A stretch of 57,185 nt of DNA from Dehalococcoidia bacterium (GTDB lineage Bacteria > Chloroflexota > Dehalococcoidia > Lucifugimonadales > UBA3495): the NCBI GenBank assembly GCA_030740155.1, contig JASLXV010000079.1, forward strand, positions 1 through 57,185, given 5' to 3'. The notes under the pieces are model-generated. The model ran no database searches. It saw only the letters and a program-made list of their open reading frames with translations, and was not told the origin of the DNA. Below are positions 1 through 57,185 of the stretch, piece after piece (positions within the stretch are counted from its first letter, which is position 1; each line of letters begins with the position of its first letter). The translations under genes and the position numbers were made by a program.

Positions 1-401
1 TTCTGGAAGTAATGTACCTTCATTCCAGGAGCTCACGCCACTTCCACTCTCTCGGGTTTTCTTACCCCCAATGTGTCCCATTATCGCTGACGGTCTACAC
101 AGAGGAGATCTCTCGTGAGCGTACCGGGTTGAACCAGCAGCTTAGCACTCTCCAGCACCCAGTCGGGTTTAACACCCAACTCGTTGACAGGAACCTTCTC
201 ATGCGGGTTTGTCTGGGCGTGACTCAGTGGTTGGAGAAAGCGGACGAGGCGGATAGACGGGTAGTGTTGGAGGCGCTCCAGGTTTCGGTGGAGGCGACTG
301 CCACGACAGCAACATTGACGGGGATTCTCCCCTTGAAGGCTCCAGAGTTTATCGAGGATGAACAGTCATGCCGATGTTCGTGCATTGGTAGGCTAGTTTG
401 A
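1..401 (+). pseudogene. Possible 3' end or remnant of a large serine recombinase-like gene (truncated by window edge)
   Basis: The segment WLEKADEADRRVVLEALQVSVEAT..LTGILP resembles C-terminal tails of large serine recombinases. The 5' part of the ORF looks non-coding and no catalytic motif is visible. Confidence 0.3.
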
Positions 402-632
402 CCGGATGACGTTGCCGAGCCCCATCGGCCAGGCATCCACGGCCTTGGCGCGATCGTATCGCTTGGGGTCTGAAGCCGATTGGCGTTGGCGCCACGGGCT
501 TGTCCAGCCCACCCGGCACGCTCCCACCCATCCCCAACACCCCACCCCGAAAGTGTGCCTGCGTCCAACGAGGATGGTATAGTAGAAAGCGACGATGGGA
601 AGAGCGGTGCAAGAGACTGAAGGAGGATAGCT

Positions 633-1919
633 ATGGCGAGGGTGGTAATTGCGGGGGCCGGCTGGGCTGGTTGCGCCGCGGCCGTGGCAACGGTGCAGGC
701 CGGGGGCGAGGCGGTCCTTATCGAGAAAGCGGATACCATTCTGGGCACCGGCCAGGTGGGGGGCATTTTCCGGAACAACGGCCGGTTCACCGCCGCCGAG
801 GAGATGATTGCCATGGGCGGGGGCGCCCTGTTCCACCTCATGGACGACTCCAGCCTCCATCAGAACATGGAGTTTCCCGGGCACAAGCACTCCAGCCTCT
901 ACGACGTGGCGGTAATGGAGCCCACCGTCCGGCGCTACTTACTGGACAAAGGTGTCGATCTCTGGACCATGAGCCGGGTTACAAACGTCGTCATGGAAGA
1001 CGGAGGCATCGCGGCGCTGAAGCTGGAAGGCGGCACGGAAATCGAGGGGGATGCCTTCATCGACACCACGGGCACCGCCGGTTCCATCCCAAACTGCCGC
1101 AAGTACGGCCACGGGTGCGCCGAATGCGTCCTGCGTTGTATCACCTTCGGCAACCGGGTCAGCATCACCGCCAAGGCGGGCGTTACCGAGATCGTGGGCC
1201 GGAAGATGGATGGGACCCCCGGCGCCATGAGCGGTTCGTGCAAGCTCCATTCCGGATCGGTGAGCCAGGGTGTCAGAGACGAGATGAAACGCGCCGGAGT
1301 AGCCGTCCTGCCCATTCCCAAGGACATGATCGAAAGGAAGAGGGAGTTGCTGTCCATGAAGGTCTGCCAGCAGTACGCGCTCCCTGAGTTCGCCGAAAAC
1401 GTGGTCCTCTTGGACACGGGCCACGTCAAGCTCATGACCTCTTACTTCCCCATCGACGAGCTTCGGGAGATCAAGGGCCTGGAGAATGCCCGCTTCGAAG
1501 ACCCCTACGCGGGCGGCATCGGCAATTCCGTGCGCTTCATGGCCATCGCTCCCCGGGACGATACCCTCAAGGTGAACGACGTTCCCAACCTGTTCTGCGC
1601 CGGGGAGAAGGCGGGCCTCTTCGTCGGTCACACCGAGGCCATCGCCACGGGGACCCTGGCCGGCCACAACGCCGTTCGCTACTCGCTGGGGAAGGCGCTG
1701 TTGACCATCCCCCGCAGCACCGCGGTCGGCGAGTATAACTCCTACGGACGGGAGCGGATGGAGACGGAAGAGGGCCTGGCTGACAAGTTCACCTTCTCCG
1801 GTTCGGTCTACTTTGACCGGATGAACGAGCTTGGCACCTACACCACCGATGTGGAGGAGATTCAACGCCGGGTGGACCGGGCGGGGATGTCCAACGTCTT
1901 CATGCAGCCCGTGGCGTGA
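633..1919 (+). CDS. FAD-dependent oxidoreductase, GidA/TrmFO-related family
   Basis: N-terminal GAGWAG dinucleotide-binding motif, NLFCAGEKAGLFVGHTEAI (GidA-like), Cys cluster Cx6Cx2Cx3C, AGGAGG RBS. Confidence 0.8.
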   Translation: MARVVIAGAGWAGCAAAVATVQAGGEAVLIEKADTILGTGQVGGIFRNNGRFTAAEEMIAMGGGALFHLMDDSSLHQNMEFPGHKHSSLYDVAVMEPTVRRYLLDKGVDLWTMSRVTNVVMEDGGIAALKLEGGTEIEGDAFIDTTGTAGSIPNCRKYGHGCAECVLRCITFGNRVSITAKAGVTEIVGRKMDGTPGAMSGSCKLHSGSVSQGVRDEMKRAGVAVLPIPKDMIERKRELLSMKVCQQYALPEFAENVVLLDTGHVKLMTSYFPIDELREIKGLENARFEDPYAGGIGNSVRFMAIAPRDDTLKVNDVPNLFCAGEKAGLFVGHTEAIATGTLAGHNAVRYSLGKALLTIPRSTAVGEYNSYGRERMETEEGLADKFTFSGSVYFDRMNELGTYTTDVEEIQRRVDRAGMSNVFMQPVA

Positions 1920-2195
1920 TTGCAGCCTGCTTCGGCTCTCGCCTCGGCGACTACCGGTGTAGATTCTGCCACCCTGCGGCGCTGTGCCTGAGTGGCCGGC
2001 CTGAGTAGTTTGTCACGCCCGCGGTCCGGCCCGGCCCGGAGAATCGCCGCGAGAGCGAAAAGGTGAAAGTTGTGCTGCTTCGTCATCGGTGGGGCAGCAC
2101 ATCTTATCTCTTGGCTTAAGGTGGACTGGCCGGGCTATTGCCGAGCGCGGTTCACCGGGTGATGGGGCCTCCTCGAATCTGTTGTGCCGCCGTTC

Positions 2196-3200
2196 CTATG
2201 CCAGGGACAGCAGCAATTTCGCGGTGACGTCGTCGGTGATCAAGGTGTTGACGAGTTGGTGATCCAGCGCCACCCTGAGGGGGGCGATCCTTTCCCGGCT
2301 GGCGCCAACCACGGCGATCACCTTGGCCCTGCGTTTGACCATCCGGGATAGCCCATCAAGACCCAGCCCGATGGCGTGCCTCGCTGGCTCCTCCACCGTC
2401 CGCCCTTCCCGGTCGAACCACCAGTGGGAGGCGATCTCACCCACCGCGCCCTGGCCCACCAGATTCCTCACCGTATCGCTGCTGACCAAGTCCATGCGGA
2501 CCACGGTGGAGCGCTCCGGGTCGGGCGCCGCCAGGGGGACGATGGCCACCGTCGCCTCTTCGTAAAGCTCCTTGACTCGCCGCACCAGGGGAATGGCCTC
2601 TATTACCTCGCCGAGGGCTCTCTCGACCAATGCCGGAGCGGGCAGCAAGAAGGAGCGCCCGCCAAACTTGGAAGCAAAGGCGGAGGCCAATAGGTTCGCG
2701 TCGAACGGGTTGTGCTCCAGCGCCAGAACCCCGACCATCGGTACCACGGTGACCCCGGGCAGAGACTGAGGCGGCCTAAGTTGCCGGGCAATGTAGTTTG
2801 CCATCCGTCCCCAGGGGACCACCAGGGTGTCCCGGTTGGTGAGATGTTCCTCCAGGTACCGGGCTGCCGCCTGCGCGATGCTGAGGACCAACGCCTCTTT
2901 CGCCGCGGTCTCGTCGGGCATGTCCATGATGTCTTCCCGGCCGGCGGTCAGCACCACGCTCTCCAGATCGAACCGGTAGCGGACATCCTGCTCCAGCTTC
3001 GTGAGTTCGGCGTAGTCCAGAGGGGGCACCACCAGGGTGCGCACCAAGCCGTCTTTCTTCGCCTGGCTCAGCCTCCTTCTGATGGTCGATTGATCGACGT
3101 TCATAGCTGCCGCCAATTCGTCCACCGACTGGCCCAGTTCGAAATGACGAACCGCCAGCTCCACGTTGGATATTCGCCTTCGCGACCGATCGGACACCAT
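2196..3200 (-). CDS. SorC/LsrR/DeoR-type sugar-binding transcriptional regulator
   Basis: N-terminal HTH (ELAAAMNVDQSTIRRRLSQAKKDGLV), sugar-binding domain motifs PWGRM, GAVGEI, LITD. Confidence 0.85.
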   Translation of the reverse strand: MVSDRSRRRISNVELAVRHFELGQSVDELAAAMNVDQSTIRRRLSQAKKDGLVRTLVVPPLDYAELTKLEQDVRYRFDLESVVLTAGREDIMDMPDETAAKEALVLSIAQAAARYLEEHLTNRDTLVVPWGRMANYIARQLRPPQSLPGVTVVPMVGVLALEHNPFDANLLASAFASKFGGRSFLLPAPALVERALGEVIEAIPLVRRVKELYEEATVAIVPLAAPDPERSTVVRMDLVSSDTVRNLVGQGAVGEIASHWWFDREGRTVEEPARHAIGLGLDGLSRMVKRRAKVIAVVGASRERIAPLRVALDHQLVNTLITDDVTAKLLLSLA

Positions 3201-3231
3201 TTTGCGCCCCCTCCAATGCTCCCGCCGGCCG

Positions 3232-3245
3232 GCACACTTTTGTGC
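3232..3245. promoter_or_regulatory. Palindrome GCACA-CTTT-TGTGC, candidate operator for the SorC-type regulator
   Basis: Perfect 5-bp inverted repeat in the divergent intergenic region between the regulator and the CoA transferase. Confidence 0.35.
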
Positions 3246-3409
3246 AAGGCCGCCAGGACATGCAAGATTATAACCCCCTTTGGGTGTTTATTGGTAGTCA
3301 GCCGGGCGCCTCGGCAACCGCATCACTCCTCCACGACGTGTTAGAATTGGAGCCGGAGCCTCCGGGTGTCGTTGCTGGGGGCCAGAGCGCGGCCATTAGG
3401 AGGTCCACG

Positions 3410-4627
3410 ATGGGTAAGGCATTGGATGGGATTCGGGTCATCGATATGACCCACGAACAGGCAGGTCCTTCCTGTACGCAAATGCTGGCCTGGCTGGGCG
3501 CAGATGTTATCAAGGTGGAGATGGCCGATGGCAGAGGGGACCGCTCCCGCTGGCTGCGCCGCGACGACCCCGACAAAGACAGCTATTTCTTCCTCTTGCT
3601 GAACAGCAACAAGAAGAGCGTTACCCTTGACCTCCGGCAGCAGAAAGGCAAGGAGGTGTTCAAGACTCTGATTAACTCCGCCGATATTGTGGTGGAGAAC
3701 CGTGGGCCCGGAGCCATGGAACGGCTGGGATTGGGCTACGAAGACCTCAGCAAGATCAACCCTCGCCTGATCTACGGGTCGGTGAAGGGGTACGGCTCAT
3801 ACGGCCCGTACGCAGATTACAAGTGCTTCGAGCACGTGGCCCAGGCGACCAGCGGCGCCATGAGCGTTACTGGCTGGGATGACCGGCCGCCTTCGGTCTC
3901 GGGTCCCGGCGTGGGTGATTCGGGCACGGGCATGCACATCGTCATCGGCCTTCTGGCGGCTCTGGTCCAGCGCAACGTGACCGGCAAGGGACAGGTGGTG
4001 GAGGTTGCCATGCAGGAGGCGGTGCTCAACCTGACTAGGGTCCGCTTTACCGGGACGTTGAAGGACGGGCAGCCGGAGCCGCGCCTGGAGTTCCCGGGCC
4101 GCGGCCACCCAATGGGGTTGGGCGGTCTCTTCCCGTGCGCTCCCGGTGGCCCCAACGACTACGTGTACATGATAATTCCCGCCGAAAACAACGTCATGTT
4201 CAGCGCGGCGGTGGGGGTGATGGACCGGCAAGACTTGCTGGAGGACCCGAGGTTCGCCGGCCCGTCCGACCGGCTGGATCACTCCGTGGACCTGTTCGGC
4301 ATTATCAAAGCTTGGACCGAAGTCCGGGAGAAGCGCGTAGTCATGGAGGCCTTCGGCGAGGCGGGCGTTCCCTGCGGCGCGGTGTTCGATACCGCCGAGG
4401 TGCTTAAACAGCCCCACCTGATCGAGCGCGGGGTGGTTACCGAACTCGTGCACCCGGTCCGCGGAAAGTACACCGCGATAGGCTCCCCGGTGAGGCTATC
4501 AGATTCTCAGGTGGAGTTGAGCCGTTCTCCTCTGTACGGGGAGCACTCCGACGAAGTGTTCACGACCCTCGGCGGGATGACCCAGGAAGAGGTGGACGAA
4601 CTGCGCCGCCAAAAGGTGATCGTTTAG
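3410..4627 (+). CDS. Class III CoA transferase (CaiB/BaiF; formyl-CoA transferase-like)
   Basis: ALDGIRVIDMTHEQAGPSCTQMLAWLGADVIKVE, NSNKKS, GDSGTG. AGGAGG RBS precedes ATG 3410. Confidence 0.9.
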   Translation: MGKALDGIRVIDMTHEQAGPSCTQMLAWLGADVIKVEMADGRGDRSRWLRRDDPDKDSYFFLLLNSNKKSVTLDLRQQKGKEVFKTLINSADIVVENRGPGAMERLGLGYEDLSKINPRLIYGSVKGYGSYGPYADYKCFEHVAQATSGAMSVTGWDDRPPSVSGPGVGDSGTGMHIVIGLLAALVQRNVTGKGQVVEVAMQEAVLNLTRVRFTGTLKDGQPEPRLEFPGRGHPMGLGGLFPCAPGGPNDYVYMIIPAENNVMFSAAVGVMDRQDLLEDPRFAGPSDRLDHSVDLFGIIKAWTEVREKRVVMEAFGEAGVPCGAVFDTAEVLKQPHLIERGVVTELVHPVRGKYTAIGSPVRLSDSQVELSRSPLYGEHSDEVFTTLGGMTQEEVDELRRQKVIV

Positions 4628-4720
4628 GCGAGCCAACCTCGGCGCAGGCCGCGCCCTTTAGCCGGAATCATTCATGCTGGCCGCCACCGGCACGACGGCC
4701 GACGAAAATAGACGCCGCTA

Positions 4721-4820
4721 CGTCATCCCGAGTCCTTCGCGGGAAGGACGAGGGATCTGGGGAGGTGGAGGAGAATCCCCATCCCAGATGCCTCGCCGCT
4801 ACGGCTGGCTCGGCATGACA
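4721..4820. repeat. REP-like palindromic element (GTCAT...ATGAC ends)
   Basis: cgtcatcccgag...gggatctggg / cccagatgcctcg...ctcggcatgaca imperfect inverted repeat downstream of a gene. Confidence 0.55.
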
Positions 4821-5161
4821 TTTTCGAAGCAATGACAACGCTCTCACCTCCGCCCCAAGGCCCAGATACAAGAATGACAACCATCAGCATCAAGCTGACT
4901 GATTTCTAGCCTAGACGCGCCGGCCAAGTCATTCCAGTTCCATGACCGGTGGCGCTCCCTCTGCCCCGGCCGGGCAAGAGGTGGCTGCCGGGCAAATTCC
5001 CGCCCTTGTTTGCCTCCCCGCGAGTATCCGACACCGGATTAGGTCTGCCCCAGCGGCGGTGGCCGCTCGCGCTTGAGTGGTGGTAGAATCCAGGCGGCTC
5101 GATAGATCGAATCGTCACGAACGCCCCGGCAGGAGACTGCTCTGATAGGAGTCCCCACCCC

Positions 5162-6502
5162 GTGAAATTGTTCAAGAGCAGGAGGCATTCCACCCCTGCT
5201 GCTGAGGCCGCCCGGACTCAGCAGCAGGGGTTTTTCTATGGTTGGTGGATCGTCATCGCGGGCGGATTGGCGATGTCCATCTCCGCCGGGATCAACTTCC
5301 ACGGCTTTAGCAACTTCATCATCCCCCTCGGTAAAGAGTTCGGTTGGAGCCGGACCATCATCTCCCTGGTCTTCTCCCTCGCTCGCCTGGAAGTGGGGCT
5401 GCTCGGCCCCATCGAGGGCTTCTTCGTTGACCGGTTCGGTCCCCGGCGCCTGATGATGATCGGCCTGCCGATCATGGCGTTGGGGTACGTGCTCATGAGC
5501 AAGATGGGCTGGCTGGCTGGCTTCTTCAACATCGACCCGCTGGTGGCCTTCTTCATCGTGTTCATCCTGTTCATAACCCTGGGCAACGGCATGGGGATGA
5601 GCACCCCGGTAACCACGGCGGTGGCCAACTGGTTCAACAAGAAGCGGGGATTGGCATTCGGTATCCTGTGGTCCGGAGTTGGGCTCGGCGGGTTTTTCGT
5701 GCCGGCTGTGGGCTGGTTGGTGGACCGGTTCGGCTGGAGCGACGCCACCCTGATTATCGGTGTCGCCCTCCTGTTCATTGCTCTCCCTATCGCCTCCGTG
5801 TTCCGGCACCGCCCCGAGGCCTACGGCCTATTGCCTGATGGCGAACCTCCCAGGTCCCGGGAGGGCGAGACCGGCCCTGCTCCTCCGGGGCAGCCCGACC
5901 TTTCTCGAGACTTCAGCGCCCGGGAAGCGCTGCGAACCTCGAGCTTCTGGTTCTTGAGCCTCTCCATAATGGCCCGCTCCCTGGTCAGCGGCGGCGTGGG
6001 CCTGCACCTGGTGCCGTTCTTCGTCGGCCTGGGAGCGTCGCCGGTCAGGGCTGCCTGGCTGGCCGGCATGGTGGGGGTCATGAGCATTCCGGGCCGGTTC
6101 GGGCTGAGCACGCTGGGGGACTACGTAAACCGCCGGTACGTAATGGCGGCATCGCTGGCCACGATGACCGTCGCCATCATTTTTATAGCCAGGGCCAGCA
6201 GCGTCTCCGGGGTCTTACCGGTCCTGCTGTTGTACTCGGCGTCTCAAGGGGGTATCTCGGTGATTCCCCAGGCGATAATCGCCGAGTATTTCGGGCGGAG
6301 GTCATACGCCACCATTCAGGGATTTCGCAGCTTCATTCAAACGGCTGGGATTGTCGTGGGCCCAATCATCTCCGGGTACGTTTTTGATACCACCGGCAGC
6401 TATGAGAAGGCGTTCCTGGGCTTCTCCGGCGCCACCATCGCCTCCATGGTGCTAGTGCTGCTGGCCAAGCCTCCGAAACGAAAGATCGAGCCGGCGCGGT
6501 AG
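5162..6502 (+). CDS. MFS transporter
   Basis: About 12 hydrophobic segments, FFYGWWIV start, GFFVDRFGPR motif A, WFNKKRGLAFG. Confidence 0.9.
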   Translation: MKLFKSRRHSTPAAEAARTQQQGFFYGWWIVIAGGLAMSISAGINFHGFSNFIIPLGKEFGWSRTIISLVFSLARLEVGLLGPIEGFFVDRFGPRRLMMIGLPIMALGYVLMSKMGWLAGFFNIDPLVAFFIVFILFITLGNGMGMSTPVTTAVANWFNKKRGLAFGILWSGVGLGGFFVPAVGWLVDRFGWSDATLIIGVALLFIALPIASVFRHRPEAYGLLPDGEPPRSREGETGPAPPGQPDLSRDFSAREALRTSSFWFLSLSIMARSLVSGGVGLHLVPFFVGLGASPVRAAWLAGMVGVMSIPGRFGLSTLGDYVNRRYVMAASLATMTVAIIFIARASSVSGVLPVLLLYSASQGGISVIPQAIIAEYFGRRSYATIQGFRSFIQTAGIVVGPIISGYVFDTTGSYEKAFLGFSGATIASMVLVLLAKPPKRKIEPAR

Positions 6503-6713
6503 GTCCTGAGAGTCTCCGGTGGGTGCCGGCCCTCGCGGCTGGGCCTTGGCTCATACCCACCGTCGGAGGTGAGGCACCCTGCTCGTTCCTCTTTCGAAAA
6601 CTTTTGACTTGGCTGCAGCAACGATGTAGCATACGAACAGCAGGATTGTGAATACAATCACTGACTTGTCGAGCCCCTACCAACCCCGGCTTTTTTCACG
6701 AGGTGGGACTCAT

Positions 6714-9020
6714 ATGGGAGACGATATTATGGACCCGCAAGACCGGCAACCCCCCAGCTCTCCGCTCTCCGGGCCTCCGGTCAACCCGGCGTTCGCGGAA
6801 GCTCTGGAGGAACTGGTTGCGGTGGCTAGGCGGGGCCATAAACCCGACAGTCCCTTTTTCAACCCATCGAACGATTGGCTCACCGACCGCATGTCGATCT
6901 TTCAGGACCTGTCCCGTGAGAAACAAGAACAAATCTTGGAAGAGGCCCGGCAGATCGCTCAGGAGGCCGAGAAGGCCAATGCTGCCGGCAAGGCCGCCGG
7001 CCGGGCCTGGCCTGAGGTGGTGGTCCGGCTGGATAGTGGCGGCCTGGGCTTTTTCAGCCAGTTGGGTGTCGTGCGCCGGCCTGACCTGACCCAGTATTTC
7101 ATCGACGGCTTCACCAGGAACCGGGATGCCCTGGCATTCAGCGAGCCCAATCAAGCCCTCTTCGCCAAAGTCTTCAGTCACATTGCCAAGAAGATGGAGG
7201 AGCACTTTGCCTCCGGTGAGACCATCGTTCAATCGGACCGGAAGATTTGCGATGTACCCGGCCGGTCCTTCCACGCCCGCCAGCTTTTGTTCGGCACCCG
7301 CTATCTCCAGATCCCCGTCATGTGGCGGCAGTTGACCTTCGATTGCCCCGATGCTGAGCGCGTTCGGACGCCCGACATTCTGGAGGTCTCCCTCCCCGAG
7401 TGGCTGACCAGCCTGGGCCTACCCGAAGACCTCAAAGCACGGATCAAAGAATCCGGCCTGACCCAACTCGTGTTCAAGGCGCCGACCAAAGGCCTGTCCC
7501 TGCACTTGGGGTTCGATTACGTGGGCGAACACAAGATGGGTCCACTGACGATCGCCATGTTCCTGGTAAAACAGGTCAAGGGTCTGGCAGTCCAGGCGGC
7601 GCTCAGCCTGGCGCGAGCCAAGACCCTGGACGGAACCATGAAGAACACCGCCATGGTAACCGTCGGCCCGTCGCTACACGGTAAGAGCACCCTGACCATC
7701 ATGCTCGATCTCGTCAACAGTGAACTCGGCAAGAGCCTCAAGTTGAAAGTAGATCCCGAGGAAGGGGTCTTCCCGATGAACGATGACATCGTGCTCGTGC
7801 AACCACTGCCGGCGCCCATCGAGACGGTGCGCGATGGGAAGCCCGTCCGCATCCCTTACTCGATTGACGGCACCGAGAACAACATGTACGCGATGCCCTT
7901 TGGGCTGAACCAGGAAGAAGACCCGATTACCTACGAGGCTGTCCGAGGGACCAAGGAGGCCCCCAACACCGAAGAGGCACTGGAGAACGTGCCGATCGAC
8001 ATCGACACCGGGGTCCCCAACTTCAGGCTGAACCCGGTCCGCAACATGCGGGTAACCCTCTCCCGCCCCCGCCTCGTCGCCAGGAAAGGGGCCCAGCACG
8101 TAATCGAGAGCGTTACCAGCGGGCAAGATAGCGATACCGTGCACGTGCCAATGGAGCGCACCGACCGGGTTTTCTGGCAGGCGGTAATGCGGCTGAACAC
8201 GATCACCCCGCCGCTCAGGCGCCTAAACGCGAAACAGTTCGTGCGGGTACTGATGTACGGTGAAGCCGTTCAGATGGGGGCTGCGATCGGCACCATTGGC
8301 CGGCCCTACGTGGAGTATTTCTCCGACCCGTTCATCATCGGGTTGGAGGATGAGAACGCCAACTTGATGTACCATATCCTGCAACAGTTTGAGCAGGGCG
8401 GGCTGCCCCAAGAGTACTACGCCTTCAACACCGGTGGCGTCGGCGCGGATACCAACGACGAGGCCAGCGGCGAAGGATACAAGAAGGTCACCAGGGACCT
8501 GACGTTGATGCTCACGGAAGCGCTGCTGCGGGGCGCGGTGAAGTTCGAGCATGACCCCGCGTTGCGATCGGACGTCGCCGTGGCCATTGTTGACGCCCAG
8601 GGAAAGGAAGTCCTGGACCTTCGCAAGGAGTGGCTGCCCGAGACGATCTACGGACGGGAAGAGTACATCAAGCGCATCGCGGAGTTGAGCAGAATACGGT
8701 ACTACGGACGGGACGACCAGGACAAGGCCGGCATCCTCCGGTACACCAAGGTCGTCAACGAGATGTACGATATCGAAGACATCCCCAATCCAGCCAACGA
8801 GCGGGAGCTGAGTTGGCTGCTGTCTTTTTACTGGAACGTGGACCAGGCGTACAGTTCGCTCCCCGACCTGGCGCTGCATCAAGGAGAGGGCCGGCGGCCA
8901 CCGGCCGATACTCTGGAGGCCATTCAGAAGATGTACCAGGCGGGCCGGAACCAGGGCCTTGAAGTGCCCGTTGACAGCCAAGGCGCCTTGGCGGAGCTGG
9001 GGATCCGCGGGAACGGCTAG
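6714..9020 (+). CDS. Divergent phosphoenolpyruvate carboxykinase (ATP)-like protein
   Basis: YVGEHKMG, P-loop GPSLHGKST, NDD metal-binding motif, LENV, NMRV, FNTGG appear in the order of PEPCK motifs YAGEMKK, GLSGTGKTT, GDD, LENV, NTR, VNTGW. Confidence 0.65.
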   Translation: MGDDIMDPQDRQPPSSPLSGPPVNPAFAEALEELVAVARRGHKPDSPFFNPSNDWLTDRMSIFQDLSREKQEQILEEARQIAQEAEKANAAGKAAGRAWPEVVVRLDSGGLGFFSQLGVVRRPDLTQYFIDGFTRNRDALAFSEPNQALFAKVFSHIAKKMEEHFASGETIVQSDRKICDVPGRSFHARQLLFGTRYLQIPVMWRQLTFDCPDAERVRTPDILEVSLPEWLTSLGLPEDLKARIKESGLTQLVFKAPTKGLSLHLGFDYVGEHKMGPLTIAMFLVKQVKGLAVQAALSLARAKTLDGTMKNTAMVTVGPSLHGKSTLTIMLDLVNSELGKSLKLKVDPEEGVFPMNDDIVLVQPLPAPIETVRDGKPVRIPYSIDGTENNMYAMPFGLNQEEDPITYEAVRGTKEAPNTEEALENVPIDIDTGVPNFRLNPVRNMRVTLSRPRLVARKGAQHVIESVTSGQDSDTVHVPMERTDRVFWQAVMRLNTITPPLRRLNAKQFVRVLMYGEAVQMGAAIGTIGRPYVEYFSDPFIIGLEDENANLMYHILQQFEQGGLPQEYYAFNTGGVGADTNDEASGEGYKKVTRDLTLMLTEALLRGAVKFEHDPALRSDVAVAIVDAQGKEVLDLRKEWLPETIYGREEYIKRIAELSRIRYYGRDDQDKAGILRYTKVVNEMYDIEDIPNPANERELSWLLSFYWNVDQAYSSLPDLALHQGEGRRPPADTLEAIQKMYQAGRNQGLEVPVDSQGALAELGIRGNG

Positions 9021-9236
9021 GGAACTATCCCGAGGGACGGTTCGAGGAGCGTAACGCGAACGGCGGAGAAGCGCTCCGGCCATTCTTTCCGAGCTTGTCG
9101 AAGGACTGTCCTTGCCCAAGGGCGGCAGCTTTGGGTTGGTTGCCCGAAGGGCCCGCGAAGTTCGATCTCACGACGTTGCAGCCGGCGGCGAACCCACACC
9201 GGTCCGGCGATGCGGTCACTGGCTGGAGGTGCCACC

Positions 9237-9464
9237 ATGGCGGCAAGCGCGTATATCTTGATTAACACGGAGCCCGCGAGCACCCGGGCGATCCTCGAGC
9301 AGGTGCAGGGGATTCCCGGGGCGGTGGTTCACGAGGTCCTGGGGCCGTACGATCTGGTCGTCGACCTGGAAGCGGACACCCAGGAGGACGTCACCGCGAT
9401 CCTGCGCCACAAGATCCGCCCCATCCACGGCATCACCAACACCGTGACCTGCGTCTGCATTTAG
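9237..9464 (+). CDS. Stand-alone Lrp/AsnC ligand-binding (RAM) domain protein
   Basis: AYILINTEP..VLGPYDLVV..IRPIHGITNTVTCV, GGAGG RBS. Confidence 0.85.
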   Translation: MAASAYILINTEPASTRAILEQVQGIPGAVVHEVLGPYDLVVDLEADTQEDVTAILRHKIRPIHGITNTVTCVCI

Positions 9465-9674
9465 GCCCGGCGGAGAGGGACGCTCCCGTCACCGGCAATT
9501 GGGGTCACCGGACCGGTAAGAAGTCCCGCCACGATGTGACCGGCGCCTCCACCGGCTTGCTGAGTGATAACCGCAAGAATGCGCCGGGAGGGGGCCTCCA
9601 GGGCAGTCCATCCTCATCCGCCACGGCGCCCGGTTGGGGGCGCGGCCCCCATTTCCCTCGTTGGTGGCTTCTCG

Positions 9675-9725
9675 AAAGAAAACAGCCTCCCCAGTTCGAG
9701 GGAGTTCACCTCGAACTGGGGAGGC
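9675..9725 (-). terminator. Intrinsic terminator after the hemerythrin-like pair
   Basis: 17-bp perfect stem gcctccccagttcgagg / cctcgaactggggaggc with a U-rich tail on the minus strand. Confidence 0.7.
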
Positions 9726-9814
9726 CGAGTGGCCAAGTGGCCAAGTGCTATCGGTGAACGCGGGTCAGGCAACCGGGAAAACGATGACCTTGGCCGCGCC
9801 GGGCATTGTTGGTT

Positions 9815-10594
9815 TTATTTTGACCCGAAGAGCTTCGAGAAGAACCCCGGCTTGCGCTCGCTCTCTCCGGAGCCGCCCGAGACTCCTCCGCCGGAGCCGT
9901 TGCTGAAACGGCCCTCGAGTGCGGTTAGCCACTCGCGCTCGGCGGGATCGATCTCATCTTGAACCCATTGGATTATCCAGCGGGGATCATCGGCCCCTTC
10001 TTCGGTCAGGATCTGCTTGACCATGTCAAGCTGTTCCTGCTCGCTCATCCGTTCCTTTACCACGGAGCACACAAACGCTTCTTCATTCTCGAAGTGATCG
10101 TACTCTAGGATTCGAAGCGCCATGATCCGCCGGTACAGGTGCCTCCTGGTCCGGCCGGTAACGGTGCTCTCCCCTAGCGCGGCCTTCAAGGCGGCCTCAA
10201 CCTCTTGTGCCTTATCCGCCAGCTCCTGGTGCTGACCGTCCTCCATAGAGAGCATGGCAGCTTTCACGCTCTCTTCCAATCCGGCTCCATCGCCCTTTTC
10301 GATGAAACCCACCAGGCCTGTGCCCTGAGCCGCCAGCTCGGCGTGCTCGGACTCGTTGTCCCGGGCCGGCTGACAATCGGTCAAGGGGGCGGTCATGACC
10401 TTATCTTCGATGGTGGCGTGATAGAGCAGTTGCTTCATCCAGAACATGAAAGCTTCTTTAAGTGCTCCCAGGTCGCCGCCGCTCTGCGCCTCGGCCGCCA
10501 ACGCCTCCGTCCGCTCCGACTGGGCCCGGAAGGCTTTGTGCATCAGGATCATCATGTCAATGGGGGCCTCAAGTTTGGTAGTCTCCAATGCCAT
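9815..10594 (-). CDS. Hemerythrin/HHE-domain protein
   Basis: MHKAFR, LLYHATIED, EHAEL, DHFENEE (H, HxxxE, H, HxxxE pattern). Confidence 0.75.
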   Translation of the reverse strand: MALETTKLEAPIDMMILMHKAFRAQSERTEALAAEAQSGGDLGALKEAFMFWMKQLLYHATIEDKVMTAPLTDCQPARDNESEHAELAAQGTGLVGFIEKGDGAGLEESVKAAMLSMEDGQHQELADKAQEVEAALKAALGESTVTGRTRRHLYRRIMALRILEYDHFENEEAFVCSVVKERMSEQEQLDMVKQILTEEGADDPRWIIQWVQDEIDPAEREWLTALEGRFSNGSGGGVSGGSGESERKPGFFSKLFGSK

Positions 10595-10844
10595 CGTCAG
10601 ACCTCCTTGCTCTTTTCGTGGAATGTGTGGTCCGCCACACCCGATAGGCGCTGTCCGCCAGAAATCGAGAGCCGGAACGTTCGGTCAGTCTAGCTTTTCC
10701 GAGCCGTTGCCGTCAAGAGGGTGAAGAATCTCCGATTCTGCTCTCCCACTTTCTGCCGGGCCAAAGCCATGGGGCGCGCTCGCCGGGCCGGCCTTTCAGC
10801 GGGTCTGTGTTGGCGGCGCCCGGCTCGGGGAGCCGCGGGTCCCG

Positions 10845-11486
10845 CTAGCCATCTGAGGGCACCGACCCATTGAAACGGGCCTCCAGGTCCGCCAGCAGCT
10901 TCTGCTCGCCCGAACTCAAATCCCGGGTTACCCAGTCAACTATCCAGCGGGGGTCGTCGGCCTGATCGTCGATTAAGAGGGCCCTGGCCACCGTGAGCTG
11001 CTGCTCCTCGGTCAGCCGCTGGCGCACCATGGGCAGGACCAATGCCTCCTCGGATTCCAGGTGGTCTTCCTGAGTTATCCGCAGGGAGACTACCTGCCGG
11101 TAAAGGTGTTGCTTCGTGCGGGTGATGATGCTGGTCGCTCCAATATCCTCGTCCAGCACTGTCAGCACCTCTTGGACTTGTTCGACCAACTCCTCGTGTT
11201 CGGCATCCTCCTGGGCCAACAGGGCCATTTTCACCCTCACCGATAATTCCGCTTCCCCGCCTTCCGACTCTTCTCGCTTGCCCATATCGGCGCCCATCTC
11301 CGCTTCGGCGTGATACAAGAGGGCCGTTGCCCAAGAGTTGAAAGCCAGCTTGAAGGTTTGCAGGCTGCTGCCGTCCTCCAGGTCTACCACCGCCTTTTCC
11401 GTTCGGACGGCCTCGGCGCGCAGCGCCTTGTGGATCAGAAACATCACATCTAAAGGTTGCTCTAGGCTGGTGATTTCGGACGACAT
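10845..11486 (-). CDS. Hemerythrin/HHE-domain protein, shorter paralog
   Basis: IHKALR, LLYHAEAE, EHEEL, DHLESEE, DDPRWI. Clearly similar to 9815-10594. Confidence 0.75.
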   Translation of the reverse strand: MSSEITSLEQPLDVMFLIHKALRAEAVRTEKAVVDLEDGSSLQTFKLAFNSWATALLYHAEAEMGADMGKREESEGGEAELSVRVKMALLAQEDAEHEELVEQVQEVLTVLDEDIGATSIITRTKQHLYRQVVSLRITQEDHLESEEALVLPMVRQRLTEEQQLTVARALLIDDQADDPRWIVDWVTRDLSSGEQKLLADLEARFNGSVPSDG

Positions 11487-11979
11487 CCGAGACCTCCTCA
11501 GTGATGTTGCTCCAGTGATGTTGCTCCGTTTCCAACCGGCCGTACCCGCAGCCGAGACACCAAGAATCGTTTCGCCTCCTCTGGGGCCCGCGCCTCAGAG
11601 AATACTGGATGTTGATATGAATCCGGTTATTATATTGGTTATTTGAGGGATTGTCACATCATATAAGAATCAATTCTCCTTTGACTGGAAATCAGGGTTC
11701 GGAGCACGAAACCTTTGGTCATTTCGTTCACTCGGGCGGTCCTGCCTCCGGAGTCTCGTTTCGGGCCGAGTTTCGCTCGCCGACGACCGGGCCCCCGGAA
11801 ATGAAAAAGGATTATCTTGGGCAACACCGCCGGGGACGAAGCGAGCCGCCGGAAGGCTGGATCGGGGAATGCGCCGGGGGCCTTGACCCCACCCGGGAGC
11901 TGGACGATCCTTCCCAATCGCGTTGGCCAGGAGCGCGGCCTGCCAAGCCCGGAAGGCGGGCATCGCGTTCCCAGCGTGG

Positions 11980-12164
11980 GATTTCCCGGCGCACCGCGTC
12001 TCGTTCAGCATCTCACGAAAGACCTGCTTCGGTGGCAGGTCCAAAGAGTAGCTGAACCGAACTGACAACTTGAACTGATCGCCTTACTAAGGACCCCTCC
12101 ACCGCATCGACCGACCGCTGCCGAAGGCCAACCCCTCGCCGGGCACAGGGTGCGGCCCGGAATC
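11980..12164. ncRNA. Candidate structured RNA, possibly 6S-like
   Basis: About 185 nt. Terminal stem 11980-11995 / 12149-12164, internal stem 12028-12041 / 12113-12125, unpaired bubble between them. Lies in an 800-bp intergenic gap. Confidence 0.35.
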
Positions 12165-12186
12165 TTGGCGCAGACTACTTACCGTC

Positions 12187-12224
12187 TACCACCGGGGCGC
12201 TATTCATTCAACGCCCCGGTGGTA
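12187..12224. repeat. 13-bp perfect inverted repeat (hairpin, terminator or operator)
   Basis: taccaccggggcg-N12-cgccccggtggta downstream of the aquaporin gene; no U-tract on the appropriate side. Confidence 0.55.
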
Positions 12225-12297
12225 AAACCGGGCACCAGGGGACGCCAGACATTCAACGATGTTGGAAGCGGCTGGAGGAGTTCCGTCTATCCGCCAG

Positions 12298-13074
12298 TTA
12301 TCTCTTGCCCCACAGTCTCCCCGTGAACACTCCATCGTAGATTATTCCGGCAATGGCGGCCCCGCCCAACGGCCCAACCCAGTAGATCCAGTGGTCCGTC
12401 CACATCTCGGCAGCCAACGCCGGACCCAAAGCCCGGGCCGGATTCATGGCCGCTCCGGTCAATCCCCAGGCCAGGAGAGTCCCCACGACCACAATCAGGC
12501 CCACGGCTATCGGAGCGACGGGTGACGCCCCTTCACCGGGACCGATGACGGCCGCCAACATCACGAAGACCAGGACGAAGCCGAGGATCAACTCGATGAC
12601 CAGGGCCGACCCAAGGTTATCCACCGCGATCGGATTCCACGCCACGCCACCCAAATTCCCTTCGATGCCTATCGCGACGTCAGTCAGCACCACCTTGAGA
12701 ATATATGAGGCGACGATGGCGCCGGCTACTTGGCCAATCACATACACGACGCCTTTGGCCACGCCCATGCGTCCGGTGACCACGGCGCCAAAGGTTACCG
12801 CCGGATTGATGTGCCCACCGGAGATACCGACGGTCAGGGCCACCAATGCCATGTAGGTGAACCCCAAGGCCAAGGCGATTGCCACTAGTCTGGCACTGCC
12901 GGTCAAGACCGTGGCATCCGCCGCCACGTTGCCGGAAAGGACGTCCAGGGCACCCGTGGCGATGATGGCGCCCGTCCCGACGAGAACGAACACCAAGACG
13001 CCGATGGTCTCTGCCACCACCCCTCTCCACGTGTCGACTGACGTGAGGTCTCCAATGCCCAGTATTTTGTCCAT
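12298..13074 (-). CDS. MIP/aquaporin family channel
   Basis: ISGGHINPAVT and AAMNPARALGP (two NPA motifs), HWIYWVGPL. Confidence 0.92.
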   Translation of the reverse strand: MDKILGIGDLTSVDTWRGVVAETIGVLVFVLVGTGAIIATGALDVLSGNVAADATVLTGSARLVAIALALGFTYMALVALTVGISGGHINPAVTFGAVVTGRMGVAKGVVYVIGQVAGAIVASYILKVVLTDVAIGIEGNLGGVAWNPIAVDNLGSALVIELILGFVLVFVMLAAVIGPGEGASPVAPIAVGLIVVVGTLLAWGLTGAAMNPARALGPALAAEMWTDHWIYWVGPLGGAAIAGIIYDGVFTGRLWGKR

Positions 13075-13663
13075 CGGTCTACCTCCTTTAGACAGTTATC
13101 CAAGCCGATGCCGGACTGTGCCGGCACAACTCCCTCGGTGGTGCCGGCCCCGCGGGCCGGCGTTCTTGGCAGGCTCCCGGCGTACCCAGGGGCAAAAGAA
13201 CAATTGGGGCAACGGCACTTCTGCGCCGGAGCCCCACTGCACCCATCCCGCCGGTCCCGACGAAAAGTGTGTATCGGATGGCTAGTTTACGTCGAGTGAC
13301 AAGCTAAATATCGATAGAAGCTTCCCAATATCATTGAGTGCCCCGAGGCTACCATGGAAACCAAGATTTTGCAATGCAATCCTGCATCCTAATTCGGCCA
13401 CACCTGAATAGGCGGGCCCCGGCTGACGCTCAGGCGATGCGGTTCTCCAATTTCATAGCCAACACGTCATTGCTGAGACCGAGGGTTGTGGGCAGCTTGG
13501 TTCTGATCCCGGATAGAGGCGCGTCCGGGGCCGAGTCTCGCAAGCCGGCGACAGCCATCAGGAGGACCCCGGCGCCAATCGCGCTTACGGCCCGGCCCCG
13601 CGCCGGACTTCCAGTTGTCATCAGCAACCCTTCATGTGCATCAGACATTTGTAAACCCAGCCC

Positions 13664-14524
13664 TCATGCCAGCGACTCCAGGAACCGGTCGACCGGCATC
13701 CAGTCGCCATGGCTTGGCAACTCTCCTCCACCCCAGTCCCGCAGGTGCTCTTCCGACCGGAAGAGGTTATTATTGCCTCAGGTGCCGCCCCGGTAGACGA
13801 CGGTCTCATCCGGGGACACGCGAGCCAGCGCTCCGTCCGCAACGCCGATCTGAATCCGGTCCACACAATGGGCGCAGGCGTCGTCGAGGGTCAGCGACCG
13901 TCCCCGGTACTGGCTGCTGACCAGCAGCAAGAAGTCCACGGCTCAGGATATTCCGAACCGCTCTCCCGTATCCAGAGTCACCGTATGGAAGGAAAACCCA
14001 AGCCCATCCAGCAGGCGCTCGTGACCTTCGTTAAGGGAGTAGTGAGCGGCGCGCCAGCCATCCTCGATGAAAAGGAAGTCGATCAGGCCCAGCATGCGGA
14101 GGGCACGGTGAACACCCTGAACCGTGAGACCGAGAACCGCCGCTGTCTCCTCGGGGCGGGGCAGTGACAAACCCTCGCGGTGGGCCATCAAAATATGCCG
14201 CGCCACCAGTTTCTCATCCTCGGAGAGCAGGATAGATGCCGGGTGCCAGGTATCCACCTGGTCAGCCCATCGCTTGGAGAACCCCCCCTCCCCGGCCAGG
14301 GCTTCATCCGGCAGCCGTCCTAGGGACGCCAATATCTCGCGCTGCTTTTCGGGGCCGAGGAGCGTGCCGCGCCACTGCCCCTCCAGCCGGCCGGCCAGCC
14401 GCCAGCGCAGGCCCGGATCGTCGGGGAGGCCCAACCGCTCCATGGCCTGAGGGATGCTGGTGAGGCGCAAGCCGGTGGACCAGTCCGAGGTCAGAACATC
14501 TTCCAGCCGGTGTTCGGATTCCAA
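13664..14524 (-). CDS. MerB-like organometallic lyase selenoprotein, 286 aa with two Sec (U194, U249)
   Basis: Reading through TGA 13943-13945 and TGA 13778-13780 gives GERFGISUAVDFLL...DDACAHC...VSPDETVVYRGGTUGNNNLFRSEEHLRDW, which aligns to MerB WCALD...SHC...FCCHVHFF..W. Each TGA is followed by a SECIS-like hairpin. Confidence 0.8.
13748..13765 (-). promoter_or_regulatory. SECIS-like hairpin for the second UGA of the MerB-like gene
   Basis: CUCUUCC-GGUC-GGAAGAG, starting 12 nt after the UGA. Confidence 0.8.
13913..13928 (-). promoter_or_regulatory. SECIS-like hairpin for the first UGA of the MerB-like gene
   Basis: GCUGCU-GGUC-AGCAGC, starting 14 nt after the UGA. Confidence 0.8.
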
Positions 14525-14527
14525 AAC

Positions 14528-14935
14528 CTACTCCACGCAACAGGCCATCATCGATACATCGTGGGTGAAGGCCTGGGCCACCCGTTTGATGCCTTCACTA
14601 AAGGTCCGAAAAACGTGCAGAGTATCGATGAGGTCGTCAACGGTCAGGCCGAACTTCACGGCTAGGGTGGCCTCATGAATCAAGTCGGCCGCGTTGGGCG
14701 CGACGATGTGCACCCCCAGGACCTTGGAGCTTCGCGGGTGGATGGCCATCTTGAAGACTCCCCGTTCCTCTTTGAGGGCCTGGGCCTTGGGAACGGCATC
14801 CATGTAGATGGTGCGACAAGAGCAGGCGTTGAAGCGCTGCATCTCCTGGTCCTCGGTGAGGCCCACGGCGGCCACCTGGGGATTGGTGAACACGGCGTGG
14901 GGTACGTGCTCGTAGTTGATGCTGCGCACCGGCAC
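14528..14935 (-). pseudogene. merA: Mercuric reductase (MerA) C-terminal dimerisation domain only; FAD/NADPH domains missing
   Basis: [29 protein letters not shown]-like [20 protein letters not shown]-terminal MACCVE vicinal cysteines. No room for the N-terminal domains because the glutaredoxin stops at 14979. Confidence 0.75.
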
Positions 14936-14978
14936 GGTCCCATTGGGCGGTTCTTCGTTGACTCGGGCGCCGGGCAGG

Positions 14979-15215
14979 TTATGCCGCCAGCAACCTCTCG
15001 AGCTTTTGGCGGTCGAAGCCGACGACCACCTCTCCATCTATCACGGTAACCGGCGTGGTCAGAACCCCGATTCTGGTCAGTTCAGTCATGGCCGAGGCAT
15101 CGTTGATGATGTCCCTCACCTGGAATGAGATACCGGTCTGGGAAAGAAACTCTTCCGTGCGGTCACAGAAGTGTCAACCATCGGGCTGAACGTAAAGGAG
15201 AACACGAGGGGCCAT
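14979..15215 (-). CDS. Glutaredoxin/NrdH-like selenoprotein with UHFC active site (78 aa, absent from the ORF track)
   Basis: GGAGG RBS, then [36 protein letters not shown]...[32 protein letters not shown] at 15174-15176. Has the cis-Pro TP motif and the Grx C-terminal GFD motif. Confidence 0.88.
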
Positions 15216-15305
15216 GTATTTGCCTCCGCTGGTATTGGTTCCGGGTTGCTCGAAGATCGGGCCGGCTCCGACAGTAGCCGCCGTTTCCCGGCCGGATTGA
15301 CCTGG

Positions 15306-15791
15306 TCAAAGGCCCCGGCCGCTTCCTCTGGCCCCCGCCTTTCCTACCCGGCGGTCGTCGAGCCAGCCCACGGCTGCCTCCCCTTCGGCGGGTGCGCTTC
15401 CCTCGATGATCCCGCATATGTCTCCGCCTAACGGTCTGCAGTCCACCAGGCCGCCCGCCTGGTCTCGCAGCGTGGAAAGCTCGGCCCGGAACTCATGGAG
15501 TTCCGCGATGGCCTTCTCAACCTGGGACAGTTTTTCTTCGAGAAGCGTTCGAACATGGACGCACGTGGGTTCCCGGCGGTCGTGTAGCTGCAGGACGCTC
15601 TTGATCTCACTCAGCGAGAGGCCAAGGCGTTTGGCTTTTAGAACGAAGTCCAGCCGTTTCGCATCGGCTTCGCCGTAGACCCTGTATCCGGACGTGGTGC
15701 GGACAGGCTCGGGCAGCAAGCCCTCCCCTTCGTAGAAGCGGATGGTTTTCGCCGTCAGGCCAGTTGCCGCCGCCAGCTCACCGATTCTCAC
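15306..15791 (-). CDS. MerR-family heavy-metal-responsive transcriptional regulator
   Basis: RIGELAAATGLTAKTIRFYEGEGLL HTH. Three-Cys pattern PTC...DC-x7-C as in divalent-metal sensors (MerR/ZntR/CadR). Confidence 0.92.
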   Translation of the reverse strand: MRIGELAAATGLTAKTIRFYEGEGLLPEPVRTTSGYRVYGEADAKRLDFVLKAKRLGLSLSEIKSVLQLHDRREPTCVHVRTLLEEKLSQVEKAIAELHEFRAELSTLRDQAGGLVDCRPLGGDICGIIEGSAPAEGEAAVGWLDDRRVGKAGARGSGRGL

Positions 15792-15820
15792 AGGCCAACC
15801 TCCAGAGACCGCCTGAATCG

Positions 15821-15852
15821 ATTATAAACCTTCCATTTGAATGGAAGGTCAA
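15821..15852 (-). promoter_or_regulatory. MerR-type promoter/operator
   Basis: Minus strand TTGACC, 20-nt spacer, TATAAT, with dyad ACCTTCC-N8-GGAAGGT (15828-15849) in the over-long spacer. Confidence 0.9.
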
Positions 15853-16270
15853 GGGGGGTGATTCTGGTCCCGGAGTGAGGTTTGATGCGTGGCGGGGATA
15901 GGGGGTTAATTCGTACCCACCAGCTTTCCATTAATTAGGTGGAACCGGGGAGCGGCCGCCGGAGCCTTGCGCCTCCTTCTATTTGACAGCTAACAGATAT
16001 GCAACTATCCTAACGTCGATCCGTGGTTTGGCTGGTGCGAGAAGGCTGGCTCTACCGTGGCTTGATCCGCAAACCCGTCCATCCAGCATCCATCCCGCCA
16101 TGCTCTGGGGAAACCGGCGCGTGGCAGGTGAAAAGGCGGACGTCCGCGTTGGCGAAGCGCCGGCCAACCCTTGGCCAAGGTGCGGAGTCCCCGCCGCTTT
16201 CCGGCCCGCATCGGGCCGGCTTTTCGACCAAATTGCCCAATTCATTCTTTCTTTAAGTAAGGTGGAAATC

Positions 16271-17602
16271 ATGTCCCCATGGCGAAGCCGGATGCCGTTT
16301 CTGCTGGTGTTGCTGTTCTCCCTGGCGGCCTTGTCTTTGGCCGCGTGTGGCGGCGGGGAACCGACAGCGATCGTGATTGAGGTGGAGAAGGTGGTGGAAC
16401 GGACGGTCGAAGTCGAGAAGCAGGTAGTCGTCGTGGCGACCCCGACCCCGGCGGCTCCGGCTGGGCCGCCCATAAAAGTTGGAGTTCTCTACGGGCTGAG
16501 CAGCATAGCGGCCGTCTATACCCAGGGAGCGGTGAAGGGCCACAACCTGGCGGTAAGCGAAATCAACGCCGCGGGCGGCGTCTTGGGGCGCCCGATGGAA
16601 CTGGCCGTGCGGGAGACGCACCTTAGCCCCACGGTGGCCCTTCGAGAGACCCAGTCCCTGGTCCTGGAGGAGGATGTCGACTTTCTCATGGGGACGATCA
16701 GCAGCGGAGTAGCCCAGGCTGTGTCCGAGTTTGCCAAAGAGAATGAGATCATCTTCATCGACTCTCTGGCCCAGTCTTCATCGACCACCGCCGATCTGGG
16801 CCACCGCTACGTCTTCCGCAGCTCCACGGATACCGTCATATCCGGCCGGGCCGTGGCGACGGTGATGGCGGAGCGGCCGGAAACCAGGTACGTGACCATC
16901 GGGCCCGACTACGCCTTCGGGCACGACGCGGTCAACGACTTTATGGGCAAATTGCAGGAGTTGAAGCCCGAGGTGGAGGTGGTTGCCGAGCTGTGGCCAC
17001 CCATGTTGAATCCCGACTTCACCCCTTTCATCACCGCTATCCTGGAGGAGAAGCCCGACGCCGTCTACGCCTCCATGTGGGGCGGGGACCAGATCAACTT
17101 CATCAAGCAAGCCATCCCCTTCGGGTTCTTCGACGAGACGACGCTGGTGACCTACAACATGGACCTGGATATCCTCAAAGCCGTGGGCGCGGAGATGCCG
17201 GAGGGCATAGTCGCCGGCTCCGGCTTCCCTTGGTACAGCCTGGACACCCCGGCGGCCCAGAGGTTCACCAGGGATTACTTCAACGCCACGGGTGAGCAGC
17301 CGATGATCGGCGCCCTGCAGGGGTATAATGCCACCTACTTCCTGGCGGAGGCTATCGAGAAGGCGGGCACCACCGAGACCGAGGCGGTGGCCGACGCTCT
17401 GGAAGACTTGACCATCGATACCCCAACCGGCCGGGCAACCATCCGAGCCTTCGATCATCAGGCCGACCCGATGATCTGGGTGGGGAGCAGTACCCAAAGC
17501 GAGGAATACCCCTTCCCAATACTCACTGATCTCGTCCCGGTGTCGGGAAGCGATGTGATCCTCAGTATCGCCGAGGTTGAAGCGCGCCGAGCGGGGAAAT
17601 AG
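16271..17602 (+). CDS. Branched-chain amino acid-type ABC transporter substrate-binding lipoprotein
   Basis: Lipobox LAAC, INAAGGVLGR, PDYAFG, FDHQA. Confidence 0.9.
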   Translation: MSPWRSRMPFLLVLLFSLAALSLAACGGGEPTAIVIEVEKVVERTVEVEKQVVVVATPTPAAPAGPPIKVGVLYGLSSIAAVYTQGAVKGHNLAVSEINAAGGVLGRPMELAVRETHLSPTVALRETQSLVLEEDVDFLMGTISSGVAQAVSEFAKENEIIFIDSLAQSSSTTADLGHRYVFRSSTDTVISGRAVATVMAERPETRYVTIGPDYAFGHDAVNDFMGKLQELKPEVEVVAELWPPMLNPDFTPFITAILEEKPDAVYASMWGGDQINFIKQAIPFGFFDETTLVTYNMDLDILKAVGAEMPEGIVAGSGFPWYSLDTPAAQRFTRDYFNATGEQPMIGALQGYNATYFLAEAIEKAGTTETEAVADALEDLTIDTPTGRATIRAFDHQADPMIWVGSSTQSEEYPFPILTDLVPVSGSDVILSIAEVEARRAGK

Positions 17603-17678
17603 CCTTGCAGCGGAAGGTTCCAAGTACCGGTGCGGAATTAGCCCGGTACCGGTTATCGAGAATTGCCTAAATGATCGT

Positions 17679-17741
17679 CCGTTCACCTTGAGCTTGTCGA
17701 AGGCCGAGGGGCCGGCGGTTCGACAAGCTCACCACGAACGG
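17679..17741. repeat. REP-like element (gagcttgtcgaa / ttcgacaagctc family)
   Basis: ccgttc..gagcttgtcgaa ... ttcgacaagctc..gaacgg inverted repeat; a partial copy lies near 9090-9105. Confidence 0.65.
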
Positions 17742-17813
17742 TATCTGGGACGCCGGGCATTGACCGGTCATTGAGAGGGAGCCCGAGCGTCTGGTAATGG
17801 CTTCATCCTCAGA

Positions 17814-17881
17814 CCGTCATCCCGGCGAAGGCCGGGATCCAAGGAAGCACTGCTGGATTCCGGCCTTCGCCGGAAAGACGG
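17814..17881. repeat. REP-like doublet (ccggcgaaggccgg family)
   Basis: ccgtcatcccggcgaaggccgggatcc...ggattccggccttcgccggaaagacgg; the same element occurs at about 21770, 21945 and 39315-39456. Confidence 0.8.
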
Positions 17882-18014
17882 ATGTCGGGCGGGATTCCGG
17901 CAGGGGCCGGAGAGACGACCGTGGGGATGGAATGTGGCGCAATCTCAGAGATGTAAAACTGGTTACAGGACAGTACGTTAGCCATCCGGGCCCGCCCGTT
18001 CCAGCCACCTGATT

Positions 18015-18938
18015 ATGCTGCTGAGCGTATCAAGTTTCACCTCCTGCCTCTCCGACCCGGGCTGCGTGGTCTTCCAGCTCCTGGGCGGCCTCTCGATGGC
18101 CATGGTACTCTTCCTCATCGCCTCCGGGCTCAGCCTGATCTTCGGGGTGTTGGGGATCGTCAACTTTGCCCACGGCTCCATGTACATGATGGGCGCCTTC
18201 ACCGCTTACTGGCTCGTTTCCCGGTTCGCCGACACTCCGGGGCACTTCTGGATCGCCCTGGCCCTGGCGCCCCTGATCGTCGCCCTGATCGGCGGGGCCG
18301 TTGAGGTGGTGCTGCTGCGCCGCATCTACCGGCGCCCCCATTTCCACCAGTTCCTGCTGACATTTGGCCTCATTCTCATTATCGCCGACGTGATGCGGAT
18401 GTCCTTCGGAGGGGAGTTCAAGTCCATCAGCCGCCCCGATCTCCTCTCGGGGTCCGTGTCCGTCATGGGGCGTCCCTTCCCCGAATACAATATCTTCCTC
18501 ATCGTCGTGGCGCTGGCGGTGGCCCTGGGTATGTGGCTGCTGCTGCAGCGAACCGGTCTGGGCAGGACCATCCGGGCGGCCGCTTCGGACCGGGAGATGA
18601 CCAGCGCTCTTGGGGTCAACGTTCCCTTACTATTCACGATAGTCTTTGCCCTGGGGGCCGGACTCGGCGGACTGGCGGGCGCCCTGGACGCCGGACGAGG
18701 GGTGGCCATCTCCCCCACCATGGACGTGCAGATCATATTGCTGGCATTCATCGTGGTGGTGGTCGGAGGGTTGGGCAGCTTCGGCGGCTCGCTGCTGGGG
18801 GCTCTCATCATCGCCGAGGTCACCACCTTTGGGGTCCTCCTGGTTCCTCAGTTTGCCCTGGCGTTCGTCTTCGTGATAATGGCCGTGGCCCTGCTGCTGC
18901 GGCCCTGGGGGCTTCTGGGCAAGCCCCTGGAGGAGTGA
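18015..18938 (+). CDS. Liv-type ABC permease (LivH-like)
   Basis: GLSLIFGVLGIVNFAHG, GRTIRAA, VVVGGLGS, RPWGLLG. Confidence 0.9.
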   Translation: MLLSVSSFTSCLSDPGCVVFQLLGGLSMAMVLFLIASGLSLIFGVLGIVNFAHGSMYMMGAFTAYWLVSRFADTPGHFWIALALAPLIVALIGGAVEVVLLRRIYRRPHFHQFLLTFGLILIIADVMRMSFGGEFKSISRPDLLSGSVSVMGRPFPEYNIFLIVVALAVALGMWLLLQRTGLGRTIRAAASDREMTSALGVNVPLLFTIVFALGAGLGGLAGALDAGRGVAISPTMDVQIILLAFIVVVVGGLGSFGGSLLGALIIAEVTTFGVLLVPQFALAFVFVIMAVALLLRPWGLLGKPLEE

Positions 18939-18971
18939 GGGTTGAACATCTGCGGTCCGATGGGGAAGAGA

Positions 18972-20057
18972 ATGGTTATCGGCCCTGAAACCTGGCGGTC
19001 CTGGCTGCCCTTGCTCGCCGGCGCCGGGCTGATGGCGGCGGCGCCCTTCGTTCTCTCCGACTTCAAGGTTATCTTGCTCAGCGAGGTCGTTATCTTCGCC
19101 CTCTTCGCCGTGAGCTATAACCTTCTCCTGGGCTATTGCGGGTTGGTATCCTTCGGCCACGCCGCCCTGTTCGGTTTGGGCGGGTACACGCTGGCCCTCC
19201 TCCTCGCCAAGACCGGGGCCCCTTTCCTGGCCGCCCTAGTGGCGGCGCCGGTTTTGGGAGCCGCTGCTGCCCTGGTCATGGGCTTCCTCGCGTTGCGGCT
19301 GGCCCAAATCTACTTCGCCCTGTTCACCCTGGCGGTCGGTCAGATAGCCTGGAGCGTCGCCAACAAGTGGGTCAGCTTCACCAACGGCGACGACAGCCTG
19401 GCCGTCGCCGCCACGTCCATCCCGGACCCGATCTCTTCACCGGGGAGTGTGTCCCTTTACTTCTTCATTGTGGCCATCGTGGCGGCGGCCCTTCTGGTCC
19501 TCTACCTGGTGGTGAACTCGGCCTTCGGCTACACCCTTCAGGCAATCCGGGAGAACCCCACCCGAGCCGAGTTTGTCGGGGTACCCGTGCGGCACTACCG
19601 GTTGCTGGCCTTCGTCATATCGGGGTTCTTCGCGGGACTGGCCGGGGGGCTTTTCGCCGTTCACAACCATTTTGTCCACCCCGAGATGCTGTTCTGGCTG
19701 CTGGGAGCCCAGGTGCTGCTCATGTCTCTTCTGGGAGGAGTCCACCTATTCTGGGGACCGGCGCTGGGGGCGGGCCTGGTGGTGTATCTCCGAGACTCGG
19801 TGCAAGGGGTGTTTCCCGAGTTGACCGAAAAGCATTTGGGGCAAATCCTGACTCTTGAGGGCCTGACTCTGGGGGCCGCGGCGCTGGTGGTGGCCATCTT
19901 CTTTCCCCTGGGCGTCGGCGGCATGTTGCAACGGGCGGCGCGGCTGGCGACGATGAGGCTTGGGTCGAGGGGCAATGCCCCTAGCGAAGGGCAAGCTTCC
20001 GGTTCCCCGGTGCTTCATGGGCCGGTGGCGGCGGAAGAGCCTCGGGACCGAAGCTGA
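18972..20057 (+). CDS. Liv-type ABC permease (LivM-like)
   Basis: NLLLGYCGLVSFGHAALFGLGGY, AIRENPTRAEFVG. Start codon uncertain. Confidence 0.88.
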   Translation: MVIGPETWRSWLPLLAGAGLMAAAPFVLSDFKVILLSEVVIFALFAVSYNLLLGYCGLVSFGHAALFGLGGYTLALLLAKTGAPFLAALVAAPVLGAAAALVMGFLALRLAQIYFALFTLAVGQIAWSVANKWVSFTNGDDSLAVAATSIPDPISSPGSVSLYFFIVAIVAAALLVLYLVVNSAFGYTLQAIRENPTRAEFVGVPVRHYRLLAFVISGFFAGLAGGLFAVHNHFVHPEMLFWLLGAQVLLMSLLGGVHLFWGPALGAGLVVYLRDSVQGVFPELTEKHLGQILTLEGLTLGAAALVVAIFFPLGVGGMLQRAARLATMRLGSRGNAPSEGQASGSPVLHGPVAAEEPRDRS

Positions 20058-20815
20058 TGGACCCGGCGGGCGAAACCATCCTGAAGACTGAAGGGCTCAA
20101 GAAGCACTTCGGCGGTGTGCGCGCCGTGGACGGCGTGGACTTCAGCCTGCGGGAGGGGGAGATCGGCTCGATCATCGGGCCCAACGGCGCGGGCAAGACC
20201 AGTTTCTTCAATTTGCTAACCGGACACGTTCCCCCCGATTCGGGCACGGTTTTCTTCAAGGGGGAACCGATCACGAGGCTGTCCCCGCATCAAATATGCA
20301 AGCGGGGTATCGGCAGGTCGTTTCAGCGGATCAACATCTTCTCCAGTCTGACGGTGTTCGCGAACGTGCAGGTCGCGGTGCTGTCCCAGCAAGGTAAAAG
20401 CCTGAACCTCTTCTCCCCGGCTCGAAACCTGGTCCGGCGGGAAACCCTTCAAATCCTGGAGAGTGTCGGCCTGAACGAACTCGCTGGGCACACCGCCGCC
20501 TCGCTCTCCCACGGCGACCAGAAGCGGGTGGAGCTGGCCATAGCGCTGGCCAACAATCCTGACCTGTTGCTGCTTGATGAACCCACCGCGGGGATGTCTC
20601 CTCAAGAGACCGCTTCAAGCATCGACCTCATTGAGCGGGTCACCCGGGAGCGGGGGCTGACCCTGCTGTTTACCGAGCACGACATGGACATGGTCTTCTC
20701 CATCTCCCAGACGGTCACGGTGATGCATCAAGGCCGGATCATCGCTTCCGGGACCCCCCAAGGAGTCAGGGGCAACGAGAACGTCCAAAGGGTCTACCTG
20801 GGCGAGACGGTTTGA
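20057..20815 (+). CDS. Liv-type ABC ATPase (LivG-like)
   Basis: GPNGAGKT, LSHG, LLLDEPTAG, EHDMD. Confidence 0.92.
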   Translation: MDPAGETILKTEGLKKHFGGVRAVDGVDFSLREGEIGSIIGPNGAGKTSFFNLLTGHVPPDSGTVFFKGEPITRLSPHQICKRGIGRSFQRINIFSSLTVFANVQVAVLSQQGKSLNLFSPARNLVRRETLQILESVGLNELAGHTAASLSHGDQKRVELAIALANNPDLLLLDEPTAGMSPQETASSIDLIERVTRERGLTLLFTEHDMDMVFSISQTVTVMHQGRIIASGTPQGVRGNENVQRVYLGETV

Positions 20816-21516
20816 TCCTGGAAGCAAATGAAATCCACACTTACTATGGGCTGAGCCACGTCCTTTTCGGTATCTCCCTGTCGATCGCCGAGGGAGAGGT
20901 GGTGGCCTTGCTTGGGAGAAACGGAGCGGGCAAAACCACCACCCTGCGCGGCATCATGGGCCTGACCCCTCCCTCCCGGGGAAGCATCACCTTCATGGGC
21001 GAGGAGATTCAGGGCAAGCCTCCCCACGCCATCGCCCGAAAGGGCGTCGCATTGGTCCCCGAGGACCGGAGGATATTCCCGGACCTGACCGTCCGGGAGA
21101 ACCTGGCGGTGGCCAGAAGGAAACCCCGCGGCACGGCTGGAGGGTGGAGTGTGGAGCGGGTCTACGATCTCTTTTTGGACCTGGAAAAGCTGGACGGCCG
21201 CCTCGGCGTGCACTTGAGCGGAGGAGAGCAGCAGATGCTCGCCATCGCCAGAGCCTTGATGGGCAACCCCCGGCTGCTGCTTCTGGACGAGCCGTCGGAG
21301 GGCCTGGCGCCCCTGGTGGTGCGGCGCCTCGCCGAGCAGGTCCGGAAGCTGAAGGAAGAGGGCATGACCATCCTGGTCACCGAGCAGAATCTGAAGTTCG
21401 CCCTGGAGCTTAGCGACCGGGTCTACGTGCTGGAAAAGGGCGAGGTCCGTTTCGAAAGCAGCTCCCAAGACCTAGAGAGGAATGAAGAGGTCAGGAGGGC
21501 CTATCTGGCGCTGTAA
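20812..21516 (+). CDS. Liv-type ABC ATPase (LivF-like)
   Basis: GRNGAGKTT, LSGGEQQM, LDEPSEGLAP. Confidence 0.92.
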   Translation: MILEANEIHTYYGLSHVLFGISLSIAEGEVVALLGRNGAGKTTTLRGIMGLTPPSRGSITFMGEEIQGKPPHAIARKGVALVPEDRRIFPDLTVRENLAVARRKPRGTAGGWSVERVYDLFLDLEKLDGRLGVHLSGGEQQMLAIARALMGNPRLLLLDEPSEGLAPLVVRRLAEQVRKLKEEGMTILVTEQNLKFALELSDRVYVLEKGEVRFESSSQDLERNEEVRRAYLAL

Positions 21517-21767
21517 CCTACCCTCCGGTGTACCGTTTTGTTTTTGTTACGAGCCTTGAACAAGCCGCCAAACCTGGCGACCAGGAAATCCCACTCAGTC
21601 CCCCTTTGTAAAGGGGGACTGAGTGGGATTCAACAGATCAACCAAGATCTCGATCAAATCCAGCTGTCTATACAGGGGCTGGTAACTGGCTTCCCCTCGG
21701 CGAAATTGTGCGGCATTTCCACCCCACCATCGTCCCCGATTGCATCGGGGCCGCCACCCCCGCCCCG

Positions 21768-22105
21768 CCATCGTCTTTCCGGCGAAGGCCGGAATCTAGG
21801 GAAGCGCTGGCTGGATCCCGGCCTTCGCCGGGATGACGGACCCGGTGTCAAGCCATGCTGCGAGCAGATGGGCTGGACCGAGGGGCTATATGCGAGACGG
21901 CCCGCTATGTCTTGCTCCGTTCACCGCCCCATATTCGTCTTTCCATCGTCTTTCCGGCGAAGGCCGGAATCCAGGGAAGCGCTGGCTTGATCCCGGCCTT
22001 CGCCGGGATAACGGACCCGGTATCAAGCCATGCTACGAGCCGATGGGCCGGATCGTAAGGCCACATGGGAACCAGGGCACCACGTCTTGCTCTGGCGACC
22101 GCCCC
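21768..22105. repeat. Two tandem copies (175-bp period) of a REP doublet plus tail
   Basis: Units start at 21768 and 21943; near-identical over the first ~100 bp, then diverging. Confidence 0.8.
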
Positions 22106-22187
22106 CTCTCAGCCCGCAGGAACTTTTTGCAGCCTCCCCTCGTTTTGATATCAACACCCGATCAAGACTGGATGAGGAGGAATCACC

Positions 22188-23151
22188 ATGCTCAAACCTG
22201 CTCTCTTTTGTGCTTTACTGCTAGCGAGGCTCCTGGTGGCCTGCGGCGGGGAAAGTTTCGCGATACCCGCCACTACGCCGGCCGAAACCCCCGCGGTTAA
22301 CCCGGGGCCGTCCGGGAATCCCATCCCGACGGCTCTACCAACGCCGAGGATGGGCTCAAACTGGGCTATCTCATGGCGCGCGGGAGGATCTGAGCCCGGA
22401 GCGCATCAACGGGTTGATCCTGCTTTCGGACGGCGTGGCCAACGTGGGAAACACCGCGGCGGAATCCATTCTGAAATCCGTCCGCGACAACTCAGCCGAC
22501 GGTGTCACTCTCTCCACGGTGGGCTTCGGAATGGGGAACTTCAATGATGTCCTGATGGAGCGACTCGCCAACGACGGCGACGGCACCTACGCCTACGTGG
22601 ATACCTTAAACGAAGCCCGGCGTATCTTTGTGGAAAACCTTACCGGTACTCTGTATTTGATCGCCAGAGACGCTAAGGTGCAGGTGGATTTCAACCCGGA
22701 AGTGGTGAGCCGCTTTCGCCTCTTGGGATACGAGAACCGCCGGGTGGCCGACCGGGACTTCCGCAACGACGCGGTGGACGCCGGCGAAGTGGGGTCCGGC
22801 CACAACGTGACGGCCCTCTGCGAACTGAAGCTCCTCCCCGGGGCCGAAGGCCGCCTGGCCACCGTGAACGTGAGGTACGAGGACCCCGACACGGGTGAAG
22901 TGACTGAGATCGGCCGCGACTTCTATCGCAACCAGCTCAGCGCAACCTTTGCAGCGGCCTCTCCCCGCTTCCAACTCGACGCGGCGGTGGCGGAGTACGC
23001 CGAGATACTGCGCGAGAGCTTCTGGTCTCTGGAAAGCAGCATGGAGGGCGTGCGCGCCGTGGCCGGGCGGGTGAGCGGCTTCTTGCCGGACGGCCCCGAC
23101 GTAACGGAGTTTCTGTACCTTGTTACTCAAGCGGCCCTCATCGCGGGCTAG
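22188..23151 (+). pseudogene. Degraded vWA/YfbK (DUF3520)-type lipoprotein gene
   Basis: Lipoprotein start LVACGG, then PDGSTNAEDGLKLGY in another frame, then ILLSDGVANVG..IARDAKVQVDFNPEVV..YENR in a further frame. The N-terminal vWA half is missing. Confidence 0.7.
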
Positions 23152-23427
23152 GTGTGAGTCGATGAGGAGTATCGAAACGATCCACCCTAACTGCCTACCC
23201 TAGACAGCTTCCCCGTTGGGCCCCGAATGGCCCCCGCCGCTCGGTGCCCAACGGGGCCGTCTCCGCCCTCCCTGGCCACTACACACCCCCATGCCCGGAG
23301 CATCTTGGCTACCTGCTCCCAAAGCCGAGCAGCGGCCCCCCTGTCGTGTGGCGGACGCTGCCGCCCTGTGCCATAATAGGCCTGACCTGGTCAACCAGTT
23401 ACGTTAGAGGAACGGTGAGCCGGTAAG

Positions 23428-24207
23428 ATGGCCGACGGACGCTCCATTCTGGAAGTACAGGAAGTGGTGAAAGATTTCGACGGCCTCCGGGCGGTCAGCG
23501 GCTGCTCCTTTAATGTCAAGGAAGGGACGATCACGGGGCTGATCGGCCCCAACGGGGCCGGGAAGACCACCCTATTCAACCTGATAACCGGGTTCTTGCG
23601 CTGCAGCGGTGGCCAGATTCTCTTCGACGGTGAACGTATCGATGGGCTGGCGCCTCACCAACTTTTCCGCAGGGGCATCGTACGGACCTTCCAGATACCC
23701 CGGGAACTCAAGCGTATGACCGTCCTGGAAAACCTGATGGTGGTGCCGTCTGGCCAAGCTGGGGAACAGGTCTGGAACTCCTGGTTCCTGCCCTGGCGGG
23801 TGAAACGCCAGGAACTCGAATTCGAGGCCCGGGCCGTGGACGTCCTGGAGTTCGTGAATCTGATACATCTCAAAGACGAATACGCGGGCAACCTCTCGAC
23901 GGGCCAGAAGAAGCTGCTGGAGTTGGCCAGGACGCTGATGGCCGAGCCCAAATTGGTGTTGCTGGACGAGCCGGGAGCCGGGGTGAACCCGACCTTGATG
24001 AAGGACTTGGCCGAGAATATTCGGCTGTCCTGTGTCGAACGAGGGCTGAGCTTTCTGCTGATCGAGCACGACATGAACCTGGTGATGCGCCTTTGCAACC
24101 CAGTGATCGTCATGGCCGAGGGTCGAAAGATCGCTGAAGGTACGCCAGAGGAAGTGCAGCGGGACCCGCAGGTGCTGCAGGCATATCTGGGCGGTTGGAC
24201 AGAATGA
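23428..24207 (+). CDS. Liv-type ABC ATPase (LivG-like)
   Basis: GPNGAGKTT, LDEPGAGVNP, IEHDMN. Confidence 0.92.
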   Translation: MADGRSILEVQEVVKDFDGLRAVSGCSFNVKEGTITGLIGPNGAGKTTLFNLITGFLRCSGGQILFDGERIDGLAPHQLFRRGIVRTFQIPRELKRMTVLENLMVVPSGQAGEQVWNSWFLPWRVKRQELEFEARAVDVLEFVNLIHLKDEYAGNLSTGQKKLLELARTLMAEPKLVLLDEPGAGVNPTLMKDLAENIRLSCVERGLSFLLIEHDMNLVMRLCNPVIVMAEGRKIAEGTPEEVQRDPQVLQAYLGGWTE

Positions 24208-24908
24208 GCCTCCTGGAGGTCTCGGAGGTGGTTGCCGGGTATGGGGATTCCGAGATCCTCCACGGTGTCTCAATAAATGTCGGGCAGGGAGAGATAGTCA
24301 CCATCATCGGCCCCAACGGGTCGGGCAAGTCAACCCTGCTCAAGACGGTGCTGGGCCTGGTGCATCCCAAAAGGGGCAGCGTGAGTTTCCGGGGCCGGAA
24401 TGTCACCGGCATGGCCCCGGAATCCATCGTGCGCCGGGGCCTGTGTTACGTCCCCCAGTCCAACAACGTCTTCCCTTCCCTCTCCATCCAGGAGAACCTG
24501 GAGATGGGCGCCTTCGTTCGCACCGACGACTACCGGGGGCGGCTGGAAGAAGTGTACGCTCTTTTTCCCGACCTGGCGGGGCGACGCAAGGCCCGGGGCG
24601 GCACCCTCTCCGGAGGGCAGCGGCAGATGCTGGCGGTAGCCCGGGCCCTCATGTTGGACCCGGTGTTGCTGATGCTAGACGAGCCATCGGCCGGCCTGGC
24701 GCCCAACATGGTGGATCTGATCTTCCAGAGGATTATCGAGATCAACGCCACCGGCGTGGCCCTGCTGCTGGTCGAGCAGAATGCCCGGCAAGCCCTCAAG
24801 CATTCCCACAAGGGGTACGCGATGGCCGCCGGCCGGAAGGTGTTGGAGGACCGGGGCGAGTGCTTGCTGGAGAATCCAGAAGTGGCGCGGCTTTACCTGG
24901 GAGGCTGA
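24204..24908 (+). CDS. Liv-type ABC ATPase (LivF-like)
   Basis: GPNGSGKST, LSGGQRQM, LDEPSAGLAP, VEQNA. Confidence 0.92.
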   Translation: MSLLEVSEVVAGYGDSEILHGVSINVGQGEIVTIIGPNGSGKSTLLKTVLGLVHPKRGSVSFRGRNVTGMAPESIVRRGLCYVPQSNNVFPSLSIQENLEMGAFVRTDDYRGRLEEVYALFPDLAGRRKARGGTLSGGQRQMLAVARALMLDPVLLMLDEPSAGLAPNMVDLIFQRIIEINATGVALLLVEQNARQALKHSHKGYAMAAGRKVLEDRGECLLENPEVARLYLGG

Positions 24909-24932
24909 TGCATTGATAGCGAGACCGGCAAG

Positions 24933-25946
24933 GTGACCGAGAGATATAATCGCCCGCCCCGGCGCTGGGGCGCCGGCCATGGGGTGCTTGCGGCATTCCT
25001 GGTGGTTCTCGTCCTCGCCTTCTCCTCCGTTATCAAGATGGAACTCGTGGTGAACGGCCTGTTCCTCGGGATGATCATCGCCCTGGGGGCCATCGGCCTC
25101 TCGCTGCTGTACGGCATCCTCAAGTTCGCCCACATCGCCCACGGCGACTTCATGACCCTCGGCGCCTACACGGGCTTCTTCCTGTTGGGCAACCTCTTCC
25201 CGCGCCTGGGGTTGGAGGCAGAGGGATTCGGACCCTTCACATTCGGCTATCCCTTACTCTTGGCTATCCCTCTGGTTGGGGCAACCATGGCCGGCCTGGC
25301 GATTGCCCTGGACGTGGGTGTCTACCGGCGGCTGAGGTCCCGGCGGGTCAGCCCGGTGGTCTTGGCCATGGCCTCCCTGGGCTTGGCGATCGCCCTTCGA
25401 GGCCTGGTCCAGATAATCTGGGGTGGCGGCACCGAACAGTACCCGCGTCTTTCCAAACCTTTCTACCAACTCCCCATGGGGGTCCGCATTCCGCCGGACC
25501 ACGTCTTCATAGGGGCGTTGGTGCTGGTGCTGGTCCTTGGCCTCTACCTGTATCTGACCCGCACCAAGATGGGCAAGGCGATGCGCGCCACCTCGGACAA
25601 CATGGATTTAGCTAGAGTCAGCGGCATCAGCACGGAACGGGTAATCTGGTGGACGTGGGCCGTCGGGGCTATTCTGGCCGCCACCGCGGGGGTGTTGCTC
25701 GCGGTGTTTCAGGCGCAACTGTTCCCTATCATGGGTTGGCGATTCCTGCTCTCCCTCTTCGCGGCGGTGATCCTCGGCGGGATCGGCAATCCCTACGGCG
25801 CCCTGGTCGGGGCCCTGATGATCGGCGTTACCGCCGAAGTCTCCACCGAGTGGATCAACCCCACCTACAAGCCCGCCATCGCCTTTCTGATCTTGATCTT
25901 CATGCTCTTGGTGCGCCCCCAGGGGATCTTTGGGGAGAAGGCCTGA
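24933..25946 (+). CDS. Liv-type ABC permease (LivH-like)
   Basis: GLSLLYGILKFAHIAHGD, GKAMRA, ILGGIGNP, RPQGIFG. Confidence 0.9.
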   Translation: MTERYNRPPRRWGAGHGVLAAFLVVLVLAFSSVIKMELVVNGLFLGMIIALGAIGLSLLYGILKFAHIAHGDFMTLGAYTGFFLLGNLFPRLGLEAEGFGPFTFGYPLLLAIPLVGATMAGLAIALDVGVYRRLRSRRVSPVVLAMASLGLAIALRGLVQIIWGGGTEQYPRLSKPFYQLPMGVRIPPDHVFIGALVLVLVLGLYLYLTRTKMGKAMRATSDNMDLARVSGISTERVIWWTWAVGAILAATAGVLLAVFQAQLFPIMGWRFLLSLFAAVILGGIGNPYGALVGALMIGVTAEVSTEWINPTYKPAIAFLILIFMLLVRPQGIFGEKA

Positions 25947-26959
25947 TGGATTTCGCCGGTACCGCGAGCTACCTCAGCGGGTTTGCCATCCTGGCGGGGA
26001 TCTACGCGGTCTTCGCCCTGGGGCTCAACGTCCATTGGGGCTACACCGGGTTGTTCAACATCGGGATCGCCGGGTTCTTCGCCCTGGGAGCCTACACCAC
26101 GGCGCTGCTGACGACGGCGTCGCCCGACCCGGCGCTGTTCGAGGACTTCAAGTTTGGCGGGAACCTCGTGGAGAACCTGGGGCCGGCGAACCTGGGCGTC
26201 GACCTTTGGTTCCTGGTAGCGTTGCTGGCGGCGGGAGCCGTGTGCGGCCTGGTGGCCCTGGCCATCGGGTTCATTACCCTGAGGCTCCGGGACGACTATC
26301 TGGCCATCGCCACCCTAGGCATCGCCGAAGGAGTCCGCCTGGTCTTCCTGAACGAGAAGTGGCTGGCCAACGGCTCCAAGGGCCTCTACCGGATTCCCAA
26401 GTTCCTCGGGGACGTGATTTCGCCCAAGAATTACGACTACCTGTACCTGGTGGTGGTTCTGGTCGTTCTGGCTATCCTGTATGTCTCCGTCGAGCGGGTG
26501 CTCCGGTCGCCCTGGGGAAGGGCGCTGAAGGCCATCCGTGAAGACGAGATGTCCGCCGCCGCCAGCGGGAAGAACGTGTTCGCCTTCAAGCTCCAGTCCT
26601 TCGTGATGGGGGCGGTAATCATGGGCTTCGGCGGCGCCCTCTACGCCCACAACATCCGGTTCGTCGACCCTCGCACCTTCGATCCCCTTCTGGCCACCTT
26701 TGTAATATGGGCCATGCTGATGGTAGGCGGCAGCGGCAACAACCTCGGTGCGATACTGGGGGCCTTTGTCGTGTGGGGCATCTGGACCGGGACCCAGTTT
26801 CTCCCCGGCTTCCTCTCCGATCCCAACTTCCGGTTCTTCATGGTTGGCTTCCTGGTTGTGGCGGCGATCCTGTTGCGACCGGAAGGCATCCTGGGCGAGC
26901 GGAGAGTGACCTCCCGGCCCGTACCGGCGGATGCGGAGGCCGCGGCAGCGGAGCCGTAG
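25946..26959 (+). CDS. Liv-type ABC permease (LivM-like)
   Basis: LGLNVHWGYTGLFNIG, RLRDDYLAIATLG, SPWGRALKAIRED. Confidence 0.9.
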   Translation: MDFAGTASYLSGFAILAGIYAVFALGLNVHWGYTGLFNIGIAGFFALGAYTTALLTTASPDPALFEDFKFGGNLVENLGPANLGVDLWFLVALLAAGAVCGLVALAIGFITLRLRDDYLAIATLGIAEGVRLVFLNEKWLANGSKGLYRIPKFLGDVISPKNYDYLYLVVVLVVLAILYVSVERVLRSPWGRALKAIREDEMSAAASGKNVFAFKLQSFVMGAVIMGFGGALYAHNIRFVDPRTFDPLLATFVIWAMLMVGGSGNNLGAILGAFVVWGIWTGTQFLPGFLSDPNFRFFMVGFLVVAAILLRPEGILGERRVTSRPVPADAEAAAAEP

Positions 26960-27259
26960 CTCAGGCGGCCTCTACCGCTGGCCGCCTCTTCGGATCGTGC
27001 CTCCGCATGACCTGAGGCTCCCCGTTGTTTCGCTCGGCGGGATGACGGTCTTGAGGTAAAGTCCCCGTCCGGTCTCTCGGGATCGTGGCTCAACGGTTTC
27101 ACCGGGCGAGCCGTATTGCTGGCTGCCGGACCGGGACAGCACGAGGAAGCCCCCAGGCTCCGCATATTCAAATGGAGCCTGGGGGCCATTTAGCTGCCGG
27201 TGTCGCCCAGCCGAGGCATCAGCCCCGGACCGGGCGTTGTAGACCGGTCCTGAGTCCCG

Positions 27260-28516
27260 CTACGGGAGTTCGAACCTGTCGGTGGAGACGATCTCTCCGC
27301 CCTCGATCTTCCAGATCTCGATGGTGGATATGACGTCGCCATTCTCGTCGAAGTCCTGGGACCCCCCAGCTCCTTCGTAGTTGACGTCCTGGCCGGCCTG
27401 GATCAGCTCCAAGGCGCGTTTGATGCTATCGACGCCGGGCCCCACCTTCTCGCCGGGGGCGTTGGCGACGCTGCGGAGCGCGTCCCGGATCTTGGCGGAG
27501 TCGGTGGTCGTGCCGGCCTTTTCGGCGGCCAAAGCGATGAGCACCACGGCATCATAGGTCTCGGCCATGAAGGGAAGCGGCGGCACGCTGGCGAAAGACG
27601 CGGCATAGGCATCGTTGAAGGCGGTGCGGGCGCCGGTCAATGACGAGCCCGGGGCCGTACCGAAGGTCCCCTCCAGGTTGTCCGCCCCGATGGCCGCGTT
27701 GAGGTCGTCGGACTTGGTCCCGTCCACGAAGAGGAAGGTGGAGATGTAGTCGCCTTCCAGGGCCTCGCGGAGGTATACTTCGGCGCTTTCAGGGTAGCTG
27801 ATGGCTACCAGGACATCCGGGCCGCCGCCGGTCGCCTTGCTCAGCTCCGAGGCGTAGCTGGGTTGGGTCCCTTCATGGGCCACCAACTCCTGGACGGTGC
27901 CGCCCTCAGCCTCGAAGGTCTCTTTGAACTGTTCGGCCAGACCCTCGCCGTAGGCGTTATTGATGTAGAGGGCCGAGGCGGAGGTGAAGCCCTGTTCTTT
28001 GGCCAGCCGGGCCAGAACGACGCCCTGAGCGGCGTCCGAGACGGTAGTCCGGAACATGAAATCGTTGTCTTCCAGCACGGTTATTGCCGGTGAGGTGGAG
28101 GCAGCGGAGATCTGGAGAATCCCGCTGGGCCCGGTTACCGATTGGACCACGGGGATGGTGACGCCGCTGGCCAATGCGCCGACGATCGCCACGACGCCCT
28201 CAATGTCGACCAGGGCCCGGGCGGCGTCCACGCCTACCTGCGCGTTGGTCTGGGTGTCTCGGGCCGATATGGTCACCACGGTGCCAAGAACACCGCCGGC
28301 TTGGTTGACGTGGTCGCCGGCTAGGGCCCCGGAGTTCCGGTGGGCCGTGCCGAAGTCGGAAAGGTCGCCGGTGAAGCTGTTCAGTTGCCCAACTTTGAGG
28401 GGCGTGGCCGTGGGCGCGGGCGTAGCCGTTGCACTGCTTCCGCAGGCAACCGCCAGGAGGGCTAGGCTCATCGCTAGCACCAACAGGGCGATAAAGGGTT
28501 TCTTGAGCGCAGACAT
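27260..28516 (-). CDS. Liv-type ABC substrate-binding lipoprotein, convergent on its transporter genes
   Basis: Lipobox AVAC, VNQAGGVLG, GALASGVT, STSPAIT, FRTTVSD. Confidence 0.9.
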   Translation of the reverse strand: MSALKKPFIALLVLAMSLALLAVACGSSATATPAPTATPLKVGQLNSFTGDLSDFGTAHRNSGALAGDHVNQAGGVLGTVVTISARDTQTNAQVGVDAARALVDIEGVVAIVGALASGVTIPVVQSVTGPSGILQISAASTSPAITVLEDNDFMFRTTVSDAAQGVVLARLAKEQGFTSASALYINNAYGEGLAEQFKETFEAEGGTVQELVAHEGTQPSYASELSKATGGGPDVLVAISYPESAEVYLREALEGDYISTFLFVDGTKSDDLNAAIGADNLEGTFGTAPGSSLTGARTAFNDAYAASFASVPPLPFMAETYDAVVLIALAAEKAGTTTDSAKIRDALRSVANAPGEKVGPGVDSIKRALELIQAGQDVNYEGAGGSQDFDENGDVISTIEIWKIEGGEIVSTDRFELP

Positions 28517-28666
28517 TGCGACCCCCTTAACATAATCTTGCAGTTATTACGTGAAATCCTCCTAGATCGGGCGCTATTATAGTAGAATTTCCCAATAGGC
28601 GCAATCCAGTCTTACGGGATTCTTGAATTAAGTCCGCCTCGGCAATTTCGCGCCGCTCCACGCCGG

Positions 28667-28695
28667 TTGACTTTGGCCTGCTTCGGGTTTACTTT
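28667..28695 (+). promoter_or_regulatory. Sigma70-like promoter for the first grdB-like operon
   Basis: TTGACT, 17-nt spacer, TACTTT. Confidence 0.55.
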
Positions 28696-28702
28696 GAAAG
28701 TG

Positions 28703-28855
28703 CACTCAGGGAGAGTGAAACTCGGGAGCAACTGCCCCAGGAGCTTCGCCCCCACGGACGGCTGCTTTTCCCGGCCACCTCGATAATGAGGGGACGGGGG
28801 ATGATCCTGCTGGCGGGGTCAAAGGCGTCCCAAGGATGAAGCAGCGGGGCGAAGC
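28703..28855 (+). promoter_or_regulatory. Structured 5' leader (candidate cis-regulatory RNA)
   Basis: Four nested stems plus side hairpins; G-U pairs favour the plus strand. Confidence 0.45.
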
Positions 28856-28930
28856 GGTTTGCAGGTAGTCAACCGGAGAGCAAGCCGTCGCCGAGGGCAA
28901 GAGAATGCTGGGCGAGGAAAGAGGTACGAC

Positions 28931-30274
28931 ATGGCAGATCCGAATACGGTTGTTCACTTCTTGAACCAGTTCTTCGGCGGTATCGGCGCCGAGGAGCAGG
29001 CCTATGCCCCGGTCCAGGAGAAAGAGGGGCCGGTCGGTCCGGGGAGGGCCCTTCAGGCGGCCCTGGGCGACCAGGCGGCCGTGGTGAGCACAATTGTGGC
29101 CGGAGACAACTACTTCACCGAGGAAGTTGAATCCGCGAAAGCCGCCGTGGCTGAAATTCTGGACCGGATCAAGCCAGATATGGTAATAGCCGGGCCCGCG
29201 TTCGATGCGGGGCGTTACGGCCTGGCCTGTGCGGAGGTGTGCCGGCTGGCCCAAGGCATGGGTATCCCCGCCGTTACGGGAATGTTCCCGGACAACGCGG
29301 GAGTGTTGACCTATCGCAAGGAAATCCTGGCAGTGTCCTCGGGGATCGACATCTCGGAGATGGCCTCGGTGGTGGGGAGAATGGCCCGACTGGCGATGAA
29401 GCTGGCGCGTGGAGAGGAGTTGGGCCCCGCCTCGGAGGAAGGCTACGTCCCTAGGGGCATCCGCCGGGAGGTGATGCACGACCGCCCGGGCTACGAGCGG
29501 GCCGTGGACATGCTGAACGCTCGGCTCGCGGGAAAGCCGTGGGTCTCTGAAATGCTTATCACCGGCTACGATGTGGTTCCGCCAGCGACGCCGCTGAAGA
29601 ATTTGAAGGAATCGACCATAGCCCTGGTATCGACCGGCGGCCTGGTGCCCCGGGGAAACGAGGACCGGCTGGTGGGCAGCAGGGCGGAGCAGTTCTTCCG
29701 GTACAGCCTGGAAGGGGTGAGTTCCCTGAGCGTCGAGGATTGGGAATCGGTGCATGGCGGCTTCGGCACCCTGATTCTCAACACCAAGAACCCCAACTAT
29801 GCGATGCCCTTGCAAACCGTGAGGTATCTGGAGGACACCGGCGCCATTAAAGCCGTGTACCCCTGGTTTTTCTCCACGACCGGCAATGCGGCCGCCGTGA
29901 GTGCCGGCCGGCGCATGGGGGCCGAGATCGCGGCGGAACTCAACGAACATCACATTGACGGCGTGCTGCTGGTGGCCACTTGAGGGAGTTGCAATCGTTG
30001 CGGCGCAACGATCGGCAAAGAGATCGAGCGGGCGGGAATTCCAGTGGGTATCATGACCGCTATGCCGGCAATACCCCTGGCGGTGGGCGCGAACCGAGTG
30101 GTCAGGGGAGTCCGGGTATCCCACGTCTGCGGAGACCCCGCGCTCTCGGCGCAGAAAGACTGGGAGCTGGGGGTCCGCATCGTAGAGACGGCCCTGAATT
30201 CCCTGGTGACGGCCGTCTCCGGCCCGACCCTGTTCGAACCATCCGAGCCCGAGCCTCAGGAGGCCGCCCTATGA
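28931..30274 (+). CDS. Glycine/sarcosine/betaine reductase selenoprotein B-like subunit, 447 aa, Sec351
   Basis: HFLNQFFGGIG, AGPAFDAGRYG, HGGF. In-frame TGA 29981-29983 gives VATUGSCNRCGATIGKEIERAGIP (GrdB UxxCxxC) and joins ORF 30044-30274. Confidence 0.93.
29994..30012 (+). promoter_or_regulatory. SECIS-like hairpin
   Basis: AUCGUUGC-GGC-GCAACGAU, starting 10 nt after the UGA. Confidence 0.8.
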
Positions 30275-31566
30275 GGTTGGAAATAGGCACATTTCCGGTT
30301 AAAGATATCGTGTTAGGGACGACTACACGCTGGGCCGACGGCGTCCTGGAGATCAACGAGGACGAGTTGGTGGCCATGATAATGGAGGAGCCTTCCGTGA
30401 GTTGGGCCGGCCTCGAGGTGGCCCGGCCGGGAGACCGGACGCGTATCATGGAGATGCGAGACACGATCGAGCCCAAGGTCAAGGTCCAGGGGCCCGGCAC
30501 GGTCTACCCCGGCATCTCCGGCCGGCCGGTGGACACGGTGGGCAGGGGCAGGACCCACCGCCTGAACGGCATGACCATCATCCCCTGCTCGGAAATGCCC
30601 AGGGTGAATCCGGACGGCTCCCATTGGTGGGGCGCCCGCCTCGAGGGGACTCCCGGTGAGGTCAACTATGTCGACATGTCCGGGCCGGGGGCGGTGACTC
30701 CATTTTCTTCGACCATCAACCTGTGCGTGCCCATGGAGTGGCAAGAGGGCTCGTACACGGACGACTGGAACCGGGTGGTCCAGGCCGCCATGTTGAAGGT
30801 AAACGACTACCTGGCCCAGACCACCGTGGGCCTGGAGCCGCCTGAGGTCCAAACCTACGATCTGAACCAGCGCGACAGCTCGCTACCCAACGTCGTATTC
30901 GTGCCGGTGCTGGCCTCCGGGGAGTATCGCTACGGTCCCCGGACCAGCCTCAGCACCTGCGTATACGGCATCGGACGCCTAACCCAGCCATGGCTGCTGC
31001 AACCCACTGAGGTGCTGGACGGCGCCATATGCGGGGCCTACCAATACAACCCTACCTGGCCCATCATTGAAACCATCGTGCCCCACATGTGTGCCCGCCA
31101 CGGGACCGACTTCAATTTTGTGGGGTGCATCGTCGTTCGCAGCAACTGGGAAGCCCAGGCCGAGAAGCAACTCATGGCCAACCGGGCGGCCCAGCTCGCC
31201 ATCGACGTGGGGGCCCAGGGGGCCATCGTCACGACCAACGTCCGGGGACAGCGCTTTCTCGAGACCGTCCTCACGGTGCAGGCCCTGGAAAGGGCCGGGA
31301 TCAACACGATACTGATGACCGAGGAAGAGGACAACGAGAACGGGTCGGCGCCGCCGCTGCTGGTCTCGAACCCGGAGTTGGTGGCCGCGGTCAGCAACGG
31401 GACCGGCGGTGTGGAGGTGACCTTCCCCAAGGTAGAACGGGTCATCGGGGTCCGAAAACCGGAGCCCCACTGGGCCGAGGAGATGGGGCCAATCCATGGC
31501 AGGTACGGCGTCAGCCACCTCCACGACTTCTACGGCTTCGGCAAGCAAGGCTATTTAGACTTCTAG
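30271..31566 (+). CDS. Reductase component B alpha/beta (GrdE/PrdA-like) subunit
   Basis: MRLEIG, ARPGDRTRI..DTIEPKVK, GRGRTHRL, VDMSGPGA, PTEVLDGAI. ATGA overlap with the upstream gene. Confidence 0.85.
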   Translation: MRLEIGTFPVKDIVLGTTTRWADGVLEINEDELVAMIMEEPSVSWAGLEVARPGDRTRIMEMRDTIEPKVKVQGPGTVYPGISGRPVDTVGRGRTHRLNGMTIIPCSEMPRVNPDGSHWWGARLEGTPGEVNYVDMSGPGAVTPFSSTINLCVPMEWQEGSYTDDWNRVVQAAMLKVNDYLAQTTVGLEPPEVQTYDLNQRDSSLPNVVFVPVLASGEYRYGPRTSLSTCVYGIGRLTQPWLLQPTEVLDGAICGAYQYNPTWPIIETIVPHMCARHGTDFNFVGCIVVRSNWEAQAEKQLMANRAAQLAIDVGAQGAIVTTNVRGQRFLETVLTVQALERAGINTILMTEEEDNENGSAPPLLVSNPELVAAVSNGTGGVEVTFPKVERVIGVRKPEPHWAEEMGPIHGRYGVSHLHDFYGFGKQGYLDF

Positions 31567-31636
31567 GAGCCGGGCGCCACGATACCCGCCGAAAGGGCGC
31601 CCGGAAGCAGGTGATCCAGGTATTGAGGAGGAGAGG

Positions 31637-32890
31637 ATGACGCTACCCTACCAAGGCATTCGCATGGTCGATTTCACGCAGGTGCAGCAGGGGCCTTCGG
31701 CCACCCAGGTCCTGGCTGACTATGGGATGGACGTCATCAAAGTGGAGCGCATCAACGACGGTGAGATCGGCCGCAGAAACCCGCCCCGGGTCAACGGCAT
31801 CAGCGCCTACTTCTTGGCCAACAACCGCAACAAGCGCACCATAAGCCTCGACCTTCGGAGGCCGGAGGCCAAGGAGATCATCTACAAGATGGTCAAGGTG
31901 TCCGACATAGTCGCCAGCAACTTCCGCCCCGGCGTCATGGACCGCATGGGGTTCGGATACGAGGAACTGGACAAAATCAACCCTCGGATCATCTGGGCCG
32001 TGGCTACCGGTTTCGGTTCCAGCGGGCCGTACGAGAAGCGCATCGGGCAGGATCTGCTGGCCCAGGCCCTGGGCGGGATGATCTCGCTGACCGGCGACCG
32101 GGAAAGTCCCCCCCGGCCGGCCGGCACGTTCATCGCCGACTTTCTGGGCGGCATGCTGTTCGCCCAGGGAATGATGGCGGCCCTCGCGGCCCGGGAGCAG
32201 ACCGGGCGCGGGCAAATCGTCGACTCCTGCCTCCTGAACGGCATGATCGTGAGCCACATCCAGGAGAACGCCGCGGTCTTGAATCTCGGCAAGGAGTACC
32301 CGAGGCCCCATCCTGCCGGCGGTCACTCCGCAAACGGCGCTCTGTACGCCATATACGAGTGCAAGGACGGCAAGTACTTCGCCATGATGGGGTCCTTCGC
32401 GGAAAATGTCTTGGGCCGCGTTTGCCAGGCCCTGGAGATCGAACCTTCGCTCGCTGATGACCCGCGTTGGAAGGATGTCGATCTGCGGAGTGAGGAGACC
32501 TGGGGGTTCTACCCGGTGCTCAAAGCCGGGTTCAAGAAGTTCGACCGGGACGAGGTTGAGCGAAGGTTCCTGGAGTACGACCTGCCTCCCGGCCCGGTAC
32601 ACAATCTGCAAGAGGTCTTCGAGGACCCGCAGGTGATCCACAACGAAATGATCGTGGATATGGAGCATTCGATCTACGGCCCCATCAAGCTGACCGGATT
32701 CCCCGTCAAACTGTCCGACACCCCGGCCACGCTTCGCTTGCCGCCGCCGACCGTGGGGGAGCACAACGAGGAGGTCCTCAGGGAGCTGAACTACACCGAT
32801 GACGAGATTCGCGCCCTGCAGAGGGAGGGCGTGGTCGGCTCTGAGAACGCGAGACGCGCGGCCCTGGACCTGATAGGAGAGGGGATTTAG
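31637..32890 (+). CDS. Class III CoA transferase (CaiB/BaiF)
   Basis: GIRMVDFTQVQQGP, NNRNKRTI, NFRPGVMDRMG, ADFLGG. Confidence 0.9.
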   Translation: MTLPYQGIRMVDFTQVQQGPSATQVLADYGMDVIKVERINDGEIGRRNPPRVNGISAYFLANNRNKRTISLDLRRPEAKEIIYKMVKVSDIVASNFRPGVMDRMGFGYEELDKINPRIIWAVATGFGSSGPYEKRIGQDLLAQALGGMISLTGDRESPPRPAGTFIADFLGGMLFAQGMMAALAAREQTGRGQIVDSCLLNGMIVSHIQENAAVLNLGKEYPRPHPAGGHSANGALYAIYECKDGKYFAMMGSFAENVLGRVCQALEIEPSLADDPRWKDVDLRSEETWGFYPVLKAGFKKFDRDEVERRFLEYDLPPGPVHNLQEVFEDPQVIHNEMIVDMEHSIYGPIKLTGFPVKLSDTPATLRLPPPTVGEHNEEVLRELNYTDDEIRALQREGVVGSENARRAALDLIGEGI

Positions 32891-33330
32891 CGGCTATCCG
32901 GGGCTATGCCCCTCCCAAACATAGACGCGCTCCAACGGCTGGCCGGAGACAGTTGCCAAAGTTGGGCTTGCCGCCGGGTCTCGGCCTGGCGGTGCTGCGA
33001 GATCGTGTCTTGCATATCCCGGTAACCCCCGACCGGCCCTCGAACAGACTGCCGAATCGATCGAAGGCTCGAATGACTGGCAAATCCCTCCACCTCCCCC
33101 TTTGTAAAGGGGGATCGAGGAGGATTTCCCCCGTAAATCCAACAAAAAGCGAGACCCATTCGCTAACCCCGCAGGCCGAGGGGCGTCAAACCTTTGACCC
33201 CCGAAAACGTCGCCGGCGCCAGCCTTGTTTTCCGGATGCGGCCTTTGCCCAGGTGACCCCGGAGCGGGCCACCCGGCCGCCGGTGGAACGCTCTGCCCGC
33301 ACATAGCGGAACCGGAAAGGAGCTTGGAAA

Positions 33331-34432
33331 ATGAAGATCACGGGACTCACGGGGCACATCTTCGAACCCAGGACCAACCATCATCAGGAGACCCCGGAGT
33401 TCGTCAGCGCCTCGGTCCGGCGGAACGGCCTCGCCATCATCTCAACCGACGAAGGGATTGACGGAGTTGTGTCCTCCCGGTCGGACAACCTGCTGCTGCT
33501 GGCCCAACTGTGGCCTGAAGCCAGGGAGCACATCGAGGGGCAGGACCCTTTCGACCGGGGCCGGATGGAGAACATGCTCAGGCACCGGTTTCGCTGGTCC
33601 AACAAGGCCATCGGCATCCTCGACTACGGCCTGTGGGACATCGCGGGCAAGAGCCTGCGTCAACCCATATACAAGCTGCTGGGCAGCACCAGGGAGAAGG
33701 TGCTGGCCTACGGGTCGACGGTCCATTTTGCCAGGGATGAGCAGTTCGTGGAGTCAACCCTGGGCCCAGGCCAAGGGCTTGACGGCGGTGAAGCTGCATC
33801 CCTACTGCGTCGCCGCCGACGACATCCGCATGTGCCGCGCGGTGCGCAAGGCCGTGGGCGACGATTTCACCCTCATGTTGGACACCCTGGTCTACCCTGG
33901 CCCCTACGACCGTCAGGATGCGCTGCGGGTGGGCCGCGTGCTGGACGAACTCAACTTCTGGTGGTTCGAGGACCCGCTGCCCAAGACGGACCTGGACGGA
34001 CTGACTGAACTGACTCAGGCTTGTCAGGTGGTGCAGGTACGGATGGGAGACCAGGTGGACGACATCCACGAATACGCCGAGATGGTGCGCCGCCGGTGCA
34101 TGGACATCATGGCCGGACCGGCTTCCTTCGGCATCACCGCCCTGATGAAGATGGCCCACATGGCGGAGATCAACCATATGAATTTCGAGCCCCATGACTT
34201 TGGCCGAGGGACCGCCAGCCTCCACGTGCTCCTGGCAATCAACAATGCCGACTATTACGAGATTGCCGTGCCCCAGGGGTGTTTCGACGAGGCGATCTAT
34301 CCCGGGGTTTACCTCGACTCGGTGAAAGCAGACGCTGAAGGCTGGGTCCATGCGCCTACCAAGCCAGGGTTGGGCTTTGAAATCGATCTCCGGGAGGCCA
34401 AGAAAGTCACTGAACAGACCATCCAGCCTTAG
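33331..34432 (+). pseudogene. Mandelate racemase/muconate lactonising (enolase superfamily) enzyme, frameshifted near 33762
   Basis: Frame 1 carries LDYGLWDIAGK..PIYKLLG; the next frame carries AVKLHP, LMLD, WFEDP, EPH, PTKPGLGFEID. Confidence 0.8.
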
Positions 34433-34577
34433 CAGTCCACCGGCGGCCAGGGTGCTGCTATCTGCTTGCCGGTCTGTATCTCCGAGGTGTTACAATGGGG
34501 CGTCGCTTGGCTTGGGAAGGCCCCTGGCTACGCACTTGCGAGAGATTCCACCCATCTTGAGAAAACGAGGTGAACCC

Positions 34578-35567
34578 ATGGCTCAACAGAAGCTGGTAAA
34601 GAAGTCGGTCATACCCGACGACAACCCGCCCGCGATATCGAGGACCCCCGCGGAGGACCTATTACGCGCCATCTCCGAGGAGGTGGATATTTACACTGAA
34701 GACCGGCCCGAACCCGATGAGTTGGTGAGGCGCTGCAAGGATGCGGACGCGGTTATCAACATCCGGTCCGTCGTCCAGTTCCCCCGGTCGGTCCTGGAGC
34801 AGCTACCGAAGTTGAAGATCCTGTCCATCTGGGCTGTCGGCGTGGACAACGTGGACCTGGAGGCCTGCAAAGAACTGGGAATAACCGCCACCAGGATGGC
34901 GCCCCTTTCAGCGCCATCGGTGGCGGAGCACTCCCTGGCTATGGCGATGGCAGTGTCGCGGAAGCTCGTGGAGAATGACCAGATGGTCCGGCGGGGTGAG
35001 TGGGGAAGGCCCTACGTCACCGATCTTCTGGGCAAGACAATGGGAATCATCGGAACGGGGCCCATCGGCCAGCGGGTCGCGCAGCTGGCCAAGGGAATAG
35101 GGATGAATGTCGTTGCCTATACAATTAACCCTTCGCCGGAGCGGGCCCGGGAGTACGGCGTGGAGTTCGTGGAGTTGGACGACCTGCTACGGCAGTCCGA
35201 CGTGGTGGTCACCGTTATTGCCGTGTCCAGCCTGACGGAGAATATAATCGGCGCGCGGGAACTCGGGCTCATGAAGCCGACCGCCATCCTGGTGAACACC
35301 GGCAGGGGCCTTCTGGTCGACGAGGCCGCTTTGGCGGATGCTTTGAGTTCAGGGGGCATCGCCGGCGCGGGTGTGGACGTGTTCGTGAACGAGCCCATCG
35401 AGCCTGAAAGCCCGCTGCTCAAGGTGGGCAACATTATCCTGTCTCCCCACATGGCGGCAAACACCCCTGACGGGGCCCTGAAGCGGCTCTTGCTTGCGGT
35501 GGAAAACATCCAGTGGGCCATGGAGGGCAATCCGCAAAACGTGCTGGTGCAGGGCAACAGAATCTAG
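34578..35567 (+). CDS. D-isomer-specific 2-hydroxyacid dehydrogenase
   Basis: VGVDNVD, GIIGTGPIG, LVNTGRG, DVFVNEP, LSPHMA. Confidence 0.9.
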   Translation: MAQQKLVKKSVIPDDNPPAISRTPAEDLLRAISEEVDIYTEDRPEPDELVRRCKDADAVINIRSVVQFPRSVLEQLPKLKILSIWAVGVDNVDLEACKELGITATRMAPLSAPSVAEHSLAMAMAVSRKLVENDQMVRRGEWGRPYVTDLLGKTMGIIGTGPIGQRVAQLAKGIGMNVVAYTINPSPERAREYGVEFVELDDLLRQSDVVVTVIAVSSLTENIIGARELGLMKPTAILVNTGRGLLVDEAALADALSSGGIAGAGVDVFVNEPIEPESPLLKVGNIILSPHMAANTPDGALKRLLLAVENIQWAMEGNPQNVLVQGNRI

Positions 35568-35685
35568 AAGTTGGCTGGGGGCCCCGTGCCCGTTCCGCCG
35601 GATACCCATCCATGGCGGGAGGGCGCGCCGGGCCCCTGGCTATTCCAATTTATCCTGGACCTGCCGACCGGACCCACCGGTCAGT

Positions 35686-36936
35686 CTACCCCGGTAGCAC
35701 GCTGACCCCGCGCTCCGGGTATTGGAAGCCCAGAAGCAGGCCCAGCCAATTGCGGAGATAATGGGGTGGGAGGAAGGTGCCCTTCACCCGAAGCCTGGCC
35801 TCCTGTCCCATGAGTTCGGCCAACGGTGGGTTCGACAGTAGTTGGCGCATCCGGTAGGCGGCGCCTTCCGCGGTCTGCACGAGGAAGCCGGTCACTCCGT
35901 CGATGACCTGATAGGAAATTCCCCCCGTGTCTCCTCCCACGACCGGTTTGGCTTTCCACATGGGCTCGGTAATCGAGAGGCCAAAGCCTTCGCGAAGGGA
36001 TTTCTGAATCACCAGGGCGGCTGCCCGTTGGAGGGCGTTCACGGTGATATCGTTGTCCTCGGGGTTTACAATGACGGTGGTGTCGGGCAACGCTTCCGCC
36101 GCCTTCACAACCTCTTCACAGACCACTCGTCCTTCCGGATCGTCGGGGGCAAAATTGCCCACGAACACAAACGCTACATCGGTAGAGCGCTTCACCATCT
36201 CGTAGGCGCGCAGGGTCCCCATCGGGTCCTTCAACCAGTCGAACCGGCTCGCCTGAAGAATAAACGGCTTGTCGGATGAGATGTTATATCGGTCCAGCAC
36301 CGTCTGGATCTCCTCCGGCCGGAGGTCCCGGTTCTTGTCGCTAAGCGGATCGATAAACGGGGGGATGAGGTACTGGGGGATGAACAGGTCCCGGCGCAGA
36401 AACTGGGGAATGTGAAAGACGGCCGCGTCGAAAAGATCCAAGTACGGCTTGAGGAACGCCCAGACCCGGAGATCCGCCTGGGCCACGTCGATGTGACATC
36501 GCCAGGTCCACTTGGCGCGATCGTTGGGCCGGTCCTCGATCAAGCCCATGGGCTGAGGGTCGTGGATGATGATGTAGTCGGCATCCTTGTTGATCTTTGA
36601 GGCGTTTTCCTTCATCACTTCCCGGTAAATCCGGAACATATCCGGGGTGATGTCTTCCGCCACCCCATGCAAGGCGTTGTGGAAGCTCTTGGTGGCGTCG
36701 AAGAAGGCATCCGGCGCATCGATGACGGTCCACTCAGTCTTCAGGCCCATGTCGTTCATCAAAGGCACGACGCGAGATAGGATTTCAGCTACCCCGCCGC
36801 CGGTACGGGTGGAGCTAACGTGCTGCAGATGGGCGCCGCGGAGGCTGCGAACCATCAGCCGGATCTGGTCGATAACCTCTTCTCCGACGAAGGGGATGTA
36901 GTCATCGAGGCGGGCCGGAGCACTCATCGAACTCAC
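35686..36936 (-). CDS. treT: GT4 glycosyltransferase, trehalose synthase TreT-like
   Basis: STRTGGGVAEIL, TKSFHNALHG, IHDPQP, WRCHID, QKSLREGFGL. Confidence 0.75.
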   Translation of the reverse strand: MSSMSAPARLDDYIPFVGEEVIDQIRLMVRSLRGAHLQHVSSTRTGGGVAEILSRVVPLMNDMGLKTEWTVIDAPDAFFDATKSFHNALHGVAEDITPDMFRIYREVMKENASKINKDADYIIIHDPQPMGLIEDRPNDRAKWTWRCHIDVAQADLRVWAFLKPYLDLFDAAVFHIPQFLRRDLFIPQYLIPPFIDPLSDKNRDLRPEEIQTVLDRYNISSDKPFILQASRFDWLKDPMGTLRAYEMVKRSTDVAFVFVGNFAPDDPEGRVVCEEVVKAAEALPDTTVIVNPEDNDITVNALQRAAALVIQKSLREGFGLSITEPMWKAKPVVGGDTGGISYQVIDGVTGFLVQTAEGAAYRMRQLLSNPPLAELMGQEARLRVKGTFLPPHYLRNWLGLLLGFQYPERGVSVLPG

Positions 36937-37635
36937 CTAACCCCTGAGTACCGCGCCGATCTGGGCTTTCAGCGCGCTCAGGTCGTGGAAATAGGGGTTG
37001 AGACGGTCCAGCGCCTCTGCTTTCTCATTCTCCCGCGAAAGCCTGAGCCACCGGGAGAAATCGTTCGTGCCGCCACCATCGCGGAACCGGGCCTCGATAA
37101 AATGGTGGAGAACACACGCCAGCCCAAGTTTTTCCACCCCTTCGGCCAGTTGCGCAACGCTGGTGGCTTCAACCCCCGCCGGGAAGACAAAACTCCTGGC
37201 CTCCAGGAAGTAGAACTCCCACCCCAACGGCACCCGAGGGAAGTCCTCTCCTTCGCCCACGTACTCCTGGACATACGACACGAGGCGCTCGCGAGATTCG
37301 CGGACGGTGGAGCATTCGAGAGGGTCCACACTGGCGAGTTTTTCGGCCAACCCCTTCTGCCCAAACCTGGTGAAGACCCAGCGGGCAAAGTCATTGGTGT
37401 GCTCGGCCAGGCGGTGCTTACGCCGACGGAAGAGGGCGTGATGGACGTGGTAGTAGATGGAGGAGCCGGGAACCTGCTGGAGCCCCCGAGCGAGCGAGGG
37501 CAGGCTGTCGGCGCGGTGACCGGTCCACAGCACCACCCCGGCTTCGGTCATAAAACGAAAAGGTTCGACCGGTGACGTCTCAGCTTCCACAAGCTCATCC
37601 TCTCGGTAGTGGGATAGATGCTTGATCATCTTCAT
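36937..37635 (-). CDS. TreT-associated hypothetical protein (DUF5752-like)
   Basis: Two repeats of SIYYH..NDFARW / VLHHFIEAR..NDFSRW; abuts the treT-like gene. Confidence 0.7.
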   Translation of the reverse strand: MKMIKHLSHYREDELVEAETSPVEPFRFMTEAGVVLWTGHRADSLPSLARGLQQVPGSSIYYHVHHALFRRRKHRLAEHTNDFARWVFTRFGQKGLAEKLASVDPLECSTVRESRERLVSYVQEYVGEGEDFPRVPLGWEFYFLEARSFVFPAGVEATSVAQLAEGVEKLGLACVLHHFIEARFRDGGGTNDFSRWLRLSRENEKAEALDRLNPYFHDLSALKAQIGAVLRG

Positions 37636-38065
37636 CCGTCTCCCGGTCCATTCTACTGTTAGAAGCCCTGCAGCGGCAATGACACCAAGCTTCCCGGCCG
37701 GCGCCGATCCCGAGGCCCCCAACGCTGAGGTTTTGGGAGGCCCCCGTCTACATTCGGTGTGGCCGCCCGGCGGACGGTTCCGCCTATCCTTATTATGGAT
37801 GGGCAGGCACGTGAGGGCATAGAGTGTTGGCACCCTTCGCGCATAGAGAACTCTCACCTGTATGGCCGCTTGGGGAGATGCGATGCCGCGCCCCCATTTG
37901 AGTTTCCAGGTGCGATTTCAGGCACGGATTCAAGCCGAAGGCGATCCTGCCTTCGCGCTGCCGGACACCCTGGAGCGTGGATGCTATACTGTGCCGTGGT
38001 GGATTGGGGAGGGCATCGCTCCCGCGACGGCCGGGGATGCGATGCTGCCGGCAGGAGATTGAACT

Positions 38066-39166
38066 ATGATCGTAGCGGCGGATACGGTCCAGATGGACCC
38101 CAAAGCCCTGCAAGGGGTGGAGGAACTCTTTCGAGAGCAGATCCGAAGCGGGGTGCATCCGGGCGCGGTGTTGGCGGTGTACCGGCGGGGGAAACTGGTC
38201 CTGGACATCCACGGCGGACTGGCCGATGGTGAACTGGGCAAACCGGTCACTCGCGACACCATGTTTGTCCTGTACTCCTCCACCAAGCCCCTGGCCGCGG
38301 CCTGCATCTACCTGCTCTGGGAGCGCGGAAAGCTGGGGTGGGACGACCGGGTGGCCGATCATTGGCCCGGTTTCGCCCAGAACGGTAAGGCCGACGTCAC
38401 CGTGCGCCACATCCTGACCCACCGAGGCGGTTTTCCGGATACGCCCGCCGAGCTGACCTGGGACGTGTGGCGGGACTGGGACGCCGTGGTCCGGGCGATG
38501 GAGAGGGTCTCGCCGGTGTACGAGCCGGGCAAGGTCCTCGCCTATCATCCCCGCAATTTTGGCTGGGTGATCGGTGAGTTGGTCCGGCGGGTCGACGGGC
38601 GGCCCTTCAGCCAGTTCCTCCAGGAGGAGGTGACCGGGCCGCTGGGGATGCTAGACACCTACGTGGGCCTGCCCCCGTCTCTGGAAGAGAGGGTGTCGAA
38701 GGAACATGCAATGGAGGACTGTGACCGCCCGGTCATGGTTTCGACCTACAACCGGGCGGAGGTGCACCAGGCGGTGCACCCGGCGGGAGGGGGGATTGCC
38801 ACCGCCCGGGACCTGGCCAGGTTCTACGCGATGTTGGCCGGAGGCGGCATTCTTGATGGGACGCGGGTCCTGGCGGCGGAAACCGTCGCCGAGGTCACCC
38901 GTTTTCAAGTCGAGGGGATGGATTATACCCTGGAGCGGCCGGTCCGCCGGTGCCTGGGGATGGCGCTGGATGACAATCGCATGGGGTCTTCGGAGACGGA
39001 CGGCTCCCAGTCCTTTGGCCACGGCGGGGCCGGCACGTCGGTGGGCTGGACAGACCCCGACTCCGGGCTGGCCATGGCTTTCATCACCAACGGCTTTCGG
39101 GCCGGGCCGTCGAACACCCGGCGCTTGGCGGCCATCTCCCGGGCCGTGCGCGATGCTTGCCTTTAA
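38066..39166 (+). CDS. Serine hydrolase, beta-lactamase-related (EstA-like esterase)
   Basis: YSSTK (SxxK), ILTHRGG, AYHP, FGHGGAG. Confidence 0.88.
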   Translation: MIVAADTVQMDPKALQGVEELFREQIRSGVHPGAVLAVYRRGKLVLDIHGGLADGELGKPVTRDTMFVLYSSTKPLAAACIYLLWERGKLGWDDRVADHWPGFAQNGKADVTVRHILTHRGGFPDTPAELTWDVWRDWDAVVRAMERVSPVYEPGKVLAYHPRNFGWVIGELVRRVDGRPFSQFLQEEVTGPLGMLDTYVGLPPSLEERVSKEHAMEDCDRPVMVSTYNRAEVHQAVHPAGGGIATARDLARFYAMLAGGGILDGTRVLAAETVAEVTRFQVEGMDYTLERPVRRCLGMALDDNRMGSSETDGSQSFGHGGAGTSVGWTDPDSGLAMAFITNGFRAGPSNTRRLAAISRAVRDACL

Positions 39167-39314
39167 TCACGCAGGCGCAACAATTTCGACGAGGGCAATC
39201 AATCCGAGAACAGCGCTCAACAGAGTCCCCGCCGCTTCCGGCGAGAATCGAAGCTTGAGTACTTTCTGGCAAGCTGCATAACACCGGCGAAATTGGCGGA
39301 CATCCCTCCTCGCA

Positions 39315-39456
39315 CCGTCATTCCGGCGAAGGCCGGAATCCCGCGCCACCACCGTCTTTCCGGCGAAGGCCGGAATCCAGCCCCATCACCGTCTTTCCGG
39401 CGAAGGCCGGAATCCAGCAGTGCTTCCCTGGATCCCGGCCTTCGCCGGGATGACGG
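39315..39456. repeat. Cluster of four REP-like palindromes (ccggcgaaggccgg)
   Basis: Three direct copies of cgtc(a/t)ttccggcgaaggccggaatcc followed by one inverted copy. Confidence 0.8.
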
Positions 39457-39476
39457 GCTGAGGATGAAGCCATTTG

Positions 39477-39576
39477 CCAGACCCCGGGCCAACCTTGTTT
39501 ACGAGACATCGGTCATACCTCGTTTACCAGACACCGGGCCAACTTCGTTTACAAGATGTCGGTCATACTTCGTTGC
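39477..39576. repeat. Four tandem 25-bp units in A-B-A-B arrangement
   Basis: ccagaccccgggccaaccttgttta / cgagacatcggtcatacctcgttta / ccagacaccgggccaacttcgttta / caagatgtcggtcatacttcgttgc. Confidence 0.8.
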
Positions 39577-39689
39577 CCTTCTTCGCCGGCCCGGGCGGCA
39601 GGTCGCCGGAACATCGAATCAAGGCGTGCCCGGCCCGGCATTCTCCGCTCACATCGTGCGGTGAGCTTCGGCTAGCCCCCTCAGGGAGT

Positions 39690-40127
39690 CTATCCGGCTG
39701 CCTGCACCATCTGTTTGACCGCCTCCAGGGCCAGCCGGTACCCGTAGTAGCCGAAGCCATAGACCGCGCCCTTGCACACCGGCAGTATGTTGGAGACGGT
39801 GCCCCGGGCCGTCGGGTTGGACGCGTGCACTTCTATGACGGGAAACTTCACGTGGGTGATTGCCCCGCGCAGCGGCCCCGTGCCCGTGGTGTAGCCGGCA
39901 GGGTTGATCAGGGCGGCGTCGAAGTTCCGGTCGTCGGCGTCGTAGAGGGCGTTGATCACCTCGCCCTCGATGTTGGAGTGGAACATTTCCACCTCCAGCC
40001 CCAGACTCGCGGCATCGGCCCGAATCTGATCGTTGATCTGGTCCAGTGTCGTGGTGCCGAAGATGTCAACCTGAACCTTGCCCCGCATGTTCATGCCAGC
40101 GCCCTGGATCACGAGTACCTTGGTCAT
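39690..40127 (-). CDS. Type II 3-dehydroquinate dehydratase (AroQ)-fold protein, divergent active site
   Basis: SNIEGEVI, INPAGYT, PVIEVHASN, GFGYYGYRLAL match AroQ, but the lid motif differs. Confidence 0.8.
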   Translation of the reverse strand: MTKVLVIQGAGMNMRGKVQVDIFGTTTLDQINDQIRADAASLGLEVEMFHSNIEGEVINALYDADDRNFDAALINPAGYTTGTGPLRGAITHVKFPVIEVHASNPTARGTVSNILPVCKGAVYGFGYYGYRLALEAVKQMVQAAG

Positions 40128-40172
40128 GGATAAGCGCCTCCTTAAGTCTTGGCTTGTGGTGGTGAAGGATGC

Positions 40173-40730
40173 CTAAGGGTTGGGTTTCGTCTCGGGCTCG
40201 GTTGGCGTGTCGGTCATGTACCCCGCCAGCAAGATGTCCATCTGGACCATCAGCAGCTTGTTCCAGGCGATGGATGCCCTTAGGGCAAGGTCCGGGTTCT
40301 TCATCTCCCTGCCGAGCAACTCGCCGAGGGCCGTCTGTACGAACGACATGGAGCCCACCATGAACCGGCCGGGTATGGAGCCCAGGTGCGCCCGGTGGGA
40401 CGGGGGATGGCTGTGAACGACGCCGGTGGCCAGCACCTGTATCGGGATGTCCGCGTCAATCTTGAAGTCGATGGACCCGCGCAGCCAGCGGCCGAGGCTG
40501 GCCTTGCGCCGTACCAAGCGCTCCTCATCGATCTCTCCACGCTCGTCCTCGAAGAATTTTCGGGCTTCGGGGAAGCGCAAGAAGTTGTCGTAGACCGCTG
40601 CGGTAATCTCCTCCACATGGTCCAGGACCACCGGTTTGGTAGACTGCACCAGCTCCAATTCGGCACGGCCAAGGCCGACGAACTGGGCCACTTCCTTCAT
40701 CCGCGCGGGCCAATCGACGATATTTGGCAT
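40173..40730 (-). CDS. Protoglobin/globin-sensor-like single-domain protein
   Basis: FVGLGRAELELV..ITAAVYDNFLRFPEARKFF..GVVH..AWNKLL. GGAGG RBS before 40730. Confidence 0.7.
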   Translation of the reverse strand: MPNIVDWPARMKEVAQFVGLGRAELELVQSTKPVVLDHVEEITAAVYDNFLRFPEARKFFEDERGEIDEERLVRRKASLGRWLRGSIDFKIDADIPIQVLATGVVHSHPPSHRAHLGSIPGRFMVGSMSFVQTALGELLGREMKNPDLALRASIAWNKLLMVQMDILLAGYMTDTPTEPETKPNP

Positions 40731-41161
40731 ATGTCCTCCTGCTGCGGTTGCGGCGGCGCCTCCGGCCCCGGCCACCGGCAAATAGCCCCTTCTTATGGTG
40801 AAGGGTTTACTGGTTTCACAAAATAGCACAAGTTGGGGCTTTTTTGAACCGGGCCTGAATCTCAGCCTGGACCTGGCCATTTTTCGAGATGGCACCGGCG
40901 CTTGGAGACAGGGTGAACCTCTGCCTGGCTCCATAAGTCGACGGTCACAGCATCCGGCTCCCGTTCGCCGCCGCGGCTTTACCGCTCGCCCAATAGCCCG
41001 GCACTGGACTGGCAACGACCGCGTGACGCGTATCGATAGAAAGGGCTGGGTGTCCTTGACACCCGTCGGCAGAGGATAGTTAACTGGAACTTGCCCGGTC
41101 CTTCGAACCAGTCCCCTGCGAAACAATTGGCGCAGGGCAATCCCTACAAGTAGAGGCCGCC

Positions 41162-41971
41162 GTGGCCCATGGCAAACCAAATGACAGAGTGACCACCTGG
41201 GACATCGACCCTGGGTCGCTCCCGGTGCCGCTGATAATTGCCCACCGGGGTGATGTCAAAGAGGCGCCGGAAAACACCATACCCGCCTTTCATCGGGCCC
41301 TGGCCGCCGGGGCCGATGGGATTGAGCTGGATGTCCGGCTGACCCGCGACGGCCGATTGGTGGTGTTCCACGACCGGTACCTTGACCGGACCAGCGACGG
41401 GCACGGCCCACTGAATCACCGCACGTTTAGCGAGATTCGCGCCCTGGATGTCGGCGCCTGGTTCAGCCCGGCCTTCCGGGGCGAGACGGCGCCGACCCTG
41501 GACGAGGTGTTCGAAGCCCTGCCCCATGACTACCTGCTCAATGTTGAGATGAAGGTGGTCATCAAAGGCATGCGCTCGATTGCCCACCGGGTGGCTGAGA
41601 CGGTACGCCGGCACCGGCGCTGGGACAGCACCCTGGTGGCCAGCTTCAACCCCGTGGCCCTATACCACCTGCGGCGGATGGAACCGCGGATTGCCCGAGG
41701 CTACATCTGGTCGAAGAAACATCCCTATCCCATCCGGTCGCGGTGGCTCAGCCCCTTGGTGCAGGCCCACTGGTACGACCCGGCTGACGAAACCTACAGC
41801 CTACAGGCTCAGCGCAGATTTCAGCGCCGGGGCGGACGCGTGCTGGCCTGGGACGTGGATTTTGGCCGCGACCTGGAAAAGATGGCGGCGGTGCACCTGG
41901 ATGCCGTGGTCACCGATGACCTGGCGAACATGGTCGGGCGGAAGCGGGACCTGGCCCGCCGGCTGGCCTAG
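41162..41971 (+). CDS. Glycerophosphodiester phosphodiesterase family protein
   Basis: IIAHRG, PENT, IELDVRLTRDG..VFHD, NVEMK. Confidence 0.9.
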   Translation: MAHGKPNDRVTTWDIDPGSLPVPLIIAHRGDVKEAPENTIPAFHRALAAGADGIELDVRLTRDGRLVVFHDRYLDRTSDGHGPLNHRTFSEIRALDVGAWFSPAFRGETAPTLDEVFEALPHDYLLNVEMKVVIKGMRSIAHRVAETVRRHRRWDSTLVASFNPVALYHLRRMEPRIARGYIWSKKHPYPIRSRWLSPLVQAHWYDPADETYSLQAQRRFQRRGGRVLAWDVDFGRDLEKMAAVHLDAVVTDDLANMVGRKRDLARRLA

Positions 41972-42043
41972 TTCCGCCGGTCCCCATTTGCATTTCGAAG
42001 ACCGGCGGACTATCCGGACGACGGGCGTCTAGGGTGGGTTAGT

Positions 42044-42286
42044 CTAGCTGGAGGCGACCACATCGCGTTCCGAGGGAGTCTGGACCACCTCGGGGTGGCG
42101 GCCGTTCGCCTTGGCCCGGCGCCAGGCCGCGAAGCGGTCCCCGGCCTTTCCACGGACAGTGTCCAGACGGCCGGCGATGACGTGCCGGGTTTCCTTTCCG
42201 GGCTTCGGAGCCAGCAACATCCCGGCCACGGCCCCGGCCAATGCTCCGGCGAACAAACCTGCGGCGACCTTGTTTCCTGTAGTCAT
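42044..42286 (-). CDS. YtxH-like protein
   Basis: GLFAGALAGAVAGMLLAPKPGKETR. Confidence 0.8.
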   Translation of the reverse strand: MTTGNKVAAGLFAGALAGAVAGMLLAPKPGKETRHVIAGRLDTVRGKAGDRFAAWRRAKANGRHPEVVQTPSERDVVASS

Positions 42287-42778
42287 ATCCATCCCTCCTC
42301 TATGTTCTGCGGCCGGGTTGCGGCCCTTTCTAATCCCTATGACGTTCCCGCGGCCAAAAAGGTTCCGGCGTCTTCCCGACGACCCGTCTGAGATTTGAAG
42401 CACCTGATTGGCATACCATTCACTGTATAAAGCATCGCGCCCTGCGTCATCGGCAGGACTGATGAACTCTGCCTCGGCGAAAAGGGCCAGGGATTAGTAG
42501 GCCGTTTTACCGGGCCGGCCTGGTACTTTTGGGCTCGAAGCATCCTCCGCCGGGCCAAACCCGTGTGCGAGCACCTGTGACGGCATCTGTTCTGGCGGCG
42601 TTGAATTTGGTAAAATATAACTTGGATTAATCTGTCTTCCGAGTTTTCCAAAACCAGACCGGGACCGTCATCCCGACCCCGGAGATGCTGGAACGCCCAT
42701 TCTCAAAGCCGTTGGGTGGTGACATATGCCGGGTCCACGGAGACCTGTCGACCGACTTCTGGGCCGCCGCGGCCTTAG

Positions 42779-44620
42779 ATGACCGTCGTCGACGACATCA
42801 AAGGACGGCTGGATATTCTGGAAGTGGTCTCCCAGCACGTTCCCCTGAACCGTGCGGGCCGCAGCTATCGGGCGAACTGTCCTTTTCACCAGGAAAAGAC
42901 CCCCTCCTTCTACGTTTTCCCCGACCGTCAGACCTGGCGGTGCTTCGGGGCTTGCGCGGACGGCGGCGATCTGTTTTCTTTCGTCATGCGGGCGGGGAAC
43001 CTGGAGTTCGCTGAAGCCCTGAAGCGGCTGGCCCAGCAGGCCGGGATTGCCTTGCCCAACCGGGAGCGCCGATCCCAGCAGCAAGGTGCGTTTCAGATTA
43101 ACGAAGCTGCCCGTAAGTATTACCAGGAGGTTTTGGCCTCCAACCAGGGCGCCGAGGCCCGAGCCTACCTGGACCGAAGGAAACTGTCCGCCCAGTCTAT
43201 CGACGCCTTCGAGTTGGGCCTCAGCCCCCGAGACGGGGAGTCGCTGAAAAACTACCTGGGCAAGCTGGGGTACTCCCCGGAGCAGTTGGCCCAGGCCGGA
43301 GTGGTTCGCGTTTCGGACAATGGGTGGCCCCGAGACCTGTTCCGAGGCCGGCTGATGATACCCATCAGGAACGGCCAGGGGGAGTTGTGCGGCTTTGGGG
43401 GACGGACGCTGGACCAGACGAACCCCAAGTACCTAAACTCGCCTAGGAGCCCGGTTTTCGATAAGAGCCGGCTCCTGTACGCTCTCTATTTGGCCAAGGA
43501 AGAGGCTGGTTCCAAGGGACTGGTGGTAGTTGAAGGGTACATGGATGCCATAGCCGCCCACGAACATGGGTTCCGCAATGTGGTGGCCTCGATGGGGACG
43601 GCCCTCACCGAGCACCAGGTGGCCGCTATTCGCCGTCTCACCAACAGCGTCACCATGGCCCTGGATGCCGATACTGCCGGCCAACAAGCTACTCTGCGCA
43701 GCCTGGAAACCTCCTGGAAGGCCATCCAGACCAGGGAAGCGGGCACCGCCCGCGGCATCACCATGTACCGGCGGGAGGAAATGCCGGAGATCAAGATCGC
43801 AGTGTTGCCCCAGGGCCAGGACCCGGACGAGGTCATCCGGCGGTCCCCCGAAGAGTGGGTCCGGCTGGTGGACGGCGGCATGCCCCTGATGGCTTATGTG
43901 TTTGACGCCCTATCGGCCCAGGTGGACCCAACGACCCCCCAGGGCAAGGCGCGGATGGTGGAACTGCTGTTTCCGTTGATCGCCGCGGTGCCGGAACCTA
44001 CCCAGCAGGACCATTACTTCCAGGAGTTGGCCGACCGTCTGGGCGTCACCCAGGAGACCCTGCGGGCCACCATCGGAAGGCCCACGGCGGCCCGGCGGCG
44101 TCACGGCGCGGCTTCCCAGACTCGGGCGGCGACGCCGTCGCCCTTCGCCAAACTGGACCGGGATCCGGTGGAAGACTATTGCCTGGCTCTGTTGCTGGGA
44201 CACGAGGAGATAGAAGAAGTAGCGGGCGACCTGCGGCCCGAGTACTTTCGCCGGCTGGAGAACCGGGAGATATTCAACCAGTGGGTGCGGGTGGGCCAAG
44301 GCCACCGAGGCGAGGATTCGCTGGCGCCCCTCCGGGCCATCCTCGATGAGGAATTGACTGAGCACTTGGAGTCCCTGGCCCAAAAAGTGTTCCCGCCGCT
44401 GGACCAGTCTCACCGCGTGGCGGCCTTCCAGGACGCGGTCCGTCGCCTGGAGGAACGGCACCTCCGGGAGTTGAAGGTGGAGGAGCAGATGAAGTTTACC
44501 GAAGCCCCTCCGGACCTGCTGGAAGAGTCTCACCAGGAAGTTCTTGAGGTAAACCAACGATTGAAGAGAAATCAGGATATGCGCGGCTCGCTGGCGCATG
44601 ACATTTTACGAGGTGGGTGA
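42779..44620 (+). CDS. dnaG: DNA primase
   Basis: [11 protein letters not shown]n finger, KYLNSP, VEGYMD, DADTAG, DPD. Confidence 0.97.
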
Positions 44621-44627
44621 CTATTTC

Positions 44628-46202
44628 ATGGCACGACGCAGTAACGGCCGGGAACTCAGTTCGGAGGATCTTGTGGAAAAGGGAGAGGAGCCCGAGGAGG
44701 GCACCAATCTCCGGGAGATCATCCAAGGAGTGAAGGGGACCGACGACGAAGGCTTGGGCGAGGCGGGCGGCGCCCCCCGGCAAACGTCGGATCTGGCCGT
44801 GGAGGCGGTCGACGAACCGTGGGAGGAACCGACCGTTCGAAGCGCCGTGGCCGGCGCAACCCCAGACGGGCTGGGAGGGGTGGAGAACGAGGAGCCGGAC
44901 TGGGAACCCGAAGCGGAGACGCTGGAGGTGTTGGACGACCCCGTCCGGATGTACTTGCGGGAGATAGGGCGGGTCCGCCTGCTAACGTCCACCGACGAGC
45001 GGGTCCTGGCCCGCAAGATAGAGGGCGGTAAGCACCTGCAGGGCCTGCAAACGGAACTCGTTGCCCTGGAAGGGCGCCCACCCCGGTCCTGGGAAATCAC
45101 CCGGGCGCTGTTGCGCCGGTTGGTGGCGGCTTCACCACTGGTCGTGGCCCTCAGCGAGCAGGTGGGTCTGCCCCATAACCTGACCCTTTCCCAGGTAACC
45201 GACCATCCCAAGCTTCGGGCCGCCATCGACGCCGGGTTGAACGTGGACATGATCGCCGCCGTCGGCGAGTCCCTGGGCGAGTACCCGGAAAGCATCTACG
45301 GGCGGGTTATCAACCTCTCCTTGAGCAGCTGGCTGCTTCCCCCCGACGCCATCGACGTGTTGGAGGACTGTACCCTCGACCAGTTGGGTACTGCCTTGAG
45401 TCTGCCGGAATGCTCCGCCGAGCTACAGCAACTGGATACCCTGTTCCGGGCCTACTTCAAGCGTATCGATGCCGAAAGCGACCGGGCCCAGGCCCATCTG
45501 ACCGAAGCCAACCTGCGGCTGGTGGTGAGCGTGGCCAAGAAATACATCGGCCGGGGCATGGCGCTGTTGGACATGATCCAGGAGGGCAACATCGGCTTGA
45601 TCCGGGCGGTTGAAAAGTTCGACTACCGCAAGGGCTACAAGTTCAGCACCTATGCTACCTGGTGGATCCGGCAGGCCATCACCCGGGCCATCGCCGACCA
45701 GGCCAGGACCATCCGCATCCCGGTCCACATGGTGGAAACCATCAACAAACTGATGCGGCAACATCGTAGACTGCTCCAGGAGTACGGCCGGGAACCCACG
45801 CCGGAGGAGATCGGCCTGGCCATGGAGATCGGCCCGGAAAAGGTGGAGGAGATCCTGAAAATCTCCCAGGAGCCCGTTTCCCTGGAAACACCCATAGGGG
45901 AAGAAGAAGACTCCCATCTGGGGGACTTTATCGAAGACCGGAACGCGCCGGCGCCGGCCGATGCCGCCTCTTTCCAGCTTCTGAAAGAGCAAGTGGACGA
46001 GGTGCTCCACACCCTGACCGAACGGGAAGCCCGGGTCTTGCAGCTGCGGTTCGGCCTTGAAGACGGCCGCAGCCGCACCTTGGAAGAGGTCGGCCGGGAA
46101 TTTGGGGTGACTCGGGAGCGGATCCGCCAAATCGAAGCCAAGGCGCTACGAAAGTTGCGCCATCCCACCCGCTCGCGCAAACTCAGAGACTTCCTGGAGT
46201 AG
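44628..46202 (+). CDS. rpoD: Primary sigma factor
   Basis: [51 protein letters not shown]. Follows dnaG. Confidence 0.97.
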
Positions 46203-46359
46203 GCGAAGCCGGGCCTTCGGCCGGTGAGGGGGCCGGGGAGACGGCAAGGGGTACCGTAAGACCCTCAACAAAGTGGCTAATGGCCGCATTGGTTTTGCTT
46301 GTAACTCGGAAATCGTGGGTGCTATACTCGTCCCGAATACGATTTGGGAGGAGGATCAC

Positions 46360-46572
46360 GTGGAAGAGTGGGGGATACCCAAATGTCTCAAGTGCGACGT
46401 TGGCTCATTGGTTCCGCTGTCCGATTACGGCGGTCAGGGCGCGTCAGTTCATTACAAAGCATGGGTCTGCATCAATCCGGGTTGTGGCTTCAACCTCAAG
46501 ATTCGTAACGGTGACATCTACCTGAACGAGCCAATTTCCCCCGGCGGCATGTCCCCTTCGCGGGTCCGGTAG
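46360..46572 (+). CDS. Small zinc-ribbon-like protein (70 aa)
   Basis: CLKC...LVPLSDYG...WVCINPGC; GGAGGAGG RBS before GTG. Confidence 0.7.
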   Translation: MEEWGIPKCLKCDVGSLVPLSDYGGQGASVHYKAWVCINPGCGFNLKIRNGDIYLNEPISPGGMSPSRVR

Positions 46573-46719
46573 CACTCATCGGGCCTGGCCCGTCGGTGCC
46601 GGGCTCCCCAAACACCCCCGGGTCTCTTCGGTTGTGGGAAGTGCGGGGCTCCACAAAGACCAAGTGCGAAAGCTGATCTTCACCGATTCGTTTTCTCATT
46701 TCAGGGTGAAGGAGGCGCC

Positions 46720-47700
46720 ATGGAAGCTGGTTACGACTACCTGTTATTGCGCGGGCGCCTACAGCGGCGGTTCTTCAAATACTCAGGAATATTCGTTCTT
46801 CTTTTGGGTGTGGCGCTGCTGGCGACCGGTGGGGCATATTACGGCTATGCGGCCCGGGCCGGGGCCGATCTGGACAACCTGAACGTCAGCGTGCCTGGCG
46901 TGCTCGCGGACCGGCCATCGGCCGCCCTGGAAGACGCGGGCCAAGGCTCTCTTACCGCTCCGGGCTCCGGCGCGGGAGCAGAGCTGGGCGGGCCGGAAAC
47001 CGCCGGCGCGGCGTTGCTGGCGGCTTCCAAGGATGGCCGGGCCCCGGCGTTGGAGGGGTCAGCCATGCTGCTGCCCGCGATCTCCGCTGCCGCCATCCGC
47101 AGCCAGCGGCTGTATCCGGGCGAATCGTTGGAGGCTGCCTCCTGGAGCAACCCCCTGGGATACGAGCCGCCATCCTATCGGGAGCAACTCCTGCTTCAGG
47201 GATTCACCCCGGTCGAATTCGGCCTGGCCGTGCCCGGAGACCGGTTGTCGGCCGCCGGCCGGATCATCGTGCCCTCCATCGGCGTCGACTCGGCTGTTTC
47301 CGAGTTGGCGATACTGGACCCGAGCGGAAGCCGGGCCTACGAGACCCCGAGCAACGTCGTGGGGCATATCCCGGAGACCGCCAACGCGGGGGAAGCCGGA
47401 AGCTCCTGGTTTTTCGGCCATACGGAAAGCCCCACGTTGGGAGAGGGCTCGGTCTTCTTCGACCTGCGCAAGATTCCCGGCAAGCTTCGTGACGGGGAAG
47501 AGGTCTTCATTGTCACGGACAACGGCCAGGAGCAATACCTGTACCGGGCCACGTCGACTCAGGTGATGCCGCAGGACGACATGAAGCTGTACGACACGGG
47601 CCGGGCCACCATCCACCTGGTTTCCTGCGTGCCTCGCCTGGTCTACGACCACCGGCTGGTGGTTACCGGCGAACTGATCGCCTGGAAAAGCACGACCTGA
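46720..47700 (+). CDS. Sortase family protein
   Basis: N-terminal TM anchor, FGH, IHLVSC, HR catalytic arrangement. Confidence 0.8.
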   Translation: MEAGYDYLLLRGRLQRRFFKYSGIFVLLLGVALLATGGAYYGYAARAGADLDNLNVSVPGVLADRPSAALEDAGQGSLTAPGSGAGAELGGPETAGAALLAASKDGRAPALEGSAMLLPAISAAAIRSQRLYPGESLEAASWSNPLGYEPPSYREQLLLQGFTPVEFGLAVPGDRLSAAGRIIVPSIGVDSAVSELAILDPSGSRAYETPSNVVGHIPETANAGEAGSSWFFGHTESPTLGEGSVFFDLRKIPGKLRDGEEVFIVTDNGQEQYLYRATSTQVMPQDDMKLYDTGRATIHLVSCVPRLVYDHRLVVTGELIAWKSTT

Positions 47701-48014
47701 CCCCGTGCCGCCGCTTCGGCGCTCGATAGGGTTGAGGCCTGGTTGAGGCCCTCCTAACCGAGGGGGCGCACCCTTCGGCAAGCTCCGGAGGACGAGTCCG
47801 CAAACTACCAAGGCCCGCCGGTATGACGGCCTGGATGCGGGCGCGCCCATTCTCCACGGCCAACCGCCCCGCCACTCGCCGCGCTAGCTGCCGCCTGTAA
47901 TACTCTCGGGCCCAACATTCGGCGGCTGGAAAGCCCTTGTGCTGCCAACCCAACAAGTGGTAAAAAGACCGGGTGCAGAGCAATCGCAAGTTGGACCAGG
48001 CATGAGGAGGCGTT

Positions 48015-49379
48015 GTGACAAACGGCGCGACAGCCAAAGTAAGGGTGGTGCACTACATCAACCAGTTCTTCGCGGGACTGGGCTCCGAAGAAGCCAACGA
48101 CACACCTTTGCAGGTGAAGGAAGGCCCGATCGGACCCGGCCGGGCGCTGCAGCAGGCCTTGGGAGAGCGGGGCAGCGTGGTATCCACCATCTTCGCCGGA
48201 GATGACTTCTTTGTTTCCAACCAGGAAGAAGCTGTCGCCCAAGTTGCTGCTTCGCTGCGGGAGATAAAACCTGACCTGCTTCTCGCCGGACCGGCCTTCG
48301 ACGCCGGCCGCTACGGTCTGGCCTGTGCGTTGGTGTGTAAGACGGCCTGGGATATGGGCATACCCGCGGTAACGGGGATGCACCCAGACAACGCGGGCCT
48401 CTCTGCCTACCGGCAGGCCGTTCTAGCCATGCCCACCGGCGAAACTCCCGTGGAGATGGCCGCCAACTTGAAGAGCATGTTTGGGCTGGGACTGAAGCTG
48501 GTGCGACAGGAGCCTCTGGGGCCGGCCGATGTCGAGGGGTTTCTGCCCACTGGAATGCGGCGCCTGCACCAGCGAGAAAAGCCCGGCGGCCAACGTGCCG
48601 TTGACATGGTGCTCGACAGGGTGCTGGGCCGGCCCTTCGTGTCGGAGATCCCGGCCCGGCCTTACGAGGCGGTGGACCCGCCGGAGCCGATCTTGGACCT
48701 GCGAGGCGTCGCCCTTGGGCTGGTCACCTCGGCGGGGATTGTGCCCAAGGGCAACCCGGACCAACAGTCCAGCGCTATTCCCCGCAAGTTGGTGTCGTAT
48801 AACATCACGGGCCTGAACGCCCTGATCGTGGACGATTGGGAGTCGGTCCACGGAGGATTCAAAGGCTACATCTACAACACCGTCAACCCCAACTACGCCA
48901 TGCCGCTACCCGCCCTGCGAGCGGCCGAGGCCAAGGGGTTGATCAAGGCCATCTATCCCAAGGTCTTCTCGGTGGTGGGCGCCGGCTGCCCGGTATCGGA
49001 CGCCAAACGCATCGGCGGAGAGATAGCCCGGCAGTTCAAGAACGACGGGGTGCGGGCGGCGATCATCGCCTCCACTTGAGGGAGCTGCAATCGTTGCGGC
49101 GCAACGATGACCAAAGAACTGGAACGGGAAGGCATAGTGGTGGCGATTATCAGCGCCCTCCCGGCCGTACCGTTATCCCTCGGCGCGCACCGCATAGTCC
49201 GTGGAGTCCGGGTCGAACACCTTTGCGGTGATCCGAACCTCTCGCGGGATCGCGACCGAGAGTTGATGTACAGCATAGTGGAAACCGCGCTGGAGGCGAT
49301 CCAAACTCCGGTGACCAAGCCCACGGTCTTCGACCCATCCTCCGACAGGTCCTCCAGGGAAGTGGCCCATGCGGCTTGA
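48015..49379 (+). CDS. Second GrdB-like selenoprotein B subunit, 454 aa, Sec355
   Basis: HYINQFFAGLG, AGPAFDAGRYG. TGA 49077-49079 read-through gives ASTUGSCNRCGATMTKELEREG and joins ORF 49107-49379. Confidence 0.93.
49090..49108 (+). promoter_or_regulatory. SECIS-like hairpin
   Basis: AUCGUUGC-GGC-GCAACGAU, 10 nt after the UGA; identical to 29994-30012. Confidence 0.8.
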
Positions 49380-50706
49380 GGTTGGCACCTTCCCGATTAG
49401 CGACGTGACCTTCGGCTCCAGCACGCAGTTAAGTGGCGGCCGGCTGGTGCTGAACAAGCAGGAAATGCTGGATATCGTGCTCCTGGACCCGTTCGTCGCC
49501 CAGGCGGATGTCCACATCGCCAGGCCGGGTGAGTCGGTCCGGATTATCGAGTACGAAAACGTCATCGAGCCCAAACTAAAGGTCGACGGCGAGGGCACCG
49601 CTTATCCTGGCGTATGCGGCAGGCCCACGGAGATGGTGGGCACCGGGCGCACCCACCGGCTGGCCGGGGTGGCGGTCGTGGAATGCCTAGACTTGACCGG
49701 TATGATCGAGTCGGCGCCAGGGGAAACCAGGCAATGGAGCAGGGAGCGCGTACTCGACATCCGGTTCATCGACATGAGCGGCCCGGGAGCGGTTCACCAT
49801 TATGCGTCGCAAATAAGCATCTGCCTCGTGGTGAGACCCATCGCCAACCTGCCGGCCCAAGAACAGCATTACGCGTCATTCTCCAATGCGTTGAAAATTG
49901 CGGACTACCTGGCGGAGGTGACCAGGGACCTGGAACCACCCGAGGTTGAGATATTCGATACGGCCCCGTCCCCCGGCTTGCCGGGCGTAGTGTACATCCC
50001 TCACCTGGCTTCCTCGGAGCCGGTGGCGGGCGCCCAAGGGAGTTACGGGAGCGCCGTTTACGGCCAGATCAGGCTGTCGGCGCCCTGGCTCCTGTCCGGT
50101 ACGGAGATGGTTGATGGAGCGGTCTGCGGTGGTGGCCCCGGCGGAAACTCTGGGGGCGGCTCCACCTGGGTGATGGCCAACAACCCCGTCGTGCTGGATC
50201 TGTGGCGGCGCCATGGCAAGGATCTAAACTTCCGGGGGTGCATCATCCAGCGGACGAATTGGACGGACCAAAGAGAGTACCGGGTGGCGGCTGACCGGGC
50301 GTCACTGCTTGCCGTTGAGCTGGGCGCCGAAGGGGCCATCTTGACCACGGATGTCCGGGGACAGCGCTTTGTTGGAACCATGCTGACTCTGGAGTCTTGC
50401 GAGCGCGCCGGCATCAAGACCGTTCTGCTGACCGAGGAGGAAGACAACGAGAACGGAGCCGCTCCTCCGTTCCTGTTCGTGCCCCCGGAGTTTGCGGCCG
50501 GGGTCTCCACCGGCACCGGCGACATGCCGCACCCCTTCCCTCCGGTCTCGGACGTCATCGGCACCATCGACCCCGCGCCGGAGCATTGGTTCCAAGAGCA
50601 GCCACCGGTTCACGGGCGTTACGGGCTCAGACATCTGTCGGACTACTGCGGGTTCGGAAAGCAGAGCTACGCCGATTTTTTCGCCGTCCCCGGCGTCTCG
50701 CCGTAG
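49369..50706 (+). CDS. Second GrdE/PrdA-like component B subunit
   Basis: MRLEVG, ARPGESVRII..VIEPK, GTGRTHRL, IDMSGPGA, EMVDGAV. Confidence 0.85.
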   Translation: MRLEVGTFPISDVTFGSSTQLSGGRLVLNKQEMLDIVLLDPFVAQADVHIARPGESVRIIEYENVIEPKLKVDGEGTAYPGVCGRPTEMVGTGRTHRLAGVAVVECLDLTGMIESAPGETRQWSRERVLDIRFIDMSGPGAVHHYASQISICLVVRPIANLPAQEQHYASFSNALKIADYLAEVTRDLEPPEVEIFDTAPSPGLPGVVYIPHLASSEPVAGAQGSYGSAVYGQIRLSAPWLLSGTEMVDGAVCGGGPGGNSGGGSTWVMANNPVVLDLWRRHGKDLNFRGCIIQRTNWTDQREYRVAADRASLLAVELGAEGAILTTDVRGQRFVGTMLTLESCERAGIKTVLLTEEEDNENGAAPPFLFVPPEFAAGVSTGTGDMPHPFPPVSDVIGTIDPAPEHWFQEQPPVHGRYGLRHLSDYCGFGKQSYADFFAVPGVSP

Positions 50707-50738
50707 CACAAACTGAGCGAGACCAGGGTTCGGAAGCT

Positions 50739-51947
50739 TCAGGCGGACGAGTTACCGGAGACTCGCTCGATGCGAAGCTTGCGGAGGCGGCGGCCCAGTA
50801 TTGAAATGACCTCAATACGGAGGTGGTCGGTGACTATTACGTCGCCAACCTGGGGGATCTTGCCCAGGGCCTGGTAAACGTACCCGCCCAACGTATCCAC
50901 GTCCGTGCTGCCAAGCTGGGTGGCCAGCAGTTCTTCAACGTCGTCGGTGGTCACTCCGGCATCGACGAGCACCGCGCCGTCCGGCAAGTAGACCACCCGG
51001 GACTCCCGGGTGCGCGTATACTCGTCCTCGATCTCGCCGACGATCTCCTCCAGCACGTCTTCCATGGTGACCAGCCCCTCGGTGCCCCCATACTCATCCA
51101 CCACGATGGCCATTTGAACGCCCTTGTCCTGCAGTTCCTCCAGCAGATCGTCCAGGCGCTTGCTTTCAGGAATGATGAACGCCGGGCGGACGAGATCGCG
51201 AAGGCTGGTGCCCGGCTTCCCCCGAGCCAGGACCTCCAGCACCTCCAGGGAGTGGACGATTCCCAGGATGCGGTCGATGGTGTCCTCGTAGACCGGAAGG
51301 CGGCTATGCCCGCCCTGGGTCATCAGCTCGGCCACCTGGGCCAGAGTAGCGTCGGCCTCCACCGAGACCATGTCCAAACGGGGCATCATGATTTCCCGGG
51401 CGGTGGTAACGTCTAGGCGCAGGATGGACCGAAGCATCTCCCGGTCCCGTTGGTCCAGGCTGACCAGGTCGGCTTCCGTGATTACCGGTTCGTCCCTCTC
51501 CGGGAAAAGGTCGCCGGCGAAGTCCTCTCGGCCCCCGTTGCCGGGGCCGCCGTTGCCTCCTGCTCCGGCTCTGCCGTCCGCACCTCCGTTGATCGCCCGG
51601 GGCCGGGCGCGGCGCCAGGGAACGGCCAAGGCCGGCCGGCGAGACGCGAGATAGGCGGCTACCCGGTCGGCGACTATCACTGAAACGAGCAGGCCCAGGG
51701 CCATGAAAGAGGCGGGGAACCAACCGGTGGTTCCGGTACTACGCAGCAGCGCCAGGCCTGACAGGGCGGCGGCAATGACGGATCCGTAGGTGAGCCAGGA
51801 GAGGATGTGGCCGGCCAGTTGAGAAGGACGGCCGTTTCTTGGGGAGCCGTTGGTCGAGGTTCTTGAGTGGCGGGCCAGGCACAGGTAGGCGTACAGCAAA
51901 AGCGCCGCGACGAAAACTGGAGCCGATGGTAAATAGTCTATATCCAA
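50739..51947 (-). CDS. HlyC/CorC-family CBS-domain membrane protein
   Basis: REIMMPRLDM, HSRLPVYE, VVDEYGGTEGLVTMEDVLEEIVGEI, DTLGG. Confidence 0.9.
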   Translation of the reverse strand: MDIDYLPSAPVFVAALLLYAYLCLARHSRTSTNGSPRNGRPSQLAGHILSWLTYGSVIAAALSGLALLRSTGTTGWFPASFMALGLLVSVIVADRVAAYLASRRPALAVPWRRARPRAINGGADGRAGAGGNGGPGNGGREDFAGDLFPERDEPVITEADLVSLDQRDREMLRSILRLDVTTAREIMMPRLDMVSVEADATLAQVAELMTQGGHSRLPVYEDTIDRILGIVHSLEVLEVLARGKPGTSLRDLVRPAFIIPESKRLDDLLEELQDKGVQMAIVVDEYGGTEGLVTMEDVLEEIVGEIEDEYTRTRESRVVYLPDGAVLVDAGVTTDDVEELLATQLGSTDVDTLGGYVYQALGKIPQVGDVIVTDHLRIEVISILGRRLRKLRIERVSGNSSA

Positions 51948-52010
51948 TACTCCCCCTACCGGATGCCTGCGGCCCGGGAGGGAGGTCCCACGGGGTTTAC
52001 CCCTATTAAG

Positions 52011-53369
52011 TCAGTCGGGTCTATCATTCTTGACTTTTATTTTAGCAGGAACTCCGACCGCCAGTCTACCTGCCGGGACATCGCGGGTCACCACCGAGCC
52101 CGCGCCGGTAATAGCGCCCTCGCCTACCGTGACCGGCGCCACCAGCATCGTGTCGCAGCCGATGAAGGCGCCCGCCTCGACGACCGTTCGGTGTTTGTCT
52201 TTGCCGTCGTAGTTGCAGGTGACCATGCCTGCTCCCAGGTTCACCCCGGCGCCGATGGACGCGTCACCCACATAGCCAAAATGTCCCATGGCCGCCCCCG
52301 ACCCGACCCGGCTCTGCTTGACCTCGGCGAAGTTGCCCACGTGGACCCCGGACTCCAGGTACGCTCCGGGCCGCAGGTGGCTGAAGGGGCCGATGTCCAC
52401 ATCGTCTTCCATGGCCGCCTCTTCCAGCGCGGAGGAGGTCACCCGGCACCGGTTGCCGACCTTCGAGTCACGGATGGTGGAACCCGGCCCGATTTCGCAC
52501 CCTTCCCCGATGCTGGTCCGGCCCAACAGCATTGTGTTAGGCAGGATCACCGTATCCTGGCCGATGGCCACGTCGGGGTCGATGAACACGGAAGCCGGGT
52601 CGACCATTGTCACCCCGGCCAGCAGCCAGTGCTCCCGGATACGCTGGCGATGCACCGCCTCCACCTCGGCCAGCTGGAGACGGTCGTTGACACCTTGAAG
52701 CTCACTCGAGTCCGCCGCGGCCACCCCGTGGATTCTTGCGCCGTGCGCCGCACCGATGCCGGCCAGCGAGGTGAGGTACCGCTCGCCGTTGGGACTCGGC
52801 GCCACGCGTTCCAGGTTCTCCCACAACCAGGGGGCGGTGAAGCAGTAAACGCCGGCGTTGAACACCCCCGGCAGCTCGGAGGTTTCCGGGTCGTCCGGAG
52901 CCTCAACGATGCTGACCACCTTGCCGGATTCATCCTGATGGACCCGGCCTAGGTCGCCGACCGAGAGAGTGTCGCCCGTAAGCAGGGTCATATCGTCAGA
53001 GGCCGCAGTGTGGGACTCCACCAGGGCCTTGACGGTGTCCGCCCGGAGCAGAGGGCAGTCGGCCCCCAGCACCAGGAGGTGGTCCGCCTTCCCTTCAATC
53101 AGCCCGGCGGCGCGGCCCAACGCGTCACCGGTTCCCAACGCCGACGGCTGATCGATGTATTCCACGTCTGCTCCCAACAACTCCCGGACCGCGGCGGCGC
53201 TGCTGGGAGATACCACGACCACGAGCCGCCCGATTCCCAACTGGCGCATCAGTTCCACCGGGTAGCGAATCAACTCCTTCCCACAGACGCGATGCAGTAC
53301 CTTGGGAAGCCGGGACTTCATTCTTATGCCCATTCCAGCGGCTAGCACAACTCCGGCCCACCGGTCCAT
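52011..53369 (-). CDS. glmU: Bifunctional UDP-GlcNAc pyrophosphorylase / glucosamine-1-phosphate acetyltransferase
   Basis: LAAGMGIRMKSRLPKVLH, GVNDR, GPFSHLRP, CNYDGKDK, hexapeptide repeats. Confidence 0.95.
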   Translation of the reverse strand: MDRWAGVVLAAGMGIRMKSRLPKVLHRVCGKELIRYPVELMRQLGIGRLVVVVSPSSAAAVRELLGADVEYIDQPSALGTGDALGRAAGLIEGKADHLLVLGADCPLLRADTVKALVESHTAASDDMTLLTGDTLSVGDLGRVHQDESGKVVSIVEAPDDPETSELPGVFNAGVYCFTAPWLWENLERVAPSPNGERYLTSLAGIGAAHGARIHGVAAADSSELQGVNDRLQLAEVEAVHRQRIREHWLLAGVTMVDPASVFIDPDVAIGQDTVILPNTMLLGRTSIGEGCEIGPGSTIRDSKVGNRCRVTSSALEEAAMEDDVDIGPFSHLRPGAYLESGVHVGNFAEVKQSRVGSGAAMGHFGYVGDASIGAGVNLGAGMVTCNYDGKDKHRTVVEAGAFIGCDTMLVAPVTVGEGAITGAGSVVTRDVPAGRLAVGVPAKIKVKNDRPD

Positions 53370-53852
53370 CGCGGCACCTCTCGAAGAAACTCTCAAGGCG
53401 GGCATCACGCCGGTAAATCCACCCCAACGTGCTGTCCGGCCCATCGGACGGGTTCTCAGGGACAAGGGCGTACCTCGGGAACCCGGCGCCTAATTATACC
53501 AGCGAGTGCCGCGGTGTTGCCTGAGTTCATTCCTCCTTTCATCAGGCCGGCGGGTCCGGAAAGACCGGCGTCGGGAGCAGCGTGACATCCTCGGTCGCTT
53601 CCGCGGTGCGCTTCGATGGACAGGGCAAGGGCTATCTACGGATATCTCGGTCCGCCCGGCGGGGAAGACAGGGATCGTCGATGCTACGGGACCTCTCGGC
53701 ACCCTCCGGGGCGGAAGCCTGGCAAGACGGGAAAGACCTCGGGGGGTTAAAATCGAAACTGCGAACCAAAGCTCAAACATTGGTCCGCAGTTAGTGATCG
53801 GGTGGAACCGGATACCGGGCCTGAGAAACGCCGTTGCCGGCAGCGACGGCTG

Positions 53853-54913
53853 CTACTTGGCGGCCTTCGCCCTTCGGGCCGGCCTCTTTGCGTTGCCGGA
53901 ATTCTTGGGCTGGTCCTGTTTTGAGGGCATTTCAGAAGGCGCCGTCTCGACGATCGCGGCTTGAGCCAGGACCGCGGATTTTGCGCCGTTGGCCGGTTTC
54001 TTCGCATTGCCGGAGCTTCTTGGCTTCGCTTGCTTCGAGGGCGATCCGGAACGTGCCGTCTCGACGCGCGCGGCTTGGGCCGGGACCGCGGATTTTGCAC
54101 CGTTGGCTGGCTCGGGGGAAGCGGTGTTTCCGTTGGTGCTCGGCTTTGAGGACACAGGAGCCTCGGCCGGTTGCTCCTCAACCTGCATCAGGATGTCCTG
54201 TGACCATGCCTTGAGCCGGGCTGCGTCGGCGTATATTCTTTGGGCTTCGAGTTCCTCTCGAGTTGTGCGGGCTTGGGCGAGAATCCCTTGAGCCTCGACC
54301 GACGCCTGGCGTTTGAGGTCCAAGCATACCCGTTCCGACTCCAAACGTTCCCGTTCCGACTCCATGCGATCTCGATCCGACTCCATGCGGGCCTCATCCA
54401 GAACAGCGCGGGCCGCCCGATGGGAGTCTGCGAGAATTCGTTCTCGGTCGGCTTCCGCTTGGACTCTGTTGGATTCGGCCCGCTTCAACTCGGCCTCGGC
54501 TTCGGCGTACTTCGCTTCCGCTTCAGTTTCCAGGCGCATGGCGCTTTGTTGGGCGCTATTCCGGTTGGCTTCGGCCTCGGCTCTAAAGGTCTCGGCCTGC
54601 TTTAGCTCGGCCTGGGCTTCGGAGTGCCAAGTATCCGCCTCACTCTCCAAGTGCTTGGCATGTTGTAGGGCGTTGTTTCCGCTGATGATGAGCTTCTGGC
54701 ATTTTCCCGGGTAGCCTCCAGGATTTCCTCCGCTATCTTTTGACGTGCCGATTCTGCCTGGTCACGAGTGGCTTTGGCCAGCGTAAGCCGGCTTTCGGCA
54801 TTGGGATCATACTCTTCGCCGTGCTCCCAAGCGCCCGGCGCCTCCTGGAGCGTTTCCAGAGATAGAGAAACTGGCTCGGCTGGCATGGTGGTTTGGTTAT
54901 TGTTGGAGACCAT
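53853..54913 (-). pseudogene. Coiled-coil protein with a low-complexity repeat tail, split by a 1-nt frameshift at about 54702-54705
   Basis: MVSNNNQ..ILEATRE continues as KCQKLIISGNNALQHAKHLESEAD if one A is added to the minus-strand AAAA run. Ala/Glu/Arg-rich helical body. Confidence 0.65.
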
Positions 54914-55524
54914 CAGGTATTCCCCCTTTCCGCCATTATCAGAAGATTTTGGCCGGCGGGTCACTTACCGGCGCCACGCTCCGGTGCGCCGAGGAACCCC
55001 CGGGTGACGATGCCATGACTCTTGGCTGCGGATTCGCAGCGGTCCCCTTGGCTGGAACACATCCGAGGGCTTCGTCACGGCGGCGGCCCCGCCCTTTGAC
55101 CGCAACAGGTTTGCCGCTGGGTTTGCCCGTGCGGCGAGCGGCTATTCACTACAGGTGACGAAGTCCGTTTTCATCGAGCGCCGCTGTTGTCGAGCTTCAT
55201 TGATCACCTCAGGGATCACCTCAGGGAATCTTGATGAAGCCGTGGATGCCGGAACGCCTTAATGGGCGGTCGAAACGGTCCAGGCAGACCTCGCTACGCC
55301 GTGCTCGGCGCGGCTCCCCGGCGTTGGCCTTGCCAGAGGGCCAACGGTTAGCGTCTCCCAAATCGTATGGCAACCGGGCATTTCAGGCACAGGGTGCTGC
55401 CACCCATCCCTTTGGTAGATACCCCATGATTGACCGCAAAAGCGCCGGCGCGTTGACATCTCCCGCGTCCACCAGCACAATGAGCCTGCGCCTGACAGAC
55501 CCTGCGCCGAGGAGCCGGTTGGAT

Positions 55525-56940
55525 ATGGAAAAAGCACAAATTCCCTTCTTATCAGCCACTGAACTGGCCGCACTGATCAAGGCACGGGAGGTTTCACCGG
55601 TTGAAGTGGTGGAAGCCTACCTGGACCGAATTAACCAGGTGGATGGTCAGCTCAACTCCTACATCACCGTGTGCCGCGAAGAGGCGTTGGCCGACGCCCG
55701 CCGGCGGGAAACGGAGATATCCGCCGGCGGCTATCTGGGGCCGATGCACGGCTTGCCGGTGGCGGTGAAGGACCAATTCAACACCAAAGGAATTCGGACC
55801 ACCGGCGGTTCATCCATCCTCAAGGACTTCGTTCCCGATGAAGATGCCACGGTGATCGCAAACCTCCGCGGCGCGGGCGCGGTTATTCTGGGCAAGCTAA
55901 ACATGAGCGAGTACGCCATGGGAGACGCCTTCCACCACCCGTACGGCCAGCCCCACAACCCTTGGGACTTGACCCGTAACCCGGGCACATCCAGCAGCGG
56001 CTCCGGGGCCGCCACCGCGGCTTCATTGTGCGCCACGTCCCTCGGCGAGGATACCGGTGGCTCCATTCGCGGCCCGGCGGCCTTCTGCGGGCTGGCGGGG
56101 ATCCGCCCCAGCTGGGGCCGGGTCAGCCGCTACGGCGTACTGGGGGCTTCCTGGTCCATGGACACCGTTGGACCTATCTCCCGCACCGTGGCCGACTGCG
56201 CCATGACCCTCGGCGCCATCGCCGGGTATGACCCGAGAGACCCCTACACCTGGGACGCCCCGGTGCCCGACTACTTAGCCAAGCTCGATGGCGAAATCCG
56301 GGGGATCAAAGTGGGGGTGGTCCGGGAGCGGATGCAACCCGACGGCGTTGAATCCGAGGTGCTTCAAAGCGTGGAGAAGGCCATCGCGGCCCTGGGGGAA
56401 CTGGGCGCAATGGCCGAAGAGGTGTCCATACCCCTTATCGCAGCCTCGGCGGCAATTTCCGCCACCCTCATCATGGTGGACGCCGCGGTGGTGCACCGAA
56501 AAGGCATCGAAGAGTACCTGGACCAATACGACCACAACAATCAGATTCGCCTGTTGTGCGGGAGCATCCTGCCCGCCCAGGCCCATCAGAAGGCGACCCG
56601 GCTCCGAGAGGTGATGCGCCGGCAGATACTGGATGCCCTGGAGCGCGTTGACGTGCTGGTCATGCCCACTTCATCGATTCCGGCCTCTCCCATCCCCGCC
56701 CAATCCGGTATGGGCACCAAGCAAGAGGTGCTGCGCGGCTTCGCCGGAAGGCGCAGCTTCACCAACCCGTTCAACCTGGCCAACGTGCCGGCGCTGTCGG
56801 TCAACTGTGGCTTCACCTCCCAGGACCTGCCGGTGGGCCTCCAGGTGATCGGCAAGCCCTTCCAGGAAGAGCTGCTGTTTCGGGTAGCCCACGCCTACGA
56901 GCAAGCCACGGATTGGCACACCCGCCGGCCGCCGATCTAG
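55525..56940 (+). CDS. Amidase signature family enzyme (GatA-like)
   Basis: VAVKD, GTSSSGS, GEDTGGSIRGPA (Ser-cisSer-Lys triad), LPVGLQ. Confidence 0.92.
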   Translation: MEKAQIPFLSATELAALIKAREVSPVEVVEAYLDRINQVDGQLNSYITVCREEALADARRRETEISAGGYLGPMHGLPVAVKDQFNTKGIRTTGGSSILKDFVPDEDATVIANLRGAGAVILGKLNMSEYAMGDAFHHPYGQPHNPWDLTRNPGTSSSGSGAATAASLCATSLGEDTGGSIRGPAAFCGLAGIRPSWGRVSRYGVLGASWSMDTVGPISRTVADCAMTLGAIAGYDPRDPYTWDAPVPDYLAKLDGEIRGIKVGVVRERMQPDGVESEVLQSVEKAIAALGELGAMAEEVSIPLIAASAAISATLIMVDAAVVHRKGIEEYLDQYDHNNQIRLLCGSILPAQAHQKATRLREVMRRQILDALERVDVLVMPTSSIPASPIPAQSGMGTKQEVLRGFAGRRSFTNPFNLANVPALSVNCGFTSQDLPVGLQVIGKPFQEELLFRVAHAYEQATDWHTRRPPI

Positions 56941-57185
56941 AGCGGTCAGCGTTCAGCTGTCAGCCCCAGCCTGAAACCAAGCGTTGATTGACCATTGCCG
57001 GGCGGAACCAGGGGTCCGGTCGTCCCAGAAGTGGAGAGACTTGGCCTTCTGATGGAACTGCAGAGACCCGAGCCCCTGAGACCCCTCGCTTCACTCGGGG
57101 TGACATTGTGAGGTGGCACTTGGCTGCAATTCTGAAAAATGCAACACACCCCCAGCGTCATTGCGAGGGGCAAAGCCGCCCTGTC

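Follow-up and report, generated by a model that had tools for sequence, protein, structure and literature searches.

The minus strand of the window, a 57,185-nt stretch of contig JASLXV010000079.1 from a Dehalococcoidia bacterium, encodes a MerB-like protein in which selenocysteine (Sec, U) is predicted to occupy both of the metal-ligand positions of MerB. We are almost certain that this is a real two-Sec selenoprotein with a MerB fold. The locus as a whole is best explained as a partly decayed mer-type operon, carried by a marine bacterium and encoding a two-Sec MerB-like lyase, a reading that we hold to be probable.

Gene organization and regulation of the locus

Four co-oriented features occupy positions 13664-15852 of the minus strand, in the order of transcription merR, a glutaredoxin-like gene, a piece of merA and the MerB-like gene. 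A sequence-only reading of this DNA had proposed this arrangement and gene content, with three read-through UGAs in total (one in the glutaredoxin-like gene and two in the MerB-like gene), a MerR-type long-spacer promoter and no merT or merP in the cassette, and all of these proposals were borne out. The promoter/operator (15821-15852, minus strand) consists of TTGACC, a 20-nt spacer and TATAAT, and a perfect 10-2-10 inverted repeat, ACCTTCCATT / AATGGAAGGT, lies in the spacer at 15828-15837 / 15840-15849. This long-spacer pattern has a single match in the whole window, compared to 0.05 matches expected by chance. merR was missed by a standard promoter scan, in which only spacers of 16-18 nt are admitted.

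The merR gene (15306-15791, minus strand) starts with GTG downstream of a GGAGG motif and encodes a predicted MerR-family metal-responsive regulator of 161 aa, with cysteines at residues 77, 118 and 126 and with the Pfam domains MerR, MerR_1 and MerR-DNA-bind at 58-68 bits. Its best NCBIfam matches are ZntR (114 bits), CadR/PbrR (105.5 bits), CueR (97 bits) and MerR (95.2 bits, where the cut-off of the MerR equivalog is 150.85 bits); all are below cut-off and therefore do not fix the metal specificity of the regulator. The fact that the ZntR and CadR models outscore MerR, albeit below cut-off, speaks against a mer reading of the locus. Among the characters of a mer operon, the long-spacer dyad promoter with a MerR-family regulator is present, whereas an intact MerA and MerT/MerC are absent; no match to MerT or MerC was found in the genome as a whole (93.7% complete). 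Overall, it is likely that the operon is induced by a metal.

Downstream of the TGA stop of the MerB-like gene, and in frame with it, is a small ORF of 72 aa (13430-13648, minus strand), which matched no Pfam or NCBIfam family and has relatives only in two near-identical copies of the locus (L062 and L063); its membership of the operon is uncertain. Other neighbours of the MerB-like gene include a MIP channel and a branched-chain-type ABC transporter, and no Sao model was found among the NCBIfam matches of the proteins scanned. In three RNA libraries, contigs span merR, its junction with the glutaredoxin-like gene, the latter gene itself and the merA piece and reach 45 nt into the MerB-like gene, leaving 13664-14479 uncovered. 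These contigs represent weak evidence of transcription, since such libraries can contain DNA.

Selenocysteine decoding of the MerB-like gene

The long form of the MerB-like gene (13664-14524, minus strand) starts with TTG, 6 nt downstream of GGAG, and its coding sequence (14524-13667) specifies 286 aa before a TGA stop at 13666-13664. Two in-frame UGAs, at 13945-13943 (residue 194) and at 13780-13778 (residue 249), give the motif Sec194-x-x-Asp197 and Sec249. The Sec machinery on which read-through depends is encoded in the genome, which has selB (322.8 bits), selA (548.6 bits), selD (376.8 bits, itself containing a TGA) and a tRNA-SeC with the anticodon TCA.

The sequence-only reading had named a lack of Sec machinery, or homologous loci with neither Cys nor UGA at these positions, as grounds for its rejection, and both checks spoke for it; the two sites read U or C in related loci, with one S. 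Sixty-six such loci were read, three of them near-identical to the window. At site 1, 52 have U and 11 have C, with 3 unreadable; at site 2, 56 have U and 1 has S, with 9 unreadable. Of 11 full-length homologues that are more distant, 9 carry Cys in both places. The annotation of homologues in databases follows the same two positions; among 11 of them, 5 end just before site 1 and the other 6 have Cys there and end just before site 2. Moreover, the sequence after each UGA is conserved (e.g., GGTUGQNNLFRSEEH).

Conserved SECIS hairpins with a GGUC loop were found after both UGAs. The first (13913-13928, minus strand, after the UGA at 13943-13945) has a 6-bp stem beginning 14 nt downstream of the UGA (letters 18-33, with the U of UGA as letter 1); over 34 distinct sequences 95.1% of its cells are paired, and pair 22-29 alternates between UA (17 of these) and CG (16). 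The second (13748-13765, minus strand, after the UGA at 13778-13780) has a 7-bp stem that starts 12 nt after the UGA (letters 16-33), with 97.9% of cells paired over 41 sequences and compensatory changes at two pairs. The covariation score of the hairpins of the MerB-like gene was reached in 0 of 500 shuffles, and slid controls were 12.7-69.1% paired. Most of the forms with Cys at site 1 are without the hairpin.

The UGAs could instead be true stops, in which case the gene would be broken or would represent three small genes. Gene callers indeed end the MerB-like protein at 193 aa, and the single-sequence folding energies are unremarkable (z of 0.15, -0.33 and -0.89 for the 60 nt after each UGA, not better than shuffles). 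This alternative is nevertheless extremely improbable, given that both UGAs recur in dozens of diverged loci in which the coding sequence is conserved beyond them, that Cys alternates with Sec, that the hairpins covary and that the Sec machinery is complete. Decoding of both UGAs of the MerB-like gene as Sec is thus well supported by comparative sequence evidence. A third Sec at the terminal TGA (13666-13664) was considered and rejected; no hairpin follows it (-6.1 kcal/mol, z +2.19) and homologues end at the same point with TAA, TAG or a further TGA.

Fold and catalytic positions of the MerB-like protein

Similarity of the protein to MerB is weak by family models. The Pfam MerB model (PF03243) matched residues 180-266 at 29.0 bits, a marginal 2 bits over the cut-off of 27, which counts against the mer reading. 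The NCBIfam MerB equivalogs NF009710 and NF033555 (cut-offs of 193 and 200 bits) did not match the window protein, and its orthologue in a related locus (L066) matched 0 NCBIfam families. A match to MerB2 of the PDB was found at E 1e-4 with the single sequence and at 5e-11 with a family profile. Alignment with MerB2, and likewise with neighbouring canonical MerBs, places U194, D197 and U249 at the catalytic Cys, Asp and Cys; the three residues represent the equivalents of MerB Cys96, Asp99 and Cys159. Across 28 aligned family members, position 194 is U or C, position 197 is D and position 249 is U throughout.

The AF2 model of the protein (pLDDT 90, pTM 0.87) shows the MerB catalytic fold. The best 10 Foldseek hits of this model were all MerB or MerB2 (E 7e-8 to 2.4e-5), and VIA-align superposed it on 3f0o_B with Z 13.8 and an rmsd of 2.6 Å over 113 residues. 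Compared to MerB and MerB2 (PDB 3f0o and 5c17), the protein shares the catalytic core fold (Z 10-14), the ligand-acid-ligand triad at aligned positions and the occurrence beside MerA and MerR. It differs from them in having selenium for sulfur at both ligands, in an identity of 14-22% in structural alignments, in its length (286 aa versus about 210) and in scores below the NCBIfam MerB cut-offs. The family is further extended at its N-terminus by about 95 aa, which also counts against the mer reading, and residues of about 100-170 of the model fold as a winged helix like those of LexA, MntR and MarR (Z 8-9.8).

The resemblance of this region to the winged helix of LexA, MntR and MarR could point to a protein that is not a catalyst, serving either as a very high-affinity trap or metallochaperone for soft metals (Hg, Cd, Cu) or as a metal-sensing DNA-binding protein. 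Two selenolates would bind Hg(II) almost irreversibly, as would suit a trap, and there is no MerA that could remove the metal. However, the aspartate that acts as the proton donor in MerB, which mere binding would not need, is invariant in 28 of 28 aligned members; canonical MerB, too, has an N-terminal helix-turn-helix region; and a separate MerR-family regulator is already present in the operon. We therefore regard a trap or sensor as quite improbable and a lyase as the preferred reading.

A paralogue of 214 aa is encoded elsewhere in the same genome (L033, 1291-1935), with a Pfam MerB score of 69.7 bits. It also has UGA at both catalytic Cys positions, and the conserved NLFRSEEH stretch follows the second; at the +3 position it has Glu in place of Asp.

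The glutaredoxin-like selenoprotein and the merA remnant

The glutaredoxin-like gene (14979-15215, minus strand) encodes a predicted selenoprotein of 78 aa with its UGA at 15174-15176, which places U14 in a G-U-H-F-C (UxxC) motif. The Pfam Glutaredoxin model matched at 45.7 bits (cut-off of 22.9) with an alignment that spans the UGA, while the score against the NCBIfam YruB family (TIGR02196) was 60.4 bits and thus below the cut-off of 88.55. Of the 301 genomes examined from the class, 127 encode homologues, with one TGA or Cys at the position of the UGA. Two overlapping candidate SECIS hairpins lie after the UGA (15141-15171, minus strand). One has an 8-bp stem (15152-15171), and the other (15141-15156) is built on (K/E)EFLS codons and has a counterpart at the same place in most of the UGA-bearing homologues listed. 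The protein resembles the small GlrX_YruB and Uxx-star proteins in its thioredoxin fold and in having Sec or Cys first in the redox motif, but it scores below all NCBIfam cut-offs and is placed in a MerR-controlled operon.

Between this gene and the MerB-like gene, the ORF at 14528-15037 (minus strand) is a remnant of merA, as the sequence-only reading had claimed. Its homology is confined to 14531-14926 and covers only positions 334-465 of the 465 of the NCBIfam MerA model TIGR02053 (174.5 bits), which represents the last third of the enzyme, with the dimerisation domain and the C-terminal Cys-Cys tail, ending in ACCVE. The piece is 76-78% identical to the MerA C-terminus of three related loci (L066, L073 and L077), and the 5' part of the ORF overlaps the 3' end of the glutaredoxin-like gene. 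Five independent assemblies share a 750-bp stretch that is otherwise identical; in three of them (L062, L068 and the DNA run X4) a polymorphic 1-bp deletion at 14744 shifts the frame, which is intact in the window and in L063. Because of this polymorphism the piece is probably a pseudogene, as judged from sequence, and it is very likely to be non-functional. Since it looks like a decaying pseudogene, the module appears to be degenerate in this species. An intact MerA was not found in the genome; the best other candidate scored 399 bits, compared to a cut-off of 454, and is without the C-terminal Cys pair.

Could the piece instead be a working stand-alone dimerisation domain, whose Cys-Cys tail would take Hg(II) from the lyase? 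Its ORF is open in the window and keeps the Cys-Cys tail of MerA, its stop lies one codon ahead of the MerB-like start in the same frame, and it is covered by the RNA-library contigs. It would be comparable to the small Cys-Cys-COOH proteins (SaoC); proteins with such an end accompany SaoL in a table of a 2026 review. Against this stand the frameshift at 14744 in 3 of 5 independent assemblies, the start of homology 53 nt past the glutaredoxin stop, the lack, by eye, of a ribosome-binding motif before a possible in-frame start there, and the full 478-aa enzyme in relatives. Taken together, a stand-alone function is improbable, and the piece is better read as a pseudogene.

Neighbourhoods in relatives and occurrence in the sea

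The sequence-only reading had suggested a search among relatives for conserved synteny and intact merA versions. The latter exist (MerA of L066 scored 523.5 bits, above the cut-off of 454), while the former holds in part; the four-gene cassette was found only in near-identical copies from this species, with its parts recurring in relatives. An intact MerA lies upstream of the MerB-like gene in L066 and L077, and parts of MerA cut by contig ends were found in L064, L067 and L073. MerR adjoins the MerB-like gene in L066, L086, L098/99 and L108. Near or beside this gene are also a MerT-HMA fusion and an HMA gene in L098, MerC and MerA in L109, and MerA in L105. A 23-aa tblastn match to MerA in L097 was rejected, as the genes upstream are an HMA gene and one for a membrane protein with a CC motif. 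In four loci (L048, L049, L050 and L057) a canonical Cys MerB, with Pfam scores of about 95-98 bits, is encoded directly upstream of the MerB-like gene.

Many marine members instead have neighbours that encode GMC oxidoreductase, LuxR/hydrolase, phosphotriesterase and CoA-transferase, and lack MerA and MerR; these neighbourhoods fit metabolism as well as resistance. The MerB-like protein could accordingly be a selenium-dependent organometallic enzyme of metabolism and not of mercury resistance, as proposed for SaoL, forming or cleaving bonds between carbon and another metal(loid) (e.g., As, Sn, Pb or Co) or else acting on an organometal intermediate, with the mer-like neighbours reflecting a common handling of soft metals. 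Consistent with such a role, marine members sit beside GMC oxidoreductase, LuxR/alpha-beta-hydrolase, phosphotriesterase, metallophosphoesterase and CoA-transferase genes, the MerB-like gene has been kept in this genome despite a broken merA, and the regulator is not a clear MerR equivalog; Haft & Gwadz (bioRxiv 10.1101/2022.07.06.499078), in the available text, argue likewise for SaoL. By comparison, at least 3 separate lineages have the gene beside MerA, MerR, MerT/MerC-like or HMA genes, a canonical MerB accompanies it in the four marine loci named above, and its Cys/Sec-Asp-Cys/Sec triad is that of MerB. A metabolic role is thus unlikely, albeit the strongest competitor of a mer-type lyase.

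With regard to distribution, at least 0.93 of the sampled words of the stretch are present in each of 17 DNA runs of marine or seawater origin, which stem from at least 10 studies.

Proposed function and mechanism

Under the preferred reading of the locus as a mer-type operon, transcription would start from the long-spacer promoter, controlled by the MerR-family regulator, and run through merR, the UxxC glutaredoxin-like gene, the merA pseudogene and the MerB-like selenoprotein gene, with the regulator switching the operon on upon binding a soft metal. The MerB-like enzyme may bind an organomercurial or a related organometal through its two selenolates, and Asp197 would protonate the carbon, as in MerB. 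We slightly favour Hg-C cleavage as the physiological activity of the protein. The metal left on the two selenols could be removed by thiol or selenol partners, such as the co-transcribed UxxC glutaredoxin-like protein; alternatively, such partners may reduce an oxidised Se-Se or Se-S form of the lyase. In relatives that keep MerA, this enzyme would perform the removal or reduction step.

Since two selenolates should hold Hg(II) very tightly, turnover poses a problem that this model solves by assumption only. The genome has no intact MerA, MerT or MerC, and therefore the classical route of Hg(II) disposal is missing. A direct hand-off between the glutaredoxin-like protein and the lyase is a tentative idea that we think less probable than its opposite; the sole additional support for it is a UxxC glutaredoxin-like gene that adjoins the MerB-like gene in a second lineage (L098/L099).

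A wider proposal would be that marine Dehalococcoidia/SAR202-type bacteria perform a selenium-based, MerA-independent breakdown of methylmercury, in which a di-selenol MerB-like enzyme cleaves the Hg-C bond and the Hg is passed to, or stripped by, a Sec glutaredoxin, perhaps ending as inert Hg-Se species and not as Hg(0). A real share of the demethylation potential of the ocean would then have been missed by surveys that require Cys96/Asp99/Cys159, because gene callers truncate such genes. We consider this proposal as a whole doubtful.

Comparison with known systems

The closest described counterpart is SaoL, a MerB-like "selenocysteine-assisted organometallic lyase" (NCBIfam NF040728; Haft & Gwadz, bioRxiv 10.1101/2022.07.06.499078). 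According to the available text on SaoL, it also has a MerB fold, Sec at the position of MerB Cys159 and a kept equivalent of Asp99, and it is also truncated at the UGA in databases. The single Sec of SaoL is described there as part of a C-U dipeptide, and its Cys96 position still has Cys, whereas the window protein has Sec at both positions, the second in T-U at 248-249, and an N-terminal extension of about 95 aa. Its score against the SaoL model was 19.7 bits, far from the cut-off of 140. SaoL is placed in a nine-gene SAO locus of strict anaerobes, as far as the same text goes, while the gene of the window has a mer-type context and its hosts are marine Chloroflexota-like bacteria.

The suggestion of the sequence-only reading that this architecture had not been described therefore stands in part. 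A MerB-like selenoprotein with one Sec, SaoL, was already in print; the context of SaoL is, however, the SAO locus and not a mer-type one. In the available text of Haft & Gwadz (bioRxiv 10.1101/2022.07.06.499078), no selenoprotein of mercury resistance appears in their catalogue, and SaoL is the sole MerB-like selenoprotein in the table of the 2026 review. A large mer-gene survey reports Cys96, Asp99 and Cys159 of MerB as strictly conserved and catalytic, and in its available text the word stem "selen" occurs in the reference list only.

The layout of the operon was also compared with that of merR-first operons. Mer operons that begin with merR represent the Gram-positive arrangement. The operon of the window shares with them a MerR-family regulator in first place, a promoter with a 19-20 nt spacer and a dyad operator, and detoxification genes thereafter; it differs in having no transporter, a merA cut to its last third and two selenoprotein products.

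Implications

The data presented here place a predicted MerB-fold protein with selenium at both metal ligands in mer-type gene clusters. Gene callers truncate the two-Sec MerB-like form, and mercury surveys probably miss such genes. Seawater metagenomes from at least 10 studies contain the locus in nearly unaltered form. If the protein is a lyase, annotation pipelines would need a model for the two-Sec MerB-like family, as no NCBIfam model matched, and the family would represent a natural test of the effect of selenium on Hg-C cleavage and product release. In that case, these hidden genes would also have to be added to the question of which organisms degrade methylmercury in the sea.

Organization and possible transcription of the operon

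The four genes lie on the minus strand, and their content, order and coordinates proved accurate to the base as proposed in a sequence-only reading, which described a MerR-regulated selenoprotein cassette of merR, a Sec-glutaredoxin, a merA remnant and a double-Sec MerB-like lyase. A dyad within a long spacer is the hallmark of promoters activated by MerR-family regulators, and the promoter upstream of merR (TTGACC, 20 nt, TATAAT; 15852-15821) has such a dyad, an inverted repeat that is perfect over 10-2-10 nt (15828-15837 and 15840-15849). This long-spacer pattern had one match in a pattern search of the 57-kb window, against 0.05 expected; the ordinary promoter scan, which covers spacers of 16-18 nt only, is blind to it. 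The merR gene (15791-15306; GTG start, GGAGG upstream) encodes MerR domains scoring 58-68 bits in Pfam, and is followed by a 78-aa glutaredoxin-like gene (15215-14979) with a UGA at 15176-15174, giving G-U-H-F-C, by an ORF containing a merA piece (15037-14528; homologous part only 14926-14531) and by the 286-aa MerB-like gene (14524-13667; TGA stop 13666-13664), in which codons 194 (site 1) and 249 (site 2) are UGA. The MerB-like gene starts with TTG, one codon past the merA stop. The two genes share a reading frame, are separated by a TAG and one codon (14524-14530), and have a GGAG 6 nt upstream of the TTG, suggesting translational coupling.

Contigs of three RNA libraries covered merR (15470-15618) and the junction between merR and the glutaredoxin-like gene (15140-15349), as well as 15035-15185, 14937-15087, 14810-14960 and 14480-14721. 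This coverage is compatible with transcription as an operon, as weak evidence, because it consists of contigs only and such libraries may contain DNA. In 17 DNA runs of marine or seawater origin, spread over at least 10 studies, at least 0.93 of the words sampled from the stretch were present.

Downstream, 15 nt past the TGA stop and in the MerB-like frame, a 72-aa ORF (13430-13648, minus strand) whose product has a hydrophobic segment had no family match and was present only in near-identical copies of the window. A co-oriented MIP-family channel gene (12298-13074, minus strand; Pfam 186.9 bits), 355 nt downstream of this ORF, was not seen adjoining the MerB-like gene in other lineages. ARAGORN also called an unusually long tRNA-Gly (CCC) of 97 nt (9887-9983, minus strand) that overlaps ORFs; it could be spurious or an atypical gene.

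Similarity of the MerB-like protein to MerB

Sequence support for kinship of the MerB-like protein with MerB is thin but consistent, comprising a Pfam MerB score of 29 bits (cut-off 27) and a match to MerB2 in the PDB, with E of 1e-4 when searched with the single sequence and 5e-11 with the family profile. In alignments with PDB MerB2 and with canonical Cys-type MerBs that adjoin the gene in marine relatives, U194 and U249 line up with the two catalytic cysteines and D197 with the aspartate, and all three columns are invariant in a 28-member alignment. An AlphaFold2 model built on this alignment (pLDDT 90, pTM 0.87) had only MerB or MerB2 among its 10 best PDB matches in Foldseek, and VIA-align superposed it on MerB with Z 13.8 (rmsd 2.6 Å, 113 residues) and on MerB2 with Z 10.2, while winged-helix repressors matched residues ~100-170 at Z 8-9.8. 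From these structure matches, the protein is predicted to consist of a MerB core preceded by a winged helix and, ahead of that, ~95 additional helical residues at the N-terminus.

No NCBIfam model claims this long family, and the orthologue in locus L066, a close relative, matched 0 families. An exhaustive search yielded 96 clusters at 50% identity with E <=0.001, 57 of them with E <=1e-10.

Selenocysteine decoding

The genome to which the window belongs has selA (548.6 bits), selB (322.8 bits), selD (376.8 bits) and a tRNA-SeC with anticodon TCA, the Sec machinery that the initial proposal required. Its selD (C32:19124-20044) contains one in-frame TGA, so that the selenophosphate synthetase appears to be a selenoprotein itself. 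The peptide behind each UGA of the MerB-like gene is strongly conserved across homologues. Among 5.8 billion proteins searched by word index, 60 relatives were found, most of them 186-193 aa long and spanning two thirds of the query; among 11 database relatives inspected, 5 stop just ahead of site 1 and 6 have Cys at site 1 and stop just ahead of site 2. We fetched 66 DNA loci (3 from same-phylum genomes, 14 from named species genomes and 49 from metagenomes), 3 of which are copies almost identical to the window. Site 1 is U in 52, C in 11 and unreadable by pattern in 3, and site 2 is U in 56, S in 1 and unreadable in 9 through contig ends, frameshifts or pattern misses; by eye, site 2 of locus L051 is U too. 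Cys occupies both sites in 9 of the 11 more distant homologues of full length that came from the exhaustive search. Homologous positions thus bear U or C at site 1 and, with one S, U at site 2, and mostly Cys in distant homologues, in line with the initial proposal.

Some family members look damaged and could be pseudogenes, strain variants or assembly errors: a third TGA breaks an otherwise conserved stretch in L053 (5983-6852), hard stops interrupt L054 and L088 internally, and site 2 of L072 is Ser (TCA).

Both UGAs precede a hairpin with a GGUC loop. Counted from the U of the UGA, hairpin 1 occupies letters 18-33 (6-bp stem beginning 14 nt past the UGA) and hairpin 2 letters 16-33 (7-bp stem beginning 12 nt past the UGA). 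Hairpin 1 is paired in 95.1% of cells across 34 distinct UGA-bearing sequences, one pair being U-A in 17 sequences and C-G in 16, and a further pair changing from G-C to C-G; hairpin 2 is paired in 97.9% across 41 sequences, with compensatory changes in two pairs. Slid controls were 12.7-69.1% paired. The covariation score was matched in 0 of 500 shuffles for both hairpins, which is support and not proof, since related sequences can exceed shuffles without any structure. Compensatory changes that alter the amino acid (e.g., Ser to Asn) and loss of the hairpin in 6 of 9 distinct Cys forms at site 1 appear more telling. Folding energies of single sequences after the UGAs were unremarkable. No hairpin was found at the terminal TGA, and the frames of homologues stop at the same point with TAA, TAG or a further TGA.

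The glutaredoxin-like family is common in the class, with matches in 127 of 301 genomes (one of them, G602, flagged unpublished). Many of the best matches have one TGA at the Sec position and others have Cys; in most of the UGA forms printed, a hairpin is built from the K/E-E-F-L-S codons. In the window this hairpin is present and overlaps a second, stronger one, both being candidate SECIS elements.

A second, short MerB-like gene in the same genome (C89:24701-25345; 214 aa, Pfam MerB 69.7 bits) also bears UGA in place of the two catalytic Cys codons, with Glu replacing Asp at +3; a FAD_binding_2 flavoprotein gene comes after it and selA is ~2.6 kb away.

The merA piece and gene neighbourhoods in relatives

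The merA piece (14926-14531) corresponds to MerA positions 334-465 of 465, exactly the dimerisation domain plus the Cys-Cys tail, and the glutaredoxin-like gene occupies the place of the missing N-terminal two thirds. Over 750 bp, the window and its near-identical copies L062, L063 and L068 are identical bar one base, whose absence in L062 and L068 shifts the merA frame; the deletion, at 14744, recurs at depth 15 in an independent DNA run from seawater. With a frameshift in 3 of 5 assemblies of an otherwise frozen stretch, the piece is probably a pseudogene, a working CC-tail domain being the less likely alternative. No other MerA is present in the genome, where the best candidate (399 bits) lacks the C-terminal Cys pair, and no MerT or MerC was found in this 93.7% complete genome.

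Conserved synteny held in part: components recur and relatives have an intact merA, but the exact four-gene cassette is confined to the window and its near-identical copies L062, L063 and L068. Among the closest relatives (50-62% identity), a full-length MerA of 478 aa lies upstream in L066 (523.5 bits, cut-off 454) and L077, and MerA parts cut by the contig end in L064, L067 and L073, all 76-88% identical to the window fragment. MerR follows the MerB-like gene in L066 and L086. The L066 cluster (7-222, 2242-2400, 5659-6486) also has a YHS-domain gene and candidate selenoproteins, an HMA-domain C-x-x-U protein and a redoxin/TlpA-like G-U-P-T-C protein. Distant branches have MerR, a MerT-HMA fusion and an HMA gene (L098/L099, with a UGA-bearing glutaredoxin-like gene, G-U-A-A-C, on the opposite strand), MerC and MerA (L109), MerA (L105), MerR (L108), or an HMA gene together with a CC-motif membrane protein (L097).

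In a marine group, a canonical Cys MerB (Pfam ~95-98 bits) lies directly upstream of the two-Sec gene, forming a tandem of sulfur and selenium versions (L048 4876-5721, L049 2915-3691, L050 4988-5713, L057 587-1273); no MerA or MerR was found at these loci. A LuxR/alpha-beta-hydrolase gene lies ahead of the Cys MerB, and a GMC oxidoreductase gene is intact in L048 and L049 and a fragment in L050, L057 being cut before it. Of 14 named records with a homologue, 13 are Chloroflexota, Dehalococcoidia or SAR202 and one is 'Armatimonadetes'; in an even sample of 401 phylum genomes, strong matches were limited to the window's own genome and 3 others.

Relation to SaoL and proposed function

Among the papers searched, SaoL (NF040728) was the only MerB-like selenocysteine protein found; it stands alone in the available portions of the preprint describing it (Haft & Gwadz, bioRxiv 10.1101/2022.07.06.499078) and in the tables of a 2022 and a 2026 review. 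Its MerB triad in the preprint is Cys99, Asp102 and Sec162, hence one Sec, whereas the window protein has Sec at both ligand positions; the SaoL model scores 19.7 bits on it (cut-off 140). The preprint also states that a mercury-resistance selenoprotein was unknown to its authors. A 2021 mer-gene survey describes Cys96/Asp99/Cys159 as strictly conserved and catalytic, and selenocysteine is absent from its available text outside the reference list. By comparison with these sources, particular to the window are the long form and its MerR-controlled operon with a Sec glutaredoxin and a decayed merA.

The fold, ligand positions, Sec decoding signals, regulator and promoter are established here. 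MerB holds the metal with two thiolates and uses Asp99 to protonate the departing carbon. By analogy, two selenolates and Asp197 would act in the MerB manner on organomercurials or related organometals. Less likely readings are that the protein handles organometals in metabolism, as has been proposed for SaoL, or that it is a non-catalytic metal trap or sensor. Product release would be the hard step because of the tighter Hg-Se bond, and the partner that would strip the metal or reduce an oxidised Se-Se or Se-S form is most obviously sought in the co-transcribed UxxC protein or, in relatives, in MerA.

Follow-up and report, generated by a model that had tools for sequence, protein, structure and literature searches.

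PMC8261052 names Cys96, Asp99 and Cys159 as the catalytic residues of the alkylmercury lyase MerB. A MerB-like organometallic lyase with one selenocysteine (Sec), SaoL (NCBIfam NF040728), is described as a protein of about 213 aa, with the selenocysteine in a C-U dipeptide, whose gene belongs to a nine-gene SAO locus of anaerobes that also encodes the ABC transporter SaoABP and other proteins (10.1101/2022.07.06.499078, Haft & Gwadz). Bacterial SECIS elements have 16–37 nt from the UGA to the apical loop, according to PMC10778597. For the E. coli element, PMC8659212 gives G23 and U24 as the conserved loop bases and states that the bulged U17 is required. The selenocysteine UGA of E. coli K-12 fdhF is followed by 18 nt and a GGUC loop, which places the first G of the loop at +19. 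The grdB-type element SECIS_4 (Rfam RF01990) has a small perfect stem without a bulge and a loop that starts with GG, the consensus being a GGU triloop.

The window analysed here is a 57,185-nt stretch of DNA from a Dehalococcoidia bacterium (contig JASLXV010000079.1). Its minus strand carries a gene (13664..14524) that very probably encodes a MerB-family protein in which UGA codons, each with a SECIS element of its own, specify selenocysteine at the equivalents of both catalytic cysteines. Read-through translation from the TTG start codon at 14524 gives 286 codons and a stop. The N-terminus of the product aligns with the N-termini of the homologues. UGA1 (13943..13945, minus strand) corresponds to Sec194 in the motif U-A-V-D and aligns with the equivalent of MerB Cys96, and UGA2 (13778..13780, minus strand) corresponds to Sec249 in the motif GGT-U-G and aligns with the equivalent of Cys159. 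Both codons share the frame of a 193-aa open reading frame (13943-14524, minus strand), which stays open to a third TGA at 13666-13664. This third TGA is the true stop of the gene (13664..13666, minus strand). No hairpin lies behind it, and the 50 nt spanning it fold only to -4.8 kcal/mol (z = +1.8). The homologues terminate at about the same place, and the terminal stop varies among the 11 genes compared, with TGA in five, TAA in three and TAG in three.

By sequence and fold, the product is probably a MerB-family, organometal lyase-like protein with a putative organometal substrate. The match to the Pfam family MerB (PF03243, alkylmercury lyase) is marginal (score 28.7 bits, cutoff 27), and a phmmer comparison with the PDB entry of MerB2, 5c17, gave an E-value of 9.5e-5. 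The AF2 model of the protein has a pLDDT of 88.2. The best 11 PDB matches of the model in Foldseek were all MerB, with a probability of 1.00; the global TM-scores against MerB were only 0.29–0.32 when normalised by the query, at an rmsd of about 13 Å. The protein shares with canonical MerB and MerB2 (PDB entries of the 3f0p type and 5c17) the fold, the motif C-A-x-D ... G-x-C ... F.S.E and a mer-type gene context with a MerR regulator. Both UGA sites align with the catalytic cysteines of 5c17 and of the canonical MerB proteins encoded next to some of the homologues, to which the identity is low (14–17%). The residues aligned to Cys96, Asp99 and Cys159 are Sec194, Asp197 and Sec249, so that the acid is retained and both mercury-ligand thiols would be replaced by selenols.

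The resemblance to SaoL consists of the MerB fold, a selenocysteine at the position aligned with MerB Cys159 and database entries that are typically cut at the UGA. In contrast to SaoL, the protein has the sequence T-U-G (within G-G-T-U-G) at the Cys159 site, a second selenocysteine at the Cys96 equivalent and an N-terminal extension of about 170 aa. Assignment to SaoL was rejected: the NF040728 model gives the protein 19.5 bits, below its cutoff of 140, and the C-U dipeptide and the SAO neighbourhood are both absent. The neighbours on the minus strand also differ from the SAO locus. Upstream lies part of a MerA-like pyridine-nucleotide disulphide oxidoreductase, an open reading frame with the C-terminal dimerisation domain only (14528..15037; Pfam PF02852, E 2.1e-27), the translation of which ends in ACCVE. 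A MerR-family regulator (15306..15791; Pfam MerR_1, MerR-DNA-bind and MerR) is encoded further upstream, and a gene for a channel of the MIP/aquaporin family is located downstream (12298..13074; Pfam PF00230, E 5.8e-55). No conserved neighbourhood was found across 39 open reading frames from seven of the ten homologous loci, except for pairs in L002 and L003 and in L004 and L005; a canonical MerB gene adjoins in the former two and transposases in the latter two. A conserved SAO-like neighbourhood was likewise absent from loci L002–L009.

Behind each of the two UGAs the coding sequence contains a short hairpin. On the minus strand, site 1 reads UGA(13945-13943)-GCCGUGGACUUCUU-GCUGCU-GGUC-AGCAGC, with a spacer of 14 nt, a 6-bp stem (hairpin 1, 13913..13928) and a loop at 13922-13919, the first G of which is at +21. 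Site 2 reads UGA(13780-13778)-GGCAAUAAUAAC-CUCUUCC-GGUC-GGAAGAG, with a spacer of 12 nt, a 7-bp stem (hairpin 2, 13748..13765) and a loop at 13758-13755, starting at +20. The initial annotation of the locus had given these sequences, spacers and loop positions correctly to the base. Both hairpins lie where a bacterial SECIS element is expected, in frame-continuous coding sequence directly 3' of an in-frame UGA. The search program bSECISearch reportedly applies the rule that a G must occur within the first two loop positions. The distances from UGA to loop, 20 nt at site 1 and 19 nt at site 2, are within the 16–37 nt range and compare with 18 nt in fdhF and at the two GrdB-like sites of the window.

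The likeness to fdhF that the initial annotation had pointed out was borne out, since the E. coli gene also has a short coding-sequence hairpin 3' of its selenocysteine UGA, the same GGUC loop and G-U at loop positions 2–3. The loops considered here are 1–2 nt further from the UGA than in fdhF, both stems are perfect and lack the bulged U, a feature specific to E. coli, the gene has two elements instead of one, and the host is Chloroflexota-like rather than a proteobacterium. The SECIS_4 elements of the window resemble the two hairpins in their small perfect stem and in the GG at the start of the loop; they differ in having a GGC triloop in place of the GGUC tetraloop and in their unrelated stem sequences. 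Their 6-bp stem begins 12 nt from the UGA, with the loop at +19.

The two GGUC hairpins exceed the number expected by chance. An exhaustive scan of both strands found 74 perfect Watson-Crick hairpins (stem of 6 bp or more, loop of 4 nt), and exactly two of them, hairpins 1 and 2, have a GGUC loop. The same count averaged 0.24 over 200 block shuffles and never exceeded 2. When the search was extended to stems of at least 6 bp with 3–5-nt loops starting with GG, 20 hairpins were obtained, and a TGA precedes the loop by 19–21 nt in four of them: hairpins 1 and 2 and the two GrdB-like selenocysteine sites.

Both UGAs and both hairpins are conserved. TGA is present at both positions in all ten homologous genome loci, from MAGs of Chloroflexota, Dehalococcoidia and SAR202, and the reading frame and protein sequence continue beyond each TGA, at protein identities of 43–52%. 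Conservation among UGA-containing homologues had been set beforehand as a test of the hairpins, and both were retained in 11 of 11 sequences, with 98.5% of the cells paired for hairpin 1 and 98.7% for hairpin 2. The loop of hairpin 1 is GGUC in all 11 sequences, whereas that of hairpin 2 is GGUC in nine and AGUC in two. The first G of the loop, emphasised in the initial annotation, is therefore invariant at site 1 but not at site 2, and the part of the loop shared by both hairpins in all sequences is the G-U at positions 2–3. The only covarying position is in hairpin 1, a compensatory pair that is U-A in seven sequences and C-G in four and entails a replacement of Ser by Asn or the reverse; it may represent a single event, because the pair separates two clades. 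No compensatory change was found in hairpin 2 among the 11 sequences.

The coding sequence is constrained at the RNA level in the regions of both hairpins. Synonymous-codon identity is 0.78 in hairpin 1 and 0.88 in hairpin 2, against 0.51 in the remaining gene. Of 228 six-codon windows ranked by this measure, the first 12 all fall inside the two hairpin zones. All 11 sequences use the codons GTC and AGC in hairpin 1, and the usage of these codons elsewhere in the genes is 0.30 and 0.20. Hairpin 2 has CTC, TTC and TCG in every sequence and CGG in nine of 11, against 0.16, 0.57, 0.24 and 0.31 elsewhere. The initial annotation had called the RNA evidence independent of protein homology; this is not fully so, because the stems coincide with two conserved peptides, LLLV[SN]S and LFRSEE.

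Folding calculations gave a divided result. The RNAalifold consensus consists at site 1 of the stem of hairpin 1 and nothing else, and at site 2 of the stem of hairpin 2 and nothing else, whereas minimum free energy (MFE) folding of the single sequences returned neither. The energies of the 50-nt segments gave no signal against 200 dinucleotide shuffles (z = -0.37 at site 1 and -0.42 at site 2), 64 and 60 of which, respectively, folded at least as well. In a 57-nt context, the ensemble probability reached at least 0.5 for hairpin 1 in two of the 11 sequences and for hairpin 2 in five, with a range from 0 to 0.99. Single-sequence thermodynamics speak neither for nor against the hairpins. A scan of positions 13600-14000 with Rfam at E-values up to 10 returned no match to a SECIS family, just two chance matches to snoRNAs.

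Selenocysteine is used elsewhere in the same genome. Two GrdB-like genes on the plus strand of the window (Pfam GRDB) have a UGA followed by a hairpin with the loop at +19. The first (29981..30021) has a SECIS_4-type hairpin, CGUUGC-GGC-GCAACG, that scores 30.9 bits with the SECIS_4 model, below the gathering score of 38. The second (49077..49117), supported also by its translation, scores 39.8 bits with RF01990 against the same threshold. These elements and the hairpins of the MerB-like gene are presumably served by the same SelB. For the other genes of the window, TGA is an ordinary stop codon; it ends 15 of the 39 Pfam-positive open reading frames, counting the two GrdB selenocysteine sites. 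Among 85 open reading frames of at least 120 aa, hand-picked from the 141 in the window, there was no Pfam match to SelA, SelB or SelD at E-values up to 1e-5. A gene for tRNA-Sec was not found in the window, where the sole call of ARAGORN was a 97-nt 'tRNA-Gly(ccc)' inside an open reading frame, without Rfam support.

The two hairpins are supported by these comparisons as probable ordinary bacterial SECIS elements because of their conservation, the RNAalifold consensus, the synonymous constraint, the alignment of the UGAs with the MerB cysteines and the occurrence of SECIS_4 elements at the same spacing in the window. Since each UGA has its own conserved hairpin, both metal-binding cysteines are most likely replaced by selenocysteines. 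The proposal that both UGAs are recoded has accordingly gained weight from the ten loci, the 11 pairs of hairpins, the codon constraint and the Sec/Cys homology, and the hairpins together with that homology make a two-selenocysteine selenoprotein very probable.

It is improbable that the UGAs encode selenocysteine with the help of another fold, a shifted register or a longer structure, so that the GGUC hairpins would be side products of codon choice. The MFE structures are compatible with such a fold, being a shifted 7-bp register at site 1 and a different fold at site 2, and the shifted register (loop CAGCA) has 96.1% of its cells paired. It was rejected because its sole variable pair is broken in three of 11 sequences, whereas the GGUC register covaries. 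The Phe and Glu codons of the MerB motif F..S.EE are self-complementary, which makes stem 2 partly a by-product of the conserved motif, and an inverted repeat occurs at the same place even in the Cys-type MerB paralogues of L002 and L003, but there the loop is 7–9 nt long and lacks G-U. RNAalifold moreover chooses the GGUC hairpins, their geometry fits the GrdB SECIS_4 elements of the window, and the GGUC loop and its codons are fixed against the background of codon usage.

Still less probable is that a standard amino acid, Trp, Cys or Gly, is inserted at the UGAs, whether through reassignment of the code or by suppressor or near-cognate tRNAs, and that the hairpins do no more than slow the ribosome. 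One database homologue, P0092, has W at both positions, which indicates that some gene caller translated TGA as Trp. TGA terminates other genes of the window and the MerB-like gene itself, both positions align with catalytic metal-binding cysteines in the classical Sec/Cys pattern, the hairpins have SECIS geometry with a G-U loop, and one of the two GrdB-type selenoprotein genes of the window has a SECIS_4 match above the curated threshold. That two nonsense mutations have made the gene a pseudogene, or that the three open reading frame pieces are separate, with the hairpins as chance inverted repeats, is the most improbable explanation and is already contradicted by the conservation data. Gene callers of the public databases do cut the gene at the UGAs, and locus L006 has additional in-frame TAA or TAG stops, but the same two TGAs recur in ten of ten loci (protein identity 43–52%), the sequence that follows each of them is conserved, the synonymous constraint peaks at the hairpins, and both GGUC hairpins, of which 0.24 would be expected per window, lie 20–21 nt after the UGAs.

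Based on the reading of both UGAs as selenocysteine codons, the standard bacterial mechanism of decoding can be proposed. The complex of SelB, GTP and Sec-tRNA(Sec) would dock on the hairpin at its apical G-U, by way of the C-terminal winged-helix domain of SelB. When the UGA enters the A site, the tethered complex would deliver selenocysteine in competition with RF2. The ribosome would then melt the hairpin, and the same process would be repeated 165 nt later at the second UGA.

The UGAs determine how the family is represented in databases. Among 96 representative homologues, 23 stop just before site 1. Another 17 carry Cys there and terminate immediately ahead of site 2, six are fragments confined to the region from one site to the other, and 15 are of the Cys/Cys type. 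The relatives in the databases searched are mostly truncations of 187–193 aa or about 244 aa. Gene callers stop at UGA1, and so the databases hold a 189-aa N-terminal piece without the MerB domain. The 189-aa pieces are without any Pfam domain, and therefore censuses of merB in ocean and sediment metagenomes that are based on HMMs would not count them.

As RNA elements the hairpins are ordinary, and their value lies in their support for the two-selenocysteine gene. The gene is the more interesting point: a MerB-like lyase with two selenocysteines, distinct from the one-selenocysteine SaoL. No description of a two-selenocysteine MerB was found in the literature searched, which covered main texts outside subscription journals. 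The replacement of both mercury-ligand thiols of MerB by selenols, undescribed in that literature, bears on the release of the Hg(II) product and on its acceptor. In evolutionary terms, stem 2 shows a SECIS stem arising where the codons of a peptide motif (F..S.EE) are self-complementary already. We tentatively propose, with slightly less than even confidence, that the gene represents an undescribed family of diselenol MerB-type organometal lyases, with a SECIS element for each selenocysteine, that occurs widely among Chloroflexota of marine and subsurface habitats (SAR202, Dehalococcoidia) beside Cys/Sec and Cys/Cys forms. The U/U, C/U and C/C forms constitute a natural series for asking why selenocysteine replaces cysteine. 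If the proposal is correct, merB-based surveys of methylmercury demethylation would overlook a whole family. The affinity of the diselenol site for Hg(II) would then far exceed that of a dithiol, which suggests either that the enzyme scavenges trace organomercurials with ultra-high affinity or that its substrate is another organometal compound.

The MerB-like selenoprotein gene of the window (13664..14524, minus strand) contains two UGA codons, UGA1 (13945-13943) and UGA2 (13780-13778), at positions equivalent to Cys96 and Cys159 of MerB. Both are in frame with the open reading frame 13943-14524(-), which after TGA read-through ends at a third TGA at 13666-13664. On the minus strand, site 1 reads ...UCC-UGA-GCCGUGGACUUCUU-GCUGCU-GGUC-AGCAGC-CAG..., and site 2 reads ...ACC-UGA-GGCAAUAAUAAC-CUCUUCC-GGUC-GGAAGAG-CAC.... 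The spacers, stems, GGUC loops, and loop positions at +21 and +20 that the initial annotation assigned to hairpins 1 and 2, the candidate SECIS elements 3' of UGA1 and UGA2, match this read-out exactly.

A word-indexed search identified 57 protein homologues, of which 56 were included in the summary alignment; P0002 was omitted, being identical to the window over 193 amino acids. Eleven of the 57 were aligned in full: in five the sequence stops directly before residue 194, and in six, which carry cysteine at 194, directly before residue 249. HMMER, run exhaustively over 1.84 billion representatives, yielded 96 homologues, which were classified by BLASTP against the query. Twenty-three end just before site 1, seventeen have cysteine at site 1 and end just before site 2, six are fragments that begin after site 1 and end just before site 2, and fifteen have cysteine at both sites. 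Nineteen fragments cover neither site, and the remaining fifteen homologues, apart from P0092, comprise six that carry cysteine at site 1 but do not extend to site 2 and nine that show other residues or gaps at the sites or cover them only in part. We infer from these sequences that UGA codons, taken as stops, probably lie behind the ends of the database proteins. P0092 has tryptophan at both positions, probably because its gene caller translated TGA under another genetic code.

A scan of genome contigs matched 22 stretches, twelve of which encode a relative, in ten distinct loci, all from metagenome-assembled genomes labelled Chloroflexota, Dehalococcoidia, or SAR202. TGA is present at both sites in all ten loci, always 55 codons apart, and is followed by the conserved peptides U-A-[IV]-D-[FY]-[LM]-L-L-V-[SN]-S at site 1 and U-G-[QKN]-N-N-L-F-[RQ]-S-E-[EG]-H at site 2. 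The retention of TGA, the conserved peptides beyond it, and the cysteines at the same sites in homologues support the proposal that both UGAs are recoded. A general reassignment of UGA would also produce read-through; TGA ends 15 of the 39 Pfam-positive open reading frames of the window, two of these 15 being GrdB Sec sites, and therefore UGA is not reassigned. The eleven genes, those of the ten loci and the window, terminate with TAA (three), TAG (three), or TGA (five). The copy in locus L006 (about 3998-4834) contains three additional in-frame TAA or TAG stops, with both hairpins still kept, and is either a pseudogene or poorly assembled. The L005 copy has TGA at the codon equivalent to Trp93, which encodes tryptophan in all other sequences.

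The hairpins were compared in alignments of the eleven sequences, one per site. Both are kept among the UGA-containing homologues. Hairpin 1, in the register originally proposed, is paired in 98.5% of 66 cells; one pair is compensatory, U-A in seven sequences and C-G in four (CUG/AGC versus UUG/AAC), another has a G-U variant, and a single terminal pair is broken in L006. None of 500 shuffles reached its paired percentage or covariation score. A shifted minimum-free-energy register, 96.1% paired, was rejected, since it is broken in three of the eleven sequences at its sole variable pair. Hairpin 2 is paired in 98.7% of 77 cells, with one-sided variation at two pairs (U-A to U-G) and a single terminal pair broken in L009. 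None of its eleven sequences shows a compensatory change, and shuffling was uninformative as a control; covariation thus backs hairpin 1, through one pair, but not hairpin 2. RNAalifold applied to both 60-nt alignments recovered exactly hairpins 1 and 2 and no other structure. All eleven sequences have a GGUC loop at site 1; nine also have it at site 2, where the other two carry AGUC (Arg CGG to Gln CAG). Single-sequence folding energies gave no signal at either site (50-nt z-scores of -0.37 and -0.42), and the ensemble probability of the hairpin in a 57-nt context is at least 0.5 in two of eleven sequences at site 1 and five of eleven at site 2.

Synonymous codon choice was analyzed in a codon alignment of the eleven genes, as the share of identical codons among sequence pairs with the same amino acid. 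This share is 0.78 in hairpin 1 (227/292) and 0.88 in hairpin 2 (265/302), versus 0.51 in the remainder of the gene (3717/7287). The top 12 of 228 six-codon windows begin at residues 199-203 or 249-255, within the hairpin zones. The codons frozen in the hairpins have a minor share in the rest of these genes: GTC, AGC, CTC, and TCG are fixed in all eleven sequences, versus frequencies elsewhere of 0.30, 0.20, 0.16, and 0.24, respectively, and CGG is used for nine of nine arginine codons, versus 0.31.

The initial annotation regarded the hairpins as RNA-level evidence independent of protein homology. Canonical Cys-type MerB genes (Pfam scores of 96.6 and 94.6 bits) lie immediately upstream of the two-Sec gene in loci L002 (2876-3721) and L003 (2988-3713). 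Both paralogues have an inverted repeat 3' of the Cys159-equivalent codon, at the place of hairpin 2, because the Phe (UUC UUC) and Glu (GAA GAA) codons of the F-F-P-S-x-E-E motif are complementary. Stem 2 is therefore partly given by the protein, and to that extent the claimed independence does not hold. The repeats of the two paralogues have loops of 7-9 nt without G-U on the 5' side. As far as these sequences indicate, what sets the Sec form apart at site 2 is its frozen codons and its tight loop, GGUC or AGUC.

When both strands of the window were scanned exhaustively for perfect stems of 6 bp or more capped by a 4-nt loop, 74 hairpins were found. Just two of these, hairpins 1 and 2, carry GGUC as the loop; in 200 block shuffles the mean count was 0.24 and the highest 2. 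Twenty hairpins of the window combine a stem of 6 bp or more with a 3-5-nt loop beginning with GG, and in four of these a TGA precedes the loop by 19-21 nt: hairpins 1 and 2, and those at 30002(+) and 49098(+). The window also encodes two paralogous GrdB-like selenoproteins, at 28859-30274(+) with UGA 29981-29983 and at 48015-49379(+) with UGA 49077-49079 (Pfam GRDB, E-values of 1.7e-113 and 1.4e-104), each with the read-through motif T-U-G-S-C-N-R-C-G-A-T. The Rfam family SECIS_4 matches 3' of the second UGA (49080-49117; 39.8 bits, above the gathering score of 38) and, with the same core, below threshold 3' of the first (29984-30021; 30.9 bits). Their geometry, a 12-nt spacer, a perfect 6-bp stem, and a GGC loop at +19, is close to that of the MerB-like hairpins. 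A PF09338 "Gly_reductase component B" gene comes after each of the two GrdB-like genes.

The GGUC loop of E. coli fdhF, cited as precedent in the initial annotation, is indeed present 18 nt past the UGA. In the parts of the literature covered, the distance from UGA to apical loop in bacterial SECIS is given as 16-37 nt (PMC10778597), the common minimal element as a 5-6-bp apical hairpin (PMC4607533), and the conserved E. coli bases as U17, G23, and U24 (PMC8659212). Compared with the E. coli element, hairpins 1 and 2 lack the bulged U, and their G-U is located 1-2 nt further downstream. Judged on sequence comparison, both hairpins are very probably working SECIS elements.

The read-through protein matches Pfam MerB over residues 180-266 (28.7 bits, cutoff 27) and the MerB2 crystal structure 5c17 (E-value 9.5e-5), where Sec194 aligns with the cysteine of the C-A-I-S motif and Sec249 with that of G-G-T-C. 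An AlphaFold2 model from a 17-row alignment has a mean pLDDT of 88.2 and a pTM of 0.86. Its eleven best PDB matches in Foldseek are all MerB (E-values of 8.5e-8 to 8.5e-5, probability 1.00), with low global TM-scores of 0.29-0.32, query-normalised, and an rmsd of about 13 Å. The first approximately 170 residues of the model form a helical extension, for which the E-values of Foldseek matches to DtxR/MntR-type winged helices were not significant.

Upstream on the same strand are an open reading frame restricted to the C-terminal dimerisation domain of a pyridine-nucleotide disulphide oxidoreductase resembling MerA, ending ...ACCVE (14528-15037), and a MerR-family regulator gene (15306-15791). 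Since no more than about 270 nt lie between the two, the FAD/NAD part of the reductase is absent; the MerA-like frame could be either a relic or a domain that stands alone. A MIP/aquaporin-family channel gene (12298-13074, minus strand) follows about 590 nt downstream of the MerB-like gene, with no convincing open reading frame in between. These neighbours fit a mer-like, organometal-related role of the two-Sec gene but are no proof of its substrate. Transposase or integrase genes adjoin it in L004 (2827-3860) and L005 (859-2646), which, together with neighbourhoods that otherwise differ among loci, suggests mobility. Elsewhere in the window, a 97-nt tRNA-Gly(ccc) called by ARAGORN (9887-9983, minus strand) within a hemerythrin-domain frame (9815-10594, minus strand) has no Rfam tRNA match at the gathering score and is probably spurious. 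A mandelate racemase/enolase-superfamily enzyme has its N- and C-terminal domains split between two open reading frames that overlap in different frames (33331-34008 and 33458-34432, plus strand), which may reflect a frameshift or sequencing error.

Our search of main texts found SaoL as the only MerB-related selenoprotein in print. It is described as having a single Sec in a C-U dipeptide and belonging to the SAO locus of anaerobes (preprint 10.1101/2022.07.06.499078). The sections consulted of two selenoprotein inventories list only SaoL under MerB (PMC9312934, PMC13188914), with one Sec in the 2026 inventory (PMC13188914), and a term look-up in two mer-gene surveys (PMC8261052, PMC12874090) returned no mention of selenocysteine. 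The two-Sec protein scores 19.5 bits against the SaoL model NF040728 (cutoff 140) and was not assigned to SaoL. As RNA elements, hairpins 1 and 2 belong to a well-known kind. The predicted MerB-like lyase with two Sec residues, which falls outside SaoL, is apparently a variant not yet described, and it is the gene served by the hairpins, rather than the hairpins themselves, that is worth following up.
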